A stretch of DNA of 64,000 nt, from IMG/VR virus record IMGVR_UViG_3300049324_000002, positions 32,001 through 96,000 of that record; one strand, 5' to 3'. The notes below the pieces were generated by a model. It ran no database searches. It was not told where the DNA came from and saw only the letters and a program-made list of their open reading frames with translations. This stretch comes from a virus. Positions 1-64,000 of the stretch are shown piece by piece. The position numbers and the translations under genes are program-made. Positions within the stretch are counted from its first letter, which is position 1. Every line of letters starts with the position of its first letter.

Positions 1-2917
1 CCATCGGACCAAAATGATGCCTAACCCCCACCAACGGAGAACTCTCCAACCTCACCGGAACCAACACATCAGGATGCTCACCCGGCCCAGGATCACTCCG
101 TCGCAACCGAACAGGATCAGGCTCACCCCTCGGTAAATGATCCGCAATATACTCCCACTGCCTAGAAGGAGCCCTCTCCAACACATCCAAAACATCAACC
201 GAAATATCCTTGATATTCGTCTTCTTAGCAACACCAGAAGACTGCGTCACCGTATCCGCAGTAAACCCAACATGCAAAGACGTGTTACCCTCAGCCACCG
301 CATAAATCCAATTCACCTGAAAAGCAAAAGCACTCCCCTTCGCAGGACACCCAATAATAAAAGCATCCCCCGAATCCTTCTTCATACGACCCAAACCAAC
401 ATCAATCGTCGCGGAACTAGTAGTAAACGCAAACTCATGATAGGGAACATCCCGCAACCCATGCGCAATAAAAAGCAACCTAGACGAATTCATCCCAGCC
501 GAATACTGCCTCGCATACACCGCAGACTCAGTATCCACCAACAACCCAGCAGTAGAATCAAACCAACCAAAAGCAGCCTCATACCACCACATACGCAAAA
601 CAGCCTCACCAGACAACCCCGCCTGCCGGTCACCCTTCAAATAAGTCAAAGAATACCCAGCATACCCAGGCACATCCGCAGTGAACAACGAAATGAACTT
701 ACCCAACGTATTATTCGCCGGATAAAACCTGATCTCCGTAGGAGCCGTACCACTAGGGTTAATAACAATACGCGCGCCAGTAATACCAGTCTTAATCTCA
801 CCGAGAATAGAAACAGCGCCAGCATTCGTCACCTGAAACGTCTTCACCGCCGACGAGTTAAAAGCAAACAACTCCGACGAGTTCATCCCAAACCGAGCAC
901 CCGACGCAGCAGTAGCAATCGACCCAGACAAAATAACCGCAGCCGACAACGTACCAGCCGTAATCTTACCGACATCCAAATCATTAATCGCCGCCGACCC
1001 AATCGACAACGCCGCATAATCCGGATTCAAAATCTGCCGAGGAACACCAGACGCCTGCGCCGACGTAGCCGACCTATTCCCCGACATATCCACACCAACA
1101 AGCCGAACAAAATAAGTAGTACCATACGTGCCTTTAGTGTAACCGAGCGCAGCGGCACTACCAATCGTATCCCACAAAGTAGTGGAAGTAGGAGTAAAAC
1201 TACTCACCGTACTAACATGCACCTCAACATACCTGAAATCCTTAGGCATAGCCTCACCCAAAGACCCCAAACCATTCCACTCAACCCGCAACGCAGCCAA
1301 CAAAGCAGTAACAACAGGAGTCGACGGAGTAGGAGGCGCAGTCGTATCAGACGCAGTAGTATGATTAACCGTCGAAGACCAACCACTAAAATTACCAATA
1401 GTATCCGACACACCAACCCGAACCTGAATCGCCGCACCCGGCCGCACAGCCGAAAAATTAGCGAACGTATCCTGCGTCTGCGTAACCAACATCCACGACA
1501 ACAACGCGCTAACAGGAGACATACTAACATCAGTATACTTCCAGTAAACAGCATACAAACCTAAATCAGTTACCGCAGTGCCATCCGAGTTAAACCCAAC
1601 CGGATCCCACTGCACCGACACCGCAGCCAACGTCACATTCTGATCCGTCGTATAAGCAATAGACGAAACAGTCACACCAGTAGGAGGCGCAGGAGCAATC
1701 CCATCAATCAACGTCGTAGGAATAGGACGAGCATTACTCGTCCCAGTAATCGTAGTACCGCCAGCAATACCCTGCAACCGTAAAGCCAACGCAGCAGTAC
1801 GCTCAGCAATCAAATCATTCAACACCACCGACCCGGACAACTCACCATCAGCATCCTGAGCGATAGTCCACTGTGCAACACGCAACCTCTCCAAATCCGA
1901 CCCAAGATCAGACCAACCCCAATCCCCCGTATCAAAATCACGCAACGGAACAGGACCACCAGTAACACTACCCGCATCCAACGTCAAACCATGCGTCTTC
2001 TCCATCGTCCCAGAAATAGCACCAGAAAGGAAAAACTGAGAATACGCAGTCAACGTAGTAGGATCACTGATCTGCCCCTGCGACACACCAATCTCAATAC
2101 GCCTACCACGCCTAGTCAAAGCACCAGCATCACTCGCCCACTGATACACCCCCAACGCACCCGCAACCAACGCAGAAGTAGCAGTACCACGAACAGTATG
2201 CTTACGAGGAGAATCAACAATACTCTGACCCTCACGAAAAACAACAGGAGGATTAGTAAGAGTCCTATCAACCCCAAAAGGGGGCTGATAAATCTTCAAA
2301 TCCTTACCAATAACCTTAAACTCACACATCCCAGCAGTAGCCAACCCCTGCAAACACTTCAAATAATCCGTACCCGGAGCGAACGTCAAAGTAATAATCT
2401 GAGTCCAAGAAACACCAGCAGAATCATGAGTACCAGTAAAAGACGCCCACGTCATATCCGTCAAAGCACCACGCGCAACAGCCTCAGCCATCAACGTCGC
2501 AACAATGGTACCAGCAGTACAAGAATAATAATGCGCATCATTAGAAGCGACAGTCGCATCATCACCCTGCGTAGGCATACCACCCTGAGGCTCCACCACA
2601 GCCTCACTCAAACGACCAGCAGCCAACAAACCAGTATACGACCAAACAGAACCCTCAACAACATCATCACCAGCAGACTCAGAAACATAAGACAACAACT
2701 CATCCTGCGCAACACCATCAATAAAAGTACGAATCATCAAATCACGATCATCAACGACCGTCTCATTCAAAACAGACCAATTCACCCCATTAGCAGGATA
2801 AGTAAAAGTAAGCGACCCCGCATCATTCACCACCGGCGAAATCGTAAACGTCTCCACATCAGGCAAAGGACACCTAAGAGACAAATCAGTATTCAAAACC
2901 CAAAACTCAACTAACAC
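1..2917 (-). CDS. Tail tip / central fibre minor tail protein with fibronectin type III-like repeats (3' end runs off the window)
   Basis: Not in the ORF track, consistent with no in-window stop. GTG at 2917 gives MLVEFWVLNTDLSLRCPLPD..., and every stretch I translated is open, including 1564-1991 and the window start. FN3-like segments (APAPPTGVTV..VSVQWDPV; PPTPSTPVV..LRVEWNG..YFVRLVGVDMSGNRS). Lies directly after the distal tail gene. Confidence 0.8.
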   Translation of the reverse strand, partial: MLVEFWVLNTDLSLRCPLPDVETFTISPVVNDAGSLTFTYPANGVNWSVLNETVVDDRDLMIRTFIDGVAQDELLSYVSESAGDDVVEGSVWSYTGLLAAGRLSEAVVEPQGGMPTQGDDATVASNDAHYYSCTAGTIVATLMAEAVARGALTDMTWASFTGTHDSAGVSWTQIITLTFAPGTDYLKCLQGLATAGMCEFKVIGKDLKIYQPPFGVDRTLTNPPVVFREGQSIVDSPRKHTVRGTATSALVAGALGVYQWASDAGALTRRGRRIEIGVSQGQISDPTTLTAYSQFFLSGAISGTMEKTHGLTLDAGSVTGGPVPLRDFDTGDWGWSDLGSDLERLRVAQWTIAQDADGELSGSVVLNDLIAERTAALALRLQGIAGGTTITGTSNARPIPTTLIDGIAPAPPTGVTVSSIAYTTDQNVTLAAVSVQWDPVGFNSDGTAVTDLGLYAVYWKYTDVSMSPVSALLSWMLVTQTQDTFANFSAVRPGAAIQVRVGVSDTIGNFSGWSSTVNHTTASDTTAPPTPSTPVVTALLAALRVEWNGLGSLGEAMPKDFRYVEVHVSTVSSFTPTSTTLWDTIGSAAALGYTKGTYGTTYFVRLVGVDMSGNRSATSAQASGVPRQILNPDYAALSIGSAAINDLDVGKITAGTLSAAVILSGSIATAASGARFGMNSSELFAFNSSAVKTFQVTNAGAVSILGEIKTGITGARIVINPSGTAPTEIRFYPANNTLGKFISLFTADVPGYAGYSLTYLKGDRQAGLSGEAVLRMWWYEAAFGWFDSTAGLLVDTESAVYARQYSAGMNSSRLLFIAHGLRDVPYHEFAFTTSSATIDVGLGRMKKDSGDAFIIGCPAKGSAFAFQVNWIYAVAEGNTSLHVGFTADTVTQSSGVAKKTNIKDISVDVLDVLERAPSRQWEYIADHLPRGEPDPVRLRRSDPGPGEHPDVLVPVRLESSPLVGVRHHFGPM

Positions 2918-2953
2918 GAAACACCCTCACTAACCCGGGGCAAGAAAAGAAGA

Positions 2954-3769
2954 TTAACCAGCAAACAAATACTTACGCCTACCAGTCAACGCAAACACAC
3001 CAGTACTACCAGCAGTCTGCGACGCAGTCACCTGCGGAATCACATCACCAGGATCCAACACAAACCACCGAGGATCCCCACCATGCACCAACGCACTATA
3101 AGAAGGCGTAATAGATGTTCCCGTCAAAGTCCACAACCCACAATCAATAGCCACAGACTGCGACCCCGTCAACACAGCATTATACTGAACATAAACCCCA
3201 GACGAAGACAACAACTTAGGATTCGTGCAAGGACCCGTAAACTTCACAATCAAATCATCCATAGGAGCCGTCGCACCAGTAAACGCAGAAACATTCCACA
3301 CACCAGTACCAGTCTTAGACTCCGTCACATCAACCGTATCTTTCCAAAAAGCACCCGACACCCGCAACGTCACAGCAAACTCAGCCCTCGACGCCCCAGC
3401 CAAAACCGTCATATCAATAGCATCAACAACCTGACCATTCACCTGCCGATGCGAACCATCCTCCAAAGTCTGCACCAACACCACATCATCAACACTAAAC
3501 AACATACCCAACCGATCAGCATTCTTCTGCAACATAGTGCGCAACTTCTTATCACTAGGCAGAGTGCCATCAGTGTTACAACCATTAATCCAAAAAGGCA
3601 GAATAACAGTACCAGAAGAATACTTCTTACGAGGAGTACGAACCGTCCCATGCCGACCCGGGACATCCAAATCTTTACCACGCTTAGGAGGACTAGTCCA
3701 ACGACCAGTCAAATCCCCAACATTATACGCCAAATTAGATATATCAACACCATTCACAGTCATAGACAT
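2954..3769 (-). CDS. Distal tail protein (Dit-like) / minor tail protein
   Basis: Immediately downstream of the tape measure; N-terminal 'DLDVPGRHGTV' motif typical of siphophage Dit proteins. Confidence 0.75.
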   Translation of the reverse strand: MSMTVNGVDISNLAYNVGDLTGRWTSPPKRGKDLDVPGRHGTVRTPRKKYSSGTVILPFWINGCNTDGTLPSDKKLRTMLQKNADRLGMLFSVDDVVLVQTLEDGSHRQVNGQVVDAIDMTVLAGASRAEFAVTLRVSGAFWKDTVDVTESKTGTGVWNVSAFTGATAPMDDLIVKFTGPCTNPKLLSSSGVYVQYNAVLTGSQSVAIDCGLWTLTGTSITPSYSALVHGGDPRWFVLDPGDVIPQVTASQTAGSTGVFALTGRRKYLFAG

Positions 3770-3782
3770 GTGAAAACCTCAC

Positions 3783-6700
3783 TCACGAGAACATCCCCAT
3801 CAAAGACAAAGAACGCATACGAGCCGCCGCCGAGTCAGAAGCAGTCTCAGCAACCGGATTATAGATGTTCGTATTAATGACAACATCCCTAGATGAGTCA
3901 CTACTAGAAGCGCCATGCACCACCGTAGAAGATGACCCGGCCGACAACGCCGCATCCAACCCGGCCCGCACAGCACCCCCCAACGCAAACCGCTGCACCG
4001 ACGCACGCCCCACAGGCGAGAACAAGTCAGCAGCATGCACCCCACCTGACGCGTTCAACCTCGTCAACAAATCAAGGCCAAGTGCCTCCGACACACCCCT
4101 ACTCAAAACAAACTCACCCGGCGTCAACATCGCCGGAACCGAATCACCCCCACCCGGCCCAGAAGCAGTAACCACACCACCATCCGCGTAACCGTGACCC
4201 TTCCACCCCGCAGCCAACGAACCATACGCAGCCACAGTATACTTAATAGCAGAAGTAATATTAGCCATAGGATCAACCGACACACCATACGAATAAGGAC
4301 CCTTATCAAACCTAGCATCCTTGTAAGCCGCGTACGTGCCAGCGATAACCTGCATCAAACCAACAGAAGGATGACCAGCCTGCCAGTTCGAATCCCACTG
4401 ATTAACCACAGTAGGATTACCACCAGACTCAGTGCTCATCTGCATCAACAAGGCACCGATATTCTCAAGAGCCTGATTCTCAGCAGTCAGTGCCGCTAAC
4501 CCAGTGGCCCTCCACTGCTCAACGCCAGCCCCACCACCCTGCAACAACCCACTCGCACCAGCATTAGCCAACGCCGCTGCAGCGGCAGCCGCCCGCGCCG
4601 CATAATCCTTAGCCTTCTCAATAACCGCGTCAATAACTTTAGAAGGTATAGCCTTCATAACATCAGTGAAGCCACCTGACCCGGGCACACGCCCAGCATC
4701 ATCAGACACCCCACCAAACAACGTACGAACAGACCCAACAGGATCCGACACCATCGAAGCAATCGCGCCCGTAACATCACCAACGACACCACCACCAGCA
4801 AACCTATTCCCACCCGCTGGCTTAGCACGACCACCAGAATAAAACTCATTCGCCTTGTAAACAAAGTCAGGACCCAGTCCCCGAACAGCCTCAGGAACGA
4901 GTACTCCCTCTCCTGGCGAGAGGACCACTGGTACCGAGTCCCGACCCGGAGCATAGCCAGGGAGAACACCACCCTCAGCCAGCAACGCAGCAGGCGCTAG
5001 CTTCCCCAACCCGAACACACCAGCAAGACCATTCCACAACGGAACAATCCCACGATTGTAAACAACGTCAATCACAAAGTTAACAGGACCCTTAGCAATA
5101 TCACCTAACCTGTTCCAAGCACCCTCAATAGCACCAATAACATTCGTAAAAGTATCACCAAGAAGATGTACCACACCCATAAAGCCATTGAAGATAGGCA
5201 AGAGGATGTTATTGTAAATGCCTGTGAAAGCACCACCAATGAAATCTAGAGCAGGCTTAATAGCATTATTCCACAACCACAAAGCAGCGTTACCTGTATC
5301 CTGGAAAGCTCTGACCAAAGAATCAATCACAGGCTTAACAAGAGTATTCCACAAGAAACCAAACGCAGCCCCCATGAAATCAAGAGCAGGCTTAATAGCA
5401 TTAACCCACAACCACGTACCAGCATCACCTAGCTGCTGTAACCCCTCCAAAAACAAGTCAACAATAGGCTTGATAACATTAGTCCACACAGCAGTGAAGA
5501 AAGCACCAACAGCATCCAACGCACCAATAACAATATTACGGAACGTCTCAGAATGCGTCCAAGCATAAATAAACGCAGCAACCAAAGCTGCAATCGCAAG
5601 AACAACCAACCCGATAGGGTTAGCATCCATCGCAGCATTCAACAACCACTGCACCGCAGCCCACGCAGCAGTAGCACCCTTAACAATCGCAGACCCCGCA
5701 GCAAACAACAACTGCTTAGCATTAGCAGCTAAAGTCTCAACACCCAACTTAATGTAACTACCTGCAGCGCTAGCAACAGCACCCGCAACCTGCAAAGCAG
5801 ACCCAACAGCCTTACCTAACCCAGACGCTGCACTACCAGCCGCACTAGCAACAGCACCCGACAACGTAGAAGCAACACCAGACAACGCAGACTTAGCAGC
5901 CTCAGCAAGAGGCTTAATCTTCGCCAAACCAGCCGAAATGACTTCCGGTGCAAACGACCCAGCAATAGAACCTGCAATACCACCAACCGCTGCACCAGTA
6001 TCCCCACCCACCGCCTGGCCGATCGCTGCCCCGGCCAGACCACCACCAATAGACCCCGCGATCCCACCGGCCACCCGCCCCACAGCCACCGCGCCACGGC
6101 CCACAGAGCCCGCCACCGCGCTCAACCGCGACGGCGCAGCAGGTGCCGAGCGAGGAGTACCAGGAGGATAAAAAGGCGCAGCCCCAGCAGGAACAGCAGT
6201 CTGAACAGGCGACGCTGCAGGAGTCCCCGGCTTGAACACCGACATCGCCGCGCCGCCCACCGCAGCACCGGCACGCGCCGTAATCGTACGAGGAGTAGCA
6301 GTCTCACCCGCAACAGCCGACTTCACACCACCAACAAAACTCGTAGGAGACGCCTTAACCGGAGCAGCCTCACCAGCCAAATAAGAAGCAGACCGCCCAG
6401 CCAACGCGTTAATCCCACCAGCAACACTAGACAAACCAGTAATAGAACCTATCAGCTTGATTGCTTTCAACCCACCAGCAATCGCCAACAACCACACACC
6501 AAGCTCAGCAATATAAGGAACCGAAGTGATAGCCTGCAAAACAGAAGCAAAAATATTCAATATAGTAACGAAAGCTGACAAACCACCTCCGCCTCCAGCA
6601 TTAACCAAGTTAGTAAGAACATCAGCAAGCTTCGAAATAATCTCAATAAGCTGCTGACCAATAGAAAGTGAAACATCCTTCATTGCAGCAGCAAGACGCT

Positions 6701-9032
6701 GGAACGCAGGAACCAAATTATCTCTAACCGCAACCAGCAACTCATAAGTTGTCTTAGAAGCACCAGTCCCAATAATAGACGTAGCCAACATACCAAGCAA
6801 CTGCAAAATGATACGGATCGAAGGCTCCATATCATCGAAATACTTCTTTAGCTTACCAAAACCCTCAGCAGTGTGTAGGTAATCATTAGTCTTCTTCGTC
6901 AACTCCTCAAACGACGTCAACAACCGCTCACCCAAAGGAGCCGCTGCTGCGAAAACCTGATAAAGAATGCCACCAACATTCTTCAGGATGTTACCAAGAA
7001 GAGATAGTATATCTTTAACTTTAACAAAGAAATCAGTAAGCTGACCAGTATCACGAGCAGCCTGAGTAGTCGCTTTAATATGCTCAGACCAAGCCAACGT
7101 CAGCTTGGTCAACCAGTCCAACAGCGGAACAGCCGCCATAGACAAGTTTTCAATAACGCTAAGAAGATTAAGGAGTATGTGCCCAAAGTTATCTACAAGC
7201 TTTGGACCTTCCCCAGTACCAAACGAAAGGAAGTCCTTCTGAAAACTGTTAAGCTCAGCAGCACCGTCATTAGCAAGAGAACTAAGAACAGCGCCAAAAG
7301 CTTTAATAGAAGGTATTGCTACTGAGTCAACCAGAGGAATGACTGCTTTAATCGCAGTCTCTAACCCGGGCAGGAACGCGCCCTCAGCGGCGCCAGTAAT
7401 CTTATCAACCAACGGGATAAGAGACTGCAAAAAATAAACAAACTGCTGGCCAGCAGGAGCCAAATGCGACATTGCAGTAGCAAGAGCAGTCTGTGCCGCA
7501 TTCTGCTTATTCGCTGCACTCGAAACCTGCTCAAGCGCAGCCTCTAACGAACGCTGCGCCTGCGTAACCGACTGATCCGCAGACAACATTCTATCCGCAG
7601 CAGTAACCCGTGCATCCGCAGCATTCTCAACTGCTTGTGTCTCAGCATCCTTAGCGCTCGCTACCTGATTAGAAGCATTAACTACATTAGCTGCTCCATT
7701 AACACCATCAGCCTGCGCTTTAGTATTATCTTCAGTAGCTCTCGAAGATGAAATCCTTGCTTCGGCTAAACGCTGCTCAGCCTCAGCAACCTGCAAATCA
7801 GCTTTACGCTTATCCAAAGCCGTAGAAGTAGCACTAGCATTAACTGCAGCTTGATTCTGCTGTGCATCAATAAGAGCAATCTCAGCAGACTCGACCGACA
7901 GCCTAGCGTCGATCTCAGCATTCTGCATATCAATGAGATCGCGTACAGCTTTCTCACGCTCAGCATTCAAACTAGCAAGAGCAGTCTGAACATCCTTATG
8001 CGCCTGCGCTAAAGCTTTATCTGCAGCCGCTACATCTTTCTCACCCTGTACCTCAGCCTGCGCTCGCGAACGCTCCGCATTAGCCAGAGCATCCTGCGCA
8101 TTAGCCAACCCACGCGTGGCCGACGCAGCCGCCTGAGCATCAGACGCAGCCGACTGAGCAGACTGAGACTGTGCACTCTGTAAAGCCTTTAAGGCAGTAC
8201 CAATACCCTTAAAAGCCAATAATGCTGTGCCCACTGCCCCGGCCGCCGCTAAAGCAGCAGGACCCAACGCAGCAATCGCACCCGCAGCAGGCGCAGCAGC
8301 ACCCAAAATGCCGATCAGCGCGCCACCCAGCGCAACGATCGAACCAATCAGCCCACCAATAAAAGCCGGTAGAGCCGGGGCAACCATCAACAATAGAGTA
8401 CGCAAAAACTTAGACGACGAAGAATCCGCGTCCTTAGAAGAACTACTATAATTCTTCAGCTCAGATGAAAGAGAGGCGAAATACCCCTTAGACTGCTGAG
8501 CCGACGATCCAGTACGACGATTAGAATCACCAAGCTTATCTGAAGAACGTGCAGCATCGTCAGTATCCCGAGCCACATCCTTTAACGCAGCAGAATGCGC
8601 CTTATGTGCAGTAGTCGCATCTTTAGCAGCATTCTTCTCTTTACCAAGAGCAGTAGAATGCCCATCACTACTAGACGAGGCATCCTTCTCAGAATTAACC
8701 AAATTGGCAAGACTCGCCGACAACTTCTGAACCATATCAAGCTTAGAACTAGCAGCCTGCTGCTCTTTATTCAAAGCAATAGTATGCTTGTCCGCAGACT
8801 TCGTTGCAGCTTCCTCACCGCGCTGCAACGAAGTAGTTAACTTATCAGTCTCACCACGCAACTTAGACTGAGCAGTCGCCATCTTCGAAACATTGGACTC
8901 AAACGCCTTCGAAGATGCTGGGTCAGAAGCCAACGACTTTAATGCCGTAAGCTTCGCAGCAGTCTTATCAACCTCACTATTCAATGAAGCGAAATCGGCG
9001 ACAGCCTTAAAAACCGCTGTAGCGGAAGGCAC
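3783..9032 (-). CDS. Tape measure protein with C-terminal lytic transglycosylase (SLT) domain
   Basis: 1749 aa, Ala/Gly-rich coiled coil, hydrophobic segments and W-spaced repeats; SLT motifs 'MSTESGGNP...SVGLMQVI...DPMANITSAIKY'. Confidence 0.95.
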   Translation of the reverse strand: MPSATAVFKAVADFASLNSEVDKTAAKLTALKSLASDPASSKAFESNVSKMATAQSKLRGETDKLTTSLQRGEEAATKSADKHTIALNKEQQAASSKLDMVQKLSASLANLVNSEKDASSSSDGHSTALGKEKNAAKDATTAHKAHSAALKDVARDTDDAARSSDKLGDSNRRTGSSAQQSKGYFASLSSELKNYSSSSKDADSSSSKFLRTLLLMVAPALPAFIGGLIGSIVALGGALIGILGAAAPAAGAIAALGPAALAAAGAVGTALLAFKGIGTALKALQSAQSQSAQSAASDAQAAASATRGLANAQDALANAERSRAQAEVQGEKDVAAADKALAQAHKDVQTALASLNAEREKAVRDLIDMQNAEIDARLSVESAEIALIDAQQNQAAVNASATSTALDKRKADLQVAEAEQRLAEARISSSRATEDNTKAQADGVNGAANVVNASNQVASAKDAETQAVENAADARVTAADRMLSADQSVTQAQRSLEAALEQVSSAANKQNAAQTALATAMSHLAPAGQQFVYFLQSLIPLVDKITGAAEGAFLPGLETAIKAVIPLVDSVAIPSIKAFGAVLSSLANDGAAELNSFQKDFLSFGTGEGPKLVDNFGHILLNLLSVIENLSMAAVPLLDWLTKLTLAWSEHIKATTQAARDTGQLTDFFVKVKDILSLLGNILKNVGGILYQVFAAAAPLGERLLTSFEELTKKTNDYLHTAEGFGKLKKYFDDMEPSIRIILQLLGMLATSIIGTGASKTTYELLVAVRDNLVPAFQRLAAAMKDVSLSIGQQLIEIISKLADVLTNLVNAGGGGGLSAFVTILNIFASVLQAITSVPYIAELGVWLLAIAGGLKAIKLIGSITGLSSVAGGINALAGRSASYLAGEAAPVKASPTSFVGGVKSAVAGETATPRTITARAGAAVGGAAMSVFKPGTPAASPVQTAVPAGAAPFYPPGTPRSAPAAPSRLSAVAGSVGRGAVAVGRVAGGIAGSIGGGLAGAAIGQAVGGDTGAAVGGIAGSIAGSFAPEVISAGLAKIKPLAEAAKSALSGVASTLSGAVASAAGSAASGLGKAVGSALQVAGAVASAAGSYIKLGVETLAANAKQLLFAAGSAIVKGATAAWAAVQWLLNAAMDANPIGLVVLAIAALVAAFIYAWTHSETFRNIVIGALDAVGAFFTAVWTNVIKPIVDLFLEGLQQLGDAGTWLWVNAIKPALDFMGAAFGFLWNTLVKPVIDSLVRAFQDTGNAALWLWNNAIKPALDFIGGAFTGIYNNILLPIFNGFMGVVHLLGDTFTNVIGAIEGAWNRLGDIAKGPVNFVIDVVYNRGIVPLWNGLAGVFGLGKLAPAALLAEGGVLPGYAPGRDSVPVVLSPGEGVLVPEAVRGLGPDFVYKANEFYSGGRAKPAGGNRFAGGGVVGDVTGAIASMVSDPVGSVRTLFGGVSDDAGRVPGSGGFTDVMKAIPSKVIDAVIEKAKDYAARAAAAAAALANAGASGLLQGGGAGVEQWRATGLAALTAENQALENIGALLMQMSTESGGNPTVVNQWDSNWQAGHPSVGLMQVIAGTYAAYKDARFDKGPYSYGVSVDPMANITSAIKYTVAAYGSLAAGWKGHGYADGGVVTASGPGGGDSVPAMLTPGEFVLSRGVSEALGLDLLTRLNASGGVHAADLFSPVGRASVQRFALGGAVRAGLDAALSAGSSSTVVHGASSSDSSRDVVINTNIYNPVAETASDSAAARMRSLSLMGMFS

Positions 9033-9059
9033 CGATTCACCCCACTTCTAGCATACCCA

Positions 9060-9512
9060 TCATTGACGGGTAGGAAATATCCCCATCAATTTCTCGAACG
9101 AACCTGGAACAGGCTCAATAACTGACGGGCTAGTGGTTTCTTCGGGTTCCTCCGGGATAATCGAGAGATTCATTGCAGCTCGCTGCAATTCCTTCGCGCC
9201 ATCCGAAGACATAGCGGTAGCCGCAATAAAAGTGGCGAGGGCTCTGGTCTGCCATTCTAAATACAACCGAGACTTAGCATCCTCAACAGACAAACGCTCT
9301 CGAACAGACTCAACAATCTGCCTTACTCGACGGACGGTGAGGTCGAGGACACAATCGTCGGACCATCCGTACTCGGAAGAGATGAGGTCACAGGTTCGGG
9401 CAAAGGCTCCTGCAACCCTGCTGTCTGATCGATAGACGCCTGTTGGATCACTGCGAGAGTAGGATCGGTCTTCGCGGCGACCTTGAACATCGCCGCTAGG
9501 CGTTTCCCCAAA
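9060..9512 (-). CDS. Tail assembly chaperone, -1 frameshift extension (gpGT-like)
   Basis: The -1 frame is open from about 9536 to 9060 and encodes 'DLISSEYGWSDDCVLDLTVRRV' upstream of its first start codon (9293); slippery heptamer T-TTG-GGG at 9512-9506. Confidence 0.7.
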   Translation of the reverse strand, partial: FGETPSGDVQGRREDRSYSRSDPTGVYRSDSRVAGAFARTCDLISSEYGWSDDCVLDLTVRRVRQIVESVRERLSVEDAKSRLYLEWQTRALATFIAATAMSSDGAKELQRAAMNLSIIPEEPEETTSPSVIEPVPGSFEKLMGIFPTRQ

Positions 9513-9973
9513 GCAACCAGATCGTCTTTCTCCTGATTAACCACAGTCTCGATGATGGTCACAACATCACCAATATCCGGATTCTCCAACTCCGAATACA
9601 ACACATCAACAAGCTGAGCGTTACGCTCCTTAGCCTGCTTATCCCGACCCGGAGTCAGACCAACCGGCTCCACCACAGACTGAATAAACGCGACCGTCTC
9701 ATCCTCAGCCTCAGGCAACGCAATAACCGCAATAGCTAACAATTGCGTGCCAAACACCTCGGCGGCATTCTCATCAGTCGCCATCGACAAAGCATCACGC
9801 AAAGCCGGAAGATAAGAAGAACCACCACGCGTCACAATACGAAGCAGCTTAAACAACTGCCTCATACGCAAAGGCAGTACCTTCGCTGAAATACCAGAAG
9901 ACAAATCAACAACAGCAGACTCTGGATCAAGACGATCGATCTCAGAAGTAGGATCAGTCACAACATTAACCAC
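9323..9973 (-). CDS. Tail assembly chaperone (gpG-like)
   Basis: Position between tail tube and tape measure; helical protein with 'LGK' at the slippery site. Confidence 0.8.
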   Translation of the reverse strand: MVNVVTDPTSEIDRLDPESAVVDLSSGISAKVLPLRMRQLFKLLRIVTRGGSSYLPALRDALSMATDENAAEVFGTQLLAIAVIALPEAEDETVAFIQSVVEPVGLTPGRDKQAKERNAQLVDVLYSELENPDIGDVVTIIETVVNQEKDDLVALGKRLAAMFKVAAKTDPTLAVIQQASIDQTAGLQEPLPEPVTSSLPSTDGPTIVSSTSPSVE

Positions 9974-10007
9974 GTACGCGCTCCCTGGCGTCTAAAAAAG
10001 AATGGAA

Positions 10008-10550
10008 CTAGGCTGCAGAGGTATTCACCAAACGACCGATAGACTGCTCAGTAAGAGCAACACCAGCCTCATCAACAGTAGAAAGAACTGCACGACCAGT
10101 GTAGTTAACGGTCATGCCATCCTTATAGGTAGGACCATCAAACGCGATCGGCTGGAACTGAACACGATAAAGAACAATGTCCATGGTACGAATCGCGCCC
10201 AAAGAATCCTTAGACGGCACACGAATCAATACAGGCTTAGGTGGCTGGTTCAAACTGCTCTGATTCCACAGCGGAACGCTCCAACTATCTGAAGACGATG
10301 TCACTGTAGCGCCAGTCAACAGCGAGATAACTCTAAAAGGAATGTAGCCAGAGCTAATCTTCAGCTCAGCATAGTTGAACCAAAACCAGCTAGACAGCAC
10401 TGCGTTATCGCCAGTGTTATCATGCTGATCTGAGTTAACCGCTACAGAACCCTCACGAACACCATAAATATCCGCTTGCTCAGCGCCAGTCGTGCCGTCA
10501 AGGATAGCAGCGTGAGAAACGCTAAACCCTTCAAAAATTCCCGTAGACAC
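10008..10550 (-). CDS. Major tail (tube) protein
   Basis: 180 aa beta-rich protein upstream of the chaperones; RBS GAGGGG. Confidence 0.75.
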   Translation of the reverse strand: MSTGIFEGFSVSHAAILDGTTGAEQADIYGVREGSVAVNSDQHDNTGDNAVLSSWFWFNYAELKISSGYIPFRVISLLTGATVTSSSDSWSVPLWNQSSLNQPPKPVLIRVPSKDSLGAIRTMDIVLYRVQFQPIAFDGPTYKDGMTVNYTGRAVLSTVDEAGVALTEQSIGRLVNTSAA

Positions 10551-10630
10551 TATCGAATCCCTCAGCTCAAAAGTAGAAACACACGACTGACTTCTGAGCT
10601 ATGGCATTCATTGCTCAACGCCCAAAGGCG

Positions 10631-10897
10631 CTAGCCCTCAGATGGATGTTCGGCGCCACTGATCGCAACACGAAGAATCTCTGTCTCCACCAACTCACCA
10701 AGAATATCAAACCTATGCAAAATCAACTTAATGTCAGAATGCCCTTCAGAACGCAATCTACGACGGCAATCCTGGCAAGCCATCTCCAAAAGATTGCCAG
10801 ACGTCACTTCAGGTTGCTCACCACTCACACGCAACTTAGCCAGTAACTTACGTGGCCCTAAAGGACAACGCAAAGAAATCTCAGAAGGGGCAGTCAC
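10631..10897 (-). CDS. Small Cys-containing (possible Zn-binding) protein
   Basis: RCP...ACQDCRR; start overlaps the stop of the glycosyltransferase. Confidence 0.6.
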   Translation of the reverse strand: MTAPSEISLRCPLGPRKLLAKLRVSGEQPEVTSGNLLEMACQDCRRRLRSEGHSDIKLILHRFDILGELVETEILRVAISGAEHPSEG

Positions 10898-12074
10898 TAA
10901 GACACCTTGTCCAAAGCACTACGGATATCCGAGTCACGAACAACAGCCGACCCGGCCCCCGAACGGCACGAACGCATCAACGACGCAACCTCTAACCCAC
11001 GCCCACCGGCCAACACAGGAAGTCTCAACAACAATCTCTCTAAAACAGAATCCCAATTCATCATCGCAGGCAACACACGTGCGGCAGCCTCAACACGCGG
11101 CCTAATAGACGCACGATCCTTATACAAATCCAACATAATCTCTGACAAATGATCTACAGAAACTTTCGCTCCCTTAACACCAGGAGTAAAATCCTTCCAC
11201 TCAAAACTCACAGGCCACGCATACTGCGAAGACATCCACTGTGCATGCCCACCCATCAAGGGAGCAACCACAGCCCCACCAGACATAGCAAACTGCACAG
11301 CCGGACGATTCTTACCTTCACCCCACGACGGAGCCAACAACACATGACAAGAATTATACAAATCAAATAACTTATCTTCAGACCAAGACTCAGCAATAAC
11401 CTTCAACCCAGGACACCACTGCTCCATAGCAGGATGCAACCCAGGAAAAGTAGTCTTCAAAATCAACTCAGCATCAGCAAGCTCACCAGCATCGCGAAGC
11501 TGCTTAAACGCCTCAATAGCAACCCACGGATTCTTCCTCGTAGAAAGAGCACCAGCCATCAAAAACTTAAACGGACTAGCAAACCAATCACGCTTACACT
11601 CAAGAACCGGATCCACACCCCCCTGCAACACCGAAATATTATCACAATAAGGTTCCAACGCGCGGCGCGAAACCTCATCATAAGCAAGAACAGAATCGAA
11701 CCTATCCAAAGACTGCTTAAGATTCTGTCTCACATTAAACGCATGCTCACAATTATTAGGACCAAGCTCATCAACATTATCCAGTGAATCCCACTCCCAC
11801 ATCGTCCAGGCCAAAGCAACCGTAGACGCACACCAAATACCACACTGATCCGGCTTAGCCAACTCCTGAGGACACCTATGCGAAATAAGTAAATCAACCA
11901 TATCAGGAATAGGACGCGTCAAAGCTGCAGCAATATCCCTAGGCAGCGGAGGGAAGACAGAAGACGGAGCCAAAAACGTATCAGCACCCCACTGCTGAAA
12001 CGCACGAACAAGCTCAATCCCATCTTTACCGTAACCAGTTACTGAATTGGCAGGAGCAGAGATCAGTACTTTCA
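10897..12074 (-). CDS. Glycosyltransferase, GT-B fold (family 4-like)
   Basis: 'MKVLISAP..TGYG', 'FLMAGALSTRKNP', 'LYNSCHVLLAPSWGEG'; likely start is the ATG at 12074, next to the upstream stop. Confidence 0.9.
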
Positions 12075-12590
12075 TTAACCTACGCTCAGTCCGTAGTGAC
12101 AAATAAGTTTCTTACCACCATCAAAATCTGCTACATCAAGCACATCAGGATGAGAAAGAAGCTGCGACCCCCACACCCGCAACCCCCTATCGGTATCCTC
12201 CCGACCCCACGTCTCATCGAAACCCATCGGGCGATGCAACTCAGTATCAAAAGGCTCCCACGCAGCCCACAACCGAGACTCAGCATCTCGTCTGACAATC
12301 AACCCAGCATCTCGGGACGCGTCTGCAATCAACTCCAAACGCAACCGAGGGAACCTCGCAGTGTTATGAGAATTCGGACGCGCCCACGCGCCAGCCACCG
12401 ACACCACCGCAGCCGTACTCGAACTCCCCTCAACCACCACACCAAACTCGTCATGGAACAACCACGTCGACGCCTCAGAACCCACCCCAGCAGGCCCCAG
12501 GACAGCCCGTACAGCCTCCACAGCCGCTAACCGGCGCCTAGCCGCCAACGCCACATCCACCGTGGCCGAAGCGACCAAAGGTAAAGTCAT
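12075..12590 (-). CDS. Putative tail terminator / head-tail joining protein
   Basis: Synteny within the head-tail connector block. Confidence 0.55.
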   Translation of the reverse strand: MTLPLVASATVDVALAARRRLAAVEAVRAVLGPAGVGSEASTWLFHDEFGVVVEGSSSTAAVVSVAGAWARPNSHNTARFPRLRLELIADASRDAGLIVRRDAESRLWAAWEPFDTELHRPMGFDETWGREDTDRGLRVWGSQLLSHPDVLDVADFDGGKKLICHYGLSVG

Positions 12591-12961
12591 TCCCTCATCC
12601 TAATATCCATCGACGTATACATAGCATTCTTTAAATCTTCGTGGATCAAGTCAACATTGCGAAGGAAGTCGTGCGATCCTCCTTTACCCATCTCAGCGCC
12701 AGCATACGTAACAGGATCATGAGGAAACCCAGGAGAATCCCCACCATAAGATATATCCCCACTCCACTCAGACTCTTTCGTCTCAAAATGAGTACGACCA
12801 GAACCCTTAAGAGAACCAGTAATAACGTGAACAATAGCCTGAGTCTCAGCAAAAGCAGTATCCATAATCGCTTCTAATTCAGCGACCGTCTCCTCACCCG
12901 GACCAGAGATCGCTCTTAACGCGTCTTTCCACTCATCCATATTAATGCTAATAGAAATCAC
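12587..12961 (-). CDS. HK97 gp10-like tail-completion protein
   Basis: 'VHVITGSLKGSG...YA..E..' motif; synteny. Confidence 0.65.
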   Translation of the reverse strand: MISISINMDEWKDALRAISGPGEETVAELEAIMDTAFAETQAIVHVITGSLKGSGRTHFETKESEWSGDISYGGDSPGFPHDPVTYAGAEMGKGGSHDFLRNVDLIHEDLKNAMYTSMDIRMRE

Positions 12962-13350
12962 GACGACCGAACACCCGCAGCCACAGACGGGGGAAGCTCC
13001 ACCGCCTGCCCCTCGAGATGATGCAATCGAGACATACTAGTAGAAACATCAGGAGCGACACGAATCTGCCACGTACCAGTCACGGGGCCAGAAACACACT
13101 CAATGTGGTCACCAGGACGTAAATCAATATTGGGAGAAACCCAATAGGTAGCAACACGATCAGGAGTACGACCAGCCTGAGGAGGCATAGGGAAGTCTTT
13201 ACCGGGTCGGAAAAAACCGACCTCAAGTCTAATAGGCACTTCTTCAAGTCCTGCAACATCGCGCCATGCTGTAGTAAGAATTCCGTCCTGCATAGAAACT
13301 AGCGGGCGAGATACCTTAACCCGTGAAGGCATTAAATGAATGCCGATCAT
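12958..13350 (-). CDS. Head-tail stopper/closure protein
   Basis: 'DLRPGDHI...HHLEGQ' motif; synteny; ATG at 13350 overlaps the upstream stop. Confidence 0.6.
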   Translation of the reverse strand: MIGIHLMPSRVKVSRPLVSMQDGILTTAWRDVAGLEEVPIRLEVGFFRPGKDFPMPPQAGRTPDRVATYWVSPNIDLRPGDHIECVSGPVTGTWQIRVAPDVSTSMSRLHHLEGQAVELPPSVAAGVRSS

Positions 13351-13892
13351 TATGAAAACGGCCAATCATCAGGCTCCCAGCCTGCATGCTCAACAAAAGA
13401 ATCTCGCCCAGTATAAGGAGAACCTCTAAATCTATTTGTATCCGCAGGACCGACTAGAATCCTCTCACCATGAACTTCTGCAGTATCGTTATGCCGATCA
13501 TAAACATGAATCGAATTACTCTCAATCGCAAGCTCAGACCGCAACTGAGACACAGCCAAATCAAACCAAGCAACACCCGTAGGAATCCCCTGCAAAACCG
13601 CATTCTGTGCCAACGAATAAGAATAAGTACCAATCGTCTCCGTACGGAAAGGAGAAAACCGCAAATCACGACTATCCTGGCCCTCATAAAGAGCCTCAGC
13701 CATAGACAACACGCCACGATTAGCTAATCTAAGATTTAAACCTTCGTCAGGAAGCTCCGTCAATCCAGTAGCAAGCTCAAACAAATCCCCAGCCTGCAGG
13801 AGAGACTCAACAACAAAGCGCTTGTAGTAAATAGACTCTTTGCCAGTAAAATTAGCCAGGTCGACAAGAGTTAGTCCAGTATCCACGACCAC
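13350..13892 (-). CDS. Head-tail adaptor protein
   Basis: 'RTETIGTYSYS' motif typical of gp6/gp15-type adaptors. Confidence 0.7.
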   Translation of the reverse strand: MVVDTGLTLVDLANFTGKESIYYKRFVVESLLQAGDLFELATGLTELPDEGLNLRLANRGVLSMAEALYEGQDSRDLRFSPFRTETIGTYSYSLAQNAVLQGIPTGVAWFDLAVSQLRSELAIESNSIHVYDRHNDTAEVHGERILVGPADTNRFRGSPYTGRDSFVEHAGWEPDDWPFS

Positions 13893-13921
13893 TCCCCTAT
13901 CGAACTAACAAGCGCAACCTC

Positions 13922-14356
13922 TTAACGACGAGCCGCCGAAACAGGAGCGATAGCGCGAGGCTTCCTCCCACGCTTCAATTCCGCCTCCAACGAATTATCG
14001 TCAGCATATGGCTGACCCGGCCACGGGCCGTGACGGAAATAAATTCGGCCATAACGCTGCATCTGTCCACGGTCATCAAGATCCAACCAAGAATCCCCAA
14101 ACCGATCCATAGTATCCTTGTACACAACCTCGTCCGTAACATACTCGATCTCCTGTCCACGATACCAAATCTGGCCGTGCGCAGAAAATCCGTCTTCGAG
14201 AATGTGAATCAGGATAACCTGAGGCTCCTCAACGGGAACAGGAACCACATCAGGCTCAGAAGGAACTGGTGCAGACACAACGGAAGCCGGAGCGGCTGCT
14301 GGCGCAACAGCCGCGTCCGGTCCCTGCTTAGGAAAACGAATAGTATCGGGCATCAA
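13922..14356 (-). CDS. Hypothetical protein in the virion region
   Basis: ORF between capsid and adaptor; RBS AAGGAG. Confidence 0.6.
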   Translation of the reverse strand: MMPDTIRFPKQGPDAAVAPAAAPASVVSAPVPSEPDVVPVPVEEPQVILIHILEDGFSAHGQIWYRGQEIEYVTDEVVYKDTMDRFGDSWLDLDDRGQMQRYGRIYFRHGPWPGQPYADDNSLEAELKRGRKPRAIAPVSAARR

Positions 14357-14381
14357 CGTGCTCCTTGGTTAATCAGTGATA

Positions 14382-15374
14382 CTAGACGCCCACGTTAGCG
14401 ACTAGGAACTGCTCAGGACGGTATACAACCGGCAAGAAATTATACTCCATCAAGTATTGGCGGAAAGACGGGTCATTCTCTTTCCACGTCTTACTGAACT
14501 TACCAGTGTGACCGTCAGGAGCGTCATCATCAGCGGAAGGACCCTCAAGGAACTCCATCGGACGATTGTCAGTCAGGTTAGAGAAAATCATGAGGCCCTC
14601 ATCCAAGAACCGAGTCTCAGTCCCATCATCAGTCTCATAGATTGACTCACAAACAGTCCAGTTCAGCCCCAAGAAGCCCGGGAGAATACCAGTCGAGTAG
14701 TACTCATCCCGCATACGGTCCGACATCAGACCGGCAGCGTTACCATTCGCCGCAAAAGCATCGAAGACCTGAGCGAGAGTATTCTCAGTAGTGAAAACCT
14801 CACGCACCGGAACCTGACCATCACGCTGAATCTGACGCTTCCACGCGCGCACATCCGCCATAATCTGCGGAACCGTAGCACTTCCCCACGCAATAGAAGC
14901 AGTCACCTGATGCGAGGAAGGGAACTTGTAATCGATATCAGCTTGCACATCCGGGAAGTCAAGCTGAATGCGGCCCTGCAGAGCCTTCCAAGCACAGAAC
15001 TCAACAAAGTTATCAAAACGAATGTTCAGGTCATTGATCTCACGGAGAACAGCCTGCTCTGCATTCGTCGCAGCAAGCTGACCAGGAGTCCGCAACCAGT
15101 GAATGGTCGTCGGCTCAAATATCTTCTTCTCACGCAAGTAAATGAAGGCTGCGCTTTCCTGCGACCGACCCAACCGAGGCACAACGTGCGCCTCGGAGTT
15201 CGGTACATTTGGCTTAGCCATCATACGGCTACCACGAATGACATCCCAGCGCGCAACCGGATAAGGCCACGGAGCACTAGAAAGTCTATTCTTCAAAATC
15301 AGCGTTTCCGGTGTTTGTAGTTTTTCTACAACACCCTTCAACACCATAGGCTCAAGCAGACCAATTTCCGGCAC
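14382..15374 (-). CDS. Major capsid protein (lambda gpE-like family)
   Basis: 330 aa; 'EFCAWKALQGRI...IDYKFPSSHQ' and C-terminal 'LPVVYRPE' pattern; follows decoration and scaffold genes. Confidence 0.85.
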   Translation of the reverse strand: MPEIGLLEPMVLKGVVEKLQTPETLILKNRLSSAPWPYPVARWDVIRGSRMMAKPNVPNSEAHVVPRLGRSQESAAFIYLREKKIFEPTTIHWLRTPGQLAATNAEQAVLREINDLNIRFDNFVEFCAWKALQGRIQLDFPDVQADIDYKFPSSHQVTASIAWGSATVPQIMADVRAWKRQIQRDGQVPVREVFTTENTLAQVFDAFAANGNAAGLMSDRMRDEYYSTGILPGFLGLNWTVCESIYETDDGTETRFLDEGLMIFSNLTDNRPMEFLEGPSADDDAPDGHTGKFSKTWKENDPSFRQYLMEYNFLPVVYRPEQFLVANVGV

Positions 15375-15497
15375 TTCATCACCTCAAAGCTCGGGCTAGC
15401 AGCCAGCTAGCACTTGTCTTCATCAGCGAATCCTGTGCGGATCCCGGCCTGCACCAGACCCCTAAGGTCTCAACCGGTTGGCCTATCGATTTAATTA

Positions 15498-15908
15498 TTA
15501 GAAGGTGTAAGTTCCAAACACACTGTCAGTACGCGCATTAAGATCGACCAGCGCGGCAGCATCAGAACCGACAACCATCTCAAGCTTCAGAATGCCAGAG
15601 ATAACGACGTTACCCTGGTAAACACGAGCGTCAGAAGAACTATCTGTTCCAGTGTCAACGCCGCGCCGCAAAATACCGCGACAAACGTTAGCACCACCAG
15701 AACCACCATCATTGTACTTAACCCACAACTTGTCGGCAGTACGCTGAGCCATTGCCTGCCCGAGCGGGAGAATCCCCTGACCCGGGGCCAACGTCACACC
15801 CTTCTGCGTAAACCGCGCAGTCGAGTAAAGAAGCTCAGGATCATAACTAGTGTTACCCTTGTAAAAACCAGGCGCCGGGATAATATTGCCGACGTACTCT
15901 ACAGCCAT
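15498..15908 (-). CDS. Head decoration protein (lambda gpD-like)
   Basis: 'VTLAPGQGILPLGQAM...CRGIL'; position between scaffold and major capsid. Confidence 0.75.
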   Translation of the reverse strand: MAVEYVGNIIPAPGFYKGNTSYDPELLYSTARFTQKGVTLAPGQGILPLGQAMAQRTADKLWVKYNDGGSGGANVCRGILRRGVDTGTDSSSDARVYQGNVVISGILKLEMVVGSDAAALVDLNARTDSVFGTYTF

Positions 15909-15949
15909 TACGCTCTTTCCCTCCGCCTAGCTCAAAAACTCGTTATCGA

Positions 15950-17164
15950 CTAAGACTTAGTTCCAACGTACTGAGCGGCGGCACCACCGGGAGCAGTCAA
16001 GCGCGCAATCTCCGCCTCGATATCAATTTCATGCTTATCGTGCTCTTTGCCCTGAGGAGCAATCCCCTGCTCAACACTCATCTTCACAATGGGCTCATCA
16101 GGAACAATCTGATCGAACATCTCACGGTTAGTGAGACACATCGTCAAATGGACCTCACGCTTAGCCGGAAGGATACGACCCTCACTAATAAGACGATCAA
16201 CCTCGATCTCAGCGTTCTTCGTCTCCAACGCAGCAATCCGACCATCCGAAGCAGTCTGCGCTGCAGACAAAGCCACGTTACGATTAGCCAACTCAGTCAC
16301 AGCCTTGACAACATCCTCGTCTGAAACACCATCAGACTTCGACAACTTGGCGCCTTCCTCCGAACCCGCGAGGGCAGCGGCCACCCGATCAGCAAGAGTG
16401 GTATCAACAGCAGAAAGCTTCACCTCAAGATCTGCAGCCTTCTTCTCTGCGACCTCAGAAGCAGTAACAGCGTCAGTGACAGCAGTCTCAGCAGTAGAAA
16501 GCTGAGTACGCAAAGCATCAACATCGATCTGGTGATCAGTGTTAAGCTCCGCCAACACATCCGCCAAAGGTCGCGGCACAGAAACCTCCTGAGAATCGCC
16601 GCTCATCTGAACAAGAACGGGCTCACCAAGGTCTTCGGCCGATGCAGCAACAACCGCCTCATATGGATCAAGACCTGTCACATAAGGACGATTAGTGACA
16701 GCCACGTGCAAAAGAGTAGGACCAACACGCTGGCCAGACTTCGAATCCTTATAATTCAAATGAAAAAACGCTGACGCACCAAGCAGTGTTTTACCAAAAT
16801 CATTAACATGCTTGCGAGCATCAACCAGAGCGTAAACCTTGCCAGTCGCCTTATTATCTTCAATACCTACGACTTCACCAAGATTCGCTGCTGGGTTCTC
16901 AACATGCGCATTCTGATCATTAGCGAGAGGAACCTGCACAATATCACAAACATTATTCGTAAAATTACGCTTCATCCTATCAATGAACTCATCATTGATA
17001 TCAATCTTCGTGCCAGTGACAGGATGGAGCAGCACACCCCTATTCAGGATATGCTTACGGTAAACCTTTCCCTGCACCTTCCGAGAAAGCTCGACCTCAG
17101 TTTCAGTATCCGTTGCCGTCCAGTCAGCATAAGGACTAGGAGCAATGATGCAGTCAGACGCCAT
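15950..17164 (-). CDS. Capsid maturation protease (Mu gpI-like) fused to scaffold
   Basis: 'GPTLLHVAVTNRPYVTGL' protease motif; coiled-coil C-half with 'EVDRLISEGRILPA'. Confidence 0.85.
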   Translation of the reverse strand: MASDCIIAPSPYADWTATDTETEVELSRKVQGKVYRKHILNRGVLLHPVTGTKIDINDEFIDRMKRNFTNNVCDIVQVPLANDQNAHVENPAANLGEVVGIEDNKATGKVYALVDARKHVNDFGKTLLGASAFFHLNYKDSKSGQRVGPTLLHVAVTNRPYVTGLDPYEAVVAASAEDLGEPVLVQMSGDSQEVSVPRPLADVLAELNTDHQIDVDALRTQLSTAETAVTDAVTASEVAEKKAADLEVKLSAVDTTLADRVAAALAGSEEGAKLSKSDGVSDEDVVKAVTELANRNVALSAAQTASDGRIAALETKNAEIEVDRLISEGRILPAKREVHLTMCLTNREMFDQIVPDEPIVKMSVEQGIAPQGKEHDKHEIDIEAEIARLTAPGGAAAQYVGTKS

Positions 17165-17170
17165 ACACCA

Positions 17171-17407
17171 TTATTCGCCAACAACCAACCGAGGCCAATC
17201 AGCTACCTCATCATTGAACACTTCAAGATTAAGAAGACTACTACCGTCAATAACAAAAGTCTCTACCCACCGACCCTTACCATTAATATTCTCTTCCAAC
17301 CGCTGCGCGACAAAACCTCTAGGACTAAGACGAGCTTCAATAACTCGTGGTTTAGACTCCATCAGATGGATCCTTAGCATAGTGTTTATTACGTAACTCA
17401 TCGGCAC
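17171..17407 (-). CDS. Hypothetical protein
   Basis: Short ORF in the head operon; true start probably 17362. Confidence 0.45.
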   Translation of the reverse strand: MPMSYVINTMLRIHLMESKPRVIEARLSPRGFVAQRLEENINGKGRWVETFVIDGSSLLNLEVFNDEVADWPRLVVGE

Positions 17408-17576
17408 ACTCTACGCAAACTAAAGTAGGGACACCCTTAATTACCATAAGGACAGTAGCAGGCTTATTACATACCTCACTCTTAGGCACAGACCCGGCCG
17501 CGATAGAAACGGCCATATACTCCCACTCCATAGGGCAAGCAGGAACAGCATCCAAATAAGGCTCAGTCACAAACAA
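17352..17576 (-). CDS. Small Cys-rich protein
   Basis: C..(n)..C..(n)..CVEC. Confidence 0.5.
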   Translation of the reverse strand: MFVTEPYLDAVPACPMEWEYMAVSIAAGSVPKSEVCNKPATVLMVIKGVPTLVCVECADELRNKHYAKDPSDGV

Positions 17577-17579
17577 ACA

Positions 17580-17780
17580 CTATACCGCAGAATCGCCAGA
17601 ATCAGTAGCAGATGAATCTTCCGGCTCGTCCTTCACCACCGGCAACCCATCCCCATCCACCGCCAAATCAGGAGCAGGCGAATAACGACGCGTCTCGAAG
17701 AAATCGTCAGCCACAGACTCCAATTCGTCCATAGACGGTCCAGTCTGCATATCAGCGTCACTATTCACTGACGGGCTGCT
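17580..17780 (-). CDS. Small acidic hypothetical protein
   Basis: Fills the gap after the topoisomerase; start uncertain. Confidence 0.4.
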   Translation of the reverse strand, partial: SSPSVNSDADMQTGPSMDELESVADDFFETRRYSPAPDLAVDGDGLPVVKDEPEDSSATDSGDSAV

Positions 17781-19068
17781 CACCGCTACCCACCCCCTCC
17801 CACTTCGCAAAAACAGACGGATCAATGTAAGAAGCCAGTGCAACAGTCGGAGTGTTACCAAGTTTCTCCGACACCGCCACAGCCACCGCGCGGCGAGCCT
17901 TCACCAAAGCCGCCTTATTAGATGGTACCGGCATAGCCTCCACCATAGCAAAAGCATGCAACGTGCCATGATACGTACGTAAATCCTTTAACTTAAACCC
18001 AGGAGCAACAGAATGTAGATAGTCTGCTGTCTTTCTCTCATTTGTGGCAAACACCTTATCCCCTGGTGCCTTACCAGCAAGTCTAGGCGTCAACATAGCA
18101 GCCAACTGAGGATCCTCAACAGAGAAAGAAAGATCTACACCCTTTTTACCAGTGAAATCGAGATGAACAGTCTCACCATCTACCTTAACGTGACCAGCAC
18201 GAAGATTAGTCGCACCAAACGCTTTCTTCTCTGCACCAGTATCAGAATCCGAACCCGGGCGCAACCCCAACCGCCGAATCAACATTAAAGCAGCGGCGTG
18301 GTCGTTGGTCGCTGAGTCACTAGAAATACTATGATCGATATCCCCAATATGAGAACGCAAAGTATTAATCCTCGCGAACTTCGCTGCCGCTTGCTTTTCT
18401 GAGTGCGCCGACGAATAGACATACTGAGAACGTCCTTTCGAGTCCATACCAACAGCCTGCAAAGCTGCATTAGGATCATCAGTAACCTGAACATTCGTCC
18501 AAGCTGGTGGCAACTTAATGCCATCCTTAGCAAGACGCTCATGATCCGCCTGAGACGCTACATGGAACCCCGCTCGAGCAGGCGCGGCAGGAGGTTCTCC
18601 ACTGGGAGCGCTCGGCGTACCAGGCGATTGTGCATCATTGTGGACAGGTTCAGAATGCGTACTAGAAGGACTACTCGAAACCGGAGCCGCGCCGGGGGCC
18701 TGTGAAATACTCTTAATCGTCACACCCTTATGGCCACGAGGATGAGGAGTAATCCGCTTACCAGTCTCACGATCATAATCGTAAGCTGACACTTCCTCAA
18801 TACCATGAGGAGTATGCCTCGCATGCGCAGGAACATGCACAATAGTAGCCTGCACCTCAAGCACATGCGTATCTAAAATACTATCTGGAATAGGGTTACC
18901 ATCTACATAACCCTCAATCCACATCTTAGCTTTAATTCTAGCTGACGGAGAAGCAGATTTGACGTCAAAAGGGTTGTCTGAATTAGGATTGCCGACCCGG
19001 GCGGCACGCACACCGTCACGGTACGCAGCAACCATATCCTGCTCAATCGACACCAGTTGACCTCTCAC
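17761..19068 (-). CDS. DNA topoisomerase IB (bacterial/poxvirus type) with N-terminal extension
   Basis: 'LPPAWTNV', 'DSKGRSQYVY', 'GLRPG' (R), 'FTGKKG' (K), 'KDLRTYHGT' (R), 'LGNTPTVALASYIDP' (N/Y): catalytic motifs are present. Confidence 0.92.
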   Translation of the reverse strand: MRGQLVSIEQDMVAAYRDGVRAARVGNPNSDNPFDVKSASPSARIKAKMWIEGYVDGNPIPDSILDTHVLEVQATIVHVPAHARHTPHGIEEVSAYDYDRETGKRITPHPRGHKGVTIKSISQAPGAAPVSSSPSSTHSEPVHNDAQSPGTPSAPSGEPPAAPARAGFHVASQADHERLAKDGIKLPPAWTNVQVTDDPNAALQAVGMDSKGRSQYVYSSAHSEKQAAAKFARINTLRSHIGDIDHSISSDSATNDHAAALMLIRRLGLRPGSDSDTGAEKKAFGATNLRAGHVKVDGETVHLDFTGKKGVDLSFSVEDPQLAAMLTPRLAGKAPGDKVFATNERKTADYLHSVAPGFKLKDLRTYHGTLHAFAMVEAMPVPSNKAALVKARRAVAVAVSEKLGNTPTVALASYIDPSVFAKWEGVGSGEQPVSE

Positions 19069-19084
19069 ACCAAGTAGTACCGCG

Positions 19085-21940
19085 TCACAGATGTGCAGAA
19101 TTGAACTTACCTAGATAATTATTAATCCAATCCTTGAACGTCAAACGGCCATGCAACTCAAACCATTCTTTCAGCTCAGGAGATGCGTACTTCAATACGC
19201 GAGACTCAGGACCCGAGAACAAAGAAAGAGGAGACAACGCCTTAGCCTCCCCATCCTTCGTCAACATATGTCCATGCATATCAAGCTCAGCCTGCAAATA
19301 CAACTGATAGATGTAATCCTTGTAAGCTTTACGTCCAAGCTCAGTAAGATTAACCCCAGTATAACCATTAGCACGTAAAGCAGCAATCGCAGACCTACGA
19401 CGCTGAGCATCCGGCGTCACACCATAAACCTGCTCAACCGCCGACTCCTCATGACCCCCCGCAGCCAACAACTTCTCAAACTGAGCAGCACGCTTCTCAT
19501 CATCCGCCCATTTACGTTTCGACGTAACATCACGACGATCAGCCTCAGCAGACAACGTATCAAAAGCATCCATATTCCCAGAAACAAGAGCATGTTGCAT
19601 AAAAGTATCAAGATGCTGATCATTCAGTGCGCGAACACCAGAAAGTGCCTTATCAAGTGAAATACCATCAACCGATGAAAAATGAGGATCAGTCAACTGC
19701 TTTGCTCGCGCCACCGAAACAGGCGTCAACCGCTCAGCACCATTCACATCCAACGAACGATCCCACACAGAACCATTCGAGTGAATCATATAATTCTGAT
19801 CAGTAGACCCAGGGACAAGATCATTCATCTTCATACTCACAGTCGACTTATTACCGGACACCTGAACGTAATACCGGTGCCTAGTCGACGCTACCTTCTG
19901 CAACCCCGCAGCTAACGCAGAGCCACGATCACCCGGTGCAGGACTAACCTTAAACGCAGACTTCGCAGACGTCAGAAGCCCACTCCAAGCAGTCAACTCC
20001 TGCCTAGGCAACGCTGCAGGCGCAACAGCACCCACCGGCAACGCAGCCGAACGCGGTGGCGTAGGAGCATCAGGAATCGACACCGCATCACCACGAACCG
20101 CCTGCTCGCGACTAGCAGTCTCAGCCTCAAGCGCCTTCACAGAATCCCGAGCACTCTTAAACTCAGGGGAACTAGTAGCAGTACCATTAGTACGAACCTG
20201 TGCAAAAGCACTATGAGCAGAACCTAACGCACTAGCCAACTGCTCATCAGTCATCGATGGTATATCAGAACTGTTAGTAGGAGAAACCCCACCACCATCA
20301 GGAACACCACTCGAAGCTGGCCCAGCACCCCCAGATGAAGAATTGTTGGAATCATGCTGATCCAAATGATGCTGCAAAGCATCAACAACACCCTGCTTCA
20401 ACTTAGAGTAATGTAAACTCTTACCAGCATGTGTTTCCGCAACACTCTTCAAATCCTCGCCTGCAAGAGGGTTACCTGCATTCTTCAATGGAGCCTTAAC
20501 AGAAGTAGAATTCTCCCCATTCAACAACTTAATAGCTTGAGCAACATGATCGCGCGCAAAAGTCTTCTGACCTACCAACAACTCGCTCTTAGGTTGAGAT
20601 ATAGGATCACCACTGCGCTTACCAATAGTAGGATCCTGAGGATCGCTCTTAAGAGAAGTGACCTGTCCCAAACCATGCCAATAATCAAGATACTTACCTA
20701 CACCACTAGAATCGACATTCTCAGAATTATCTAAATGTGTTGCAACACCCGAACCATCTGGGTGCACATCCAACCCAGCATGAGAGCCATCCGGCAAACT
20801 AATATGATAAGAACCCGGCGTCCAACCATGACCAGACGTAGCCTTACCTGAACCACCTCCACCCTTAATAACAGACTTACCATGTAACTTAGGTGTCGAA
20901 AGAGTATGAATAGCGCCTACTGAAACAGTAGGAACACCACCCCCTCCACCACCCGTGTTACGATTATTATGATGTGGAACTTTACGCCCAGTATCAATAT
21001 TGAAATAGTAACCCTTGACGAAGTTGAGATGCCCCTTCTGCAACCGAGTATAAGGCTTAACCCACACTACAGTAGCCTCAACAAACTCAAACCCAGCATC
21101 CGAACCCATCAAAGACAAAACCTGATCCGCATACTGAATCATTGAAAGAGGAGTAGGACCTAAATTATTCTTACCCATCTTCGCCGGAAGATATAATAAA
21201 ATTGAACATCTACAATTAGGATGCCTAGGGGGGCGAGCAATCACACCCTGATACGAGGCAGGCTCACCCGGCCGCTCAGGGAACGAATCATCCAACGGAA
21301 CATGCACACCATGCAACCGCACACACAAAGGACACGGCACCGTCTCCAAATCAAAACGAGCCGTCCACAACTTATGGACCTCACCAGTCCAACCCTCAGT
21401 AGCGTGCTTTAACTCATTCTCAGTAGCGCGATTACGGCCAGCTTCAATAGCCGTCCCTGCAGCCAACTTCGCACGGCCCGCCAGCGCCATCACCAACTCA
21501 GCAGGCTCCACACCACCAGACTGAGCTAACGTCTTCTGCCCATCCACAAAATCCTTCACAACCTGACTCATAAAATCATCGTCAAGTGAAAAGATAGTGT
21601 CACTCTTTGCAGACCTGCCAAACACCCCTAACTGCTGATCAGCAAACCTCCGACCCTCCGCAGCACCACCAGCAAATGCCCGCTGCAAAACAGCAGTCAC
21701 CGCAATCAACAATGCAGTAGTCAAAAGAGGATGAGTCTCATCCTCCGCCGAAGACGACTGCTCAGCCGGACTAGTGCGAGCCGTATAAGCAGACAAATGC
21801 TGAGCATAAACACGATCAATCTCAGTGTCAGCCTGATTCTCAATTGCAGCCGTACGCGCGCGTGAAACATCATTCAAATTCAAAAGCTGCATCAAAGGGT
21901 CCTGACTCGACACCGGACCCGCCACGGCAGGGGCAGTCAC
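19085..21940 (-). CDS. MuF / SPP1 gp7-like minor head protein with long C-terminal extension
   Basis: 'KLWTAR..PCPLCVRLHG...PPRHPNCRC'; follows the portal; GTG at 21940 overlaps the portal stop. Confidence 0.85.
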   Translation of the reverse strand: MTAPAVAGPVSSQDPLMQLLNLNDVSRARTAAIENQADTEIDRVYAQHLSAYTARTSPAEQSSSAEDETHPLLTTALLIAVTAVLQRAFAGGAAEGRRFADQQLGVFGRSAKSDTIFSLDDDFMSQVVKDFVDGQKTLAQSGGVEPAELVMALAGRAKLAAGTAIEAGRNRATENELKHATEGWTGEVHKLWTARFDLETVPCPLCVRLHGVHVPLDDSFPERPGEPASYQGVIARPPRHPNCRCSILLYLPAKMGKNNLGPTPLSMIQYADQVLSLMGSDAGFEFVEATVVWVKPYTRLQKGHLNFVKGYYFNIDTGRKVPHHNNRNTGGGGGGVPTVSVGAIHTLSTPKLHGKSVIKGGGGSGKATSGHGWTPGSYHISLPDGSHAGLDVHPDGSGVATHLDNSENVDSSGVGKYLDYWHGLGQVTSLKSDPQDPTIGKRSGDPISQPKSELLVGQKTFARDHVAQAIKLLNGENSTSVKAPLKNAGNPLAGEDLKSVAETHAGKSLHYSKLKQGVVDALQHHLDQHDSNNSSSGGAGPASSGVPDGGGVSPTNSSDIPSMTDEQLASALGSAHSAFAQVRTNGTATSSPEFKSARDSVKALEAETASREQAVRGDAVSIPDAPTPPRSAALPVGAVAPAALPRQELTAWSGLLTSAKSAFKVSPAPGDRGSALAAGLQKVASTRHRYYVQVSGNKSTVSMKMNDLVPGSTDQNYMIHSNGSVWDRSLDVNGAERLTPVSVARAKQLTDPHFSSVDGISLDKALSGVRALNDQHLDTFMQHALVSGNMDAFDTLSAEADRRDVTSKRKWADDEKRAAQFEKLLAAGGHEESAVEQVYGVTPDAQRRRSAIAALRANGYTGVNLTELGRKAYKDYIYQLYLQAELDMHGHMLTKDGEAKALSPLSLFSGPESRVLKYASPELKEWFELHGRLTFKDWINNYLGKFNSAHL

Positions 21941-23586
21941 GACACCGACCCCACCAAATCCTCCGCCGTCTTCCACTCCGCCCACGACAACGACATCACA
22001 GCATCATCGTGCAACCACGTAGAAGCCGAAGGAATACCCTCCACGCTAAGCTGAGACGGCAACGCCGGATACTTCCCCTTCGTAGGAGCCGGTGAACCAC
22101 CAGACGCAGTAGAGGACGCAGCAGAAGACGCACCCGGGCCGCCAGCGGGAGCTACAGGCTGAGGCCCCGGCAACCACTGCTGTGCAGCCGGTACACCCTG
22201 CTGCTGATCCGCAGGATTCGCACCCACCGGCTGAAACGGACGCTGCATAGGAGGAGGAGCCTGATCCTGCATAAAATGATCCAACGACAAAGCGTCCTGC
22301 TTATCCAAAGCCTTAGACACCTTCTCGTAATCTATATCCATTCCCATCTCGCCAGCCATATACCGCTCAAGCTCCAACAAAAACCGACGAGTCACATTCG
22401 CAGAAGGCCCAGCACCTGCCAACTTATCGAACGTAGTTATAATCGCCTTCTTCTGATCCTCGTTGAACGCGCCAAACTTAACAGACGGATAATTATGGCT
22501 ACCAAAATTCCAATCAATGAACCTAGGAATCAGCCACTCATTAATCAACGTCTCGAGATCCGAGATCAAAACATTGATCAATATCTGGTGCATTTCCTCA
22601 GTATCAGTACTAAAGTCGACAGTAGGTCTACGACCACCCTGCTGCTCATCCATATGCGGAGCCAACACAGACTTAGACATCTGCGAATTGTGGTGATTAA
22701 TAAAATCCATAAAAGGGAAATCACCGAGGCTCTTACCTAAATCCTCGACCGAGTAACCCTTGTCAGGGACCGACATTGCCTGGGCGAGACCAAAATCTGC
22801 AAGTCCCTTCTTAAAGGCTGCAATCTCGTTAGGAGATGCCCCGGGGGGATACTTCCCAAGTCGCGACCCAACCGCACGATGCTGAGCAGCAAGATGCGCC
22901 AAGTAATACATCTTGATCTTCTTATCGTAATGATAAAAGGCAGCATTGAAATAAGAAACACCATAGAACGGGTTCTCTTCATCCCCACAAGCATAATAAA
23001 GAGAATTATCCTTTTCTATCTTAATGTCCAAGTACCTGCCACCAGGAGCAGCAGTACGCTGACGCAACCCGTTATACTCGCCCTTCTCACCAATCAAGAA
23101 CTGAATGGTCTCACTAGGACGATAAGCAATCTTAGACAACGCGTACTTACCCTGCAAAGGGCCACGACGCGGAACCGTATACACCAACTCAAACGGAGCA
23201 AAACCATCCACCACAGCTAACAACATCTGCGAAATTACACGAGCAAAGGAAGTCTGCATCCCACCCGACACTGCAGGAGTAGACAACAAATCCTCCGCGA
23301 ACTTCGCCTCCTTATCCCCACCCGGGGCCGGGATCCACGTCAACCGCCGCGCAGCCGCCCGCACCGGCATCGTCAACAAACGAAACAAACCACGAGCCTG
23401 ACCATCATTACGACGCATCTCAACCAACTGCTGAACAGTAGGCTCCTGATTGCGAATCAAAACATAATCGCCGCTAGCAAAAACCTCAGAAAAAGGCATC
23501 CCACGAATCTGGACGCCCATCTCCGTATCGATTTCTTTGGTCGTAGGCTTAGCCATCTGACCAGGCTGCAACTTAGTAACCGACAC
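21937..23586 (-). CDS. Portal protein (Mu gp29 / DUF935-like)
   Basis: 'ENPFYGVS', 'FINHHNSQMSKSVL', 'LIPRFIDWNFG..YP'; follows the terminase. Confidence 0.88.
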   Translation of the reverse strand: MSVTKLQPGQMAKPTTKEIDTEMGVQIRGMPFSEVFASGDYVLIRNQEPTVQQLVEMRRNDGQARGLFRLLTMPVRAAARRLTWIPAPGGDKEAKFAEDLLSTPAVSGGMQTSFARVISQMLLAVVDGFAPFELVYTVPRRGPLQGKYALSKIAYRPSETIQFLIGEKGEYNGLRQRTAAPGGRYLDIKIEKDNSLYYACGDEENPFYGVSYFNAAFYHYDKKIKMYYLAHLAAQHRAVGSRLGKYPPGASPNEIAAFKKGLADFGLAQAMSVPDKGYSVEDLGKSLGDFPFMDFINHHNSQMSKSVLAPHMDEQQGGRRPTVDFSTDTEEMHQILINVLISDLETLINEWLIPRFIDWNFGSHNYPSVKFGAFNEDQKKAIITTFDKLAGAGPSANVTRRFLLELERYMAGEMGMDIDYEKVSKALDKQDALSLDHFMQDQAPPPMQRPFQPVGANPADQQQGVPAAQQWLPGPQPVAPAGGPGASSAASSTASGGSPAPTKGKYPALPSQLSVEGIPSASTWLHDDAVMSLSWAEWKTAEDLVGSVS

Positions 23587-23618
23587 GCACTAACCTCCGC
23601 ACTAGAACCGCACGTAGA

Positions 23619-25478
23619 TCAGTGCGGCAAAAACGTACCCCACCCAGCCTCATAAGCACCCAACGGCGCCATCAAAGGCCCCGACGTCCAAAACTCGTCC
23701 TCAAGAGAGTCTTCGTTCGTCGCCTCCGAACCACCCAACTCAACCGCGCCATTCACAGCACCACACACAGCATCAGCCAAATCCTTAGAACCATCAGCAG
23801 GATGATCAATCTTCAAAGTACGAGGATCCTGCTGCAACCCAAGAATCTCCTGACGCAACAACAAAGAAGAAGGCATGCGAGCACGTCCCTCTTCCACCAT
23901 AGTGCGAAACAACTTATAAGGATCTTCCTTACGATCAATAGAAACCAAAGGAGCCTGAATACCAGCAACCATCAGCTCCTGGCGAGTACTCAAAGACTGC
24001 CAACCATCCAAACTAACCTGACCAATAGTAAAACCACGCTGCACCAAATCAAACACAAGCTCACGAATAGCACGAAGCTGAATCTCCCGAGGAGGATTCA
24101 ACGACAAATCCGCCTCCAAAGCCAATGCACAATCCACATGCACCACCGGCAAATATTCAAACGTAACCTCTTCGCCAGTGTTCAAATCACGCTTAGCGTA
24201 CGTATCCCACGAAACCACATGAGCCATAGCGAACCCGGCCCTATCCTGCGACGTAGCCAAATCACCATGACACGCATACACAGCACCCTCTTTAGGCACC
24301 AACGAACGCGGAATAGAAAACTGAGCATGCCACGCACCCCGGTGATACTCCCAACTCACACGAATCTCAGGAGCATCAACCAAAGCCGCATCCACCGCAG
24401 CCTCAGAACGAAAATAAGGAGGCAACCTCGTACGAGCCGGACGACACAGATAGGCAGCACAAGCCCAGTCACGATCCGCCTCGAAGTCATCCACCAACTC
24501 CTCAGGAACCGGAACAGGTGACTCAGGAATCTTCACAAAAATACCACGCGCCAGTAAAGGATTAAAATCCCAACTAGGCATAGGTCCTACAACATAATGC
24601 TTAGACTCAATGCCCTTCTTACGAATATTCTCCTTAGCTTTCGCGTGCATCTTAGAGATAGGTGAACCAAAATAACGAGGATACGAAATCCTGATATTCT
24701 TAAACGTCCTAGGGAAACGAGTAACAGAAGACGTGCTCAACATACGAACAATACCCTCAGCAGAACGCACAGGCATTCTCTGAGTAGGACCAATATGCTT
24801 CGCAACTTCCTCAGCAGTACGGAAAGCATCAACCTCATCAGCAACACCAAGAATAAGGTTAAGACCCTCCTGCGTCTCCGCATCCGAAGATCCTGAAATA
24901 GACGTAATACCTTTCTCCCACTCAATCACAGCGCGCAAAGGATTACAACGATCCTTAAACCAACCACGAGACACAATACGAGTCATAGGCTCGAAGTAAG
25001 CAAGACGCGCCTGATCGCGAGTAGAAGCGACATTCAACATATGAATAGATTCATCCAAAGGCATACCAAAATAAGCCTTCGGTGACCTCAAACAAAGCAA
25101 CAAGTAAGCAACACGCAATGACGCAAGACGCGCTAGTAGATCCTTACCTCCACCCTTACCAACCATCATAGTAAGGTAATTCACCATAGGAATAGGAGTC
25201 CAGTAAGGCCACGCCGCAGCCATAGCAGGATAAATCTCAGGATAAAAAATACGTTCAGAAACCTGCAAAGCAGAATACTGCGGTGCAGATAACGGAGACA
25301 TACCAATAAAACGTTTATCCTGAACAAAAACGTCTAGCGGTACAGGCTCCTCGGCGAAAGTATCAGAAAGAATGGAGTCAGCCCCAGGAGCGGCATCCTC
25401 CACATCACCCTGAACACGCAACCAATCGGCAGGACTAAGATCACTCCCTGCCGGTACAATAGGAGAACGCGGTATCAC
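23619..25478 (-). CDS. terL: Terminase large subunit
   Basis: Walker A 'GKGGGKD', Walker B 'GVADEVD', nuclease motifs 'HGDLA..D' and 'KIDHPADGSKDLADAV'. Confidence 0.93.
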   Translation of the reverse strand: MIPRSPIVPAGSDLSPADWLRVQGDVEDAAPGADSILSDTFAEEPVPLDVFVQDKRFIGMSPLSAPQYSALQVSERIFYPEIYPAMAAAWPYWTPIPMVNYLTMMVGKGGGKDLLARLASLRVAYLLLCLRSPKAYFGMPLDESIHMLNVASTRDQARLAYFEPMTRIVSRGWFKDRCNPLRAVIEWEKGITSISGSSDAETQEGLNLILGVADEVDAFRTAEEVAKHIGPTQRMPVRSAEGIVRMLSTSSVTRFPRTFKNIRISYPRYFGSPISKMHAKAKENIRKKGIESKHYVVGPMPSWDFNPLLARGIFVKIPESPVPVPEELVDDFEADRDWACAAYLCRPARTRLPPYFRSEAAVDAALVDAPEIRVSWEYHRGAWHAQFSIPRSLVPKEGAVYACHGDLATSQDRAGFAMAHVVSWDTYAKRDLNTGEEVTFEYLPVVHVDCALALEADLSLNPPREIQLRAIRELVFDLVQRGFTIGQVSLDGWQSLSTRQELMVAGIQAPLVSIDRKEDPYKLFRTMVEEGRARMPSSLLLRQEILGLQQDPRTLKIDHPADGSKDLADAVCGAVNGAVELGGSEATNEDSLEDEFWTSGPLMAPLGAYEAGWGTFLPH

Positions 25479-25735
25479 TTGCCAAACTTGCTCAACAACG
25501 CAGAAGCAGACGCAGCCTTCGCCTTATAACCATCAGCACTACAAGCGAACTGACCGCCGATCTTCTTAATCGTACCCACACGCTTATTCATTGAATTCAC
25601 CACAGAAAACACACCCGGCCCGCCAGCGGGATCCGACCGCACCTTCAACCCAGACGGAGAATCCGAAGACGACGCATTAGAAGCAGTCTGCTTCCCTGCA
25701 CCACCCTGCTTCAACCACGGAGGAGCACTCATCAC
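25475..25735 (-). CDS. Small basic hypothetical protein
   Basis: ORF whose stop overlaps the terL start. Confidence 0.55.
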   Translation of the reverse strand: MMSAPPWLKQGGAGKQTASNASSSDSPSGLKVRSDPAGGPGVFSVVNSMNKRVGTIKKIGGQFACSADGYKAKAASASALLSKFGK

Positions 25736-25842
25736 TAAACCTTCTCACCCTGCGACGGAGGTGGACTATTACGATTCTTAAACCACCTAATAACTGCAGC
25801 AATCAACTTCAACTCGAGAAACTTCTTCAGCACAGTAACCCC

Positions 25843-26028
25843 CTACGCAACTGCTGGGTGCAACACTAAAGACAACACAACATACAAAATTATTCCAAGC
25901 ACCAGTAAAACAATGCCAGGACGGTACCCGCCAGGAACAAGATCTCCTGCACCCGGAATGACTCCCAGAATAATAAGAATCAAACCAATCACAGCCATGA
26001 TGACGCAGAGAGTAAGCAGAAGTCCCAT
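25843..26028 (-). CDS. Holin-like two-TM membrane protein
   Basis: Two hydrophobic helices in 61 aa; close to the endolysin. Confidence 0.6.
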   Translation of the reverse strand: MGLLLTLCVIMAVIGLILIILGVIPGAGDLVPGGYRPGIVLLVLGIILYVVLSLVLHPAVA

Positions 26029-26237
26029 TACACGTTCCTCGCGATAGAAGCGTTAGCCCAAAACATGACCTCTTCTATCTTCGTCAAGGCAAGAGCCTTC
26101 TCACGCCCGTCAGGTAGCTGCTGGTCAAATTCCTTAGCCAACGCTAAACAATTATTGCGAACAGACTGATGCTGCTCCACCTTCTTCTCATCAGGAGCAT
26201 GATAAGAAAAACGATTATCCAAATCAGAAGTAGCCAC
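26028..26237 (-). CDS. Acb2/Tad1-like helical hairpin protein (possible nucleotide-signal sponge)
   Basis: 'RFSYHAP...LPDGREKALALTKIEEVMFWANASIAR' matches the Acb2/Tad1 hairpin pattern as I know it. Confidence 0.7.
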   Translation of the reverse strand: MATSDLDNRFSYHAPDEKKVEQHQSVRNNCLALAKEFDQQLPDGREKALALTKIEEVMFWANASIARNV

Positions 26238-26245
26238 TACACTCC

Positions 26246-27172
26246 CTACTTAGGCTTCATCTCTCGGGTCACAACACCGCCAGCAGACTTAGTCACATCC
26301 CACGAAACAATAGCCTTAGTAGCACCATCAGGCAGCGGAGGATGAACCACTCGCTTATAATTATTATCAGGAGTCTGCTTCAAATCAACATCAGTCCACT
26401 TCCAGTCAACTAAGCCCCCCTTATCACCTTGAATGTAAACCTGAATCCAACAAGGTCCAATAACATCCAAGAGCGTAGCGGAAAGCCAAGCCTGACCAAA
26501 AATGCTAGAAGCAGACCCAGACGTAACAGAGATAACCCGACGCCCAGTACCTGAAATATCGAAATCTGTAAGCATCGGTTCTCCCACAATAGGTGAACTA
26601 GTTAATGCTGCCCAAATCTCAAACCGAAACAAATTCATATTAAAACTGCGGGTCGACCCATCCCCAATACCCGGATCCCACTTACCCTCAATCGAAGTCT
26701 CGAAATGACCTCGAACCCAATCAGGAGTGGTATGACCAAGAATCCCACAAATCACGCCACCAAGAATACGAGCCGACCTATACTGCTGAGGAGTCCAAGG
26801 CTGCAACCCCGGGTACATAACCTCATTGCCCCACACAAGCGGGTTAAACAACCTCGTCACAGGCAACGGACCCATACTCGGGCCGCCACTAGCACCAGCA
26901 TGATTAGCAGGCTGTGCAGCAATAATGTGGATCGTGCCGTCAGGATAGGTGCAACAATTGCACAGCGGCGGATCCAAATCTGAACGGCCATTCACCAAAA
27001 TAGAAAGACCGCCACCGTAACTATCGCCAGTATGGTGGGTAATCAAACCCTGCGGTCGGCCATTAGGAAACACATAACCATTACCACGAGTCTCCCAACC
27101 CGGCTCGAATGTGACAGGCACCTTATTATAACGGAGCCCATCAGCAACAGCATTCGCGAATCCTACACTCAT
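26246..27172 (-). CDS. Endolysin, N-acetylmuramoyl-L-alanine amidase (Amidase_2)
   Basis: 'ITHHTG', 'ANHAG', 'GNE', 'RGHFE..KWDPG' Zn-amidase motifs. Confidence 0.9.
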   Translation of the reverse strand: MSVGFANAVADGLRYNKVPVTFEPGWETRGNGYVFPNGRPQGLITHHTGDSYGGGLSILVNGRSDLDPPLCNCCTYPDGTIHIIAAQPANHAGASGGPSMGPLPVTRLFNPLVWGNEVMYPGLQPWTPQQYRSARILGGVICGILGHTTPDWVRGHFETSIEGKWDPGIGDGSTRSFNMNLFRFEIWAALTSSPIVGEPMLTDFDISGTGRRVISVTSGSASSIFGQAWLSATLLDVIGPCWIQVYIQGDKGGLVDWKWTDVDLKQTPDNNYKRVVHPPLPDGATKAIVSWDVTKSAGGVVTREMKPK

Positions 27173-27513
27173 CTAGGATTCTCATCTCTCCAGGCAAGGA
27201 AAGCTGGCTTATCGGCGAACCGATCATTGCCAGCTTCCTCATAAGGAAGGAACGTGATAAAAGGATAATCTAAACTAGGGTCAAAATCAGGCTCAAGGTA
27301 AGGCGCGCACGGCGCGACATCCAACGCACCAATAACCGACACAACCTCAGGATCCCCATCAACATGGTCAACAACACGCATGTTAACGAGATGCTTAGAT
27401 CGCGAAGGGTCATCGTAAGGATCAGCAGCGCCCAACAAATGCTCAACAACATGAGCAACCGTCAAACGCAAAAGGTCCTGATCCCCGCGAGGGATGTCGC
27501 GCCGATAGCGCAT
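27169..27513 (-). CDS. Hypothetical protein
   Basis: Stop overlaps the endolysin start. Confidence 0.6.
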   Translation of the reverse strand: MRYRRDIPRGDQDLLRLTVAHVVEHLLGAADPYDDPSRSKHLVNMRVVDHVDGDPEVVSVIGALDVAPCAPYLEPDFDPSLDYPFITFLPYEEAGNDRFADKPAFLAWRDENPR

Positions 27514-27517
27514 CTAA

Positions 27518-27913
27518 CTAGCGACCGCGTCGACCGGAAGGAGCACCATCAACAGAAGTGCTACCACCGCCATCAGTGGTACCAGTGCCATCATCGATCG
27601 GAGGCACATCCGGGGCCGGGGGAACCGGCTGGTTCGGGTCAGTACCAATAGTACGCAGGTGCTCCACGAAAGGCACAAGCTGGTCAGCCGCAGCCTGCGC
27701 AGCGGCAGCCTGAGAACCCGTAAGCTGGCCAACCTGATCAATCAGGTTCTGCACTCGGTCCGCGACCTGATTGGTCACATCATTAAGCTGACCAAGCTCG
27801 TCATCAAAAACACTCATGTGCCGCTCCAATCTCTCTACTTTGTGCTTCAGCAACTTCAACTCGTCGCTGCTTGAATCATTCCCGATATGGATATGTAGCG
27901 TCAGGATACTCAT
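27518..27913 (-). CDS. Coiled-coil hypothetical protein with Pro/Gly-rich tail
   Basis: Likely start ATG 27913 with AGAAGGA RBS; the longer ORF-track start overlaps the upstream gene. Confidence 0.6.
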   Translation of the reverse strand: MSILTLHIHIGNDSSSDELKLLKHKVERLERHMSVFDDELGQLNDVTNQVADRVQNLIDQVGQLTGSQAAAAQAAADQLVPFVEHLRTIGTDPNQPVPPAPDVPPIDDGTGTTDGGGSTSVDGAPSGRRGR

Positions 27914-27968
27914 CTCAGTATCCTTCTGTTTCGTTAAGCCGGACGGGGGGTCACTAGAAACTTCGGAC

Positions 27969-28487
27969 TTATCCTCCGTCAGGCCCTGCCTCGAGGGCAG
28001 CGGCGAATTTAGCGTAAAGAGGACGCGACTGATCCGTTGGCAAAGTCCGTAAAACATGGGCAACAACCTTTGCCGTATGAGTCGCGACAATTCCATGCAA
28101 AGCCTCCGGACTAATCTTATTGCCGTAAGCAACAGAGCAGAAATCAGAAGACAAATCACGCCACAACTTATAAGTCGAACTCCTGTCACGATCATTCAAC
28201 CAGGAATTCTGCATATCACGCCAACGAATAAAGATGTAGTAATACGCAATACGCTCTAACTGCATAGCCTGCAAAGTACCAGTAGGAAGATGCGCAGCAT
28301 CCCTACGCAACCCCTTAATCAACTTAGAATGCAAATCACGCAAAGCCATGTCAGTAACAGCAGAAGGAAGCTCCCACATATTCTCCGGAAGCTCAGTAAA
28401 AGCCTCAACCGGCTCCTCTACGTGATACTCAGAAGGAGCGACAGGCACCACACTCAAGGCCCGATCCGCAGACACCCAAACCTCCAA
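27969..28487 (-). CDS. Hypothetical helical protein, first gene of the late region (possible small terminase)
   Basis: Position only, after a terminator and the shared motif. Confidence 0.45.
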   Translation of the reverse strand: MEVWVSADRALSVVPVAPSEYHVEEPVEAFTELPENMWELPSAVTDMALRDLHSKLIKGLRRDAAHLPTGTLQAMQLERIAYYYIFIRWRDMQNSWLNDRDRSSTYKLWRDLSSDFCSVAYGNKISPEALHGIVATHTAKVVAHVLRTLPTDQSRPLYAKFAAALEAGPDGG

Positions 28488-28516
28488 AACGTCACGTACA
28501 CCTGGAGTCTTCGGAC

Positions 28517-28549
28517 AACAAAAAGACCACCCCAGTTTATGAAGTGGTC
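28517..28549 (-). terminator. Intrinsic terminator after dnaX
   Basis: GACCACTTCA-TAAAC-TGGGGTGGTC stem (G-U pairs work only on the minus strand) followed by TTTTTGTT. Confidence 0.8.
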
Positions 28550-28567
28550 ATTCTGTAAACTATGAAA

Positions 28568-29713
28568 TTAGTTACGAACCATGGCAGCCATCTCAGAAGC
28601 AGTCAACCCCCCTTTAGCCTTCACCTGACCAACCCCACCCGGGCACAACGCCTGCCCCAACAACGTCACCACCAAATCCAAAGCAGCATGTGCATCAGAA
28701 GATGGCTGTATCCTAGAATAATACTCCCACACCACACGCATCCCGGCCACACACCTAGCCGAGTCAAGGCGACTAGCCAACACCTTCTCGTCAGCAGACG
28801 GGGGAGGCGACAACGACGACCCAGACTCAGACATCGTCAACACCAGCAAACGCTTCAACGTCGACACCACCGAGCCCACCACCTCACGAGGCCCCGGGAG
28901 GACGCCCAGCGCCACGCCAGCCGCCTCAAACGCACCCACATAGTCCGGGCCAGCGACCAACGCCCGCACCACAGCCAACCCATGATCCTCAATACCTAGT
29001 AACTGTGTAAGCTGATCAGAAGTACGTACATGCACAAGAGCAGCCTGCTCAGCCATCATCACAGCATTACGAGCCACCCCGCGAGAACGCGTCGCGATAG
29101 CAGTGCAAAGTTCCGAGCTGAAACTAAATCCCTCAGCATCAGAGATGTCACGAATCCGCTGCGCCAACTCCGCCTCAGGAATCCTCGTAAACTCGCAACT
29201 AAAGCAACGAGAAACTACAGTATCCTTAACCTTATCAAGGTCAGTAGTAACCAACATAAAAACAACATTAGGAGGAGGCTCCTCCAAAACCTTCAACAAA
29301 GCATCAAACCCAGTATCAGAAAGAGCGTGCACCTCATCCAAAATAATAACACGATAACGACCCTGCGCCGCATAACGAGCCCGCTCACGCAACGCTCGCA
29401 TATCATCAGCCTTACCATGTGACGCAGCATCAATCTCCGTCACATCAGAAGACCGACCCTCAGCAGTCAACTCACAAGTAGAACAAACACCACACGGCCG
29501 CTCATTAACATCATCATGCTCACAATTCAAAGCAGCAGCGAGAACCCTAGCCATAGTAGTCTTACCAGACCCGAGTGAGCCATGAAAAAGATAGGCCCCT
29601 CGAACCTCATCTGCCTGTATCATGCGCTGTAACACAAGCCGCGCCAATCTCTGACCAACAACATCAGAAAATCGGCGCGGCCTGTATTTCAGGGCTAAAG
29701 CTTTCTGGCTCAT
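28568..29713 (-). CDS. dnaX: DNA polymerase III gamma/tau-like clamp loader
   Basis: 'LKYRPRRFSDVVGQ', 'GSLGSGKTT', Zn module C..PCGVC..C, 'EIDAAS', 'ILDEVH', 'LLKVLEEPP', 'SRC'. Confidence 0.95.
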   Translation of the reverse strand: MSQKALALKYRPRRFSDVVGQRLARLVLQRMIQADEVRGAYLFHGSLGSGKTTMARVLAAALNCEHDDVNERPCGVCSTCELTAEGRSSDVTEIDAASHGKADDMRALRERARYAAQGRYRVIILDEVHALSDTGFDALLKVLEEPPPNVVFMLVTTDLDKVKDTVVSRCFSCEFTRIPEAELAQRIRDISDAEGFSFSSELCTAIATRSRGVARNAVMMAEQAALVHVRTSDQLTQLLGIEDHGLAVVRALVAGPDYVGAFEAAGVALGVLPGPREVVGSVVSTLKRLLVLTMSESGSSLSPPPSADEKVLASRLDSARCVAGMRVVWEYYSRIQPSSDAHAALDLVVTLLGQALCPGGVGQVKAKGGLTASEMAAMVRN

Positions 29714-29736
29714 AACCCCTCAATCAGTAGAAAAAT

Positions 29737-30507
29737 CTATTCCTCCGAATCCCCAGGCTTAGCCTTCTTAGCACCAGCCTTAGGGGTGGTCGTCTTCGGA
29801 GGCTTCGTCAACAGATCCCATTGCGTGACCTTGTACCGGCCAAACCCACCAGACCGAGAAGCGCCAACACCCTGCTCCTGACCAGTCAGCCACACAATCT
29901 CCCAGAAACCATCACAAGCCGCATCAAAATCGAAGTCAGTAATAACCTGAAACTTCAATACAGCAGGAGTCACATGCTCCTTATAATGCGGGGCAGAACC
30001 ATACTGAGTATGCACGAACTGCTGCACAATACCAGAAGCAGTAAGCACGTTCTTGCCATCATCAGGATTAAAGATATGAACCTTATCATCCGTCACCATA
30101 ATATGCTCAGCAACGAACCCCTTAGCAAACTTACTCGTCACACCCCACGAGCGAAGCGGCACGTTCCCGGCCGCGACGGCGACCATCACAGCCTCTTTCA
30201 GCGCAGCCTTCACCTGACGACCATCAATGTACAGGCCCTCAGTATCTTTCTTAAACCCAGTGAAGTGCTTAGCCGAACCAACCAGCTTCACAGCCTCCTC
30301 AGCAGACACCGCGCGCTCAGCCATCGTCTCAGCAACAGCCCGACGAACAGCATCGTCTTTATCCTCAATCTTGGTACGCAACCAAGACTCCGCGACCTTC
30401 TCATCAGTAGGAATACCACCAGCAATCGAATCCACCTGAATCGTGGCCGCGTAACGCCACTTCCAAACCCTATCCTGTGCTGAAGCGAAAACAGAAGTAG
30501 CCGACAT
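29737..30507 (-). CDS. Stand-alone Cas7/Csm3-like RAMP protein
   Basis: N-terminal strand 'RYAATIQVDSIAGGIP'; 'LYIDGRQVKAALKEA' (compare RAMP P-x-IPGSSLKGALR); C-terminal G-rich loop 'GVGASRSGGFGRYKV'; basic tail; RBS AAGGAG. Confidence 0.8.
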   Translation of the reverse strand: MSATSVFASAQDRVWKWRYAATIQVDSIAGGIPTDEKVAESWLRTKIEDKDDAVRRAVAETMAERAVSAEEAVKLVGSAKHFTGFKKDTEGLYIDGRQVKAALKEAVMVAVAAGNVPLRSWGVTSKFAKGFVAEHIMVTDDKVHIFNPDDGKNVLTASGIVQQFVHTQYGSAPHYKEHVTPAVLKFQVITDFDFDAACDGFWEIVWLTGQEQGVGASRSGGFGRYKVTQWDLLTKPPKTTTPKAGAKKAKPGDSEE

Positions 30508-30600
30508 CAGATATGCTCCTTGTTATTTGTTGTCGAATCAACCCCGGACAAGCCGAGGCACAGCACCGTCACCATTGACGACAAACCCCTTATACCGAGA

Positions 30601-30845
30601 GATCGATATGAGTTGAATGAACAGACAAGTCGAGATGAATTGAAACGACTCGGCTAGAAAAGTCGGCGTTGAATAGTATCGAGTTGACGGGTGAAGTCGG
30701 TAGGGAGGCGACCCGATCAGGAGCGACATGAGTGGTCGATGCGAAGGGAAGCGAATAGAGAAGTCGGTGATGTATAGACTAGCAGCGAAATGACTTGGCT
30801 TGTCGAATCGACTTGATCTGATATGAACCGTCTTGAGAAGTCGAA
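30601..30845 (-). repeat. Short pentamer-periodic non-coding array (7 units) upstream of the RAMP gene
   Basis: Minus strand: CGAC TTCTC AAGAC GGTTC ATATC AGATC AAGTC GATT CGAC AAGCC AAGTC ATTTC GCTGC TAGTC TATAC ATCAC CGAC TTCTC TATTC GCTTC CCTTC...; spacings between CGAC marks are 38, 39, 28, 39, 34 and 33 nt. Confidence 0.9.
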
Positions 30846-30846
30846 A

Positions 30847-31404
30847 CTAAGAAGCAACAATAGAAGTACGGCCCTGAATCGAACTGTACATTCTATCAAT
30901 ATCCTCTTCAGAGAAGACAGCACCCACCGTCTGCTGGCCAACCCGGGACGCCAGCGCGAGCAAGAACGCCTCCTCCAACAAAGCAGTATGAGCTGAACGT
31001 GAATACCTAGCAGCCGCGAAATTCAAATCATCACGATTCATGTCAAGCAAACGACGCTGAGTATTCTCACCATCAACAGCGTAACGTACGGTCTTCCAAT
31101 GACTAATCGCACTGGAATCCCCGCCCGTAAACTTGCGAGCATCTGCCGCAAACGCAGACCGTGCCGCATTCGACCGAGCCCGCGCTCGAGCGGAGGCAAG
31201 CCGATGCTTAATCTGCTCAGCCAAGAACGTACTAGAATGCTCCAACAGCCAACCAGTAAGCAACTCAGGATCAGTTTTCTTCAACCTACTGACAAGTGTC
31301 CACGAAGCAACAGAAGGAATCAAATCCGACTCAGCATCTAAAAGAATATCGGTAATCATTTTAGACATCTCAGCAGAGTAATTCCTGCCTGGATCTTCAT
31401 CCAC
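30847..31404 (-). CDS. Hypothetical protein directly upstream of the array and RAMP gene (candidate accessory)
   Basis: 185 aa, mostly helical; its stop abuts the first array unit; RBS GAGGAG. Confidence 0.7.
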   Translation of the reverse strand: MDEDPGRNYSAEMSKMITDILLDAESDLIPSVASWTLVSRLKKTDPELLTGWLLEHSSTFLAEQIKHRLASARARARSNAARSAFAADARKFTGGDSSAISHWKTVRYAVDGENTQRRLLDMNRDDLNFAAARYSRSAHTALLEEAFLLALASRVGQQTVGAVFSEEDIDRMYSSIQGRTSIVAS

Positions 31405-31407
31405 CGC

Positions 31408-31674
31408 TCAGCTCTCCTCAACCGGCGCCTGAGAAAACGCAGCGCTCGAATGGCCCGGGAACTTACGATCGTACCAACGCGAATAAACTACCATAAACGG
31501 AACATCAGGTACACACTCATCATCAGCGATACCCTTACCAGGAGTGGCAGCCTTGATGAGAACCTGCACCATCAGCCAGTGCGGAATCAACTTACGAATA
31601 ATAGGCGTAATATCGCGATGATATGTACGATAAAGAAGATATCTAACTCGAGCAACACAAACATGAAGATTCAT
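31408..31674 (-). CDS. Hypothetical protein
   Basis: ORF in the operon. Confidence 0.55.
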   Translation of the reverse strand: MNLHVCVARVRYLLYRTYHRDITPIIRKLIPHWLMVQVLIKAATPGKGIADDECVPDVPFMVVYSRWYDRKFPGHSSAAFSQAPVEES

Positions 31675-31682
31675 GAAGCGTC

Positions 31683-32084
31683 CTACCCGGGAGACGCCTC
31701 CACCGCTAACTGAGCAAACCCCGTCCAGTACAAAGGCTTAGGAATACCATCCTGCTCACAAACCAAATCAAGTAACACACCAAAAGCTGCGTAATAAGTA
31801 GTCTCTAGCTTATGTCCAAGACGCAACAGATTACGTAAATAAGCACACAAATCTAAAGCTTCTTCCATAGCATCGCGTAAAGTATCACGTCCATCGTCCG
31901 GGCACAACAACTGACCGTAACGATCAAACCCAACCTTCTTACGAGCAACAATACGCTCAACAGTAGCCTGATACAAAACACCAGGAATATAACTAGAAGT
32001 ATTACCTAAATCTCGAATCATTAAATCATGTGCACCCTCAACACCAGGACAATAACGAGGCAAGGGCTGTTCTTCATGAGTCAC
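31683..32084 (-). CDS. All-alpha NTP pyrophosphatase-like (MazG superfamily) protein
   Basis: 'RYGQ.L...DGRD.L.DAMEEALDL..Y' acidic helix motif; start placed just after the tRNA. Confidence 0.55.
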   Translation of the reverse strand: MTHEEQPLPRYCPGVEGAHDLMIRDLGNTSSYIPGVLYQATVERIVARKKVGFDRYGQLLCPDDGRDTLRDAMEEALDLCAYLRNLLRLGHKLETTYYAAFGVLLDLVCEQDGIPKPLYWTGFAQLAVEASPG

Positions 32085-32085
32085 G

Positions 32086-32157
32086 TACACCGGGGGAATT
32101 ACGATATCCCGACCCTCGCATTAAGAGTGCGATGCTCTGCCTCTGAGCTACCGGTGC
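32086..32157 (-). tRNA. tRNA-Lys(CTT) with non-canonical T-loop
   Basis: GCACCGG/CCGGTGT acceptor, GCTC/GAGC D-arm, TCGCA-CTCTTAA-TGCGA anticodon arm, T-loop ATCGTAA; no encoded CCA. Confidence 0.85.
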
Positions 32158-32345
32158 ATAAAGCGGGAGACGGTGCGCATCCGTATTAGGAACCCGACCC
32201 CCGCACAACCATCCTACCGTCACGATGACGGACAACGCTCCAGGGCCACCACTAAGCCTGATTATCAAATCTAAGCACTAACGTAGGAAGCGGGCAAATA
32301 TAAACATGATTAGGGCCAAAATAAACACCAACCCACCAGTCAGCT

Positions 32346-32552
32346 TTATCCCGATACACTTTCTTCGTGTCCCACGCCTGTGATAACAAGCAAAAAACAT
32401 CTGACAACTTCGTCATTGTATTCCAATCCATCAACACTATTATTATACTCGTCCATGATTGGTAAATCACCATGCTCACTGACAAGTTTATTTAATCTGT
32501 CAATAAGAGCAGATGCTGTCAATGGGTGATAAGACTCAGTCACAGCAATCAA
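32346..32552 (-). CDS. Hypothetical protein
   Basis: 'LIDRL..L..EHGDLPI' pattern common in small phage proteins. Confidence 0.55.
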   Translation of the reverse strand: MIAVTESYHPLTASALIDRLNKLVSEHGDLPIMDEYNNSVDGLEYNDEVVRCFLLVITGVGHEESVSG

Positions 32553-33210
32553 TTTTCTTTACTTGTGTAGCACCAGTAGCATCCAAAGAAAACTTATAGC
32601 GAACATCAGCAAATGCTGTTAGCGTTTCCTGATGAGTTACCATAACAATCTGAATACCAGTCGTATCAACAAGAGTGCGTAAGAACTGCCCCGCAGCCTC
32701 GAGATACTCAGAACTCAGGTGAGCCAACGTCTCGTCTAAAACAAGAATCTCCGGGGCATTCCGGCCCGCGCCTCTTGTCAAGAGAATAAGCACAACTCGC
32801 AACAACAACCCAACAACCGCAGCCAAACCACCGCCACGAGCTGACATCACGTCAGTCTCAAACTCAGAACCATCCGGTAAATGTGTCTTCACCACAAAAT
32901 CAACCTGAGGGATACCGCGCGACATAGACTCCACCAAATGGAAAGTCAGTCGCTCCTCGAAGACTGCAGCCAACCCGGCCGACACCAAAGACTCCACCAT
33001 CGCACGCGCAGCCGCGTCACGATCAGAACCGATCTTCGACAGAATCCCCGACACCCGATCCGCAGCCTCCCGCGCTGAGCGCGCCACAACAGCCGCCTGC
33101 TGCAGCTCCTGGCCCCTCGCGGCCAGCATCCGCATCTCGCCCACCCGAGCATCCAAACGACGGCGCGCAGCCCGCACATCATCCGTCAAAACCTGCAAAT
33201 CAGTGCTCAC
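32536..33210 (-). CDS. C-terminal half of a Rad50/SbcC-like ABC ATPase
   Basis: Coiled coil followed by signature 'ARGGG', Walker B 'ILVLDE', D-loop 'AHLS' and H-loop 'MVTH'; no Walker A. Confidence 0.85.
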   Translation of the reverse strand: MSTDLQVLTDDVRAARRRLDARVGEMRMLAARGQELQQAAVVARSAREAADRVSGILSKIGSDRDAAARAMVESLVSAGLAAVFEERLTFHLVESMSRGIPQVDFVVKTHLPDGSEFETDVMSARGGGLAAVVGLLLRVVLILLTRGAGRNAPEILVLDETLAHLSSEYLEAAGQFLRTLVDTTGIQIVMVTHQETLTAFADVRYKFSLDATGATQVKKIDCCD

Positions 33211-33521
33211 TAGCTCACCAACCTAAACGCAAGAAAATAAATAATAGGGCAAGTATCACCATTAATGGACAACCTCGAGTTGACCGCTAGATCAAGCGGA
33301 GTCCACTCAGGTAGATCAAGAGTACTTGAATGCTCACGCTCACAATACCACGTGGCAACACTAAGCCAAAAATGAGGCATCAAATCGTAAGGTAAAGTGA
33401 AAGCTAGACTAATATTAGGATCTCCAGCCAGCCGGAATCCTTCAATAAACAAAACGTCCGGGTCACCAGCGCCAGTATCGGCGATAATCTCTTCTATATC
33501 CTTCTTCGAAATATCGATCAC
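33210..33521 (-). CDS. Hypothetical protein
   Basis: Acidic ORF; true start probably near 33521. Confidence 0.5.
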   Translation of the reverse strand: MIDISKKDIEEIIADTGAGDPDVLFIEGFRLAGDPNISLAFTLPYDLMPHFWLSVATWYCEREHSSTLDLPEWTPLDLAVNSRLSINGDTCPIIYFLAFRLVS

Positions 33522-33537
33522 GCCAGTATCATACCGG

Positions 33538-34230
33538 CTACGAGACAGACAGCCTCCGGGCCGTTCGAGCCAGCTCAGACTTCTTGATCTCCCTACGCCA
33601 CTCCGGGTAATGCTCAGCAAACTGCTGCGACACCTTACCCCGCTTCTTCAAAACAATATACCCACCCTTAGCCATAGTGAATGGTGAGTGGCACTCATCA
33701 TTATAGTCCAGCTTACCCTTAGCCTGAGAATCAAACCAGCTCTCATAAACAAAGTTAGAAACAGTCACCTTAGTGGAATCAACGGGAACAGTGTAATAAG
33801 AAGACTCGACCGGGTCACAAACCTCAAGAGCAACCTCAATATCAGAATTACCAGTCTCAGCCCACCGATTACAAGTAGGATCTACGAAAATCTCCAACGC
33901 CTCATGAGAACCAACAGACGCCACAGACAACGGTGCAGTCAGAGCATTACCACCATTCTCCAACACCGGACGCACAAAAATGCGACCATAATAAACACCA
34001 TTATCCTCAGTATGCCAACCAAGGTCACCAGCCTGATCCGCATCATCTAACACACCCAAAACCCATGCGCCAGGAGGAACGTCCTTCTCACTCTTAGCGT
34101 AAGCAACAGCCATAGGAGTCAAACGCCAAGCAGGTGCAGCGTGGTAACGAAGCTGATACGCACACGCGCGAACCATTGTCTGGACGTCAGCATCAGAGAT
34201 GAGCTTCGACTTATTCACGAAGTAGATCAC
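33538..34230 (-). CDS. Putative zincin-like metalloprotein
   Basis: 'LGWH', 'SHEALEIFVDP', 'EVCDPVE', 'VSNFV' (HExxE-type motif). Confidence 0.6.
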   Translation of the reverse strand: MIYFVNKSKLISDADVQTMVRACAYQLRYHAAPAWRLTPMAVAYAKSEKDVPPGAWVLGVLDDADQAGDLGWHTEDNGVYYGRIFVRPVLENGGNALTAPLSVASVGSHEALEIFVDPTCNRWAETGNSDIEVALEVCDPVESSYYTVPVDSTKVTVSNFVYESWFDSQAKGKLDYNDECHSPFTMAKGGYIVLKKRGKVSQQFAEHYPEWRREIKKSELARTARRLSVS

Positions 34231-34250
34231 GACATGAGTCTTCGGCCAAC

Positions 34251-34304
34251 AAAAAAGCGTGACCCCCGCACTGGGGGTGAAAGGTAGGGAAGTGCGGGGG
34301 CCAC
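34251..34304 (-). terminator. Intrinsic terminator
   Basis: GTGGCCCCCGCACT...AGTGCGGGGGTCAC stem followed by GCTTTTTT. Confidence 0.8.
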
Positions 34305-34345
34305 TAACCCAGGAGGAGGGGGATGTCCCCCTGGGTGGTCACAGC

Positions 34346-34612
34346 CTACAGCCTCTTCTTACGGAAAATAGAAATAGATGCAGTATGCGGAATCACATCT
34401 GACCCGGGCAGGGACCTCAAAACACTAGCAATATTGTCGATATTCCCACCAAAACGAACCAAAACAACAGTAGCAACAATATCAGGCAAATGCGACGCAA
34501 GATGAGATAAAACTCTAGAAACCTGAGGCTTCAGATCATTATCAAGAATCAATTTCTCAGTCTCAGCAGTCGCAATGTCAGGAGTTAGCTCCGACAATAG
34601 CTTAGTAGACAC
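34346..34612 (-). CDS. Hypothetical protein
   Basis: ORF with GAGGGG RBS. Confidence 0.55.
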   Translation of the reverse strand: MSTKLLSELTPDIATAETEKLILDNDLKPQVSRVLSHLASHLPDIVATVVLVRFGGNIDNIASVLRSLPGSDVIPHTASISIFRKKRL

Positions 34613-34652
34613 TTCATCCCCTCAAACAATGCATGAACACTCTGTCAAGGAG

Positions 34653-34874
34653 TCATACCGGACGGCGGAGGGAACGGCCCTTAGCAGTCGCTTCAAACTC
34701 GCAAGAACTACAAACCAAAAAAGGCCACGTCCAAGCAGTCATCTTATAAGGCATACCAGGAACAGAAAAAACATGGTCAGGAGCACTGATAAAGCCAAGA
34801 GTAATTCTTAAAGAAAACGTATTACAATTAGGGCATTTAGCATCTTGAATAACTTCACCAAGCTTAACAGACAT
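34653..34874 (-). CDS. Zn-ribbon protein
   Basis: CPNC...CSSC. Confidence 0.6.
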   Translation of the reverse strand: MSVKLGEVIQDAKCPNCNTFSLRITLGFISAPDHVFSVPGMPYKMTAWTWPFLVCSSCEFEATAKGRSLRRPV

Positions 34875-34889
34875 TTCTATAGCTCCTTG

Positions 34890-34962
34890 CGCGCTGGGTA
34901 GGATTCGAACCTACATCCTTCTGATCCGTAATCAGAGGCTCCATCCGTTGAGCTACCAGCGC
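34890..34962 (-). tRNA. tRNA-Arg(ACG)
   Basis: GCGCTGG/CCAGCGC acceptor; TCTGA-TTACGGA-TCAGA; GTTCGAATC. Confidence 0.93.
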
Positions 34963-35083
34963 AAACACCACAGAGTAACGAAACCCGACCACACTCCGAA
35001 ACTAACAGGCCGGGGGAACACCACCGTCGCGATGACAGCGGAAACGCTAAACCCCGGATCAGCTAGATCAAGAGGGAGTCATC

Positions 35084-35251
35084 ATGCAGGTATCCAGCAT
35101 TTTCGATCTCGGTGTGCGTACCGACCGGGACCATGACCACGATCACGACCATGACCACGACCGTGATCGTGGCCGCCGCCACCACTGGGACCGGCGCTGG
35201 GAGTGGGACGGTCGCGACCACCGCTGGGAGCAGCGCTGGTACTGGAACTAA
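35084..35251 (+). CDS. 55-aa His/Asp- and Trp/Arg-rich peptide
   Basis: MQVSSIFDLGVRTDRDHDHDHDHDHDRDRGRRHHWDRRWEWDGRDHRWEQRWYWN; RBS AAGAGGGAG; mostly C/G-ending codons; below the ORF-track length cutoff. Confidence 0.8.
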   Translation: MQVSSIFDLGVRTDRDHDHDHDHDHDRDRGRRHHWDRRWEWDGRDHRWEQRWYWN

Positions 35252-35266
35252 ACATCCAGAACTAAC

Positions 35267-35305
35267 CGAGGCACCCTGTCTAAACACAAAAGACAGGGTG
35301 CCTCG
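35267..35305. terminator. Perfect 15-bp hairpin between the convergent peptide gene and tRNA cluster
   Basis: CGAGGCACCCTGTCT-9 nt-AGACAGGGTGCCTCG. Confidence 0.7.
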
Positions 35306-35363
35306 CTCTATCACCCGATCTCAACACCACTATCAATAAACACAACCCACCTCCTCACAAACG

Positions 35364-35436
35364 CTGCCCCGTTAGGATTTGAACCTAAAATCTCTCGGGC
35401 CAGAACCGAGTGTGTTGCCAGTTACACTACAGGGCA
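35364..35436 (-). tRNA. tRNA-Gln(CTG)
   Basis: TGCCCTG/CGGGGCA acceptor; CTCGG-TTCTGGC-CCGAG; GTTCAAATC. Confidence 0.92.
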
Positions 35437-35440
35437 ATAC

Positions 35441-35716
35441 CTAACCCATATCGAGGGCGCGCAACTCATCAAGAATAGCACGTCGCTCACGATCCAACTT
35501 ACCAGGATCAATAGCAAAGAAACGATAAATCAAATCCTGTGCTGACTCATGAGTAGCAAAATACTCAAAAACATTTGCATCCATACAAATCTTGCCAGTA
35601 TCGTCAAGACGACACAAAACTAAACCATCAGACTGAATCCACTCCAAAAACTCAGACAACGTCGAAACTTCCGAAGAAACAGCATTCAATCTATCACACT
35701 CAGGGTAAGAAGTCAT
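35441..35716 (-). CDS. Hypothetical protein
   Basis: 'YPEC..L......L.EFLEW...FF.ID..KL..ERRAIL' pattern seen in phage proteins. Confidence 0.65.
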   Translation of the reverse strand: MTSYPECDRLNAVSSEVSTLSEFLEWIQSDGLVLCRLDDTGKICMDANVFEYFATHESAQDLIYRFFAIDPGKLDRERRAILDELRALDMG

Positions 35717-35969
35717 TACTCACCAATCCAAGAAGTCACAATACTATAACTCACAGCAGAGGGGGAAACACTAGGATCCTGCTGAATCCCAGCAACACAC
35801 CAATCAGCAGTAGCATCATTAATAGCACGGCGCAATACCTCACCCGGCCACACAACGTCAGGGTCAGACGTGGGCGAATTCACATCAGGCCAATGCTTAG
35901 CAATCAACTCAAACAAATCGTCTTGAAAATTAGATCTATTAGTTAGATTCACAGCTCCTCCTTCATAAG

Positions 35970-36042
35970 CAGGCCGTGCAAGATTCGAACTCACATCTCG
36001 GAGTTTTGGAGGCTCCTGTTTTACCAGTTAAACTAACGGCCC
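35970..36042 (-). tRNA. tRNA-Trp(CCA)
   Basis: GGGCCGT/ACGGCCT acceptor; anticodon loop CTCCAAA; GTTCGAATC. Confidence 0.9.
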
Positions 36043-36123
36043 AAAATTAAACGGGTAAGCGTGCGTTGGTTAAACGCACCTCGCCTACAGGGAACCACCC
36101 TGCTTGACTCAGTCTCACCCTCG

Positions 36124-36194
36124 AAGCGGAGACGGGAATCGAACCCGTGTTCGCGGCTTTGCAGGCCGCTACCTAGCCTCTCGGTCACTCCACC
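36124..36194 (-). tRNA. tRNA-Cys(GCA)
   Basis: GGTGGAG/CTCCGCT acceptor, U discriminator, GCGGC-CTGCAAA-GCCGC; GTTCGATTC. Confidence 0.92.
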
Positions 36195-36195
36195 A

Positions 36196-36250
36196 TGGCG
36201 GAGCAGTCAGGATCGCCATTGGCGAGCCTATGCACAACCCTGACCGCTCC
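36196..36250 (-). ncRNA. CCA-terminated tRNA-minihelix-like RNA
   Basis: 12-bp stem GGAGCGGTCAGG/CCTGACTGCTCC followed by G-CCA. Confidence 0.5.
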
Positions 36251-36321
36251 AGATACTCGAACACCAGACTTCACCCAGCTCCCTCTCTGGCAAGAGGATC
36301 AACGGAACAGCCTAATCTTAA

Positions 36322-36515
36322 GATCAAGCTACGAGCCCCGAAAATCACGCTGGCACTCATGCTCGGTAGCGACCCGAACTAAAAGCGGTTCGAGCAGAGA
36401 CAGGTAGGTGAGTGACTAGCTCACCAATTGTCGTCAGGTAGTCAGCCACCCAACGCCCTCGGCAGAAGGGGTCAATCGCTCCATCGGAGTGATTACCGTA
36501 GCTAAAGAAGCGATC
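36322..36515 (-). ncRNA. Unidentified multi-branched structured RNA
   Basis: Closing GATC..AGCTACG/CGTAGCT.GATC encloses 4-5 hairpins; no credible minus-strand ORF. Confidence 0.5.
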
Positions 36516-36535
36516 AACAACGACTTCCCATCTCG

Positions 36536-36650
36536 TTGTCCTGCTGGGAATCGAACCCAGTCCTCGTCTGAAGTAGGAACAAACATCTCCGAGCCCACTA
36601 CAACAGAACTACCGGCCCCTCGCCGGGTGTGCGCCGTACACCACTGGACA
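36536..36650 (-). ncRNA. tRNA-like RNA with aberrant anticodon arm and ~50-nt variable arm
   Basis: TGTCCAG/CAGGACA acceptor, GTGT/ACAC D-arm, canonical CTGGG-TTCGATT-CCCAG T-arm. Confidence 0.65.
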
Positions 36651-36749
36651 TTACCTGGGGTACCAAGCCTCTCCCAGTCCTAGGAATAGCATCCCCATAA
36701 GGAGATACCCCCAGACACCGTACTCTGTTAGTGCCTGCCTAGCCCATCG

Positions 36750-36820
36750 AAGCCTCAACGGGAGTCAAACCCGCGCTCTCTGATTGAGAATCAGAAGTTC
36801 TATCATTAAACTATGAGGCC
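36750..36820 (-). tRNA. tRNA-Glu(CTC)
   Basis: GGCCTCA/TGAGGCT acceptor; TCTGA-TTCTCAA-TCAGA; T-loop TTTGACT; identity from anticodon only. Confidence 0.8.
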
Positions 36821-36839
36821 ACATTTAATTATCAAATAA

Positions 36840-37678
36840 CTAGCACTGACAATGCGCTGGTAGAGCCTTGAACCACAATGTCGGTGCATCTTCATCACTA
36901 CGTTGTACCGCGACCCACCCGCGCATCTCCGGCCGATGCTCCACGACCCAAGAGACTACAGCACCACCCACCGCAGCCAGCCGCTCAAACTCAACCAAAG
37001 TGCAATGGTTGCATCTCGTCATCTACCAGTGCGACCAATCAACTCGTCCATCGCTGCTTCATCACTTGTTGGTGTATCACGACTAGAATTCGCAACACGA
37101 TCTAGCAAATCTGCATCAGATTCTGCTGACATTTTCTAGCTCCCCTGCAACTTGCTCTTTATGATGGTGTAACTGTACCATCCATGAGTCAAGCTTGCAA
37201 GTCTTGGTTGGTAGTCAATATGGTAGCTAAGTCGGTAGACGCAGCCTCCAGCCGCTCGCGCGCCCTGACAACCAACTGCAAGTCAGCATCCTCCACAGAC
37301 GGACCCGGCCTCGAGGCTTTGAGCGCTGCCGGACCCATAAGGCGAGTCTCCACCTTCACCAACAGGCAAGACAAATCATTATAAGCATGCTGAAATCTAT
37401 CAATCTCCTGATTAAGATCTCTAAACGTCGCCATCTTCATTCCTCTTCCTAAAATCAGAAGAAGCAAGAACATCTGCAACACTATCAGCAAGATACTTCA
37501 TGGAATCGACAACCTTAAGAAGAAGATCCTGAGTCTCAATGTTCAACGAAGGATCAGTCCTCAAAACATTATCAATGGAGTTGAGATCTATATTTAGTGC
37601 ATTTCTAGACTTACGAATAGCACTCAAAGCAACAAGTATATCCGGACTAACTACAGTAGCCATCAGTTCAATCTCCAA
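36840..37678 (-). CDS. Cluster of small hypothetical proteins (36840-37022, ~37189-37440, 37421-37678)
   Basis: Tandem short ORFs with coding-strand bias; the first has a CNHC..HCQC motif. Confidence 0.5.
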
Positions 37679-37955
37679 AACATTCGATAAAACGATTGAC
37701 GGATCCGACCTCGAGCCCTCTCAAGAGTTACATCCGACAGAGCAAGCTCATGTCTCGAAATGGTTTCATCTCGCCGATGACCAATACGATGCTGGCCTCC
37801 GCGCCTCGCAGGCGTCACAACCATGATCTCACTCTCTAGGCTCACGGAACGTAGTACCCCGAACAACGCCACAAGCCACTCCTGGTTACACCCGTGTCAA
37901 CAAAAAGGGATAACTATGGCACGATGAGGGAAGACAAAGAGCCCTGGAGGCCCGC

Positions 37956-38132
37956 ATGGAACACATAGACACCGAACACCTACACATCATGCAAATGAAA
38001 ACAGACGACATCATTTGTGGTGATGTACTACTTCACTGCGATCCAAGTGACCCATACGATAGATGGTCTTGCATTCTGAAACCACATCACCCAGTCATAG
38101 ACCACGAAGCCATAGACGGAACAAGATGGTGA
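37956..38132 (+). CDS. 58-aa Cys/His-rich protein
   Basis: GGAGG RBS; MEHIDTEH...ICGD...WSCILKPHH..DHEA; stop lies 1 nt before the next ORF. Confidence 0.6.
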   Translation: MEHIDTEHLHIMQMKTDDIICGDVLLHCDPSDPYDRWSCILKPHHPVIDHEAIDGTRW

Positions 38133-38133
38133 A

Positions 38134-38442
38134 ATGACAAACTGGTTTATATGCCCAACCATCTACGAACGCTCAGACGGGCGAGCATTCATAAGAGAAT
38201 GTAGAAAATGCGGAATAAGTGTGTTAGTACCAGACTTGCACGTACCAGAAGTAGAAGCAGGAACACTAAAACCAGCATGCTGGGAATGTCATAGAAAAAC
38301 AGGTAAGAAAATAACCATCCACCCAACAGAACTAGAGATCATACAAGAAGCAGATCTAGAACCGGAAGCATGGGCATACGTAGAACACCTTAACGCTGGT
38401 CGTCAACCAATATCCAATTGGTATATCCAATTCGAGCAGTAA
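38134..38442 (+). CDS. Zn-finger protein
   Basis: CRKC...CWEC; one of the few plus-strand genes. Confidence 0.7.
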   Translation: MTNWFICPTIYERSDGRAFIRECRKCGISVLVPDLHVPEVEAGTLKPACWECHRKTGKKITIHPTELEIIQEADLEPEAWAYVEHLNAGRQPISNWYIQFEQ

Positions 38443-39018
38443 GCTGCATAGCTAACGTAACAACCGTATGATCCCCAGTCACAGGCTCACCCGGGCAGGG
38501 ACCTTCTTTCTCGCCAAGAGGGTAACCCAAAGCCAAAGCAAGATTACGCTCAAGCTCGTAAGACTCAAGTGCATATCCTTGCAGCCTAAAAATAGCAATC
38601 TCTACTAAATCAAGAAGCGAAAAACTAGGTCCAACGTGCAACGCGGCACGCAGCCGCGCGCACGACTCCTCAACCTCACTAACACCCATCCCCGACCTTC
38701 AATCCGCTGCGCCAAATGAAAGAAAAAGCCACCAAACTTTAAATCACAAACCTATCGCTTCTTGGTAGGAGTCAGCCTCATCCCGTACTGATCGTTGGTC
38801 TTCTTAACCTTACCAAGAAGACCAGAATTACTCCGAACAGTAAGCTCACTATTCACAGGCATCTGACTAGGACGAAAATTACCGCCACTATCCAAACCAT
38901 GAAAAATAAGACGCTCAGGCTGTTGCTCAATCCACATAGCTAAAACTTCAGAACTCTGAATCCAACCCTTACCCTCCACAAACGCCTTAGCAACCTTAGG
39001 GGAACCTGTTGCCATCAC
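38390..39018 (-). CDS. Two hypothetical proteins (38390-38689, 38752-39018)
   Basis: ORFs with RBS. Confidence 0.5.
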
Positions 39019-39048
39019 ACACCTCCACAGTGAGAAACGTGAGCACTC

Positions 39049-39630
39049 CTACCGCAACGGCCAGAGCCTAGGATGATTATACGGCATCAAGAACCTAGCG
39101 ATCTTAAGATTATGATGAGCATCATCCAACGCATTGTGCATGGAGTCTGCAGACTGCTTAGGGATGTCATCACCATTCAACCCGAGACGCTCACATTCCT
39201 GCTTCAAATCCATACTAAACATAGGCAACCCCAAAGGGCGCTGCATCATCGTGCCCCAAAACTGCATCAACGTAACATGATCATAAGCACCGAACCACGT
39301 CCACAAGTCGGGAGGAGAATCTCCAGACAACAGAAAATCTTTAACCTCATATCTGATAGTATCTAAACGCTTCACATCTGGATGAGTCGTATCAATAGGA
39401 GGGACGCTAAGATTAGTACTCCACTTAGTGCCAGGAAGGCGAGGTAACGAAGGAACGACATTATCCATCAACCAATTATGTTTGCGGATACGAGCCCACG
39501 GTGCATCACGATTAACAGCATAATACTCAGTAACTGAATCATCAGGGTTGACACGCACAATCCCAATAGAAATTGGCTTAATAGTCAAACCGTTCTCAAG
39601 GAACTCAAAGTCATAACAAAAAGCAGTCAT
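39049..39630 (-). CDS. DEDDh 3'-5' exoribonuclease, RNase AS / Rv2179c-like
   Basis: 'YDFEF', 'ISIGIV', 'W..FGAYDHV', 'HNALDDA'. Confidence 0.88.
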   Translation of the reverse strand: MTAFCYDFEFLENGLTIKPISIGIVRVNPDDSVTEYYAVNRDAPWARIRKHNWLMDNVVPSLPRLPGTKWSTNLSVPPIDTTHPDVKRLDTIRYEVKDFLLSGDSPPDLWTWFGAYDHVTLMQFWGTMMQRPLGLPMFSMDLKQECERLGLNGDDIPKQSADSMHNALDDAHHNLKIARFLMPYNHPRLWPLR

Positions 39631-40007
39631 GCCAACAACGCCCTTCCAAAAGTGAAAGCCACCCTCATATCAGGCTCATAATAATGCTCACCCTTCAAAA
39701 CCTTACCGTCCTCACGCTCAACAAACTTACCGTCAGGACCAACCTTACTCATGTTAGAATCATGCACAGCCTCAATAGCAAGCTGCATATTAATCCCAGG
39801 ACGCTGAGCAGTACCATAAACAACATAAACTAAATCAGACAACTCTTTAGCAACAGCAAACCAATCACGAGCATCCAAAGCATCAAGAACTTCTTTAAGC
39901 TCCTCTTTCAATAACTTCTTACGAAGCTCTAACCAAGCCTCCTCAGAAAGAGTATCACCATTAGTCGCACGACTAAACTCTTCTAACATCAAAGCAACAT
40001 CACGCAC
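39627..40007 (-). CDS. MazG-like / PRA-PH-like NTP pyrophosphohydrolase
   Basis: 'LLKEELKE', 'KELSDLVYV.YG', 'VHDSNMSK', 'REDGKVLKG'. Confidence 0.88.
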   Translation of the reverse strand: MRDVALMLEEFSRATNGDTLSEEAWLELRKKLLKEELKEVLDALDARDWFAVAKELSDLVYVVYGTAQRPGINMQLAIEAVHDSNMSKVGPDGKFVEREDGKVLKGEHYYEPDMRVAFTFGRALLA

Positions 40008-42828
40008 GAAAATTCTCCAATAAATTATTTAACTCCGCATGAACCTGATGCAAAGCTGCCGTCACACCAGCAGTATAATCAGGTGAAGAACTAGACGGAG
40101 CAAAAGAACGAGACATAAAATCTGCAGACAACGCAGTCACTTTCCACATCAAAGACTCTCTCGCCTTACGCTCCTCAGCGTAACTAATATTTGCAAGCTT
40201 CAATTCCTCTTGCAGCCTAGCAATACGAGGATCCTCATCAGAGAGATCTACAATAGGAAAACTAGCCATAACCTAATCTCTCCCGAGCAGCAATAATCAC
40301 AGTCAGAGCATCTTCAACGGAAACAAGCTCCACCATAGGTGAAGAAACAATCTCAGCACGCCAACCAGAAAGAAGCCTGGATAACCCATCAAACCCAATA
40401 GAAAACCCAGTACCAATCGCACTCAACAAAGCATCATCAAAAGCAACCTCACCATCGAACAACTCTCCATCACTAAACACAAGAAACCTATCATAGTAGG
40501 AGTACTATCCTGTGTATCGGTGACACAAAGTTGGATGTTACAGACTCCTACCCACCCGGGCGTCGGGACGCCCACACCACCTGCACGCCAGCGGGCATCA
40601 CACCATCATCCCCAGCCTCACCCGGCATTCCATGCACCTCGCACGGGCGCGTGCCATACCACCCATGATTCCTGCAATAAGGGTCACAAGAAAAATCTTC
40701 ACAAGAACAACAAAAACAATTATTTCTCTGATACTCTTCCCAATTAGTAGCTACCACTCTACGACGAGACACCACACCAGGAATACTACGATACTCATAC
40801 CATTCATGTGCTGTCTTAGTATCCGCAGGCTCAGTATAATAATCAGGATAAATGCCCATCAGGAAAACTCCATCGTAGGGTCGGTCTCCGAAACTAAAAC
40901 ACGAAGCCTCTTCACCTCAGCCAACAAACGCTCCACATAAACACGACTATTAGCCATAAACTCTACGGTACCTGAAGGAATCTCAATCAACTCACGATAC
41001 CTGTAATGATAATCAGAAGGAACAAACCCAGGCTTCGGCCTAGCCCACGGCTCCGACAAAACAAAGCCATCGTAATCCTGACACCAACCCCACGGACCCG
41101 GCATGGCTCGAGCGAGGGCCACCTCTACCTCACCCACAATATCCTCAGTCATCAGAAACCTCAATACGAATTGTAAAAACGAATGATCTTAACATCAGGA
41201 GGCAACTCAGATAAAATAACTTCTAACCCATCGCGCATAAACTCATCCGACCACTCACGAACACAAGAAACATAATCAGGATCAAGAGGCAAAATCACAC
41301 CCTCAGGATCAGGCTCATGCCCATCAAAAAAGTTATCTAACTCTCGAGTAATAGGAAGACCAGCCGCAACCAAAGCATCATGGGCAGCCTTCATCCTCAA
41401 CCAACGCTCATCGGGAGGACGAATAGCCACCACATGCTTACTCATACTCACTGCACAATCCCGTTACCATTATACTTCAACAACATATCTACAGCAGCAA
41501 CCTGATGAGGATAAAAAACTAGACCACGTGCCAACGTATTATAATGAGGTCCAAACAAAAGAATCATTCGATCCTTAAACTCATCGTCATTCTCAGGAAC
41601 TTTATCGAAAGTAGTCATCTAAAGTCTCCAACTCAAACTTAGAAGAAAAATCTATAGGAGTGAAAGCCTCGAAACTACCATCTAACCACTTCACGATAAA
41701 ATATCCTGTATACACAGTTCCATAGTCGTGTGGTAGCACAACCACCCAATGATCACCCAACCGACCAACCGAACCACCACACCACAACGCAACCTCAGTC
41801 AGATTCCGACTCGTCACCCGCACCGCTGGAACTGCCGGAAGGCCCGGCTTCGCCCTCAGTAACCGCATGACCCTGTCCTACCGCAAGCAACTCATCAAGC
41901 TGATCGTCTTCAGCCATAATATAGAGATAAAACGCAGCCTGCAGACAAATAGTAGCCTCGGTCATAACCTCAAGACGATGAACACCATGACCTAGAGAAT
42001 TAGTCTCCTCCATACAATCCATTGCTCGCCAAAACAACTCACGATGATCAGGAACAAACCTCGAAACAGACATCACTAACCCTCAATCCTTCTCAATAGA
42101 AATTAAAACTTCATCACACCGTCGAATAGCTCTCTTCGCTGCAAGAACCTGTCGACCCTCAGTGGGAAAATCCTTCAAAGGACCACCCAGAGCCAACAAT
42201 CCACGTAAAGCATGCGCCGCATCCTCAATAACACCCACAACCTCCGAGTCAACAGAAGGCAACGACCCAGGCCCGGACGGGAAACACTCAGCGTGGACAG
42301 CAAGAAACTCGTCAGTAACCTCACGCCTCGTTCGTACCACACCAAACCGAGCCAACAACTCACTCTCAGACAACGACCCAGTCAGCTCCCAAGCACCATC
42401 AAGAGTACGATCCCACATCTGAATACTATCAGAATAGCCTGTATATACTAGAAGATAATCCTCTGGGATAGACTCACCATAACGAATCACCGACTTACTA
42501 CGACCAGTCAACGCTCGCTCCAAGGCAGTCGTCAACGACGACCAAGCCTCATCACTCAAGGAATTAAGAGTCCCCTGACGCAGCCGCGCCAACTCAGCCT
42601 GAACCTGAGACATGATCTTATCATCCATGACTTGTCCTACCCACCCCAAGCCCACTGAATAGGTGCAGCCAACGAAATCTTCGAACCACAAAACACACAC
42701 CGCCACTCAGGAAGCTCCACCACACCCGGGACGACCGGGCGCAACACCACAACCCACTCAATACCATAACGTTGGCACGACTCATCCGTGCAAACAATCG
42801 TCACACGAATAGTAGGAACCAACTCCAT
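40000..42828 (-). CDS. Run of about 10 small hypothetical early genes
   Basis: Tightly packed or overlapping ORFs (40000, 40262, 40548, 40859, 41161, 41602, 41795, 42083, 42637). Confidence 0.55.
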
Positions 42829-44432
42829 TACGACAACCTCTGCTTATAAGCAAGCTCGCCAGTACACTCAGAATCAACCAAAATACGCAACCAAAGAGGC
42901 TGACTAGAGATATCAATAATCTCTATGCAGCTCACAAATTTACCATCAACCCCAGATACCATACCACGAACAAAAACACGAATACCCCACGTACCGCCAG
43001 ACCCTTTATCACTGCGCAAAAAATACTGAATATCAACACCACTAACATCAATGTCACGATGATAAATGAAATCGCGAACAAGGTCACAATCCGTCACACT
43101 AGCGGCAACACGCCTACTAGCATTAACGCTCTGAACCTTAACGTTACCCATTATGATAATCTCGAATCTTGTGCACACCCGGGACAACGGCCAGCGGCTT
43201 ATGCTGCTGAACAAACACACTCAACCAATCAAACTGAGGATTACTAGGAATACCGCCAACGTCGAAATTCAGGAAACTACTCTTACCAAACACAGTAACC
43301 CTATACATTCGCCACTCACCATGCATCTCCCGCTCATACACCACACGAACAGAAGTAGCATCCCACGAACGAATACCAGGACAACCGGTGTCTATTATAG
43401 CTCCATCAACACTAGCAATGATCTCACACAACTCATTAACTTCAGTTACAATAGTTTTCACTCCCACGAAGACACCAACTCACCAGACAACGAATTAGAA
43501 GTATAAGCAGGCATACCCTTAGGGCGTGGCCAAAAATTCTCCACCAACTCACACAACCACGCTGGCAAGCTCGAATCAGGCCAATAAAAAGTAACACTAG
43601 GACCACGATTAAGAGTACGAATAGAATCAACACACCACGAACCATTAATACTACGAGTATACGTAACAACAACCGCACTGGTCTCTAATCGCTTACCGCC
43701 TAAAGGAACCCACGCGCCTCCCCTAATACTGGCAGAAAACGCACGAGTCTCCTCAAAACCATCAACCTCATAAGTAATCACTCTTCATCCACACCCAACG
43801 CAACATCCAAAGGATAAGTCGGACCAGTAGGAGTGTTGTTAAGTATAAAATCAAGCAACCACTGAGGCTGGTCAGACATAAAAAGAGACTCGCCACCCTT
43901 ACATTTAGTATTAACAGAACCATCAGCATTGATAGGGTAATACCTCACCCACACACCCCAACAACGCCAACGGCCCTCAGTACGCTCATAAACAGCTTCG
44001 ATCTCCGTAACATCAACCAACGTATGCTCAATAGCAGAACGAACAGGCTCCTCATTCTCCACATCAGCATAAGCAACATACTTAGAAAGACGATCACGCA
44101 GCTTCACCGTCATGATTTACTCCTCGAAAGATCAGCCATCACACAGGCATATTATCTTGGATAAACTGTCGTACCCAATCAGGCTGATCCCGTCGAGGCA
44201 ACGGCACCGTCGACGGCAACAAACTCAACCGACCATCATCGAAAACCCACCGCCCCGTCACCTGCGGAGCCCGCACCTGCCAATGCCCATGACCATCAAC
44301 TCGTCGCGAAAACGAGATCTTAATGCTACTCACAAGAAGTGAAGGAGAGTTAGACAAAAACTTAATCGGCTCCTCGTCAAAGACCATAGCTCGCACTTCG
44401 AACATCGCAGTAACAGACTCAGGATCTATCAT
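42828..44432 (-). CDS. Paralog family A, first cluster (5 genes: 42828, 43144, 43458, 43778, 44139)
   Basis: Shared pattern V.V.Y.R...G.W.V..V.V.G...P.WL..hh....P. Confidence 0.75.
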
Positions 44433-44440
44433 ACCTAGTC

Positions 44441-45339
44441 CTACCCGGCAGTGACGGCGCTTGCCCAATACTTACAATGGTTACGCTGGATCACCTCACG
44501 TGACGGACCGCTCAACACCAGAATCTCCACCTCAGGATAAGCAGAATACTGAGGTTCCAACGAAAAACGATATCTCAACGCAATATCTGAATCATCGAAA
44601 GTAGCCTCACCAAGTAACTTACTCTGAATACGATCATAAACAACCAGTATATTAACTGCCTGACTCATCCAAATCACGCTCCCACATAGCTAACTCCGCA
44701 GCATTCTTGCCCATACTCTTCACTTTAGGCGCCCAATGCGTGGCCAACGCAATAGCCTCCTGCTCACCAAAACGATGGTCATCTAACCATTGATCGTAAG
44801 ACTCACCGTCAGCACAACCATCACTCCACCAACCATCACGACCTAAAAACGAACCCTCATGCGTAACCGACCACCGCTCAAAACCACGATGCTCAACCTT
44901 AATCACCCAATGACGCCTATTAATATTATTAAAAGGAACGCAACACACTTCATACGAAGCAATCCTAAAATCAACTTTAGGCGTTTTCTGCGTCATAATC
45001 AGCTCGATCCTTCTCCTCGTACTGAGCATGCTCAAAAGCAAGATGTGCATCTTCACCCATAATACGAACACACTTCACACAAATCTCATAATCACAAAAC
45101 ACATCAATGTAACGATCCTCAAACGCTGGGGACGTCGACCCCACCCAACCACACAACGACACCACAGGACCATGCATCAACGCCATCATTGGCTGCGGAG
45201 GCTTCAACCCATAAGGAGCCAAAAACCGCGTCCACGCACGCTCCCGCATACCCGGATCGGAGGCGACGATATGCACCATCCCCGTCCGACCATTACGAAC
45301 AAACTCAGGCTCCTCATCAGGCGCGTGCGTAACCATCAC
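44441..45339 (-). CDS. Three hypothetical proteins
   Basis: ORFs 44441-44677, 44652-~44996 and 44977-45339. Confidence 0.55.
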
Positions 45340-46328
45340 TTACCAGTCTTCCGCTCCACATAATCAGCAATCTTCCTCAAAGAAGTACCGCGATCATTCA
45401 TACGCATAACATCCTTAAGAAGCTTATCCCCATATACCTCACGTGCCTTATCCATAGCAGGATGCTTCCTGCCATTCCTACCTCTAGGGCCATCATAAGG
45501 CTGAATCTCTTCAAGCAAATGATCAACGCCACACCTATCATCACTATGCATGTTGACAGCAGTCTCTAAGCTACCGCCATACATAGCATCAGCTAGCAAA
45601 TCATAATGACCACCCTGCCACATACCAACTGCCTGACTAGAATTCTTATTGCGCAACCCAGACAACCAACGATCTGTCAAATCAGCAGAATCATCACTAG
45701 ATACTTCTTCTGCAGGGATATCAGTCGGCATCCTCAATGTAGATGTCATACCAAACAATGTCCCTACTTTTGGGGCCGCATCACCACCAGCCTTAGGCTT
45801 GTCAGGACTAGCCTCTGCAGGCTTCTCGACCTTCGACACCGGCTGACTCGCCGTCGACCCACTAGAACCGCCCACAGCACGGGCCAGCACCCACACCAGA
45901 CCGAGCACCAAGCCGCCCCCAACAACCGGGCCAATCGTCGAACCGAAGCCCGCCACGACCGCCCCAGCAACGTACAACACGTGAAACACAGACATCAAAG
46001 ACTGCCAAATAAGATACCCAATATACGCAGCGAATGCGCCAACACCCGTAACCAACCCAAAAAGCAAAGCCTCAGACCAAGGAAAATAACGAACCCAATC
46101 CAACCGCGAATCAGATTTACTAACAGGCTTATCAACAACAGGTGCATCTACAACCTGCTCGACAACCTCGCCCTCCACCACCAACGGCTGCGCGACCACC
46201 AACTCCGCACCAGACGGACCCGGCTTAGGGAAACCAGGCAACGGACCAACAGTAACAATAACCTCAGGAACAATAACCTCAGGCTCGTCAACCTCACGAA
46301 CAGGCTTAGGCTTTGGATCAGTGCTCAC
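45336..46328 (-). CDS. Membrane protein with Pro/Val-rich N-terminus
   Basis: 2-3 central hydrophobic segments. Confidence 0.65.
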   Translation of the reverse strand: MSTDPKPKPVREVDEPEVIVPEVIVTVGPLPGFPKPGPSGAELVVAQPLVVEGEVVEQVVDAPVVDKPVSKSDSRLDWVRYFPWSEALLFGLVTGVGAFAAYIGYLIWQSLMSVFHVLYVAGAVVAGFGSTIGPVVGGGLVLGLVWVLARAVGGSSGSTASQPVSKVEKPAEASPDKPKAGGDAAPKVGTLFGMTSTLRMPTDIPAEEVSSDDSADLTDRWLSGLRNKNSSQAVGMWQGGHYDLLADAMYGGSLETAVNMHSDDRCGVDHLLEEIQPYDGPRGRNGRKHPAMDKAREVYGDKLLKDVMRMNDRGTSLRKIADYVERKTGK

Positions 46329-46358
46329 GGCATCCTCGATCTGAAGTATAATACTAAT

Positions 46359-47626
46359 TTATCCGTACGAACAACACACGTGCCAACCAGGAGTACCAAT
46401 TACAGGAACACGCAAATCCAACAAAGCAACAAAATCACGCATCTGAGTATTCCACTCAGGGCGAGCATTCAAGGCATTCAACTGAACACAACCCCAATCA
46501 GGAGTCTCCTGCACCGACTCCCTAATCCTCACACAATAAGCAGGTTCATCACGATAACCATACTCAGCAAAATCTACATTCAAATCTTCAATAATACGTT
46601 TCTGCCTATCACGATTAGCCGTATAATCCTTAAACTCAGCAGTATTGTAAAATATCGCGTTGGCAGCAAGTCTTTCCTCACGACTACAAGGATAACTAAT
46701 ATCTAAAGAAGAAGGACGTACAGGTCTAGAAACAGGAACCCAACCCAACTTCTTAGATACAACATCGCGCCAATCCTCGGAATCAGAACCATCCGCAGGC
46801 TCCATCCACAAAGGCTTAAAATCCTCTGACGTATGAGGATCAAACATATCCCCTAGATTCCAACCCCAAAACACAGTAGCTGACGCAGCATCACTCACTA
46901 CTTCCTCCTCAAAAGTCTGACACGACGAATAGAACGCTTACTCCACACATCATCATGGTCATCGACTTCAGTCAAAGAAACAAGCACAAGATGACTATCA
47001 AAAGACCACACATCAAAATAATTATCTGCCAAATCAGGACTATGTGATTCGTGCCGAAACACACTACCATCACGATACTTGACCTTAACTTTATACATTT
47101 TCATAAGATCACGGACCTACAGCAACAAACTTCTCGCAATGATAAACATCCGAACGATCAGTAGGCTCCGCAACCCTCTCCCACTCCACAGGAGTACGAC
47201 CACACATCGAAATCAACACCAACGGACAACCCACCGACGACGACCCAGCACGGAACGCCGCGTCATGACGACAATTACCGCACCACCGACCAGTCCAAAT
47301 CAAACCCTCATCTGAATTAGAGAACGGGGAACCCTCTATAGCCAGGCTCCACGTATCCTCCAACACCTCTAAATCCCCAGGGAGCGGCTCACCCGGCCCA
47401 GCAACATAAGGATCCGAAACCTCACTCATCGTCCATCCCTCCATAACGTAGACTCGTGTTTGTCCGCGCATTCAGCGCACACACGCACCCATCTACCCGC
47501 TACCAACACCAAAGCCTCAAGCTCACCATGCTCCACTGGCCCTGACCGGCCAGTTCTCGACTCAAACGGACAACGAACAAAATCATCGTCATCCAACTCA
47601 CCCAAAGGATTTACTGCTGACATCAC
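46359..47626 (-). CDS. Four hypothetical proteins
   Basis: ORFs 46359, 46898, 47109 (FSN..EG..W...WC..C) and 47426. Confidence 0.55.
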
Positions 47627-49106
47627 GAAACCCCAGGCATCTGCTTAGCAATCCAATCAAGCAGCCACTTAGGCTGAAAGCATTTGTTGTGCAAAGATAT
47701 AGTAATCATATCAGGAGGAACCCATCCATCAGGATCATCCCGAACTTCATCAAAAAAGCCAGTCACTAAAACAGAATCCACACGCCACCGCACGTCACGA
47801 CGCGCGAAGTTAACCTCAACCTCTACCACATCAAATAACGGACCATGAATCGACAACCGAATAGGATCCTGATCAATCACAGAAGCAACAATAGTCTGTG
47901 CACCACGAATACTCGTCAACTGAAAAGCCATCACGAAATCCCACCCGCTGGCTTACGCTCCATCACCCAAGACCACAACCAACCCTTAATACCATCAGGG
48001 AACAACATATGGTCCGTCTCATAAGCGCGAACACCATCTTCACTCATCAAAAAACCAGCAACCCTCACAGCATCCACACACCACTCGCTGCCAGTCAACT
48101 GACTACATTTATAGTCAACGCGAAATCTAGTGACAAGCAACTGCTCGCGGCGAGCCGGGAAAAGCGAAATAGGAGGCATCTCCTCGACCTCCGTATAAAC
48201 GGAGTGAGTGCCAGCCAGACTCACGACCTTAATACCCATGACCTATCCTACCGCAGGCACGTCAGGACGATGCTCCTCAGCAAAATCCAACAACCAACCC
48301 GGGACCCTGTCCGGCAACACCTCAATCTCCACACAACCTAAATCATAACCAATAGGAACACCACTCGCGCGTGCGTAACTACCTCGCGCTTTCAACATAA
48401 AAGTAGTCCAAACAGCAGACCCTGGCTCACGACGATAATGAACAGACACAGCATTAGGCAAAAACTTCAAATCCATAATATCAGAAGGAACACTCAAAAT
48501 AGGCTCACCAACCACAGACCCTGACACCACATGCCTCTCCGCAACACGCGCATGATACAAACTAAACGGAGGGGTAATCGTCGTGTAAGTAACATCCGTG
48601 ATTCTTATCGTCATCGTCGTCCTTGATCTCATAGAACTCAGTATCACCATAAACACACTCGAAAGACTCTTCGCCGCGATCCGCTTTCTCTAACACACGC
48701 TCACGCAGGAACGCCTTACTAGAACCCTCCGGAGCCTCTACCACAGTACAAATAACAGACTCCTGCGATACAATCACTCGGAAACGCATCGTGACCCCGT
48801 CTCCGTAGGCGAAAACCGAAACACCAAATCAACAACCCAGGTATTCGACAACTCATGATTATCAAAATGAAGATAAGTTGGAAGAGAACCAATACCACTA
48901 CCGTCAGAACGAACCATCATACCAGATATCTTCACATCGACAACCTCCCACACACCACCAGTTTTATCTGCCCTAGCGTATTTAATCTCCAAAAAATCAA
49001 CTTCGATAAACAACGGAGGATTAGTACCAGGAATATGCAATTTATCAAAACCATCAACATTTAATTTAACAGTGCAAGTAGCAGACGCACTAGATACATT
49101 AGACAC
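47623..49106 (-). CDS. Paralog family A, second cluster (47623, 47931, 48243, 48774) plus small ORF 48562-48789
   Basis: Same motif as 42.8-44.4 kb; the first gene's RBS (GAAGGAG) abuts the 3' end of the large array. Confidence 0.75.
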
Positions 49107-49119
49107 AACAAACTCCTTC

Positions 49120-52100
49120 GTAACGTCGGAAAGGAAAAGACGGGAATCGCACTGACCCGGGAAGTCGGATGAGAACTGAAGTGGAAACGAATGGTCGGGC
49201 TCGAGTAGTCGAGTAGAACTGAATGGACGTGCATAGTCGGAACCGATTGGAAGGGAATAGACACGATCTGAGTAGTCGAATCGACGCGATCCGGCCAGGA
49301 ATGGAGTAGTCGGTAAAGAATAGACTCGACACGTAAAGACAGAAGCGATCAGTCGAAACGACCGGGCACGAAACGCAGTGACGTGGCTTGTCGGAAAGAA
49401 CGGAAGTGCGCCGCCAGGAGTAGTCGAGCCGATCGGATGCGATAGGGCGTGACGTGGCTTGTCGGTGATGGCCAGTAATGACCGGGGGCGACTCGTGTAG
49501 TCGGGTCAGACCAGACTCGCCTTGGACATGAGTAGTCGAAGGACCAGAAACGACTCGCCGTGACATGTCGTATTGTACCGACGTGATCCGCCTGGTCTCG
49601 AATCGCGAAGTCGGAGCTGGATGGGGGAGCGGAGAGAAGTCGGAGCTGAGTGGAACGGAGATGAGGAGTCAGTAGGGGACGACAAGATCTGAATGGTCGA
49701 ACAGAAACGACGAGATTTGTGCGGTCAAAAGAGTCGAAACGATCTGACCCGATCCGATTCGTCGCATTGCAGTGATTGGAACTGACTTGGCTGGTCGAAC
49801 AGAATCGAAAGGACATGGCTTGTCGACGGGAACGAGAGGGCTTGACTGGTCGATCGGAGTCGGACGGAGCTGGCTAGTCGAAATGAATCGCCCGGACCTG
49901 AAAGAAGTGACTTGTCGAACAGGCACGAAATGATATGGATTGTCGAACAGAATCGAAAGGACTTGACTGGTCGATGGAAATGAAAAGACGTGAGTTGGCT
50001 GGTCAAGCGACTCGACTAGGCTGGAACTGACTCGTCGGTAAAGGATCGTCAGGAATCGGAATGAGTAGTCGACAGGAATCGAATAGAGTAGACTCGTCAG
50101 ATCGGGATCGCTGGGATTCGAATAGACTTGTCGGAAAAGAGTAGACTTGACAGGACTAGACGTGAGTGGTCAGACAGTCATGGCTTGACTTGAAACGAGT
50201 GGTCGGTGCGGTCACGATCTGACTCGAAATGAGTGGTCAAAAAGAACTGACCTGACGAGACAGGGTTAGTCGAAAAGAACTGGCCTGACCCGGGGCGACC
50301 GGACGTGAGAAGTCAAGCGAATCGAACAGACATGTTAGTGACCGGATGTGTCGAATCGGCATGACCTGACTTGTAGTGAGAAGTCGAAACGTATCGAATC
50401 GAAAGCGATAGGCCTTGGAGTGTCAAACGAAGTGACTCGGCCAGGCGTGACTGGTCAACAGAATCGACTCGTTGACGAATAGTCAAAGTGGTTCGGATCG
50501 ATTCGCCTCGGCTCGCGTAGTCAACTGAGAAGGAAAGATCTGAATGGAAGAGTCGGACTGGAAACGTCGAGGGCTGACCTGAAACGAGTAGTCGGACTAG
50601 GAATGCCAAGAAACGATTAGCATCGAGTAGTCGGAATAGAATAGCTAAGGCAAGACAAGATCAGTCGGAACAGACAGGACTCGCAAAGGAACAGAAGTGC
50701 CATGAGTAGTCGGTCCGACGTGAATCGACAATGTTAGGAATAGTCGTACGGGGCCGATACGCCTCGACTTGAACTGTCGAAACGAAATGACTTGGCGGGC
50801 ATGGAGAAGTCGGTCTAGAAACGACAAGATCTGCAACGGCTAGTCAGATCGGAGGGAATTGACTGGTATGGAAGCGGGAAGTCGGATGGGGAATGACTGG
50901 ATTGGAAAGCGGGTAGTCACGCGAGACGAATCGACACGCATAGTCGAACAGACATGATAGGAAACGCGTCGAGTAGTCGTCAAGGACTGACCCGACACGA
51001 GTAGTCAAAAGGCACGCATCGTCTGGAAACGAGTAGTCAAACGGGGTGAATCGCCACGCACAGTCAACCGACTCGATCTGACCCGTAAGGAAACGAGTAG
51101 TCGGAAAGAAAGGAAGCGAAGACGGAACGCGTCGAGTAGTCGGAACGGATGAGTAATGAAATCGCATCGCCACGAGTAGTCGGCATGGCAGGGGAGAGGC
51201 GAGAGTAGTCGAAAGGACGTGAACCGATATGAATAGATTCGTCGTATCGAGCTGAGGGGATGAGAAACGCATCGCGTAGTCAGACGGGACTGGACATGAT
51301 TAGTCGGATAAGACGTGAGCGGTAAAGAGTAGTCGGAAGTGTGCCGCTAGGACCTGACACGTCAAGCGAACAGAGTCGATCTGACCCGTCAACAGAAGTG
51401 ACACGTAAAGAATAGTCGGACCCGGAAGGTAGGGAACGGACCTGACACGTCACCAGAGCAGAAGTGGCACGCAAAGAGTAGTCAACTGACACGGAGTGAG
51501 TGGACGTGGATAGCGTAGTCAATCGAGACGACCCGAAACGCAAGGAGAAGTCGGAAAAGATACGGACAGAAAGTGGATTGAGTAGTCATACGAGACGACA
51601 CGGAACGTAAGGAGAAGTCGTGCGATTCGAATCGATAGGAATCGAAGTAGAGTAGTCGAACGGACCCGACGTGGGAGGAAAAGGGCAGTCACCTGACCCG
51701 GCGCGGACCGAGCGGGAAAGAGTAGTCGAGGTGGAGAGCCCAGAATCGATCTGTCGAAGCGGACCGAACGGTCGTGAATTGAGTAGTCGTACTGAGTTGG
51801 AATCGAGTGGGAATGAGTAGTCAACTGAGCGGAATTGTACAGAGTAGTCAAACGAATCGAAGCGGTATCGCGCGGGAATGAGTAGTCGCACAGTATTGAG
51901 CGGGCTCGCGTTGAGTAGTCAACTGACACGAAGGGACGTGGCACGATCCGTCAGGTCACATCGCATCGAATAGACGTGAGTAGTCGAAACGAAGGGAAAC
52001 GACTCGGGTCGGCTCGAACAGAGATGTCGAAACGAATCGGCGGGATATGGAAAGTCGTAACGGGTCGGCGGGATGTGAGATGTCGAAAAGATAAGACACG

Positions 52101-53107
52101 ACCGGAAAAGAAGAAAGAGACGCGACTGGTCGAACGAAAAGAATCGGAATGGATCGCGTAGACTCGTCACCAGAACAGAGCGGGTCGGTAGTGATCTGTC
52201 GGGCGACAAGACACGGCGCGATGTGAAAAGTCGAAAGAAACGACCTGAACCGTAGAGCATCGACAGGTCGCTGGGAACGAATTGTCCGGGCCAGAGAAGT
52301 CACACGAGTGGGAACGAATAGGTCTGTCACTCGAAATGAGTTGACGCGGTAATGGGTAGTCAAGTGAAAAGACGTGGCAGGAATGGACGTGAGTAGTCAC
52401 ACGATCCGATATGATCGGAAGGGACTTGTCGGTATAGTAAGAATGGATCGGTGACGATCAGTCGAATAGACCGGGAACGACACAACGCGACATGAGTAGT
52501 CAATCGAATCGATAAGCGTGGCATGGACTTGTCGGACTAGCAAGGACCAGAAAAGATCTGTCGAACGGACCTGACTCGACCAGCATGGACATGAGTAGTC
52601 AACTGACACGGATCGAGTGGCATGGACTTGTCGAAACGAAGGGATACGCCTCGACTTGACCTGTCAAAAGACCGGAAAGGACCAGACTCGACGCGATAGG
52701 TCACATCGAAACAAATAGACGCGAATCGTCAAACGATAAGACAAGATGCGAAACGACTGGACCTGTCGAAATGATCGGACGGGCAGTGATTTGTCAAATG
52801 AAGCGATTGGACGGGAAATGACACGTCACATGAATCGACCGGGAGCGACCCGATAGGTCGTACGAAGTGAAAGGGCAGGAAAGGACATGTCAGCATGAAC
52901 AGAAATGTAGCGATCTGAACGGTCGTGCAGAAGTGGGGTGATGGGAAAGGACATGTCAGTGCGAATGGACCGGGCATGACTTGCCACGTCAAGCGACCAG
53001 ACCAGACTAGACTCGAAGCGATAGGTCGAACAGGAACGACGCGACTCGATAGGATATGTCACAACGACCGGAATCGACGCGTCACGACGCGATATGTCAC
53101 ACGATAC
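49120..53107 (-). repeat. Large pentamer-periodic non-coding array (~4 kb, roughly 110 units by length estimate)
   Basis: Plus strand: runs of G(A)NNN pentamers punctuated by GTC(G/A), commonly GAGTAGTCG, e.g. GAACC GATTG GAAGG GAATA GACAC GATCT GAGTA GTCG; units mostly 28-44 nt in 5-nt steps; local base skew is inverted relative to the genes. Confidence 0.93.
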
Positions 53108-53128
53108 CCAGACCACTGGGGTACCACC

Positions 53129-53158
53129 ATCATACCCCACCCGGCCACCGCCACTCAA
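53129..53158 (-). promoter_or_regulatory. SigA-type promoter facing the large array
   Basis: TTGAGT-18-TATGAT; followed by hairpin CCCAG-TGGT-CTGGG (53120-53107) and then the first unit. Confidence 0.65.
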
Positions 53159-53198
53159 ACAAAAGCAAAAGAACACAAACAATAAAACGGTGCAGCCG

Positions 53199-53270
53199 TG
53201 CCCCCAGGGAATTCTGCCATCCCGACCCACGCTTTAAAAGAGCGTTGCTCTGCTTCTGAGCTATAGGGGC
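53199..53270 (-). tRNA. tRNA-Lys(TTT) with non-canonical T-loop
   Basis: GCCCCTA/TGGGGGC acceptor; ACGCT-CTTTTAA-AGCGT; T-loop GGCAGAA. Confidence 0.8.
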
Positions 53271-53280
53271 CAATATTTAA

Positions 53281-53617
53281 CTAGGAAACCTCAGAATTAG
53301 TTGACTGCCAATGAGCCAACAAATCCTCATCGACGTCACCCAACGAATCCACCCGCTCAGTAAAACCATACGACGCCCACCACTGACCCGGGAGCACGTC
53401 ACCCTCCACCAACCGCTGATCCAACGACTCAAACGCCCACGCCGCCGACCCATACAACAGAAGCTTCTGCTCAGGATCAGAAACCTCAGCAGCCTGCTTC
53501 AACGTACCCCTAATATAACCCAACCCCTGCGACGCCGATCCACCAAACCTAGAATCCCTACTAGCTCGCAAACCATGCGAGTCCTTAGCAACAGAAGGCT
53601 TATCAACACCAGACACG
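53281..53617 (-). CDS. Hypothetical protein
   Basis: 'AFESLDQRL..G..LP.QW' pattern; start near 53617 after AGGAG. Confidence 0.55.
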
Positions 53618-53858
53618 ACAACACTCCTAACTAGACAACCCGATAACAAACAACACCACCAGTATACCAAACGCCACCACACAACCCAGTACAAAACCCG
53701 CTAACACAGTCAACACCATGCCAGCCAACATAGCGATCACAGCGCCCATCACACATCCTACCGACGATTCTCCAACAACCAACACACGCCAAAAACAATC
53801 AAAGCCAACAAAAACATACCAAGCAGTATGTAAAGAAGAACACCCAACGACTCTAACA

Positions 53859-55027
53859 CTAAATAGCCTCAATACTATCAGCCCACTGCCGCGCCCACTG
53901 ACCAATCCTAGAAAAAAACTCCTCTTTCTCACCATCAGAGAGACCGCGAAACAAATTAGAATAAGTAGAACTAGCTTCAACCCGAACACGCCACTCAGCA
54001 TCCAACAACTTATTAAGCATACGTATTTTCTCAGAAGAAGAAAACAAAATTATATACTGATTAAACGTATCATCAACTTTAGAATCAGACATCAGAACCA
54101 CCCGGGCCAAACTCGATATCTAACCTATCATTCAACTCGCGCATCTGACTCTCCGACAACCCACTAACCATAGCAGCAAACTCACCATCAAGCTTGCATG
54201 CAATATCAGTCACATGATCTAACTTAACTCTAGCCTCGCTAACATCAGCTTTCGCTGACTGTAAATCACGAAACACCACAATGATTTCAATAATCTCATC
54301 CATTAGAACCACCCGGCAAAGCATTAACACGCTCAGTCAACTCACCACGCTGAGCCTCAGACAACCTACGCAACGCAACACCATACCGATCAATAGACCT
54401 CTCCTGCACACCCAACGCCTCATCCAACAACTTCCTAGCCCGACCCACCCGAGCCTTATCCTCCTGCAACGTCACATAAAGGCGAAAAGCTGTGTACACA
54501 TCGTCGAAATCGTCAGTGCGAAGTATCATGACCCCTTCAACTCTCCACCACTAAACGCATACGTCCAACCAGCATCCACAACATGACGAACCAACGCGTC
54601 ACTCGCGTCCTCACCGAAACTAGCCGCTATATAAAGAATCTCCTCACACAACAACGCACGCTGCAACCGCACACCCAACTTCTCAAAACCAGGACGCGAC
54701 CACTCACGACGACAAGAAGACAACGCAATCTCAAACAACCCAGCCGTATCAACATTAAAATCAGTATTACTATTAGTGCCAGGCATCAGGACCACCACCC
54801 TCCGACACCACTGACCCGGCCACACCCAACGACGCCAAACGGTCATTCACCTCTTGAACCTCACCATCAGACAACCCACTCAGCAAACTACAAAACCGAG
54901 CGTCCGCGTTATTCTTCGCGATCTGCGCCTTCAACAACTCCTGCTGAGCCAACTCAACACCCACACGAGTCTCCTGCAGCACGCGATACGCATCAAGGGT
55001 TTCAGTAACAACATCAACACTGTCCAT
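53859..55027 (-). CDS. Paralog family B (53859, 54085, 54296, 54773) plus ORF 54526-~54786
   Basis: Helical hairpins ending (S/R)GLS-x-x-(E/Q)-x-x-E-h-x-x-R-h. Confidence 0.7.
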
Positions 55028-55125
55028 AACGAATCAACTCACCCTGTCACGATTATTTGTTGTCAACACCCGAATGCTATATCCCCTGGGGAGGGGACCC
55101 TCCTACCGAGGAAAACAGACCAAGA

Positions 55126-55915
55126 TCAACGTGGGCTAGTGCGAGCCTCACGAGCAAGACGAGTGGCCTCAACAAGAGCACCCTGCCAATCATCCAACTG
55201 ATCCCGTAAATCCTTCAACGACCCCTTGATATCAAACAGAGAATCAAGAATAGGATGATCTACAGGAACAAGACCCGTATCCTTAATCTTAAACTCCTCA
55301 ACAACCAAATCACAACTCATATGATAAAGAGTCCTAGCCACAACATCCAATACTCCACTCAAAGCATCACGCTGATCTTCAGTCAACGTAGTAACACCAG
55401 GAATACTAGCCATCTTAATCCTCACTCATTTCAGAATGCAGCACCTCACGGGAAACCGATAACAACCAACGACACACCAAAGCCGTAATATTAGCAAGAG
55501 AAGTGCTAGCCTGAGTAGCAAACGCATCAAACTCAGCTAACACCACACCATCCGTCACAGACAGATCACACTGATCAATCATGTGAACAGCAACACTCAA
55601 ATTCTGTTGACACTCACGAACAGCCGACAACGCAGCCATCAGCTCATCCTGCGTCTGCAAAGAATTCATGCGAATGAGATCTGACCTCATCAAAACCCCT
55701 TAAAGATCTAGTCGAAGCTGACCGTGATCCATCCAATACTGTGCTTCAGTGATCCACCGCTCCCGACCCCTCACAGGACCCTCAAGCCAGCGAACCTTCA
55801 GACTCCAACTAGTACCCTCCGTGCGCTGCAGCACAACAGCCCTCGTCGTTTTATCCTTCTCAACCCACAACACATTCTCACCACGCTTAGGCTTCCCAGA
55901 AGGCGTAGGCATCAC
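55126..55915 (-). CDS. Three small hypothetical proteins
   Basis: ORFs 55126, 55415 and 55700 (SH3-like). Confidence 0.55.
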
Positions 55916-56048
55916 TCATCACTCGCATCCCGGACAGCCCTACGACGATCAGTACTACGCACCCGAGCCCTACCATGAGAACCCGCAGCACCGGACCAAC
56001 GCAGGCGCTGTACGCGCGCCACGCGGGCCGGAACCGGCTGCCTGGCCA

Positions 56049-57014
56049 TCAGCCCACCACCTCCCCATCCCGCGCGTCGTGCCCAATCAAGAACCGCTCA
56101 TCTTTGGCAGAAGACTCCAAGTCAGCAACGAACCGAACCTCAGAGCCCGTAGGCGCCGACCGCAGCTCCACAGGAGGCAACGTCCACACCCGGAAACCAT
56201 TACCCTGCACCAACATCTTGCCAGCCTTCAAACTCATAATCTTACCAGTCACCAGAGTAACACCAGACGGGATAGGCAAATACGGTGCAGGAATAGGACC
56301 ACTCACCACACGCATCACCGCAGAAACCTGACGCTCCGTCAACGTCCCACGCGTCACCAAATCCTCAGCAAGCGAGCAATAAAAGCACTTCTCAGCACCA
56401 ACACAACCCGCAGTAACATGCTCCTGAACCGTCCGGTACAAAAACCCAGACACCCGCCTATTCTGCGGAGACGCAGCCAACCACTCACGCCTCGTCTGGT
56501 CGATCTTCGTCCAACGCTCCGCAGCCTCAGCCGGAACAGCCTCCTCAGCCGCCCGCGCCTTCTTCCGCATCCCAGCCACGAACTCGCGCAACGCGCCCGC
56601 TCGAGCGGCAACCTCAGACATCTTCGCCGCACCCATCGAAGCAGCACAATCCACACCAGTCGTAATGACACCCGACTCGCCGTCAATATCAGGACGCCAC
56701 GACCACACCACCGCATAACGAATATGTGCACCACAGATGGAACACTGAGACAACGCACGACGATCACCCACCGCACGACGCGCGTACCGAGCAGCCTTCA
56801 CCTTCTGCTTCTCAGCGAACGACAACCACGCACCCGGGACACGAGCACGCGTCACCAACGCAGCAACATCATCCTTAGCGTTGCCAGCATAAAGATCAAG
56901 AACATCCACGAACACATAGTGCTCAGGGACAAGAACACCAACACGATGCTCGTCAACACGCTGCGTGGCCATCACGCCTCCCTGCCTTGGGGAAACCTTC
57001 TCGGTGTTCGTCAT
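56049..57014 (-). CDS. Hypothetical protein with Zn-binding motif
   Basis: CSICGAHI...GVDC; apparently leaderless. Confidence 0.7.
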   Translation of the reverse strand: MTNTEKVSPRQGGVMATQRVDEHRVGVLVPEHYVFVDVLDLYAGNAKDDVAALVTRARVPGAWLSFAEKQKVKAARYARRAVGDRRALSQCSICGAHIRYAVVWSWRPDIDGESGVITTGVDCAASMGAAKMSEVAARAGALREFVAGMRKKARAAEEAVPAEAAERWTKIDQTRREWLAASPQNRRVSGFLYRTVQEHVTAGCVGAEKCFYCSLAEDLVTRGTLTERQVSAVMRVVSGPIPAPYLPIPSGVTLVTGKIMSLKAGKMLVQGNGFRVWTLPPVELRSAPTGSEVRFVADLESSAKDERFLIGHDARDGEVVG

Positions 57015-57020
57015 ACCCGT

Positions 57021-57049
57021 AGGTTAGCATGCAGGCAGCACGAGGTCAA
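57021..57049 (-). promoter_or_regulatory. SigA-type promoter, leaderless transcript
   Basis: TTGACC-17-(TGC)TAACCT, 6 nt before the ATG at 57014. Confidence 0.75.
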
Positions 57050-57081
57050 CTAGAATCTAGAGATCTACAGGATTTGCGAGA

Positions 57082-57624
57082 TCAGACAGCAGAGCAAGAA
57101 GCTCTATAATGACCAATGATCTCGTAAGCAAACCACACGATAGCAAAAGCCTCAACACCACAAAACAACATCAAAATAATCGAAGGATGAGGAACCATAA
57201 TACCGTAAACTAAAGCGGCTGCCCAACCAACACCACAAAAAACAAGAATATCTATTGACATCTGAATAAACTTAACTCTACGTCTATTCTTTACAGAACG
57301 ATGAAATGACTCCCAACCCAAAACAGTGACATAAGAAGAATTGTATAGCTTAGGAGACAACTCCGTACGGATATAATTACCAATCTCAGTTATCTTTGTA
57401 TCGTTAGCTAAATAAGTCCACCCAAACACTAAACACACAGGAGGAAGCAATAGTAAAGCAACAACATGTGGAGATGAACTACCAAACGCAAAAAACACCA
57501 CAGCAGCTACAGAAGTAAAAGTAGCATAAATCAAATTATCGCGAACAGTAATACGAGAACGCTGCTCCTCTTTCAAAAGCTTATACTCAGTTAAATACAC
57601 TTCAGTCAGATCAGAAGAATCCAT
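57082..57624 (-). CDS. Four-TM membrane protein
   Basis: 'EYKLLKEEQRSRI..RDNL.Y...YIR.EL...GWE'; AT-richer than its neighbours. Confidence 0.7.
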   Translation of the reverse strand: MDSSDLTEVYLTEYKLLKEEQRSRITVRDNLIYATFTSVAAVVFFAFGSSSPHVVALLLLPPVCLVFGWTYLANDTKITEIGNYIRTELSPKLYNSSYVTVLGWESFHRSVKNRRRVKFIQMSIDILVFCGVGWAAALVYGIMVPHPSIILMLFCGVEAFAIVWFAYEIIGHYRASCSAV

Positions 57625-57762
57625 TACACCCAACCGCTCCCCGTCAGCAAATCCCAACAATAATAACAATACCCATGAATAACTGCATCTTCACTGCAAG
57701 ACATACACTTACTAGAAACTCGAGACAACTTTATGTTAAAGAAATGCCACAATAAAATCTTA

Positions 57763-58406
57763 TCATGAAGCAACTCGAGCCGATGAATGCAACTTCGCAA
57801 TAGACATATTAATATCACGGACCAGCTCCTCCATCGCCCACAACTGCGAACTCAAACCACTAAGCTTGTCAGCATACTCAGGACTCATTTGCATAGCATC
57901 ATCAATATGAGTAGCACCCTGACGCAACGAACTCACAGCATGACGGGTATTCATCTCGGCAGCATCAAGCTCTTCTAAAAAGTTTCTCACAACAACCCCT
58001 AAACTCTAGCAGGAAAACCAGCCTCAATTAAAACAGGACACTCAATAGTCAGGTGCCCCTTAGCCCCACGAATAATGTTCATGTCAGAACAAGCTCCACA
58101 CCCGGAGCAATGCTTATTCTGCGCTCGAGCGCACGCAGGACACGGACCGCGCGAGAACTCACCAGCCTGCTTATGATTATGCGCAGCAGCTTTGCGTAGT
58201 TCCCGCACGGCCCGTAAAAGCCCGTCCCTCTTATGAAGCGCAGCTACATCACCCGGAGATGAATACAGAGTACCACCTCGTGAGGCTTGAGCATTTAGCT
58301 CATTAGCCTCAAGCTGCAACGTACTAGCGACATCACTCAGCCACTTATACGCTGCAATAAAACCATCTACCTGAGCCTTCGTCACCGCTGAAGTAGTAGC
58401 CACCAT
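57763..58406 (-). CDS. Two hypothetical proteins
   Basis: 57763-57990 coiled coil; 57999-58406 with Cys-rich C-terminus. Confidence 0.55.
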
Positions 58407-58411
58407 ACATC

Positions 58412-58699
58412 CTACCGGAAAGCGTAAGCCTCCTGCTCGGCAACGTGCTCCAAAGGCTGGCCAGCCCGCTGAGCACGACGCTTCAACGACCGACGCTCAT
58501 CCTCAGACAAACCACCCCACACACCAGCATCCTGTCCAGACTTCAAAGCCCAGATCAAACACTCAGTAGCGACGGGGCACCGACGACAAACCGCCTTCGC
58601 CTTATTAACCTGCACCAAAGCAGGACCACTTTGCCCTACAGGAAAAAACATCTCCGGATCCTCTTTACGACAAGCAGCACGGTGACGCCAATCAGCCAT
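58412..58699 (-). CDS. whiB: WhiB-family Fe-S transcription factor (WhiB1/WblE-like)
   Basis: MADWRHRAAC..DPEMFFP..AKAVCRRCPVATECL..GVWGGLSEDER; RBS GAGGAGG. Confidence 0.95.
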   Translation of the reverse strand: MADWRHRAACRKEDPEMFFPVGQSGPALVQVNKAKAVCRRCPVATECLIWALKSGQDAGVWGGLSEDERRSLKRRAQRAGQPLEHVAEQEAYAFR

Positions 58700-58789
58700 C
58701 GGAAACACCTCCTCGCCACTAAGAACAGGACACCCACGTCCTACCCAACAACACCAAGGAAGGAAGCAGAGATATAAAGCATACAACAA

Positions 58790-58835
58790 CGACACGAGGG
58801 TGCAACCCATTTACATGAGATGCACCCTCGTGTCG
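58790..58835. promoter_or_regulatory. Perfect 15-bp inverted repeat upstream of whiB (terminator or operator)
   Basis: CGACACGAGGGTGCA-16 nt-TGCACCCTCGTGTCG. Confidence 0.65.
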
Positions 58836-58862
58836 ACAAAACAGAACGCTTACCCGGGCGAC

Positions 58863-59369
58863 CTACCCAAGCTTCGGGGCATCAATAGCCGGGATAGGAC
58901 GATCCGACTGGATGTAATCGAGGTTAGTTACGATCTTAGTACCATCCGCAAGGAAGAAGAAAATACCAGGATCTCCATTACCATACGAACCATCATCCTG
59001 AGGACCATCAACCACAACAGGCTGGCAACCGTAGTAACCAGTAGTCCCGCCACAAGTCCAATGCACATCCTGCTCAGGAGTGGCCTGACTACCATTAGAA
59101 CTAATCTTGCCACGAGTCACGTAGTAACCCTTGATCTGACCAAAACTCATCACATACAAGTAACCAATAGCATCAGGGTTCTCTTCGCGCTTACGCTTCT
59201 CCTCAAGATTCGACTTCTCAAGAGTAGGACCCGTAGCCTTCTGAGCCTGCAAAGTATCACGAGCCTTATCATCAGCCGTCTGATTATCACACCCGGCTAG
59301 CACAAGAGCGGCCGAAAGCAGAACACCAATCACGCCAGCCCTACGAGTAGGAGTCTTCAAATTAATCAA
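58863..59369 (-). CDS. Lipoprotein
   Basis: Signal peptide with lipobox LAGC. Confidence 0.8.
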   Translation of the reverse strand: MINLKTPTRRAGVIGVLLSAALVLAGCDNQTADDKARDTLQAQKATGPTLEKSNLEEKRKREENPDAIGYLYVMSFGQIKGYYVTRGKISSNGSQATPEQDVHWTCGGTTGYYGCQPVVVDGPQDDGSYGNGDPGIFFFLADGTKIVTNLDYIQSDRPIPAIDAPKLG

Positions 59370-59872
59370 CCCTTACAGTCAGTAGCAGTATCGTTATTAT
59401 CAATCTGGAAAGGAAGGTCAGTCGAACGGAAATCTTCCATAGAGAACTTACGCGTATCAGCATTATACTTGCCCACAAGAGCAACACAGTACTGCTCTTG
59501 ACCAATAAGCTGAGTCTTCAACTGAGGATTAGTAGGATCCTGAGCAATAGCCAAAGAACTGATCACGACAGTACGGTCGGCAGCAAGAATATCCTGATAC
59601 CGAGTCTCAAACAACTCCTGAGCCTTCACACGATTAGGCCCAGCATTCTTAATCTTCTGTGCATCCCCCTGACCCTTAATATCACTAGAGAACACACCAA
59701 ACGCCCACAATGCAATACTCAACGCACCAACAAGTATAACCGCAATAACCGCTAGAACCCAACCCCACGCAAGAGCGCCAGCGGCACCCCGCACCGGATG
59801 CGCCTCAAACCTAGCCTCACGCGTCTCCCAATCACGAGCCACCGCACACACCCCTAACGTTAGGTACCACAC
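59366..59872 (-). CDS. Single-TM membrane protein, probable partner of the lipoprotein
   Basis: TM segment followed by a helical domain with 2 Cys; overlapping stop/start. Confidence 0.7.
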   Translation of the reverse strand: MWYLTLGVCAVARDWETREARFEAHPVRGAAGALAWGWVLAVIAVILVGALSIALWAFGVFSSDIKGQGDAQKIKNAGPNRVKAQELFETRYQDILAADRTVVISSLAIAQDPTNPQLKTQLIGQEQYCVALVGKYNADTRKFSMEDFRSTDLPFQIDNNDTATDCKG

Positions 59873-59888
59873 ACTGACTAAGCAATAG

Positions 59889-60152
59889 TCAGGAAACCTT
59901 CACACCCTTACCAGTCTTCTCCACAGACGCGTACCACTTACGACTCTTCGCTGGATCAGGGCCAACCACATTAAGAATCGTACCAGCAGGAACCTCATCG
60001 CCACGAATCAAAGACTGCGAACCAAACTGTGACGTAGGATAAAAAGTAATGGTCTGAGGATTCTTCTTTATAGCCTCACCTAAAGCTTTCTTAGTAGGAA
60101 CATTACTACCATCAGCGTTCCTAGCACCAACATTAATGTGATCAGCCATCAC
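59889..60152 (-). CDS. Hypothetical protein
   Basis: 'TKKAL.E...VVGPDP...RKWYA.V' pattern. Confidence 0.65.
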   Translation of the reverse strand: MMADHINVGARNADGSNVPTKKALGEAIKKNPQTITFYPTSQFGSQSLIRGDEVPAGTILNVVGPDPAKSRKWYASVEKTGKGVKVS

Positions 60153-60766
60153 GAACTCCCAGCAGTAGCAGGATCATACAACTTAGGCTGTATGACACGA
60201 ACACCAGAATCAGACCCAGCGGAAATATGTCTCGACACCATACGAGTATTCAACCGCTCACGATCCGACAAAATATCGGCAAGCAACTCAATCACAGGCC
60301 AATTACGTAAGATGATTTTATCAGTCTCAAGCCTTGCACCAGCCTCACTAAAGTCTTCGAGATGCTGAGCAATATTACGATAATTATTCATATCAGTGCC
60401 AGATCCAGGACGAGTAATACCACGCGCCTCCGATATCGAAAACCCATACGTCCTAGACAACCACAACGACTCAGCCTCTTGACCAGCAAGACAACCATAA
60501 CAAAGGATCTTCAAATCCTCCCAATCAATCACATACTGAAGCTTCTCACCATAAGACTTAGGCATCGTCCAACACGTCTCACCAGAAAACTGTGAACTAA
60601 GGAAAGCCTTCTGAATGGTTACACTCGTCACCACCAACCCGGCCAGGGAGCGTAACAGCGCATGCCCCATCTCATGGACGGCGGTACCGACACGCCAATC
60701 AATCTCAACAGTCTCCACGGAGGATCCTACCGAGAATGAAGCTGCCGTAAAGCCTCCCGCTTCCAC
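60149..60766 (-). CDS. FtsH/M41-like Zn metallopeptidase domain protein
   Basis: 'AVHEMGHA', 'LAGQEAE', 'GSGTD'; no AAA domain. Confidence 0.8.
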   Translation of the reverse strand: MEAGGFTAASFSVGSSVETVEIDWRVGTAVHEMGHALLRSLAGLVVTSVTIQKAFLSSQFSGETCWTMPKSYGEKLQYVIDWEDLKILCYGCLAGQEAESLWLSRTYGFSISEARGITRPGSGTDMNNYRNIAQHLEDFSEAGARLETDKIILRNWPVIELLADILSDRERLNTRMVSRHISAGSDSGVRVIQPKLYDPATAGSS

Positions 60767-60836
60767 TCCACCCTCGCCCGCCTACGCGCGTGCAACCCCA
60801 CCCCAAGCACCCACGACGAAAACACCACCACCGTAA

Positions 60837-62684
60837 CTAGCATGCATCATCGTACCGACAAACCTGATTACCAAACCACTTACCATGCACACGACGAAAA
60901 TGCTTCTCGCCATCACTCCAAACCTGCACAACCAACGTCCCGTACTTATCAGCAGGAACTACAACACGAACAGTATAAGACTTATAAGGCCAAGCAGGAA
61001 TACGATAAGAAAGCTGCCATACCTCATCGAAAGAAGGACTCGGCACCGCACCCATCTAAACTCCTAACTCAGCTTCCTGTCGAAATCAGACAACGGTATT
61101 GTACGAACATAATTCTGGTAATCGACTCTGACAACTTTCTCCTCGTCTGGAAGAGACAGAATAAACACTTCAACCGGGCCGTAAGGAGAACCTCGCTTCA
61201 ACACCCATCTCTCACAAGGCTCAGGATTAACCATCACTCTTCAATCTCTTCAAGAAAATCATTAATATCAACATAAGCAACAACCGTACGAAGAACGCGA
61301 ACCCGGCCATCAGTAGATGGCTCCTGTACTACGCGCACAGTCTCAGTAGCGCCATTTGCAACGCCCAAAGTAGCAACAATCCACCACTCACCGGGAGCAG
61401 GCTCCATTTTATTATGGTCGAAAGCCATATCATCCATCTCCTTCCGCAAGAAATGCGCGAGCCGCCGTAAGTCCGCTAGGAGTGAGAACAATAACAGCGC
61501 CAATATTAGCGTCAAGCTCAAGGCGACCGAAATAATCAGGTAGTCCATTTGGCGTACCTCTTAATTCAATAAAGCTCCAATCAAGAAGCTCCTGGATAAC
61601 ACCATTATGGTACGTATTCATACGAACCAAATCACCAAGAGGATTAAGAATAATCAATCCATACTTACGAACAGTATCAGACGCAATAACAAGATAGCTA
61701 GTAGAGTCATTAACATCTTCCAACTCTTCCAGCAACTGCCGTGCTTCATCACTTATAGAAGGCAACCCTCGATCAGACATCGGAACACCATTCCTCAATC
61801 CATACAACGAATCCCCATACAATGACTTCCAGTACAACCCAAACCTATGAACTAAATCACAAGCCTCCTCCAAAGTAATTTCTCGGTTTTCAGGAACCCA
61901 CATTATGACTCCCTAAGATCCGATACATTAACAAGCACGCTAGTCATCTTCAAAGTAAACCCAACCAAGACAGTACCATCCTCAGAAGGATAATCCTCAA
62001 GCTCAACAAGCAATTGCTGTGAGGGCACTGGAATACTCATGCCAGAACGACCAACGAGAGTAACAATTTTGCCTGGATAAAGTCTCATCTCTTAACTCGC
62101 TATCTCTTGTAAATCAGACGCATGAACATGAGTATAAACCATAAACGAAACTAACACAGTACCATCATCAAGAAGAGGGGGACGCTCAACCCACACTATC
62201 AAATCACTAGGAAGACGAATATCCAACTGTGCATCATCACGCAAAACCATATGACGACCACTATCAATATTCATCACAAATGCCTTTCCGCCAAATCACT
62301 TACATGCACTAAACAAGTACATCTCACAGAAACCAACCCTGCATCATTCGGGCCATTCATAATCTTCACTGCACGCCCCGTAAAATTAGGGACTGCGTGC
62401 GGCGCAAGAAAATAGTACTCGCCAGGGTGTACAGGACGAACCGGCTCAAGATCCGGCTGCTCCAGCGCCAGTATCGTCTCCCTACGAGGCCACGTGTCAC
62501 GACCACGATGCCACTCCATCTCGGGCTCTGTCCAAACATCCAACTCAAGGATATATACCTCGCGAGTGATATCGTAACCAATCACAGTAGCCGAACCACC
62601 AAGCTGATACGAGTCAGGATCCTCCATACAAAAAACACGCGCGCCATTAGGATAACGATCAAACGGAGGAAGATCCGACATCAC
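60837..62684 (-). CDS. Small genes including paralog family C (61064-61234, 61234-~61428, 61903, 62092, C-terminus of 62274) and ORFs 60837 and 61430
   Basis: SH3-like pattern PG...V.h...P..DG.V.V.....V.h.DL. Confidence 0.65.
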
Positions 62685-62789
62685 AACTCCTAGCGGTAGA
62701 ACAGATGGTTAGCGTAATTCGTACCAAGATTAATTCCATAACACAAAGCCAAAACCAGAACAACAACACCAAGAACTAAAACAGTCCAG

Positions 62790-63026
62790 TTAACTCTCAT
62801 CCGCAAGACCCAACTCCCTCTCCAACGCCTCCACCCGACCAGCCAACTCGATGCCAAAATCAGTCATCACATGCCTAGCCATAGCGCCCGCACAAGCCGA
62901 ACGCTCCGCGCTATCCGCAGGAAACAACGTAACAGGGAAACAATCAGCAACAGCAAAACACTTATTCTTCCATTCCTTCAACTCAGTAAGAACTGCCTGC
63001 TTCTCAGCCTTCACATAACTATCCAT
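62790..63026 (-). CDS. Hypothetical protein
   Basis: Likely start MDSYVK. Confidence 0.5.
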   Translation of the reverse strand: MDSYVKAEKQAVLTELKEWKNKCFAVADCFPVTLFPADSAERSACAGAMARHVMTDFGIELAGRVEALERELGLADES

Positions 63027-63154
63027 CACAACCCCAATGCCAGGCAGATCGCAAACAGGACACCACCGACAGTCACGAAAAAGAACACCAGCGGTAGCAG
63101 CATGACACCTCCTACCGAGAACTACAGTCACTACCAGCAACACCAACAAGTACA

Positions 63155-63183
63155 ACTCTACAGGCTCAATGCAAGATTGTCAA
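63155..63183 (-). promoter_or_regulatory. SigA-type early promoter
   Basis: TTGACA-17-TAGAGT. Confidence 0.75.
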
Positions 63184-63331
63184 CTATGCAGGATCACGAG
63201 GTCCCTCCGATCCATCTTCCCGGGGGGCAAATCCAGGGAGCGATCGATCGTAGATCAGTAGACACCGTACATGCGAGGGCGTGACCAGCACATACAAGAA
63301 TTACTGGCGAATACAGAAAGCAAGCGCAACG

Positions 63332-63861
63332 TCAGCCAGTAATAACATGCCAACCTTTAATGATAGTGTAACCAACCACCAATCTATCAAAACCATCAGA
63401 ATGCACAAGAACGGGAGAGTCACCAAGAAAATGTGACTTCACCATATCCAACACTAACCCGGCCGCATACTCATACTGACAAGCATACTCAGTCTGATCA
63501 GACATACCATCAAAATAAGATTCCAAAATCCTATTCAACTCTGCAGCCCAATCAGTAGCCGCATCCATACAAGCGGGAGAAGTCACTAACTTATTCATCG
63601 ATTAACAACCGCCATCCACTGATCAAGCCAAAACCAAACCACCATCATCTGATCAAGAGACACCAACACCGGGTCATCAGTAATAAACGCACTACGAGTA
63701 GGATGAATCTTCACACCACCAACCTCAAAGTAAAGACCAGCCGCAAACAAAACATCCTCAACATCTAAATCCTTGTCGCGCATACGATCATTAAGACGCA
63801 GAGCCCACGCATTCGCCTCCCCAACATAAAAAGCATTAGTCACAAGCTCAGAAGTATTCAT
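63332..63861 (-). CDS. Paralog pair D (63332-63598, 63595-63861)
   Basis: Shared LVT......A..WA..LN...AAGL...F..D.PVLV. Confidence 0.7.
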
Positions 63862-64000
63862 CGTTGCCTCAACTTTATAGGAACTCTCACCCTAACAAGC
63901 TTACCATTCTCAACATCCCACGTCGCATGCAACACATCATACGTATTACCATGCAGCGCCACACGATCACTATCCGGGGGGACAGCCGGGAGAACCACAT

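What the first reader, a model, noticed from the sequence alone, without database searches (positions are those of the whole stretch)
29737..31404. Orphan Cas7/RAMP-like gene coupled to a non-CRISPR pentamer-code array: candidate phage RNA-guided system
Seen: a 256-aa protein with RAMP hallmarks (YIDGRQVKAALKE; G-rich loop GVGASRSGGFGRY), with no cas1/2/3/5/6/10 and no CRISPR in the window. Directly upstream on the same strand is a 7-unit array. Each unit is a GAC/CGAC mark followed by 5-7 pentamers with near-invariant C at position 5, mostly T at position 4, and variable positions 1-3. An unknown 185-aa gene ends exactly at the array. Established: Cas7-family RAMPs polymerise along a guide RNA with a fixed nucleotide step. 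Inference: each subunit grips the fixed bases of one pentamer and displays the variable bases, giving a gapped, non-contiguous guide, possibly aimed at competing phages or host defence genes. From memory and unverified, this resembles recently reported phage VIPR systems (GGY-NN arrays). The motif here differs (NN-D-UC on the gene strand, GA-H-NN on the other), so it may be a distinct variant.
Basis: partly seen in the sequence, partly recalled or inferred. Interest (0 to 1): 0.97.

Follow-up and report, generated by a model that had tools for sequence, protein, structure and literature searches.

The report
Phage VIPR system with C-anchored guides
This 146-kb actinobacterial phage carries a VIPR system, a CRISPR-related kind first described in 2026 (a lone Cas7-like protein, a partner gene and arrays of short guide RNAs written in five-base steps); this copy belongs to a large divergent clade in which only one C per step is fixed.

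Summary
On the minus strand lie a 185-aa gene, then 6 clean units plus 1 degenerate unit of "GAC + 5-7 pentamers ending in C", then a 256-aa gene. Runs of in-phase C far exceed shuffles.

The 256-aa protein folds like Csm3/Cas7. It is homologous to the published SUSP1 Vipr family (hhalign 90.6%, E 1.3e-6). The virus record has no Cas1, no Pfam RAMP hit and no CRISPR RNA family.

Nearly all of about 85 homologous loci carry the same C-phased arrays on the gene strand. In 47 of them the 185-aa gene sits upstream in the same order.

One distant family member is flanked by canonical NN-GGC repeats on the gene strand. That fixes strand and register: the invariant C is the Y of GGY, positions 1-2 are the NN, and positions 3-4 are degenerate (position 4 avoids G).

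The genome holds two more arrays, one of about 4 kb, for about 120 guides in all. No targets were found.

Verdict: a VIPR system, a new variant of a known kind. This scan has already noted VIPR-like systems in many other genomes, and another agent reported the 4-kb array.

The parts
29737..30507 (-). vipr-like gene: 256-aa lone RAMP (Cas7-like) protein
   Evidence: ORF. The AF2 model has pLDDT 80. Foldseek against PDB puts Csm3 and type VII Cas7 on top at E 1.6e-6. hhalign to the SUSP1 Vipr family gives 90.6%, E 1.3e-6. It is the only copy in the genome.
30508..30597 (-). leader between array and vipr: conserved hairpin (about 30563-30584) and Shine-Dalgarno AAGGAG (30517-30522)
   Evidence: Sequence. 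The hairpin appears in the centroid fold. The segment is conserved in L110, L001, L111 and L112.
30598..30846 (-). vrRNA-like array: 6 clean units and 1 degenerate unit, each GAC + 5-7 pentamers N-N-K-U-C
   Evidence: Parsed. Shuffle test. A homologous array lies at the same place in relatives.
30847..31404 (-). conserved accessory gene (vap-like), 185 aa, all-alpha, no known family
   Evidence: It lies upstream of array + vipr in 47 loci. Alignment A3. AF2 pLDDT 90.9. No Pfam, PHROG, PADLOC or NCBIfam match and no clear fold match.
49130..53100 (-). remote giant array with the same grammar: about 100 units, 4-8 pentamers each, first pentamer often TACTC
   Evidence: A sigma-70-like site at 53158-53129 (-) lies just upstream. 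A relative, G001, has a 5.4-kb counterpart.

Best explanation
This is a VIPR (Viral Interference Programmable Repeat) system of a divergent, mostly actinobacterial and actinophage clade.

Shown here:
- A three-part module is conserved: accessory gene, pentamer array, lone Cas7-like gene.
- The protein is homologous to published Vipr.
- The array grammar is conserved across the family.
- Strand and register are inferred from comparative evidence.

Inferred by analogy with the SUSP1 system:
- The minus strand is transcribed from the accessory gene through the array into vipr.
- The transcript is cut at or near the (C)GAC-UWCYC handle into units of 28-43 nt.
- One Vipr protomer binds each pentamer. 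It holds the invariant C (the Y of canonical GGY) and tolerates any base at position 3 and any base but G at position 4.
- Positions 1-2 of successive pentamers are displayed and pair discontinuously with double-stranded DNA, one skipped target base per step. This would block transcription of a competing mobile element or a host gene.
- With only 4-8 steps per guide, specificity probably needs many guides. About 120 are encoded in three arrays.
- The role of the 185-aa partner protein is unknown.
For: Fold:
- Foldseek of the AF2 model (pLDDT 80) gives 98 PDB matches at E <= 1e-3. The listed top matches are Csm3 or type VII Cas7 chains; the best is 6ifl_F at E 1.6e-6, TM 0.44/0.53.
- The best viral matches are lone viral RAMPs.

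Homology to Vipr:
- The SUSP1 vipr gene was located by its GG-phased arrays.
- Profile-profile comparison of the diverse family alignment A4 with the SUSP1 Vipr family A2 gives 90.6%, E 1.3e-6 over 137 columns. The aligned columns include helix-1 and the G-loop. An earlier, shallower alignment gave 46.7%, E 2e-4.

Context:
- No Cas1, no Pfam RAMP match and no CRISPR family in a virus record estimated 95% complete.

Array-protein coupling:
- Of 86 loci fetched by protein similarity, all but a handful carry dense C-phased pentamer arrays on the gene strand. Most lie directly upstream of the gene.
- The GAC / CCGAC-TWCCC handle recurs in family members down to 29% protein identity.

Strand:
- In 54 of 81 loci the array ends no more than 51 nt before the start codon, and in 32 no more than 29 nt. 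The last handle abuts the Shine-Dalgarno, so the vipr mRNA must read through the array.
- The phage-type promoters I modelled score well only on the minus strand; the best plus-strand hit is weak and far from any array.
- In SUSP1 the arrays are also on the gene strand.

Register:
- L072 belongs to this family (hhalign 99.2%, E 3e-19 to A1; only E 0.011 to the SUSP1 family).
- It is flanked on the gene strand by six elements of about 12-17 NN-GGC repeats with a short conserved tail.

Informative positions:
- Position 3 composition (T 42, G 34, C 13, A 11%) matches the phage's synonymous sites (T 47, G 36, C 10, A 7%). Positions 1-2 do not.
- In homologous units of close relatives, substitutions fall 12 times at positions 1-2, 29 times at positions 3-4 and never at position 5.

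Turnover:
- Two phages with identical Vipr proteins differ by about 88 nt of array.
- Guide sets of this phage and the related 153-kb phage G001 share almost nothing.
Against: - There are no expression or RNA-end data, so strand and processing are inferred.
- No target was found under any rule tested (see Tried and rejected), so the pairing rule is assumed from SUSP1.
- Guides specify only 8-16 bases, which alone is poor specificity in a bacterial genome.
- The accessory protein has no detectable relation to any family, so it cannot be equated with vap1-6.
- I could not see the preprint's figures or tables, so the VIPR type is unassigned.
- The substitution test rests on few unit pairs, and these were chosen by overall similarity.
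Confidence: 0.85

Rival explanations
1. Same system, but the guide is the opposite (plus) strand: G-D-N-N-N pentamers ending in GAGUAGUC. This would be a relaxed 'GGY-NN' or 'GAC/NN'-type code with a short 3' tail.
For: Published vrRNAs have G-based fixed bases and a 3' tail. A later preprint lists GAC/NN among non-canonical motifs, and the plus strand here reads GA[A/C]-NN. In this reading the conserved handle falls at the 3' end, where the canonical tail lies.
Against: The arrays lie on the gene strand whether they are upstream or downstream of the gene. In many loci they abut the ribosome-binding site of vipr, so the C strand is certainly transcribed. No phage-type promoter on the plus strand lies near the arrays. 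SUSP1 and the family member L072 both carry their G-G-Y on the gene strand, which places our C at the Y position.
Confidence: 0.1
2. The arrays act at the DNA level, as phased binding sites (iteron- or centromere-like) for the 185-aa protein or another DNA binder. The RAMP protein would be unrelated to them.
For: The GAC/GTC marks recur every 28-43 bp in steps of 5. The accessory protein is uncharacterised.
Against: The arrays co-occur with the RAMP gene in loci down to 25-30% identity, including loci without a detectable accessory gene. Strict strand polarity relative to the gene is not expected for DNA sites. The variable dinucleotides and rapid unit turnover fit guides, not iterons. The protein family is homologous to an experimentally shown RNA-guided effector (papers).
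Confidence: 0.03
3. The RNAs are decoys or competitors rather than guides for this phage's own protein. They would load onto or titrate the Vipr proteins of rival phages, or merely regulate vipr translation as a long 5' UTR.
For: Satellites and phages encoding solo vrRNAs that redirect others' VIPR are described (abstract). Two of the three arrays are far from vipr.
Against: The same grammar and handle occur next to vipr and in the remote arrays. The genome encodes its own matching protein. The module order is conserved.
Confidence: 0.05

Closest known systems
Type II VIPR of Escherichia phage SUSP1 and the Pseudomonas fulva prophage (bioRxiv 10.64898/2026.04.26.720920 and .720927)
   Same: Both have a lone small RAMP with an RRM core, helical bundle, thumb and G-loop. 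Both have a two-gene locus without cas genes or CRISPR, are phage-borne, and carry 5-nt-step arrays on the gene strand flanking the gene. The variable dinucleotide has the same register relative to a fixed pyrimidine. Guide sets are hypervariable between relatives.
   Different: Protein similarity is detectable only by profiles. The fixed motif here is N-H-C, not G-G-Y. Units have 4-8 steps, not 9-16. The published tail, with a pseudoknot in the SUSP1 clade, is replaced by a short GAC-UWCYC handle. Units abut one another. This genome has about 120 guides against four in SUSP1. The accessory protein is unrelated by sequence.
VIPR 'staggered' arrays and non-canonical repeat motifs (fig. S18 legend of 10.64898/2026.04.26.720920; section 2.3 of 10.64898/2026.10.21.760802)
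   Same: The units are back-to-back guides in which the end of one marks the start of the next. The pentamer motifs depart from GGY. A Vipr-like fold lies next to them.
   Different: The texts I could read list these motifs: YNNGG, NNNGG, YNNNG, NNNNG, GAC/NN, CAC/NN, WGT/NN and TGH/NN. None is 'only the pyrimidine fixed' on the gene strand. GAC/NN could be this kind of array read on the other strand. I could not see the figures, so identity with a published type is open.
Family member L072 (IMGVR_UViG_3300033150_000513), found here
   Same: It belongs to the same protein family (hhalign 99.2% to A1). Its G-loop matches the family consensus, one residue different from this protein's, and its arrays are on the gene strand.
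   Different: Its arrays are separate elements of about 12-17 canonical NN-GGC repeats with a conserved tail. Within one protein family the code therefore ranges from GGC to N-H-C.
Cas7/Csm3 backbone subunits of type III and type VII CRISPR-Cas effectors
   Same: They are the best solved-structure matches. They share the G-rich loop and the general mode of RNA-dependent stepping along a guide.
   Different: No crRNA repeats, no Cas5/Cas6/Cas10/Cas1 and no second RRM. The step is 5 nt rather than 6. The Pfam RAMP model does not match.

Membership tests
VIPR system (Vipr + vrRNA + vap) | Vipr protein: minimal RAMP fold (RRM core, thumb, G-rich loop) without a second RRM | tested here: met
   AF2 model with pLDDT 80. 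Foldseek top matches are Csm3/Cas7 at E 1.6e-6. The G-loop is nearly invariant in the family. The protein is 256 aa with a single domain.
VIPR system (Vipr + vrRNA + vap) | Sequence homology to published Vipr proteins (the SUSP1 / X1U2U4 lineage) | tested here: met
   hhalign of A4 against the SUSP1 Vipr family A2 gives 90.6%, E 1.3e-6 over 137 columns. Pairwise BLASTP finds nothing. The relation is therefore remote.
VIPR system (Vipr + vrRNA + vap) | Non-CRISPR context: no cas operon and no CRISPR array | tested here: met
   Cas1 and Pfam RAMP models give no match in the 146-kb record. Rfam finds only tRNAs in the window. Other cas families were not searched one by one.
VIPR system (Vipr + vrRNA + vap) | Flanking tandem 5-nt repeats of GGY/NN or a related consensus, with hypervariable NN | tested here: met
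   The 5-nt phased arrays are conserved across the family. The consensus here is NN-N-H-C. It is linked to GGC by L072. Positions 1-2 behave as the informative pair.
VIPR system (Vipr + vrRNA + vap) | An accessory vap gene (vap1-6) next to vipr | tested here: inconclusive
   A 185-aa neighbour is conserved in 47 loci. It matches no profile library or solved fold. Sequences of vap2-6 were not available. The SUSP1 neighbour shows no similarity to the RAMP profile A1; I did not compare it with the 185-aa protein.
VIPR system (Vipr + vrRNA + vap) | vrRNAs are expressed, bound by Vipr, and direct gapped recognition of double-stranded DNA (1-nt skip) | not testable with these tools
   This needs small-RNA sequencing, pull-down and reporter assays. 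Computational target searches gave no signal.
CRISPR-Cas class 1 (type III/VII) effector | Cas7 accompanied by Cas5/Cas10 or other effector subunits, and a repeat-spacer array | tested here: not met
   There is a single RAMP gene in the genome. No Cas1 or Pfam RAMP match. No direct repeats of CRISPR type.

The most novel reading that the evidence does not exclude
This large actinobacterial/actinophage clade has evolved a recognition code that no longer uses the two guanines. Only one cytosine per step anchors the RNA, and G is excluded at the preceding base. The clade would then be orthogonal to GGY-type Vipr proteins, which also occur in Actinobacteria. It would work with swarms of very short guides (4-8 steps, more than 100 per genome) that act combinatorially, rather than with a few long guides.
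Probability: 0.4. Interest if true: 0.75.

Novelty: new variant of a known kind. Interest (0 to 1): 0.6.

Why it matters
VIPR was described only in 2026, and its experiments cover a few GGY-type systems from Proteobacteria.

- This locus belongs to a family of at least 837 sequence clusters (50% identity). The family keeps the protein and the 5-nt step but relaxes the fixed motif to a single pyrimidine.
- It packs guides back to back and, in 150-kb phages, expands them to arrays of 4-5 kb.
- If the minus-strand reading is right, the Y pocket alone can set the register. That bears on how the code evolved and on how many mutually orthogonal VIPR tools could be built.
- The family also offers a natural series, from NN-GGC (L072) to NN-N-H-C, for working out which protein residues read the fixed bases.

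Tried and rejected
1. Profile libraries (Pfam, PHROGs, PADLOC, NCBIfam) and PDB sequence searches gave nothing for either protein. The ESM Atlas gave nothing for the accessory protein.

2. Accessory protein fold. Foldseek against PDB has no match at E <= 1e-3. VIA-align has a best Z of 5.9, on a helical hairpin only.

3. My first argument was that loss of the SUSP1 G-readers (D177, W178) in the G-loop explains the loss of GG. I withdrew it. L072 has the same G-loop and still uses GGC repeats.

4. Codon mimicry of the variable triplet. Triplet frequencies correlate with the phage's sense codons (r 0.68). Stop codon TAG is not depleted (8 seen, 9.8 expected), and the correlation for the first two bases alone is only 0.47. 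I read position 3 as neutral rather than as a wobble copy.

5. Target searches under paired sets NN or NNN with 0-3 skipped bases (the own-genome search also tried 4- and 5-base sets) showed no excess over column-shuffled guides:
- own genome;
- 678 kb of related loci;
- the complete relative G001, in both directions;
- adjacent-unit pairs with gaps of -1 to 7, against 1.17 Mb;
- long guides (9 or more steps) from relatives, against 1.1 Mb.

6. Exact-pattern scans with the 1-nt skip rule:
- A 12-step pattern from a 16-step guide of L044 gave 0 hits in IMG/VR.
- One 8-step guide of this phage gave 8 hits, 5 of them independent and unrelated in context, which is the chance level.
- Two other 8-step guides gave 1 and 0 hits in 301 genomes of the phylum of a Streptomyces genome that carries a family member.

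7. RNA folding of the array shows no more structure than shuffles on either strand.

8. The phage has no near relative in the phage collection by nucleotide search.

Full report
**What is there**

All genes in this part of the window are on the minus strand. A 185-aa ORF lies at 30847-31404. It is followed by a 339-nt gap and then a 256-aa ORF at 29737-30507. Downstream of that is a clamp-loader gene (Pfam DNA_pol3_delta2).

Read on the minus strand, the gap starts 4 nt after the stop codon with GAC. It holds six clean units at 30842, 30804, 30765, 30737, 30698 and 30664. Each unit is GAC plus 5-7 pentamers that end in C. The linker between units is 0 or 1 nt. A seventh, decayed unit starts at 30631. 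A 90-nt leader follows, with a conserved hairpin and the Shine-Dalgarno of the 256-aa gene.

**Is it more than chance?**

- Runs of five in-phase C number 20 in 249 nt. In 1000 dinucleotide shuffles the mean is 0.83 and the maximum 7.
- Tandem Repeats Finder and a Fourier test miss the array, because each GAC shifts the phase by 3.
- The whole virus record is 146,490 bp with a CheckV completeness of 95%.
- In it, runs of six in-phase G on the plus strand number 207, against 6-17 in shuffles.
- Those runs are concentrated in three places: genome 23.2-23.8 kb (outside the window), the array of this finding, and a tract of about 4 kb at window 49,130-53,100.
- I parsed 118-120 units of 4-8 pentamers. 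The first pentamer is often TACTC or TTCTC, which makes a short handle.

**The protein**

- No profile library recognises it, and PDB sequence searches are empty.
- It has many relatives: 188 within the length window of the word-indexed search, and 837 clusters at 50% identity with E <= 1e-3 in the exhaustive search. Most come from soil metagenomes, viral contigs and actinobacterial genomes.
- An AF2 model built on 41 sequences reaches pLDDT 80.
- Foldseek against PDB returns 98 matches at E <= 1e-3. The listed top matches are Csm3 or type VII Cas7 chains; the best is E 1.6e-6.
- Against viral models the best matches are lone viral RAMPs.

**Link to VIPR**

VIPR systems are described in 2026 preprints. 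They consist of a lone RAMP (Vipr), vrRNAs of 9-16 YNNGG repeats plus a tail, and an accessory vap gene. Recognition of double-stranded DNA is gapped: one target base is skipped per repeat.

- I located the SUSP1 vipr gene by its GG-phased arrays. They lie on the gene strand.
- I then built its family alignment A2.
- Profile-profile comparison with a shallow alignment of our family gave 46.7%, E 2e-4.
- With a diverse alignment (A4) it gave 90.6%, E 1.3e-6 over 137 colinear columns, including helix-1 and the G-loop.
- The genome has no Cas1, no Pfam RAMP hit and a single copy of this gene. Rfam sees only tRNAs.

**Conservation of the module**

- In 86 loci fetched by protein similarity, nearly all carry dense pentamer arrays whose invariant base is C on the gene strand. 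Most lie directly upstream of the gene, and some also lie downstream.
- The delimiter and handle (CCGAC followed by TWCCC in high-GC relatives) recur in family members down to 29% protein identity.
- Position 4 is C in high-GC genomes, T here and A in one subclade. G is depleted everywhere.
- The 185-aa gene is found upstream of the array in 47 loci. Its model is confident (pLDDT 90.9) and all-alpha, but has no convincing structural or sequence relative.

**Strand and register**

Three observations point to the minus (gene) strand as the RNA.

1. Arrays keep the same polarity as the gene whether upstream or downstream of it, as in SUSP1.
2. In 54 of 81 loci the array ends no more than 51 nt from the start codon, and in 32 no more than 29 nt. 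The last handle touches the Shine-Dalgarno. No separate promoter can fit there, so the vipr message must include the array.
3. A weight matrix built from this phage's own leaderless promoters scores well only on the minus strand. A sigma-70-like site lies just upstream of the 4-kb array on that strand.

The register comes from L072.

- Its protein is a clear family member: hhalign 99.2%, E 3e-19 to A1, but only E 0.011 to the SUSP1 family.
- It is flanked on the gene strand by six elements of about 12-17 NN-GGC repeats with a short conserved tail.
- So the invariant C of our pentamers corresponds to the Y of GGY, positions 3-4 to the two G, and positions 1-2 to the NN.

**Which positions carry information**

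- Position 3 has the composition of the phage's synonymous sites: T 42, G 34, C 13, A 11% against T 47, G 36, C 10, A 7%. Positions 1-2 do not.
- Position 4 has far less G (10%) than neutral sites (36%).
- I compared the array with that of a near-identical phage (L110, Vipr 98% identical). Over 34 aligned pentamers, substitutions fall 1, 1, 4, 5 and 0 times at positions 1-5.
- In six homologous unit pairs with L001/G001 the counts are 3, 7, 9 and 11 at positions 1-4.
- Together that is 12 at positions 1-2 against 29 at positions 3-4, with a binomial p of about 0.01. The sample is small and the pairs were chosen by overall similarity.
- This fits an NN specificity pair, two loosely constrained spacer bases and a C anchor.

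**Dynamics**

- Two contigs encoding identical Vipr proteins differ by about 88 nt of array.
- This phage and the related 153-kb phage G001 share the layout, including a 5.4-kb array in G001. Only about six unit pairs are similar between them, against 0-3 in shuffles.

**What remains open**

- No targets emerged from any local or public search. The pairing rule and the biological target are therefore inferred from SUSP1 only.
- Each guide specifies just 8-16 bases, which argues for cooperative or tiled action.
- I could not see the preprints' figures or tables, so I cannot say whether this clade is one of types I-VII.
- I also cannot say whether its arrays are the 'staggered' arrays of fig. 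S18, or whether the 'GAC/NN' motif of a later preprint is this grammar read on the other strand.

**Verdict**

The finding is genuine and correctly interpreted. It is a divergent variant of a kind published in 2026, not a new kind. This scan has already logged VIPR-like systems in well over a hundred other genomes, and another agent has reported the 4-kb array of this genome.

Noticed in passing
window 49130-53100 (-): An array of about 4 kb with roughly 100 GAC-delimited pentamer units in the same grammar. A tRNA and a sigma-70-like site lie before it. It runs straight into the Shine-Dalgarno of a 110-aa ORF (48774-49106) that has no Pfam match.
   Followed up: partly
genome 23,150-23,850 (about 8.2 kb before the window start): A third array of 13 or more units with the same grammar and the TACTC handle.
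   Followed up: partly
window 26028-26237 (-): A 69-aa protein with an Acb2/Tad1 hairpin domain (Pfam E 9e-21). It is probably a sponge for cyclic-nucleotide defence signals. It lies next to the amidase endolysin at 26246-27172.
   Followed up: partly
window 53199-53270 (-): A tRNA called by Rfam (45.6 bits) but missed by ARAGORN, immediately upstream of the giant array.
   Followed up: no
L001:6832-9198: In the closest Logan relative the clamp-loader gene is 788 aa instead of 381. About 1.2 kb is inserted after residue 51, which suggests an intein or homing-endonuclease insertion.
   Followed up: no
G001 (record behind L002) 145,400-150,800: The related 153-kb phage, which has terminal repeats, carries a 5.4-kb array region near its end, plus four smaller arrays at 92-94 kb and around its vipr gene at 105-107 kb.
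   Followed up: partly
L041:5596-5870: A run of 55 in-phase pentamers that is really a 15-nt repeat. It is probably a coding pentapeptide repeat. It is a false positive of the C-phase scan, not a guide array.
   Followed up: no
genome 96,900-128,500 (minus strand, mostly beyond the window end): About 20 near-identical leaderless promoter cassettes: TTGCGTG, then a TGCTATGCT-type -10, then ATGACGAAC. All are on the minus strand. I used them here only to build a promoter matrix.
   Followed up: partly

What the first reader, a model, noticed from the sequence alone, without database searches (positions are those of the whole stretch)
49120..53158. 4-kb remote array with the same pentamer grammar and its own promoter
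Seen: about 4 kb of G(A)NNN pentamer runs (plus strand) punctuated by GTC, often GAGTAGTCG. Unit lengths step by 5 nt (28, 33-34, 38-39, 43-44) and most units are unique. The grammar matches the mini-array beside the RAMP gene 18 kb away. A TTGAGT-18-TATGAT promoter and a 5-bp hairpin sit exactly at the right edge, pointing in, and the left edge runs into the RBS of the next gene. A 5-nt period does not fit codon structure, and the plus strand flips from A/C-rich to G/A-rich here. Inference: a large guide library of roughly 110 units (estimated, not counted) used in trans by the RAMP protein.
Basis: partly seen in the sequence, partly recalled or inferred. Interest (0 to 1): 0.95.

Follow-up and report, generated by a model that had tools for sequence, protein, structure and literature searches.

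The report
Giant remote VIPR guide-RNA array
This 4-kb stretch is a very large array of about 100-140 short guide RNAs for a phage VIPR system, a CRISPR-like RNA-guided DNA silencer first described in 2026 preprints; it is real and far larger than the published examples I could read, but it is a variant of a known kind.

Summary
Window 49125-53098 has no long ORF and a strong 5-nt period: lag-5 identity 0.409 against 0.268 in shuffles (z 20). GTC marks split it into 141 phase runs, 106 of them with at least 4 pentamers (modal 6).

The "RAMP" gene 18.6 kb away folds as a Cas7/Csm3-like protein. In 71 of 81 loci with a homologue, the strongest period-5 signal lies within 1.5 kb of the gene. In 39 loci it fills the gap between a conserved 185-aa partner gene and the RAMP gene.

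This matches the VIPR systems of 2026 preprints: a lone Vipr RAMP plus pentamer-coded vrRNAs. This scan had already found VIPR on other DNA, and that note gave me the lead.

New evidence comes from a close relative with the same array. It differs by gain or loss of whole units. The anchor G almost never changes (0.006), positions 2-3 change at a neutral rate (0.13), and the NN pair changes at half that rate (0.06). That fits guides kept by selection.

This array differs from the published type II systems in several ways:
- Only one base per pentamer is fixed.
- It has short, tail-less units.
- It is 4 kb long and remote from the gene.
- It has its own conserved leader.
- It is C-rich on the gene strand.

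The transcribed strand and the targets remain unproven.

The parts
49125..53098 (-). Remote VIPR array. It holds about 141 phase runs, 106 of them with at least 4 pentamers. On the gene strand each unit reads YGAC + n x (N-N-k-u-C). On the + strand it reads (G-a-m-N-N)n + GTC.
   Evidence: syntenic array in relative L206
53107..53158 (-). Array leader: -35 TTGAGT (53153-53158), -10 TATGAT (53129-53134) and a small hairpin (53107-53120).
   Evidence: Most of this element, including the -10 hexamer and the hairpin (but not the -35), recurs at the edge of the array at genome 23.8 kb. It is identical in L206 over about 62 nt while the flank diverges. The hairpin is thermodynamically weak.
49104..49119 (-). 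Ribosome-binding site GAAGGAG and GTG start of the next gene (48774-49106), about 6 nt after the last unit.
   Evidence: ATG in L206
29737..30507 (-). vipr gene: a 256-aa lone RAMP (Cas7/Csm3-like) with the G-loop GVGASRSGGFGRY.
   Evidence: No Pfam or PHROG match. 188 homologues. AF2 pLDDT 77.6. Foldseek E 1e-5, probability 1.0, to Csm3 and type VII Cas7. VIA Z 9.3.
30590..30859 (-). Mini-array between the partner gene and vipr: 6-8 units of the same grammar.
   Evidence: present with different units in L117-L120
30847..31404 (-). Conserved 185-aa helical partner gene (vap candidate), upstream of the array and vipr.
   Evidence: tblastn finds it upstream of vipr in about 49 loci. AF2 pLDDT 87.2. 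No clear fold match, Z 6 or less.

Best explanation
The stretch is a VIPR array: a library of roughly 100-140 short guide RNAs (vrRNAs) for the phage's own Vipr protein, the lone Cas7-like RAMP at 29737-30507.

Most likely mechanism:
1. The array is transcribed on the gene (-) strand from its own conserved leader promoter at 53158-53129.
2. The transcript is cut at or near the YGAC marks into 28-43 nt units.
3. Each unit binds one Vipr protomer per pentamer, 5-8 in all. The modal 6 equals one turn of the published Vipr filament.
4. One invariant base per pentamer (C on the gene strand, G on the + strand) anchors the protein.
5. The two selected bases (NN) read double-stranded DNA of competing mobile elements in a gapped fashion and silence them.

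Shown here: the periodic code, the RAMP fold, the conserved array-gene linkage, unit-wise turnover, selection on NN and on the leader. Inferred from the VIPR papers: filament binding, DNA reading and silencing. Unproven: which strand is the RNA, how it is processed, and what it targets.
For: - Period-5 code at z 20.
- Cas7/Csm3-like fold of the neighbour-array protein.
- In 71 of 81 homologue loci the strongest gene-strand period-5 C signal lies within 1.5 kb of the gene, against about 29% expected. Examples are Streptomyces and Nocardiopsis prophages that read GAC TACCC NNNCC....
- A conserved order of partner gene, array, vipr. In 39 loci the array starts a median 3 nt after the partner's stop and ends 31 nt before the vipr match. 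That leaves no room for an antisense promoter or terminator, which favours the gene strand.
- Relative L206 (flanks 90-93% identical) has the syntenic 4.2-kb array. It shows 18 indels of one unit (27-39 nt) or two units (60-67 nt), and five of 5 nt.
- Substitution rates by pentamer position are G1 0.006, position 2 0.133, position 3 0.132, N4 0.072, N5 0.055. Codon positions in 18 flanking genes give 0.049, 0.033 and 0.103.
- The leader is identical in L206, and its spacer is 1 nt shorter.
- The published VIPR description matches: a lone RAMP in phages, 5-nt repeats, NN guides, alternative repeats NNNGG/YNNNG/NNNNG, staggered arrays, remote solo vrRNAs, and non-canonical GAC/NN repeats.
Against:
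- No target was found. Matches under the 1-nt-skip rule and seven other spacing models in 1.3 Mb of related phage DNA were at chance level.
- Units hold only 5-8 pentamers, so 10-16 informative bases, against 9-16 repeats in published vrRNAs. There is no structured 3' tail.
- Published vrRNAs are G-rich (GGY/NN). Here the G-rich strand is antisense to vipr and to every neighbouring gene, so either the code is mirrored or the RNA is antisense.
- Promoter-like sites in the region are no more frequent than in shuffles.
- The hairpin is no more stable than shuffled sequence.
Confidence: 0.8

Rival explanations
1. It is the same VIPR array, but the functional vrRNAs are the G-rich + strand, (G-a-m-N-N)n ending in GAGUA-GUC. 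They would be transcribed antisense to all phage genes, as in the canonical G-anchored code.
For: - Published vrRNAs are G-rich, with G1 read by the protein.
- GAC/NN and NNNNG variants are reported.
- On the G-rich strand the conserved piece (GAGTA-GTC) sits at the 3' end, like a tail.
- The G-rich-strand grammar is the same in loci where that strand is the vipr strand, L170/L175/L177.
- In L184 and L186 a strong hairpin between vipr and the array is followed by a U-rich run in the antisense direction.
Against: - Arrays fill the partner-vipr intergenic gap to within 3 and 31 nt in 39 loci, so an antisense promoter and terminator would have to lie inside coding sequence.
- 67 of 81 arrays are C-rich on the vipr strand. 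The checked exceptions, L175 and L177, sit at convergent junctions where they are C-rich for the opposing genes.
- No + strand promoter-like site was found at the left edge.
- The conserved -35/-10 leader faces the gene-strand direction.
- Position 3 on the G-rich strand is mostly a purine or neutral, not the Y of GGY.
Confidence: 0.3
2. The array is not a guide library. It would instead be a decoy or sponge that titrates Vipr complexes (its own or a competitor's), or a long regulatory leader for the downstream operon.
For: - Satellites and phages are reported to use solo vrRNAs to redirect or compete for Vipr.
- The units are short.
- No targets were found.
- The array runs straight into the ribosome-binding site of the next gene.
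Against: - The NN positions evolve at half the neutral rate while positions 2-3 are neutral. A pure sponge needs only the anchor base.
- Nearly all units are unique.
- The phage carries its own vipr and partner gene.
Confidence: 0.07
3. The array is a DNA-level feature with no RNA role: a decayed pentanucleotide microsatellite, a protein-binding lattice or curved DNA.
For: Arrays differ in size and place between relatives. Local duplications are visible.
Against: - Position-specific selection: 0.006 at the anchor against 0.13 next to it.
- Indels come in whole units.
- The linkage to a RAMP gene holds across distant phages of 46-72% GC.
- The leader is conserved.
Confidence: 0.03

Closest known systems
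VIPR systems, type II exemplars Escherichia phage SUSP1 and the Pseudomonas fulva prophage (bioRxiv 10.64898/2026.04.26.720920, 10.64898/2026.04.26.720927)
   Same: - A lone RAMP (Vipr) in a phage, with one small accessory gene.
- Non-coding arrays of 5-nt repeats with a fixed anchor and a variable NN pair.
- Arrays beside the gene and elsewhere in the genome.
- A guide-library logic.
   Different: - Only one base per pentamer is invariant (G-a-m-N-N), not GGY.
- Units have 5-8 repeats, not 9-16.
- There is no structured 3' tail, only a GTC/GAC mark with a 2-3 nt phase shift.
- There are about 100-140 units in one 4-kb array, against four vrRNAs in SUSP1.
- The array is C-rich on the vipr strand.
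Staggered vrRNA arrays and the alternative repeats NNNGG/YNNNG/NNNNG (same preprint, fig. S18 and methods); non-canonical GAC/NN arrays (bioRxiv 10.64898/2026.10.21.760802)
   Same: Tail-less, abutting units in shifted phase. A reduced scaffold. GA(C)/NN on the + strand.
   Different: I could read only legends and text, not the figures or tables, so identity with these classes is not verified. No array of this size or remoteness is mentioned in the text I read.
Solo or orphan vrRNAs of satellites and SUSP1-family phages (bioRxiv 10.64898/2026.10.15.759431)
   Same: vrRNA loci that lie far from any vipr gene; the paper's cut-off is more than 20 kb or none on the contig. They act in trans.
   Different: Here vipr is on the same genome, 18.6 kb away. 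The locus holds about 100 or more guides rather than one, and it has its own conserved leader.
CRISPR arrays with Cas7 backbones (types I, III, IV)
   Same: A RAMP that binds the guide periodically. Arrays of unique units. A leader with a promoter. Turnover by whole units.
   Different: There is no long direct repeat and no cas1/2/3/5/6/10. The period is 5 nt rather than 6. Unit turnover is spread along the array, not confined to the leader end.

Membership tests
VIPR | A lone Vipr protein: single-RRM RAMP with a G-loop and thumb, and no other cas genes | tested here: met
   AF2 model with pLDDT 77.6. The top Foldseek and VIA hits are all Cas7/Csm3/Cmr4. The G-loop GxGASRSxGFGR is invariant. 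No other cas-like genes were seen among the ORFs scanned.
VIPR | The protein falls inside the published Vipr clade | not testable with these tools
   No published Vipr sequence or structure was reachable. A PDB profile search gave nothing. No SUSP1-type hit in the phage collection; the only hit was Microcystis phage Mae-JY09.
VIPR | Tandem 5-nt repeats beside vipr, with fixed scaffold positions and a variable NN pair | tested here: met
VIPR | Canonical GGY scaffold | tested here: not met
   + strand G .94 / A .64 / A .37 C .39. High-GC relatives give G .93 / G .60 / G .49. This fits the reported alternatives NNNNG, NNNGG and GAC/NN.
VIPR | Each vrRNA ends in a conserved structured 3' tail (type II) | tested here: not met
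   Units are separated only by GTC plus 0-5 nt. This may correspond to the staggered arrays of fig. S18.
VIPR | An accessory vap gene next to vipr | tested here: inconclusive
   A conserved 185-aa helical gene lies upstream in about 49 loci. Its fold matches nothing clearly, and it cannot be compared with vap1-6.
VIPR | The NN positions carry the guide information | tested here: met
   NN evolves at 0.055-0.072 against 0.13 at positions 2-3 and 0.103 at codon position 3. NN composition is far from the neutral composition.
VIPR | Natural targets match under the 1-nt-skip (xNN) rule | tested here: inconclusive
   Matches in 1.3 Mb of own and related phage DNA are at chance level for skips of 0-3. 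The host and its mobile elements are unknown.
VIPR | vrRNAs are expressed as small RNAs and bound by Vipr | not testable with these tools
CRISPR-Cas | Identical direct repeats alternating with spacers, plus cas1/cas2 or effector cas genes | tested here: not met
   There is no long repeat. No Rfam or Pfam cas hit.

The most novel reading that the evidence does not exclude
In this large actinobacterial and cyanophage branch the VIPR code is mirrored. On this reading the guides are pyrimidine-rich RNAs cut out of the gene-strand transcript, as YGAC + (NN-x-y-C)n. They are anchored by a single C per pentamer and are only one filament turn long. Phages of this 146-153 kb clade would keep libraries of more than 100 such guides in remote arrays with their own leaders. 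That would be a heritable, fast-turning-over repertoire against rival elements, on the scale of a large CRISPR array but without repeats or Cas1/Cas2.
Probability: 0.5. Interest if true: 0.75.

Novelty: new variant of a known kind. Interest (0 to 1): 0.55.

Why it matters
VIPR is a months-old discovery, characterised so far mainly in E. coli and Pseudomonas phages that carry a handful of long, tailed, GGY-anchored guides. This locus shows how far the design can be stripped down and scaled up:
- one anchor base per pentamer;
- six-repeat, tail-less guides;
- more than 100 guides in one promoter-driven array remote from the gene.

The comparison with a close relative gives natural-selection evidence, independent of any experiment, that the NN pair carries the information and that guides are gained and lost as whole units. 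If the RNA is indeed the C-rich gene strand, protein-RNA recognition in this branch must differ from the solved structures. That bears on how RAMP-guide recognition evolved and on engineering shorter programmable guides.

Tried and rejected
**Early ideas, dropped once the RAMP linkage and the VIPR papers were found.** TRAP-like RNA binding, Rho rut sites, T7-type GTC primase sites, restriction or modification motifs, replication origin or packaging repeats, and curved DNA.

**Coding.** No ORF exceeds 155 aa, and a 5-nt period does not fit codons.

**Sequence and literature look-ups.**
- blastn of the array and of a 6.4-kb structural-gene block against INPHARED phages: no match.
- Rfam: only tRNAs.
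- A first literature search on pentanucleotide periodicity found nothing. The VIPR lead came from earlier notes of this scan and was then checked in the papers.

**Relatives.**
- A triple GAGTAGTC pattern in IMG/VR gave 99 stretches, only one of them a true relative.
- A single-sequence search with the RAMP protein in IMG/VR found nothing.
- The flanking 110-aa gene found nothing in IMG/VR, but the protein database did give L206.

**Targets.** NN with skips of 0-3, NNN with skips of 0-3 and NNNN with skips of 0-3 were searched in 1.3 Mb (own genome with arrays masked, G001, 85 loci). Only chance-level hits appeared, plus one array-to-array match. Guides of 10-16 informative bases are too short for single-pattern scans of the big collections, so those scans were not spent.

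**"Triplet = codon" idea.**
- The composition of N1 N2 k3 resembles codon positions 1-3.
- Stop-codon depletion was not reproducible: G000 7 against 14.1, G001 29 against 29.0.
- Dinucleotide usage does not follow codon usage.
- Rejected. Position 3 simply sits at the neutral composition.

**Other negatives.**
- One guide shared between G000 and G001 (6 NN identical) is not significant once the handle pentamer is discounted.
- The partner-protein fold search gave no clear match.
- The PDB sequence search for Vipr found nothing.
Full report
**1. Setting**

The window is bases 32001-96000 of a 146,490-bp IMG/VR virus record, judged 95% complete.

All long ORFs lie on the - strand. The genome has an extreme strand bias: the + strand has GC skew about -0.3 and AT skew about +0.3. 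Codon third positions on the gene strand are G .37 and T .48.

Pfam identifies a Mu-type portal, a Mu-like protease, an amidase, an Acb2/Tad1 homologue, a topoisomerase IB and a clamp loader. So this is a tailed phage. Relatives and homologues point to Actinomycetota hosts.

**2.

- In 49120-53158 the lag-5 identity is 0.409 and lag-10 is 0.372, against 0.21-0.25 at the lags beside them.
- Shuffles give 0.268 (z 20). No other 4-kb window of the genome exceeds 0.297.
- GC skew flips sign only here, and no ORF exceeds 155 aa.
- Cutting at GTC gives units of mostly 33, 32, 28, 38 and 37 nt.
- Phase tracking gives the + strand pentamer G .94 / A .64 / A .37 C .39 / N / N. It finds 141 phase runs, 106 of them with at least 4 pentamers (596 pentamers; sizes 4-9, modal 6).
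- Units are almost all unique.
- The genome holds exactly three such arrays: genome 22940-23806, window 30590-30859, and this one. Elsewhere the pattern is at chance level.

**3. The neighbour of the mini-array is a RAMP**

The 256-aa protein at 29737-30507 has no Pfam or PHROG match. It has 188 or more homologues, mostly unnamed, from Streptomyces, Nocardiopsis, Actinomadura and metagenomes.

An AlphaFold model built from 30 sequences has pLDDT 77.6. Foldseek returns only Csm3 and type VII Cas7 chains at the top (E about 1e-5, probability 1.0). An independent all-against-all aligner gives Z 9.3 to type VII Cas7 and to Csm3, followed by Cmr4, Cas7-11 and type IV Csf2.

**4. Array and gene travel together**

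I fetched 81 loci that encode homologues of 28-63% identity: 68 from IMG/VR and 13 from GTDB genomes.

- In 71 of them the strongest gene-strand period-5 C signal in the roughly 12-kb locus lies within 1.5 kb of the gene, where about 29% is expected.
- High-GC prophages read "GAC TACCC NNNCC ...". This is the same grammar shifted to C at position 4.
- A 185-aa helical protein (window 30847-31404) is conserved just upstream in about 49 loci.
- In 39 loci the gap between that gene and the RAMP gene (median 602 nt, up to 1.9 kb) is filled by the array. The array starts a median 3 nt after the stop codon and ends 31 nt before the RAMP match.

**5. What it is**

I checked the papers.

- bioRxiv 10.64898/2026.04.26.720920 describes phage-borne systems made of a lone ancestral RAMP (Vipr), usually one accessory gene (vap), and vrRNAs.
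- The vrRNAs consist of 9-16 YNNGG repeats followed by a 3' tail. GGY is held by the protein. The NN pairs read double-stranded DNA and skip every third target base.
- There are seven types, alternative repeats (NNNGG, YNNNG, NNNNG) and "staggered" arrays.
- The structural paper shows one protomer per repeat and six protomers per helical turn.
- A later preprint describes solo vrRNAs far from any vipr.
- Another preprint reports 21 clusters of non-canonical repeats such as GAC/NN.

The present locus fits this kind in most respects. It does not meet the canonical GGY scaffold or the structured 3' tail (see section 9).

**6. New evidence from a close relative**

A 148,313-bp JGI contig (L206) has flanks 90-93% identical to this genome and a syntenic 4.2-kb array. 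A global alignment shows three things.

- Indels come in unit sizes. Fourteen are of 27-39 nt, four of 60-67 nt, five of exactly 5 nt and one of 10 nt. They are spread along the array.
- Substitution rates by pentamer position are G1 0.006, position 2 0.133, position 3 0.132, N4 0.072 and N5 0.055.
- In 18 flanking genes the rates at codon positions 1, 2 and 3 are 0.049, 0.033 and 0.103.

So the anchor base is nearly immutable. Positions 2-3 drift at or above the synonymous rate, and the composition of position 3 matches the neutral composition. The NN pair is held by purifying selection.

That pattern is expected if NN carries guide information and units are the functional modules. It argues against a decaying microsatellite or a pure sponge.

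Strain-level contigs L119 and L120 likewise share flanks but differ in the inner units of the mini-array.

A more distant relative, G001 (153,455 bp with terminal repeats), has arrays of 4.6 kb and about 1 kb, plus four smaller ones, partly at other positions.

**7. Leader**

The promoter-like TTGAGT-18-TATGAT found by the scan is followed by a small hairpin and the first GAC.

- Most of this element, including the TATGAT hexamer and the hairpin but not a usable -35, recurs at the corresponding edge of the array at genome 23.8 kb.
- It is identical in L206 over about 62 nt. The sequence just upstream, including a tRNA-like gene, has diverged strongly, and the -35/-10 spacer differs by 1 nt.
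- L206 carries one extra 28-nt unit right next to the leader.
- The hairpin itself is weak: -7.8 kcal/mol, z 0.06.
- Promoter-like sites in the region are no more frequent than in shuffles.

The case for the promoter therefore rests on conservation.

**8. Which strand is the RNA?**

This is the main open point.

For the gene (C-rich) strand:
- Arrays fill operon gaps with no room for antisense signals.
- 67 of 81 arrays are C-rich on the vipr strand.
- Two of the three clear exceptions, L175 and L177, were checked. They sit at convergent gene junctions, where the array is again C-rich for the opposing genes.
- The conserved leader faces this direction.

For the G-rich strand:
- All characterised vrRNAs are G-anchored.
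- On that strand the conserved GAGTA-GTC sits 3' of each run, like a tail.
- In L184 and L186 a strong hairpin at the vipr side is followed by a U-rich run in the antisense direction.

I put about 0.65-0.7 on the gene strand. The target search cannot decide this, because the NNx pattern is symmetric under reverse complement.

**9. What differs from published VIPR**

- One invariant base per pentamer instead of GGY.
- 5-8 repeats per unit instead of 9-16.
- No structured tail.
- A 2-3 nt phase shift at GTC/GAC.
- About 100-140 units in a single 4-kb array, 18.6 kb from vipr, with its own leader.
- The opposite strand bias.

Arrays beside vipr in the 81 loci are 0.2-1.9 kb. I saw the 4-kb scale only in this 146-153 kb phage clade (G000, L206, G001).

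**10. Targets**

None were found. Eight spacing models applied to 1.3 Mb of related DNA gave chance-level counts. With 10-16 informative bases per unit, single-pattern scans of the large collections would be dominated by chance, so I did not spend them. The host and its resident elements are unknown. The only cultured phage with a homologue is Microcystis phage Mae-JY09.

**11. Verdict**

The system is already known as VIPR, and this scan had met it before on other DNA. This is therefore a new variant of a known kind. It is notable for its size, its minimal scaffold, its remote leader-driven array and the unresolved strand question.

Noticed in passing
window 53199-53270 (-): A tRNA found by Rfam (45.6 bits) but missed by ARAGORN, just upstream of the array leader. 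The corresponding stretch in the close relative L206 is strongly diverged.
   Followed up: partly
window 26028-26237 (-): A 69-aa Acb2/Tad1 hairpin-domain protein (Pfam E 9e-21), the family known as sponges for anti-phage signalling nucleotides. It lies next to the amidase gene and is conserved in relatives L117 and L119.
   Followed up: partly
whole genome G000: Extreme strand composition. Codon third positions on the gene strand are G .37, T .48, A .06, C .09, and every long ORF is on one strand.
   Followed up: partly
genome 89014-128497 (partly beyond the window): About 18 genes start with ATGACGAACA directly after a conserved promoter-like block (cTACcGAC TTGCGT ... TATGCTATGCTT). This is a family of leaderless gene cassettes.
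   Followed up: partly
window 17761-19068 (-): A topoisomerase IB whose N-terminus gives a sub-threshold match to the ribosome modulation factor family (24.9 bits; cut-off 27.9).
   Followed up: no
L119 3493-3826 vs L120 3493-3914: Two contigs from the same study, each with a vipr product of identical sequence. They have near-identical array flanks but different inner units and an 88-nt length difference: strain-level guide turnover.
   Followed up: partly
PP395641.1 37713-38450: Microcystis phage Mae-JY09 is the only cultured phage in the collection with a homologue of this Vipr (29.5% identity). Related IMG/VR contigs L186-L190 carry a downstream array after a strong hairpin.
   Followed up: partly
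G001 145189-151006: In the relative with terminal repeats, the largest arrays (4.6 kb and about 1 kb) lie within a few kb of the right genome end.
   Followed up: no
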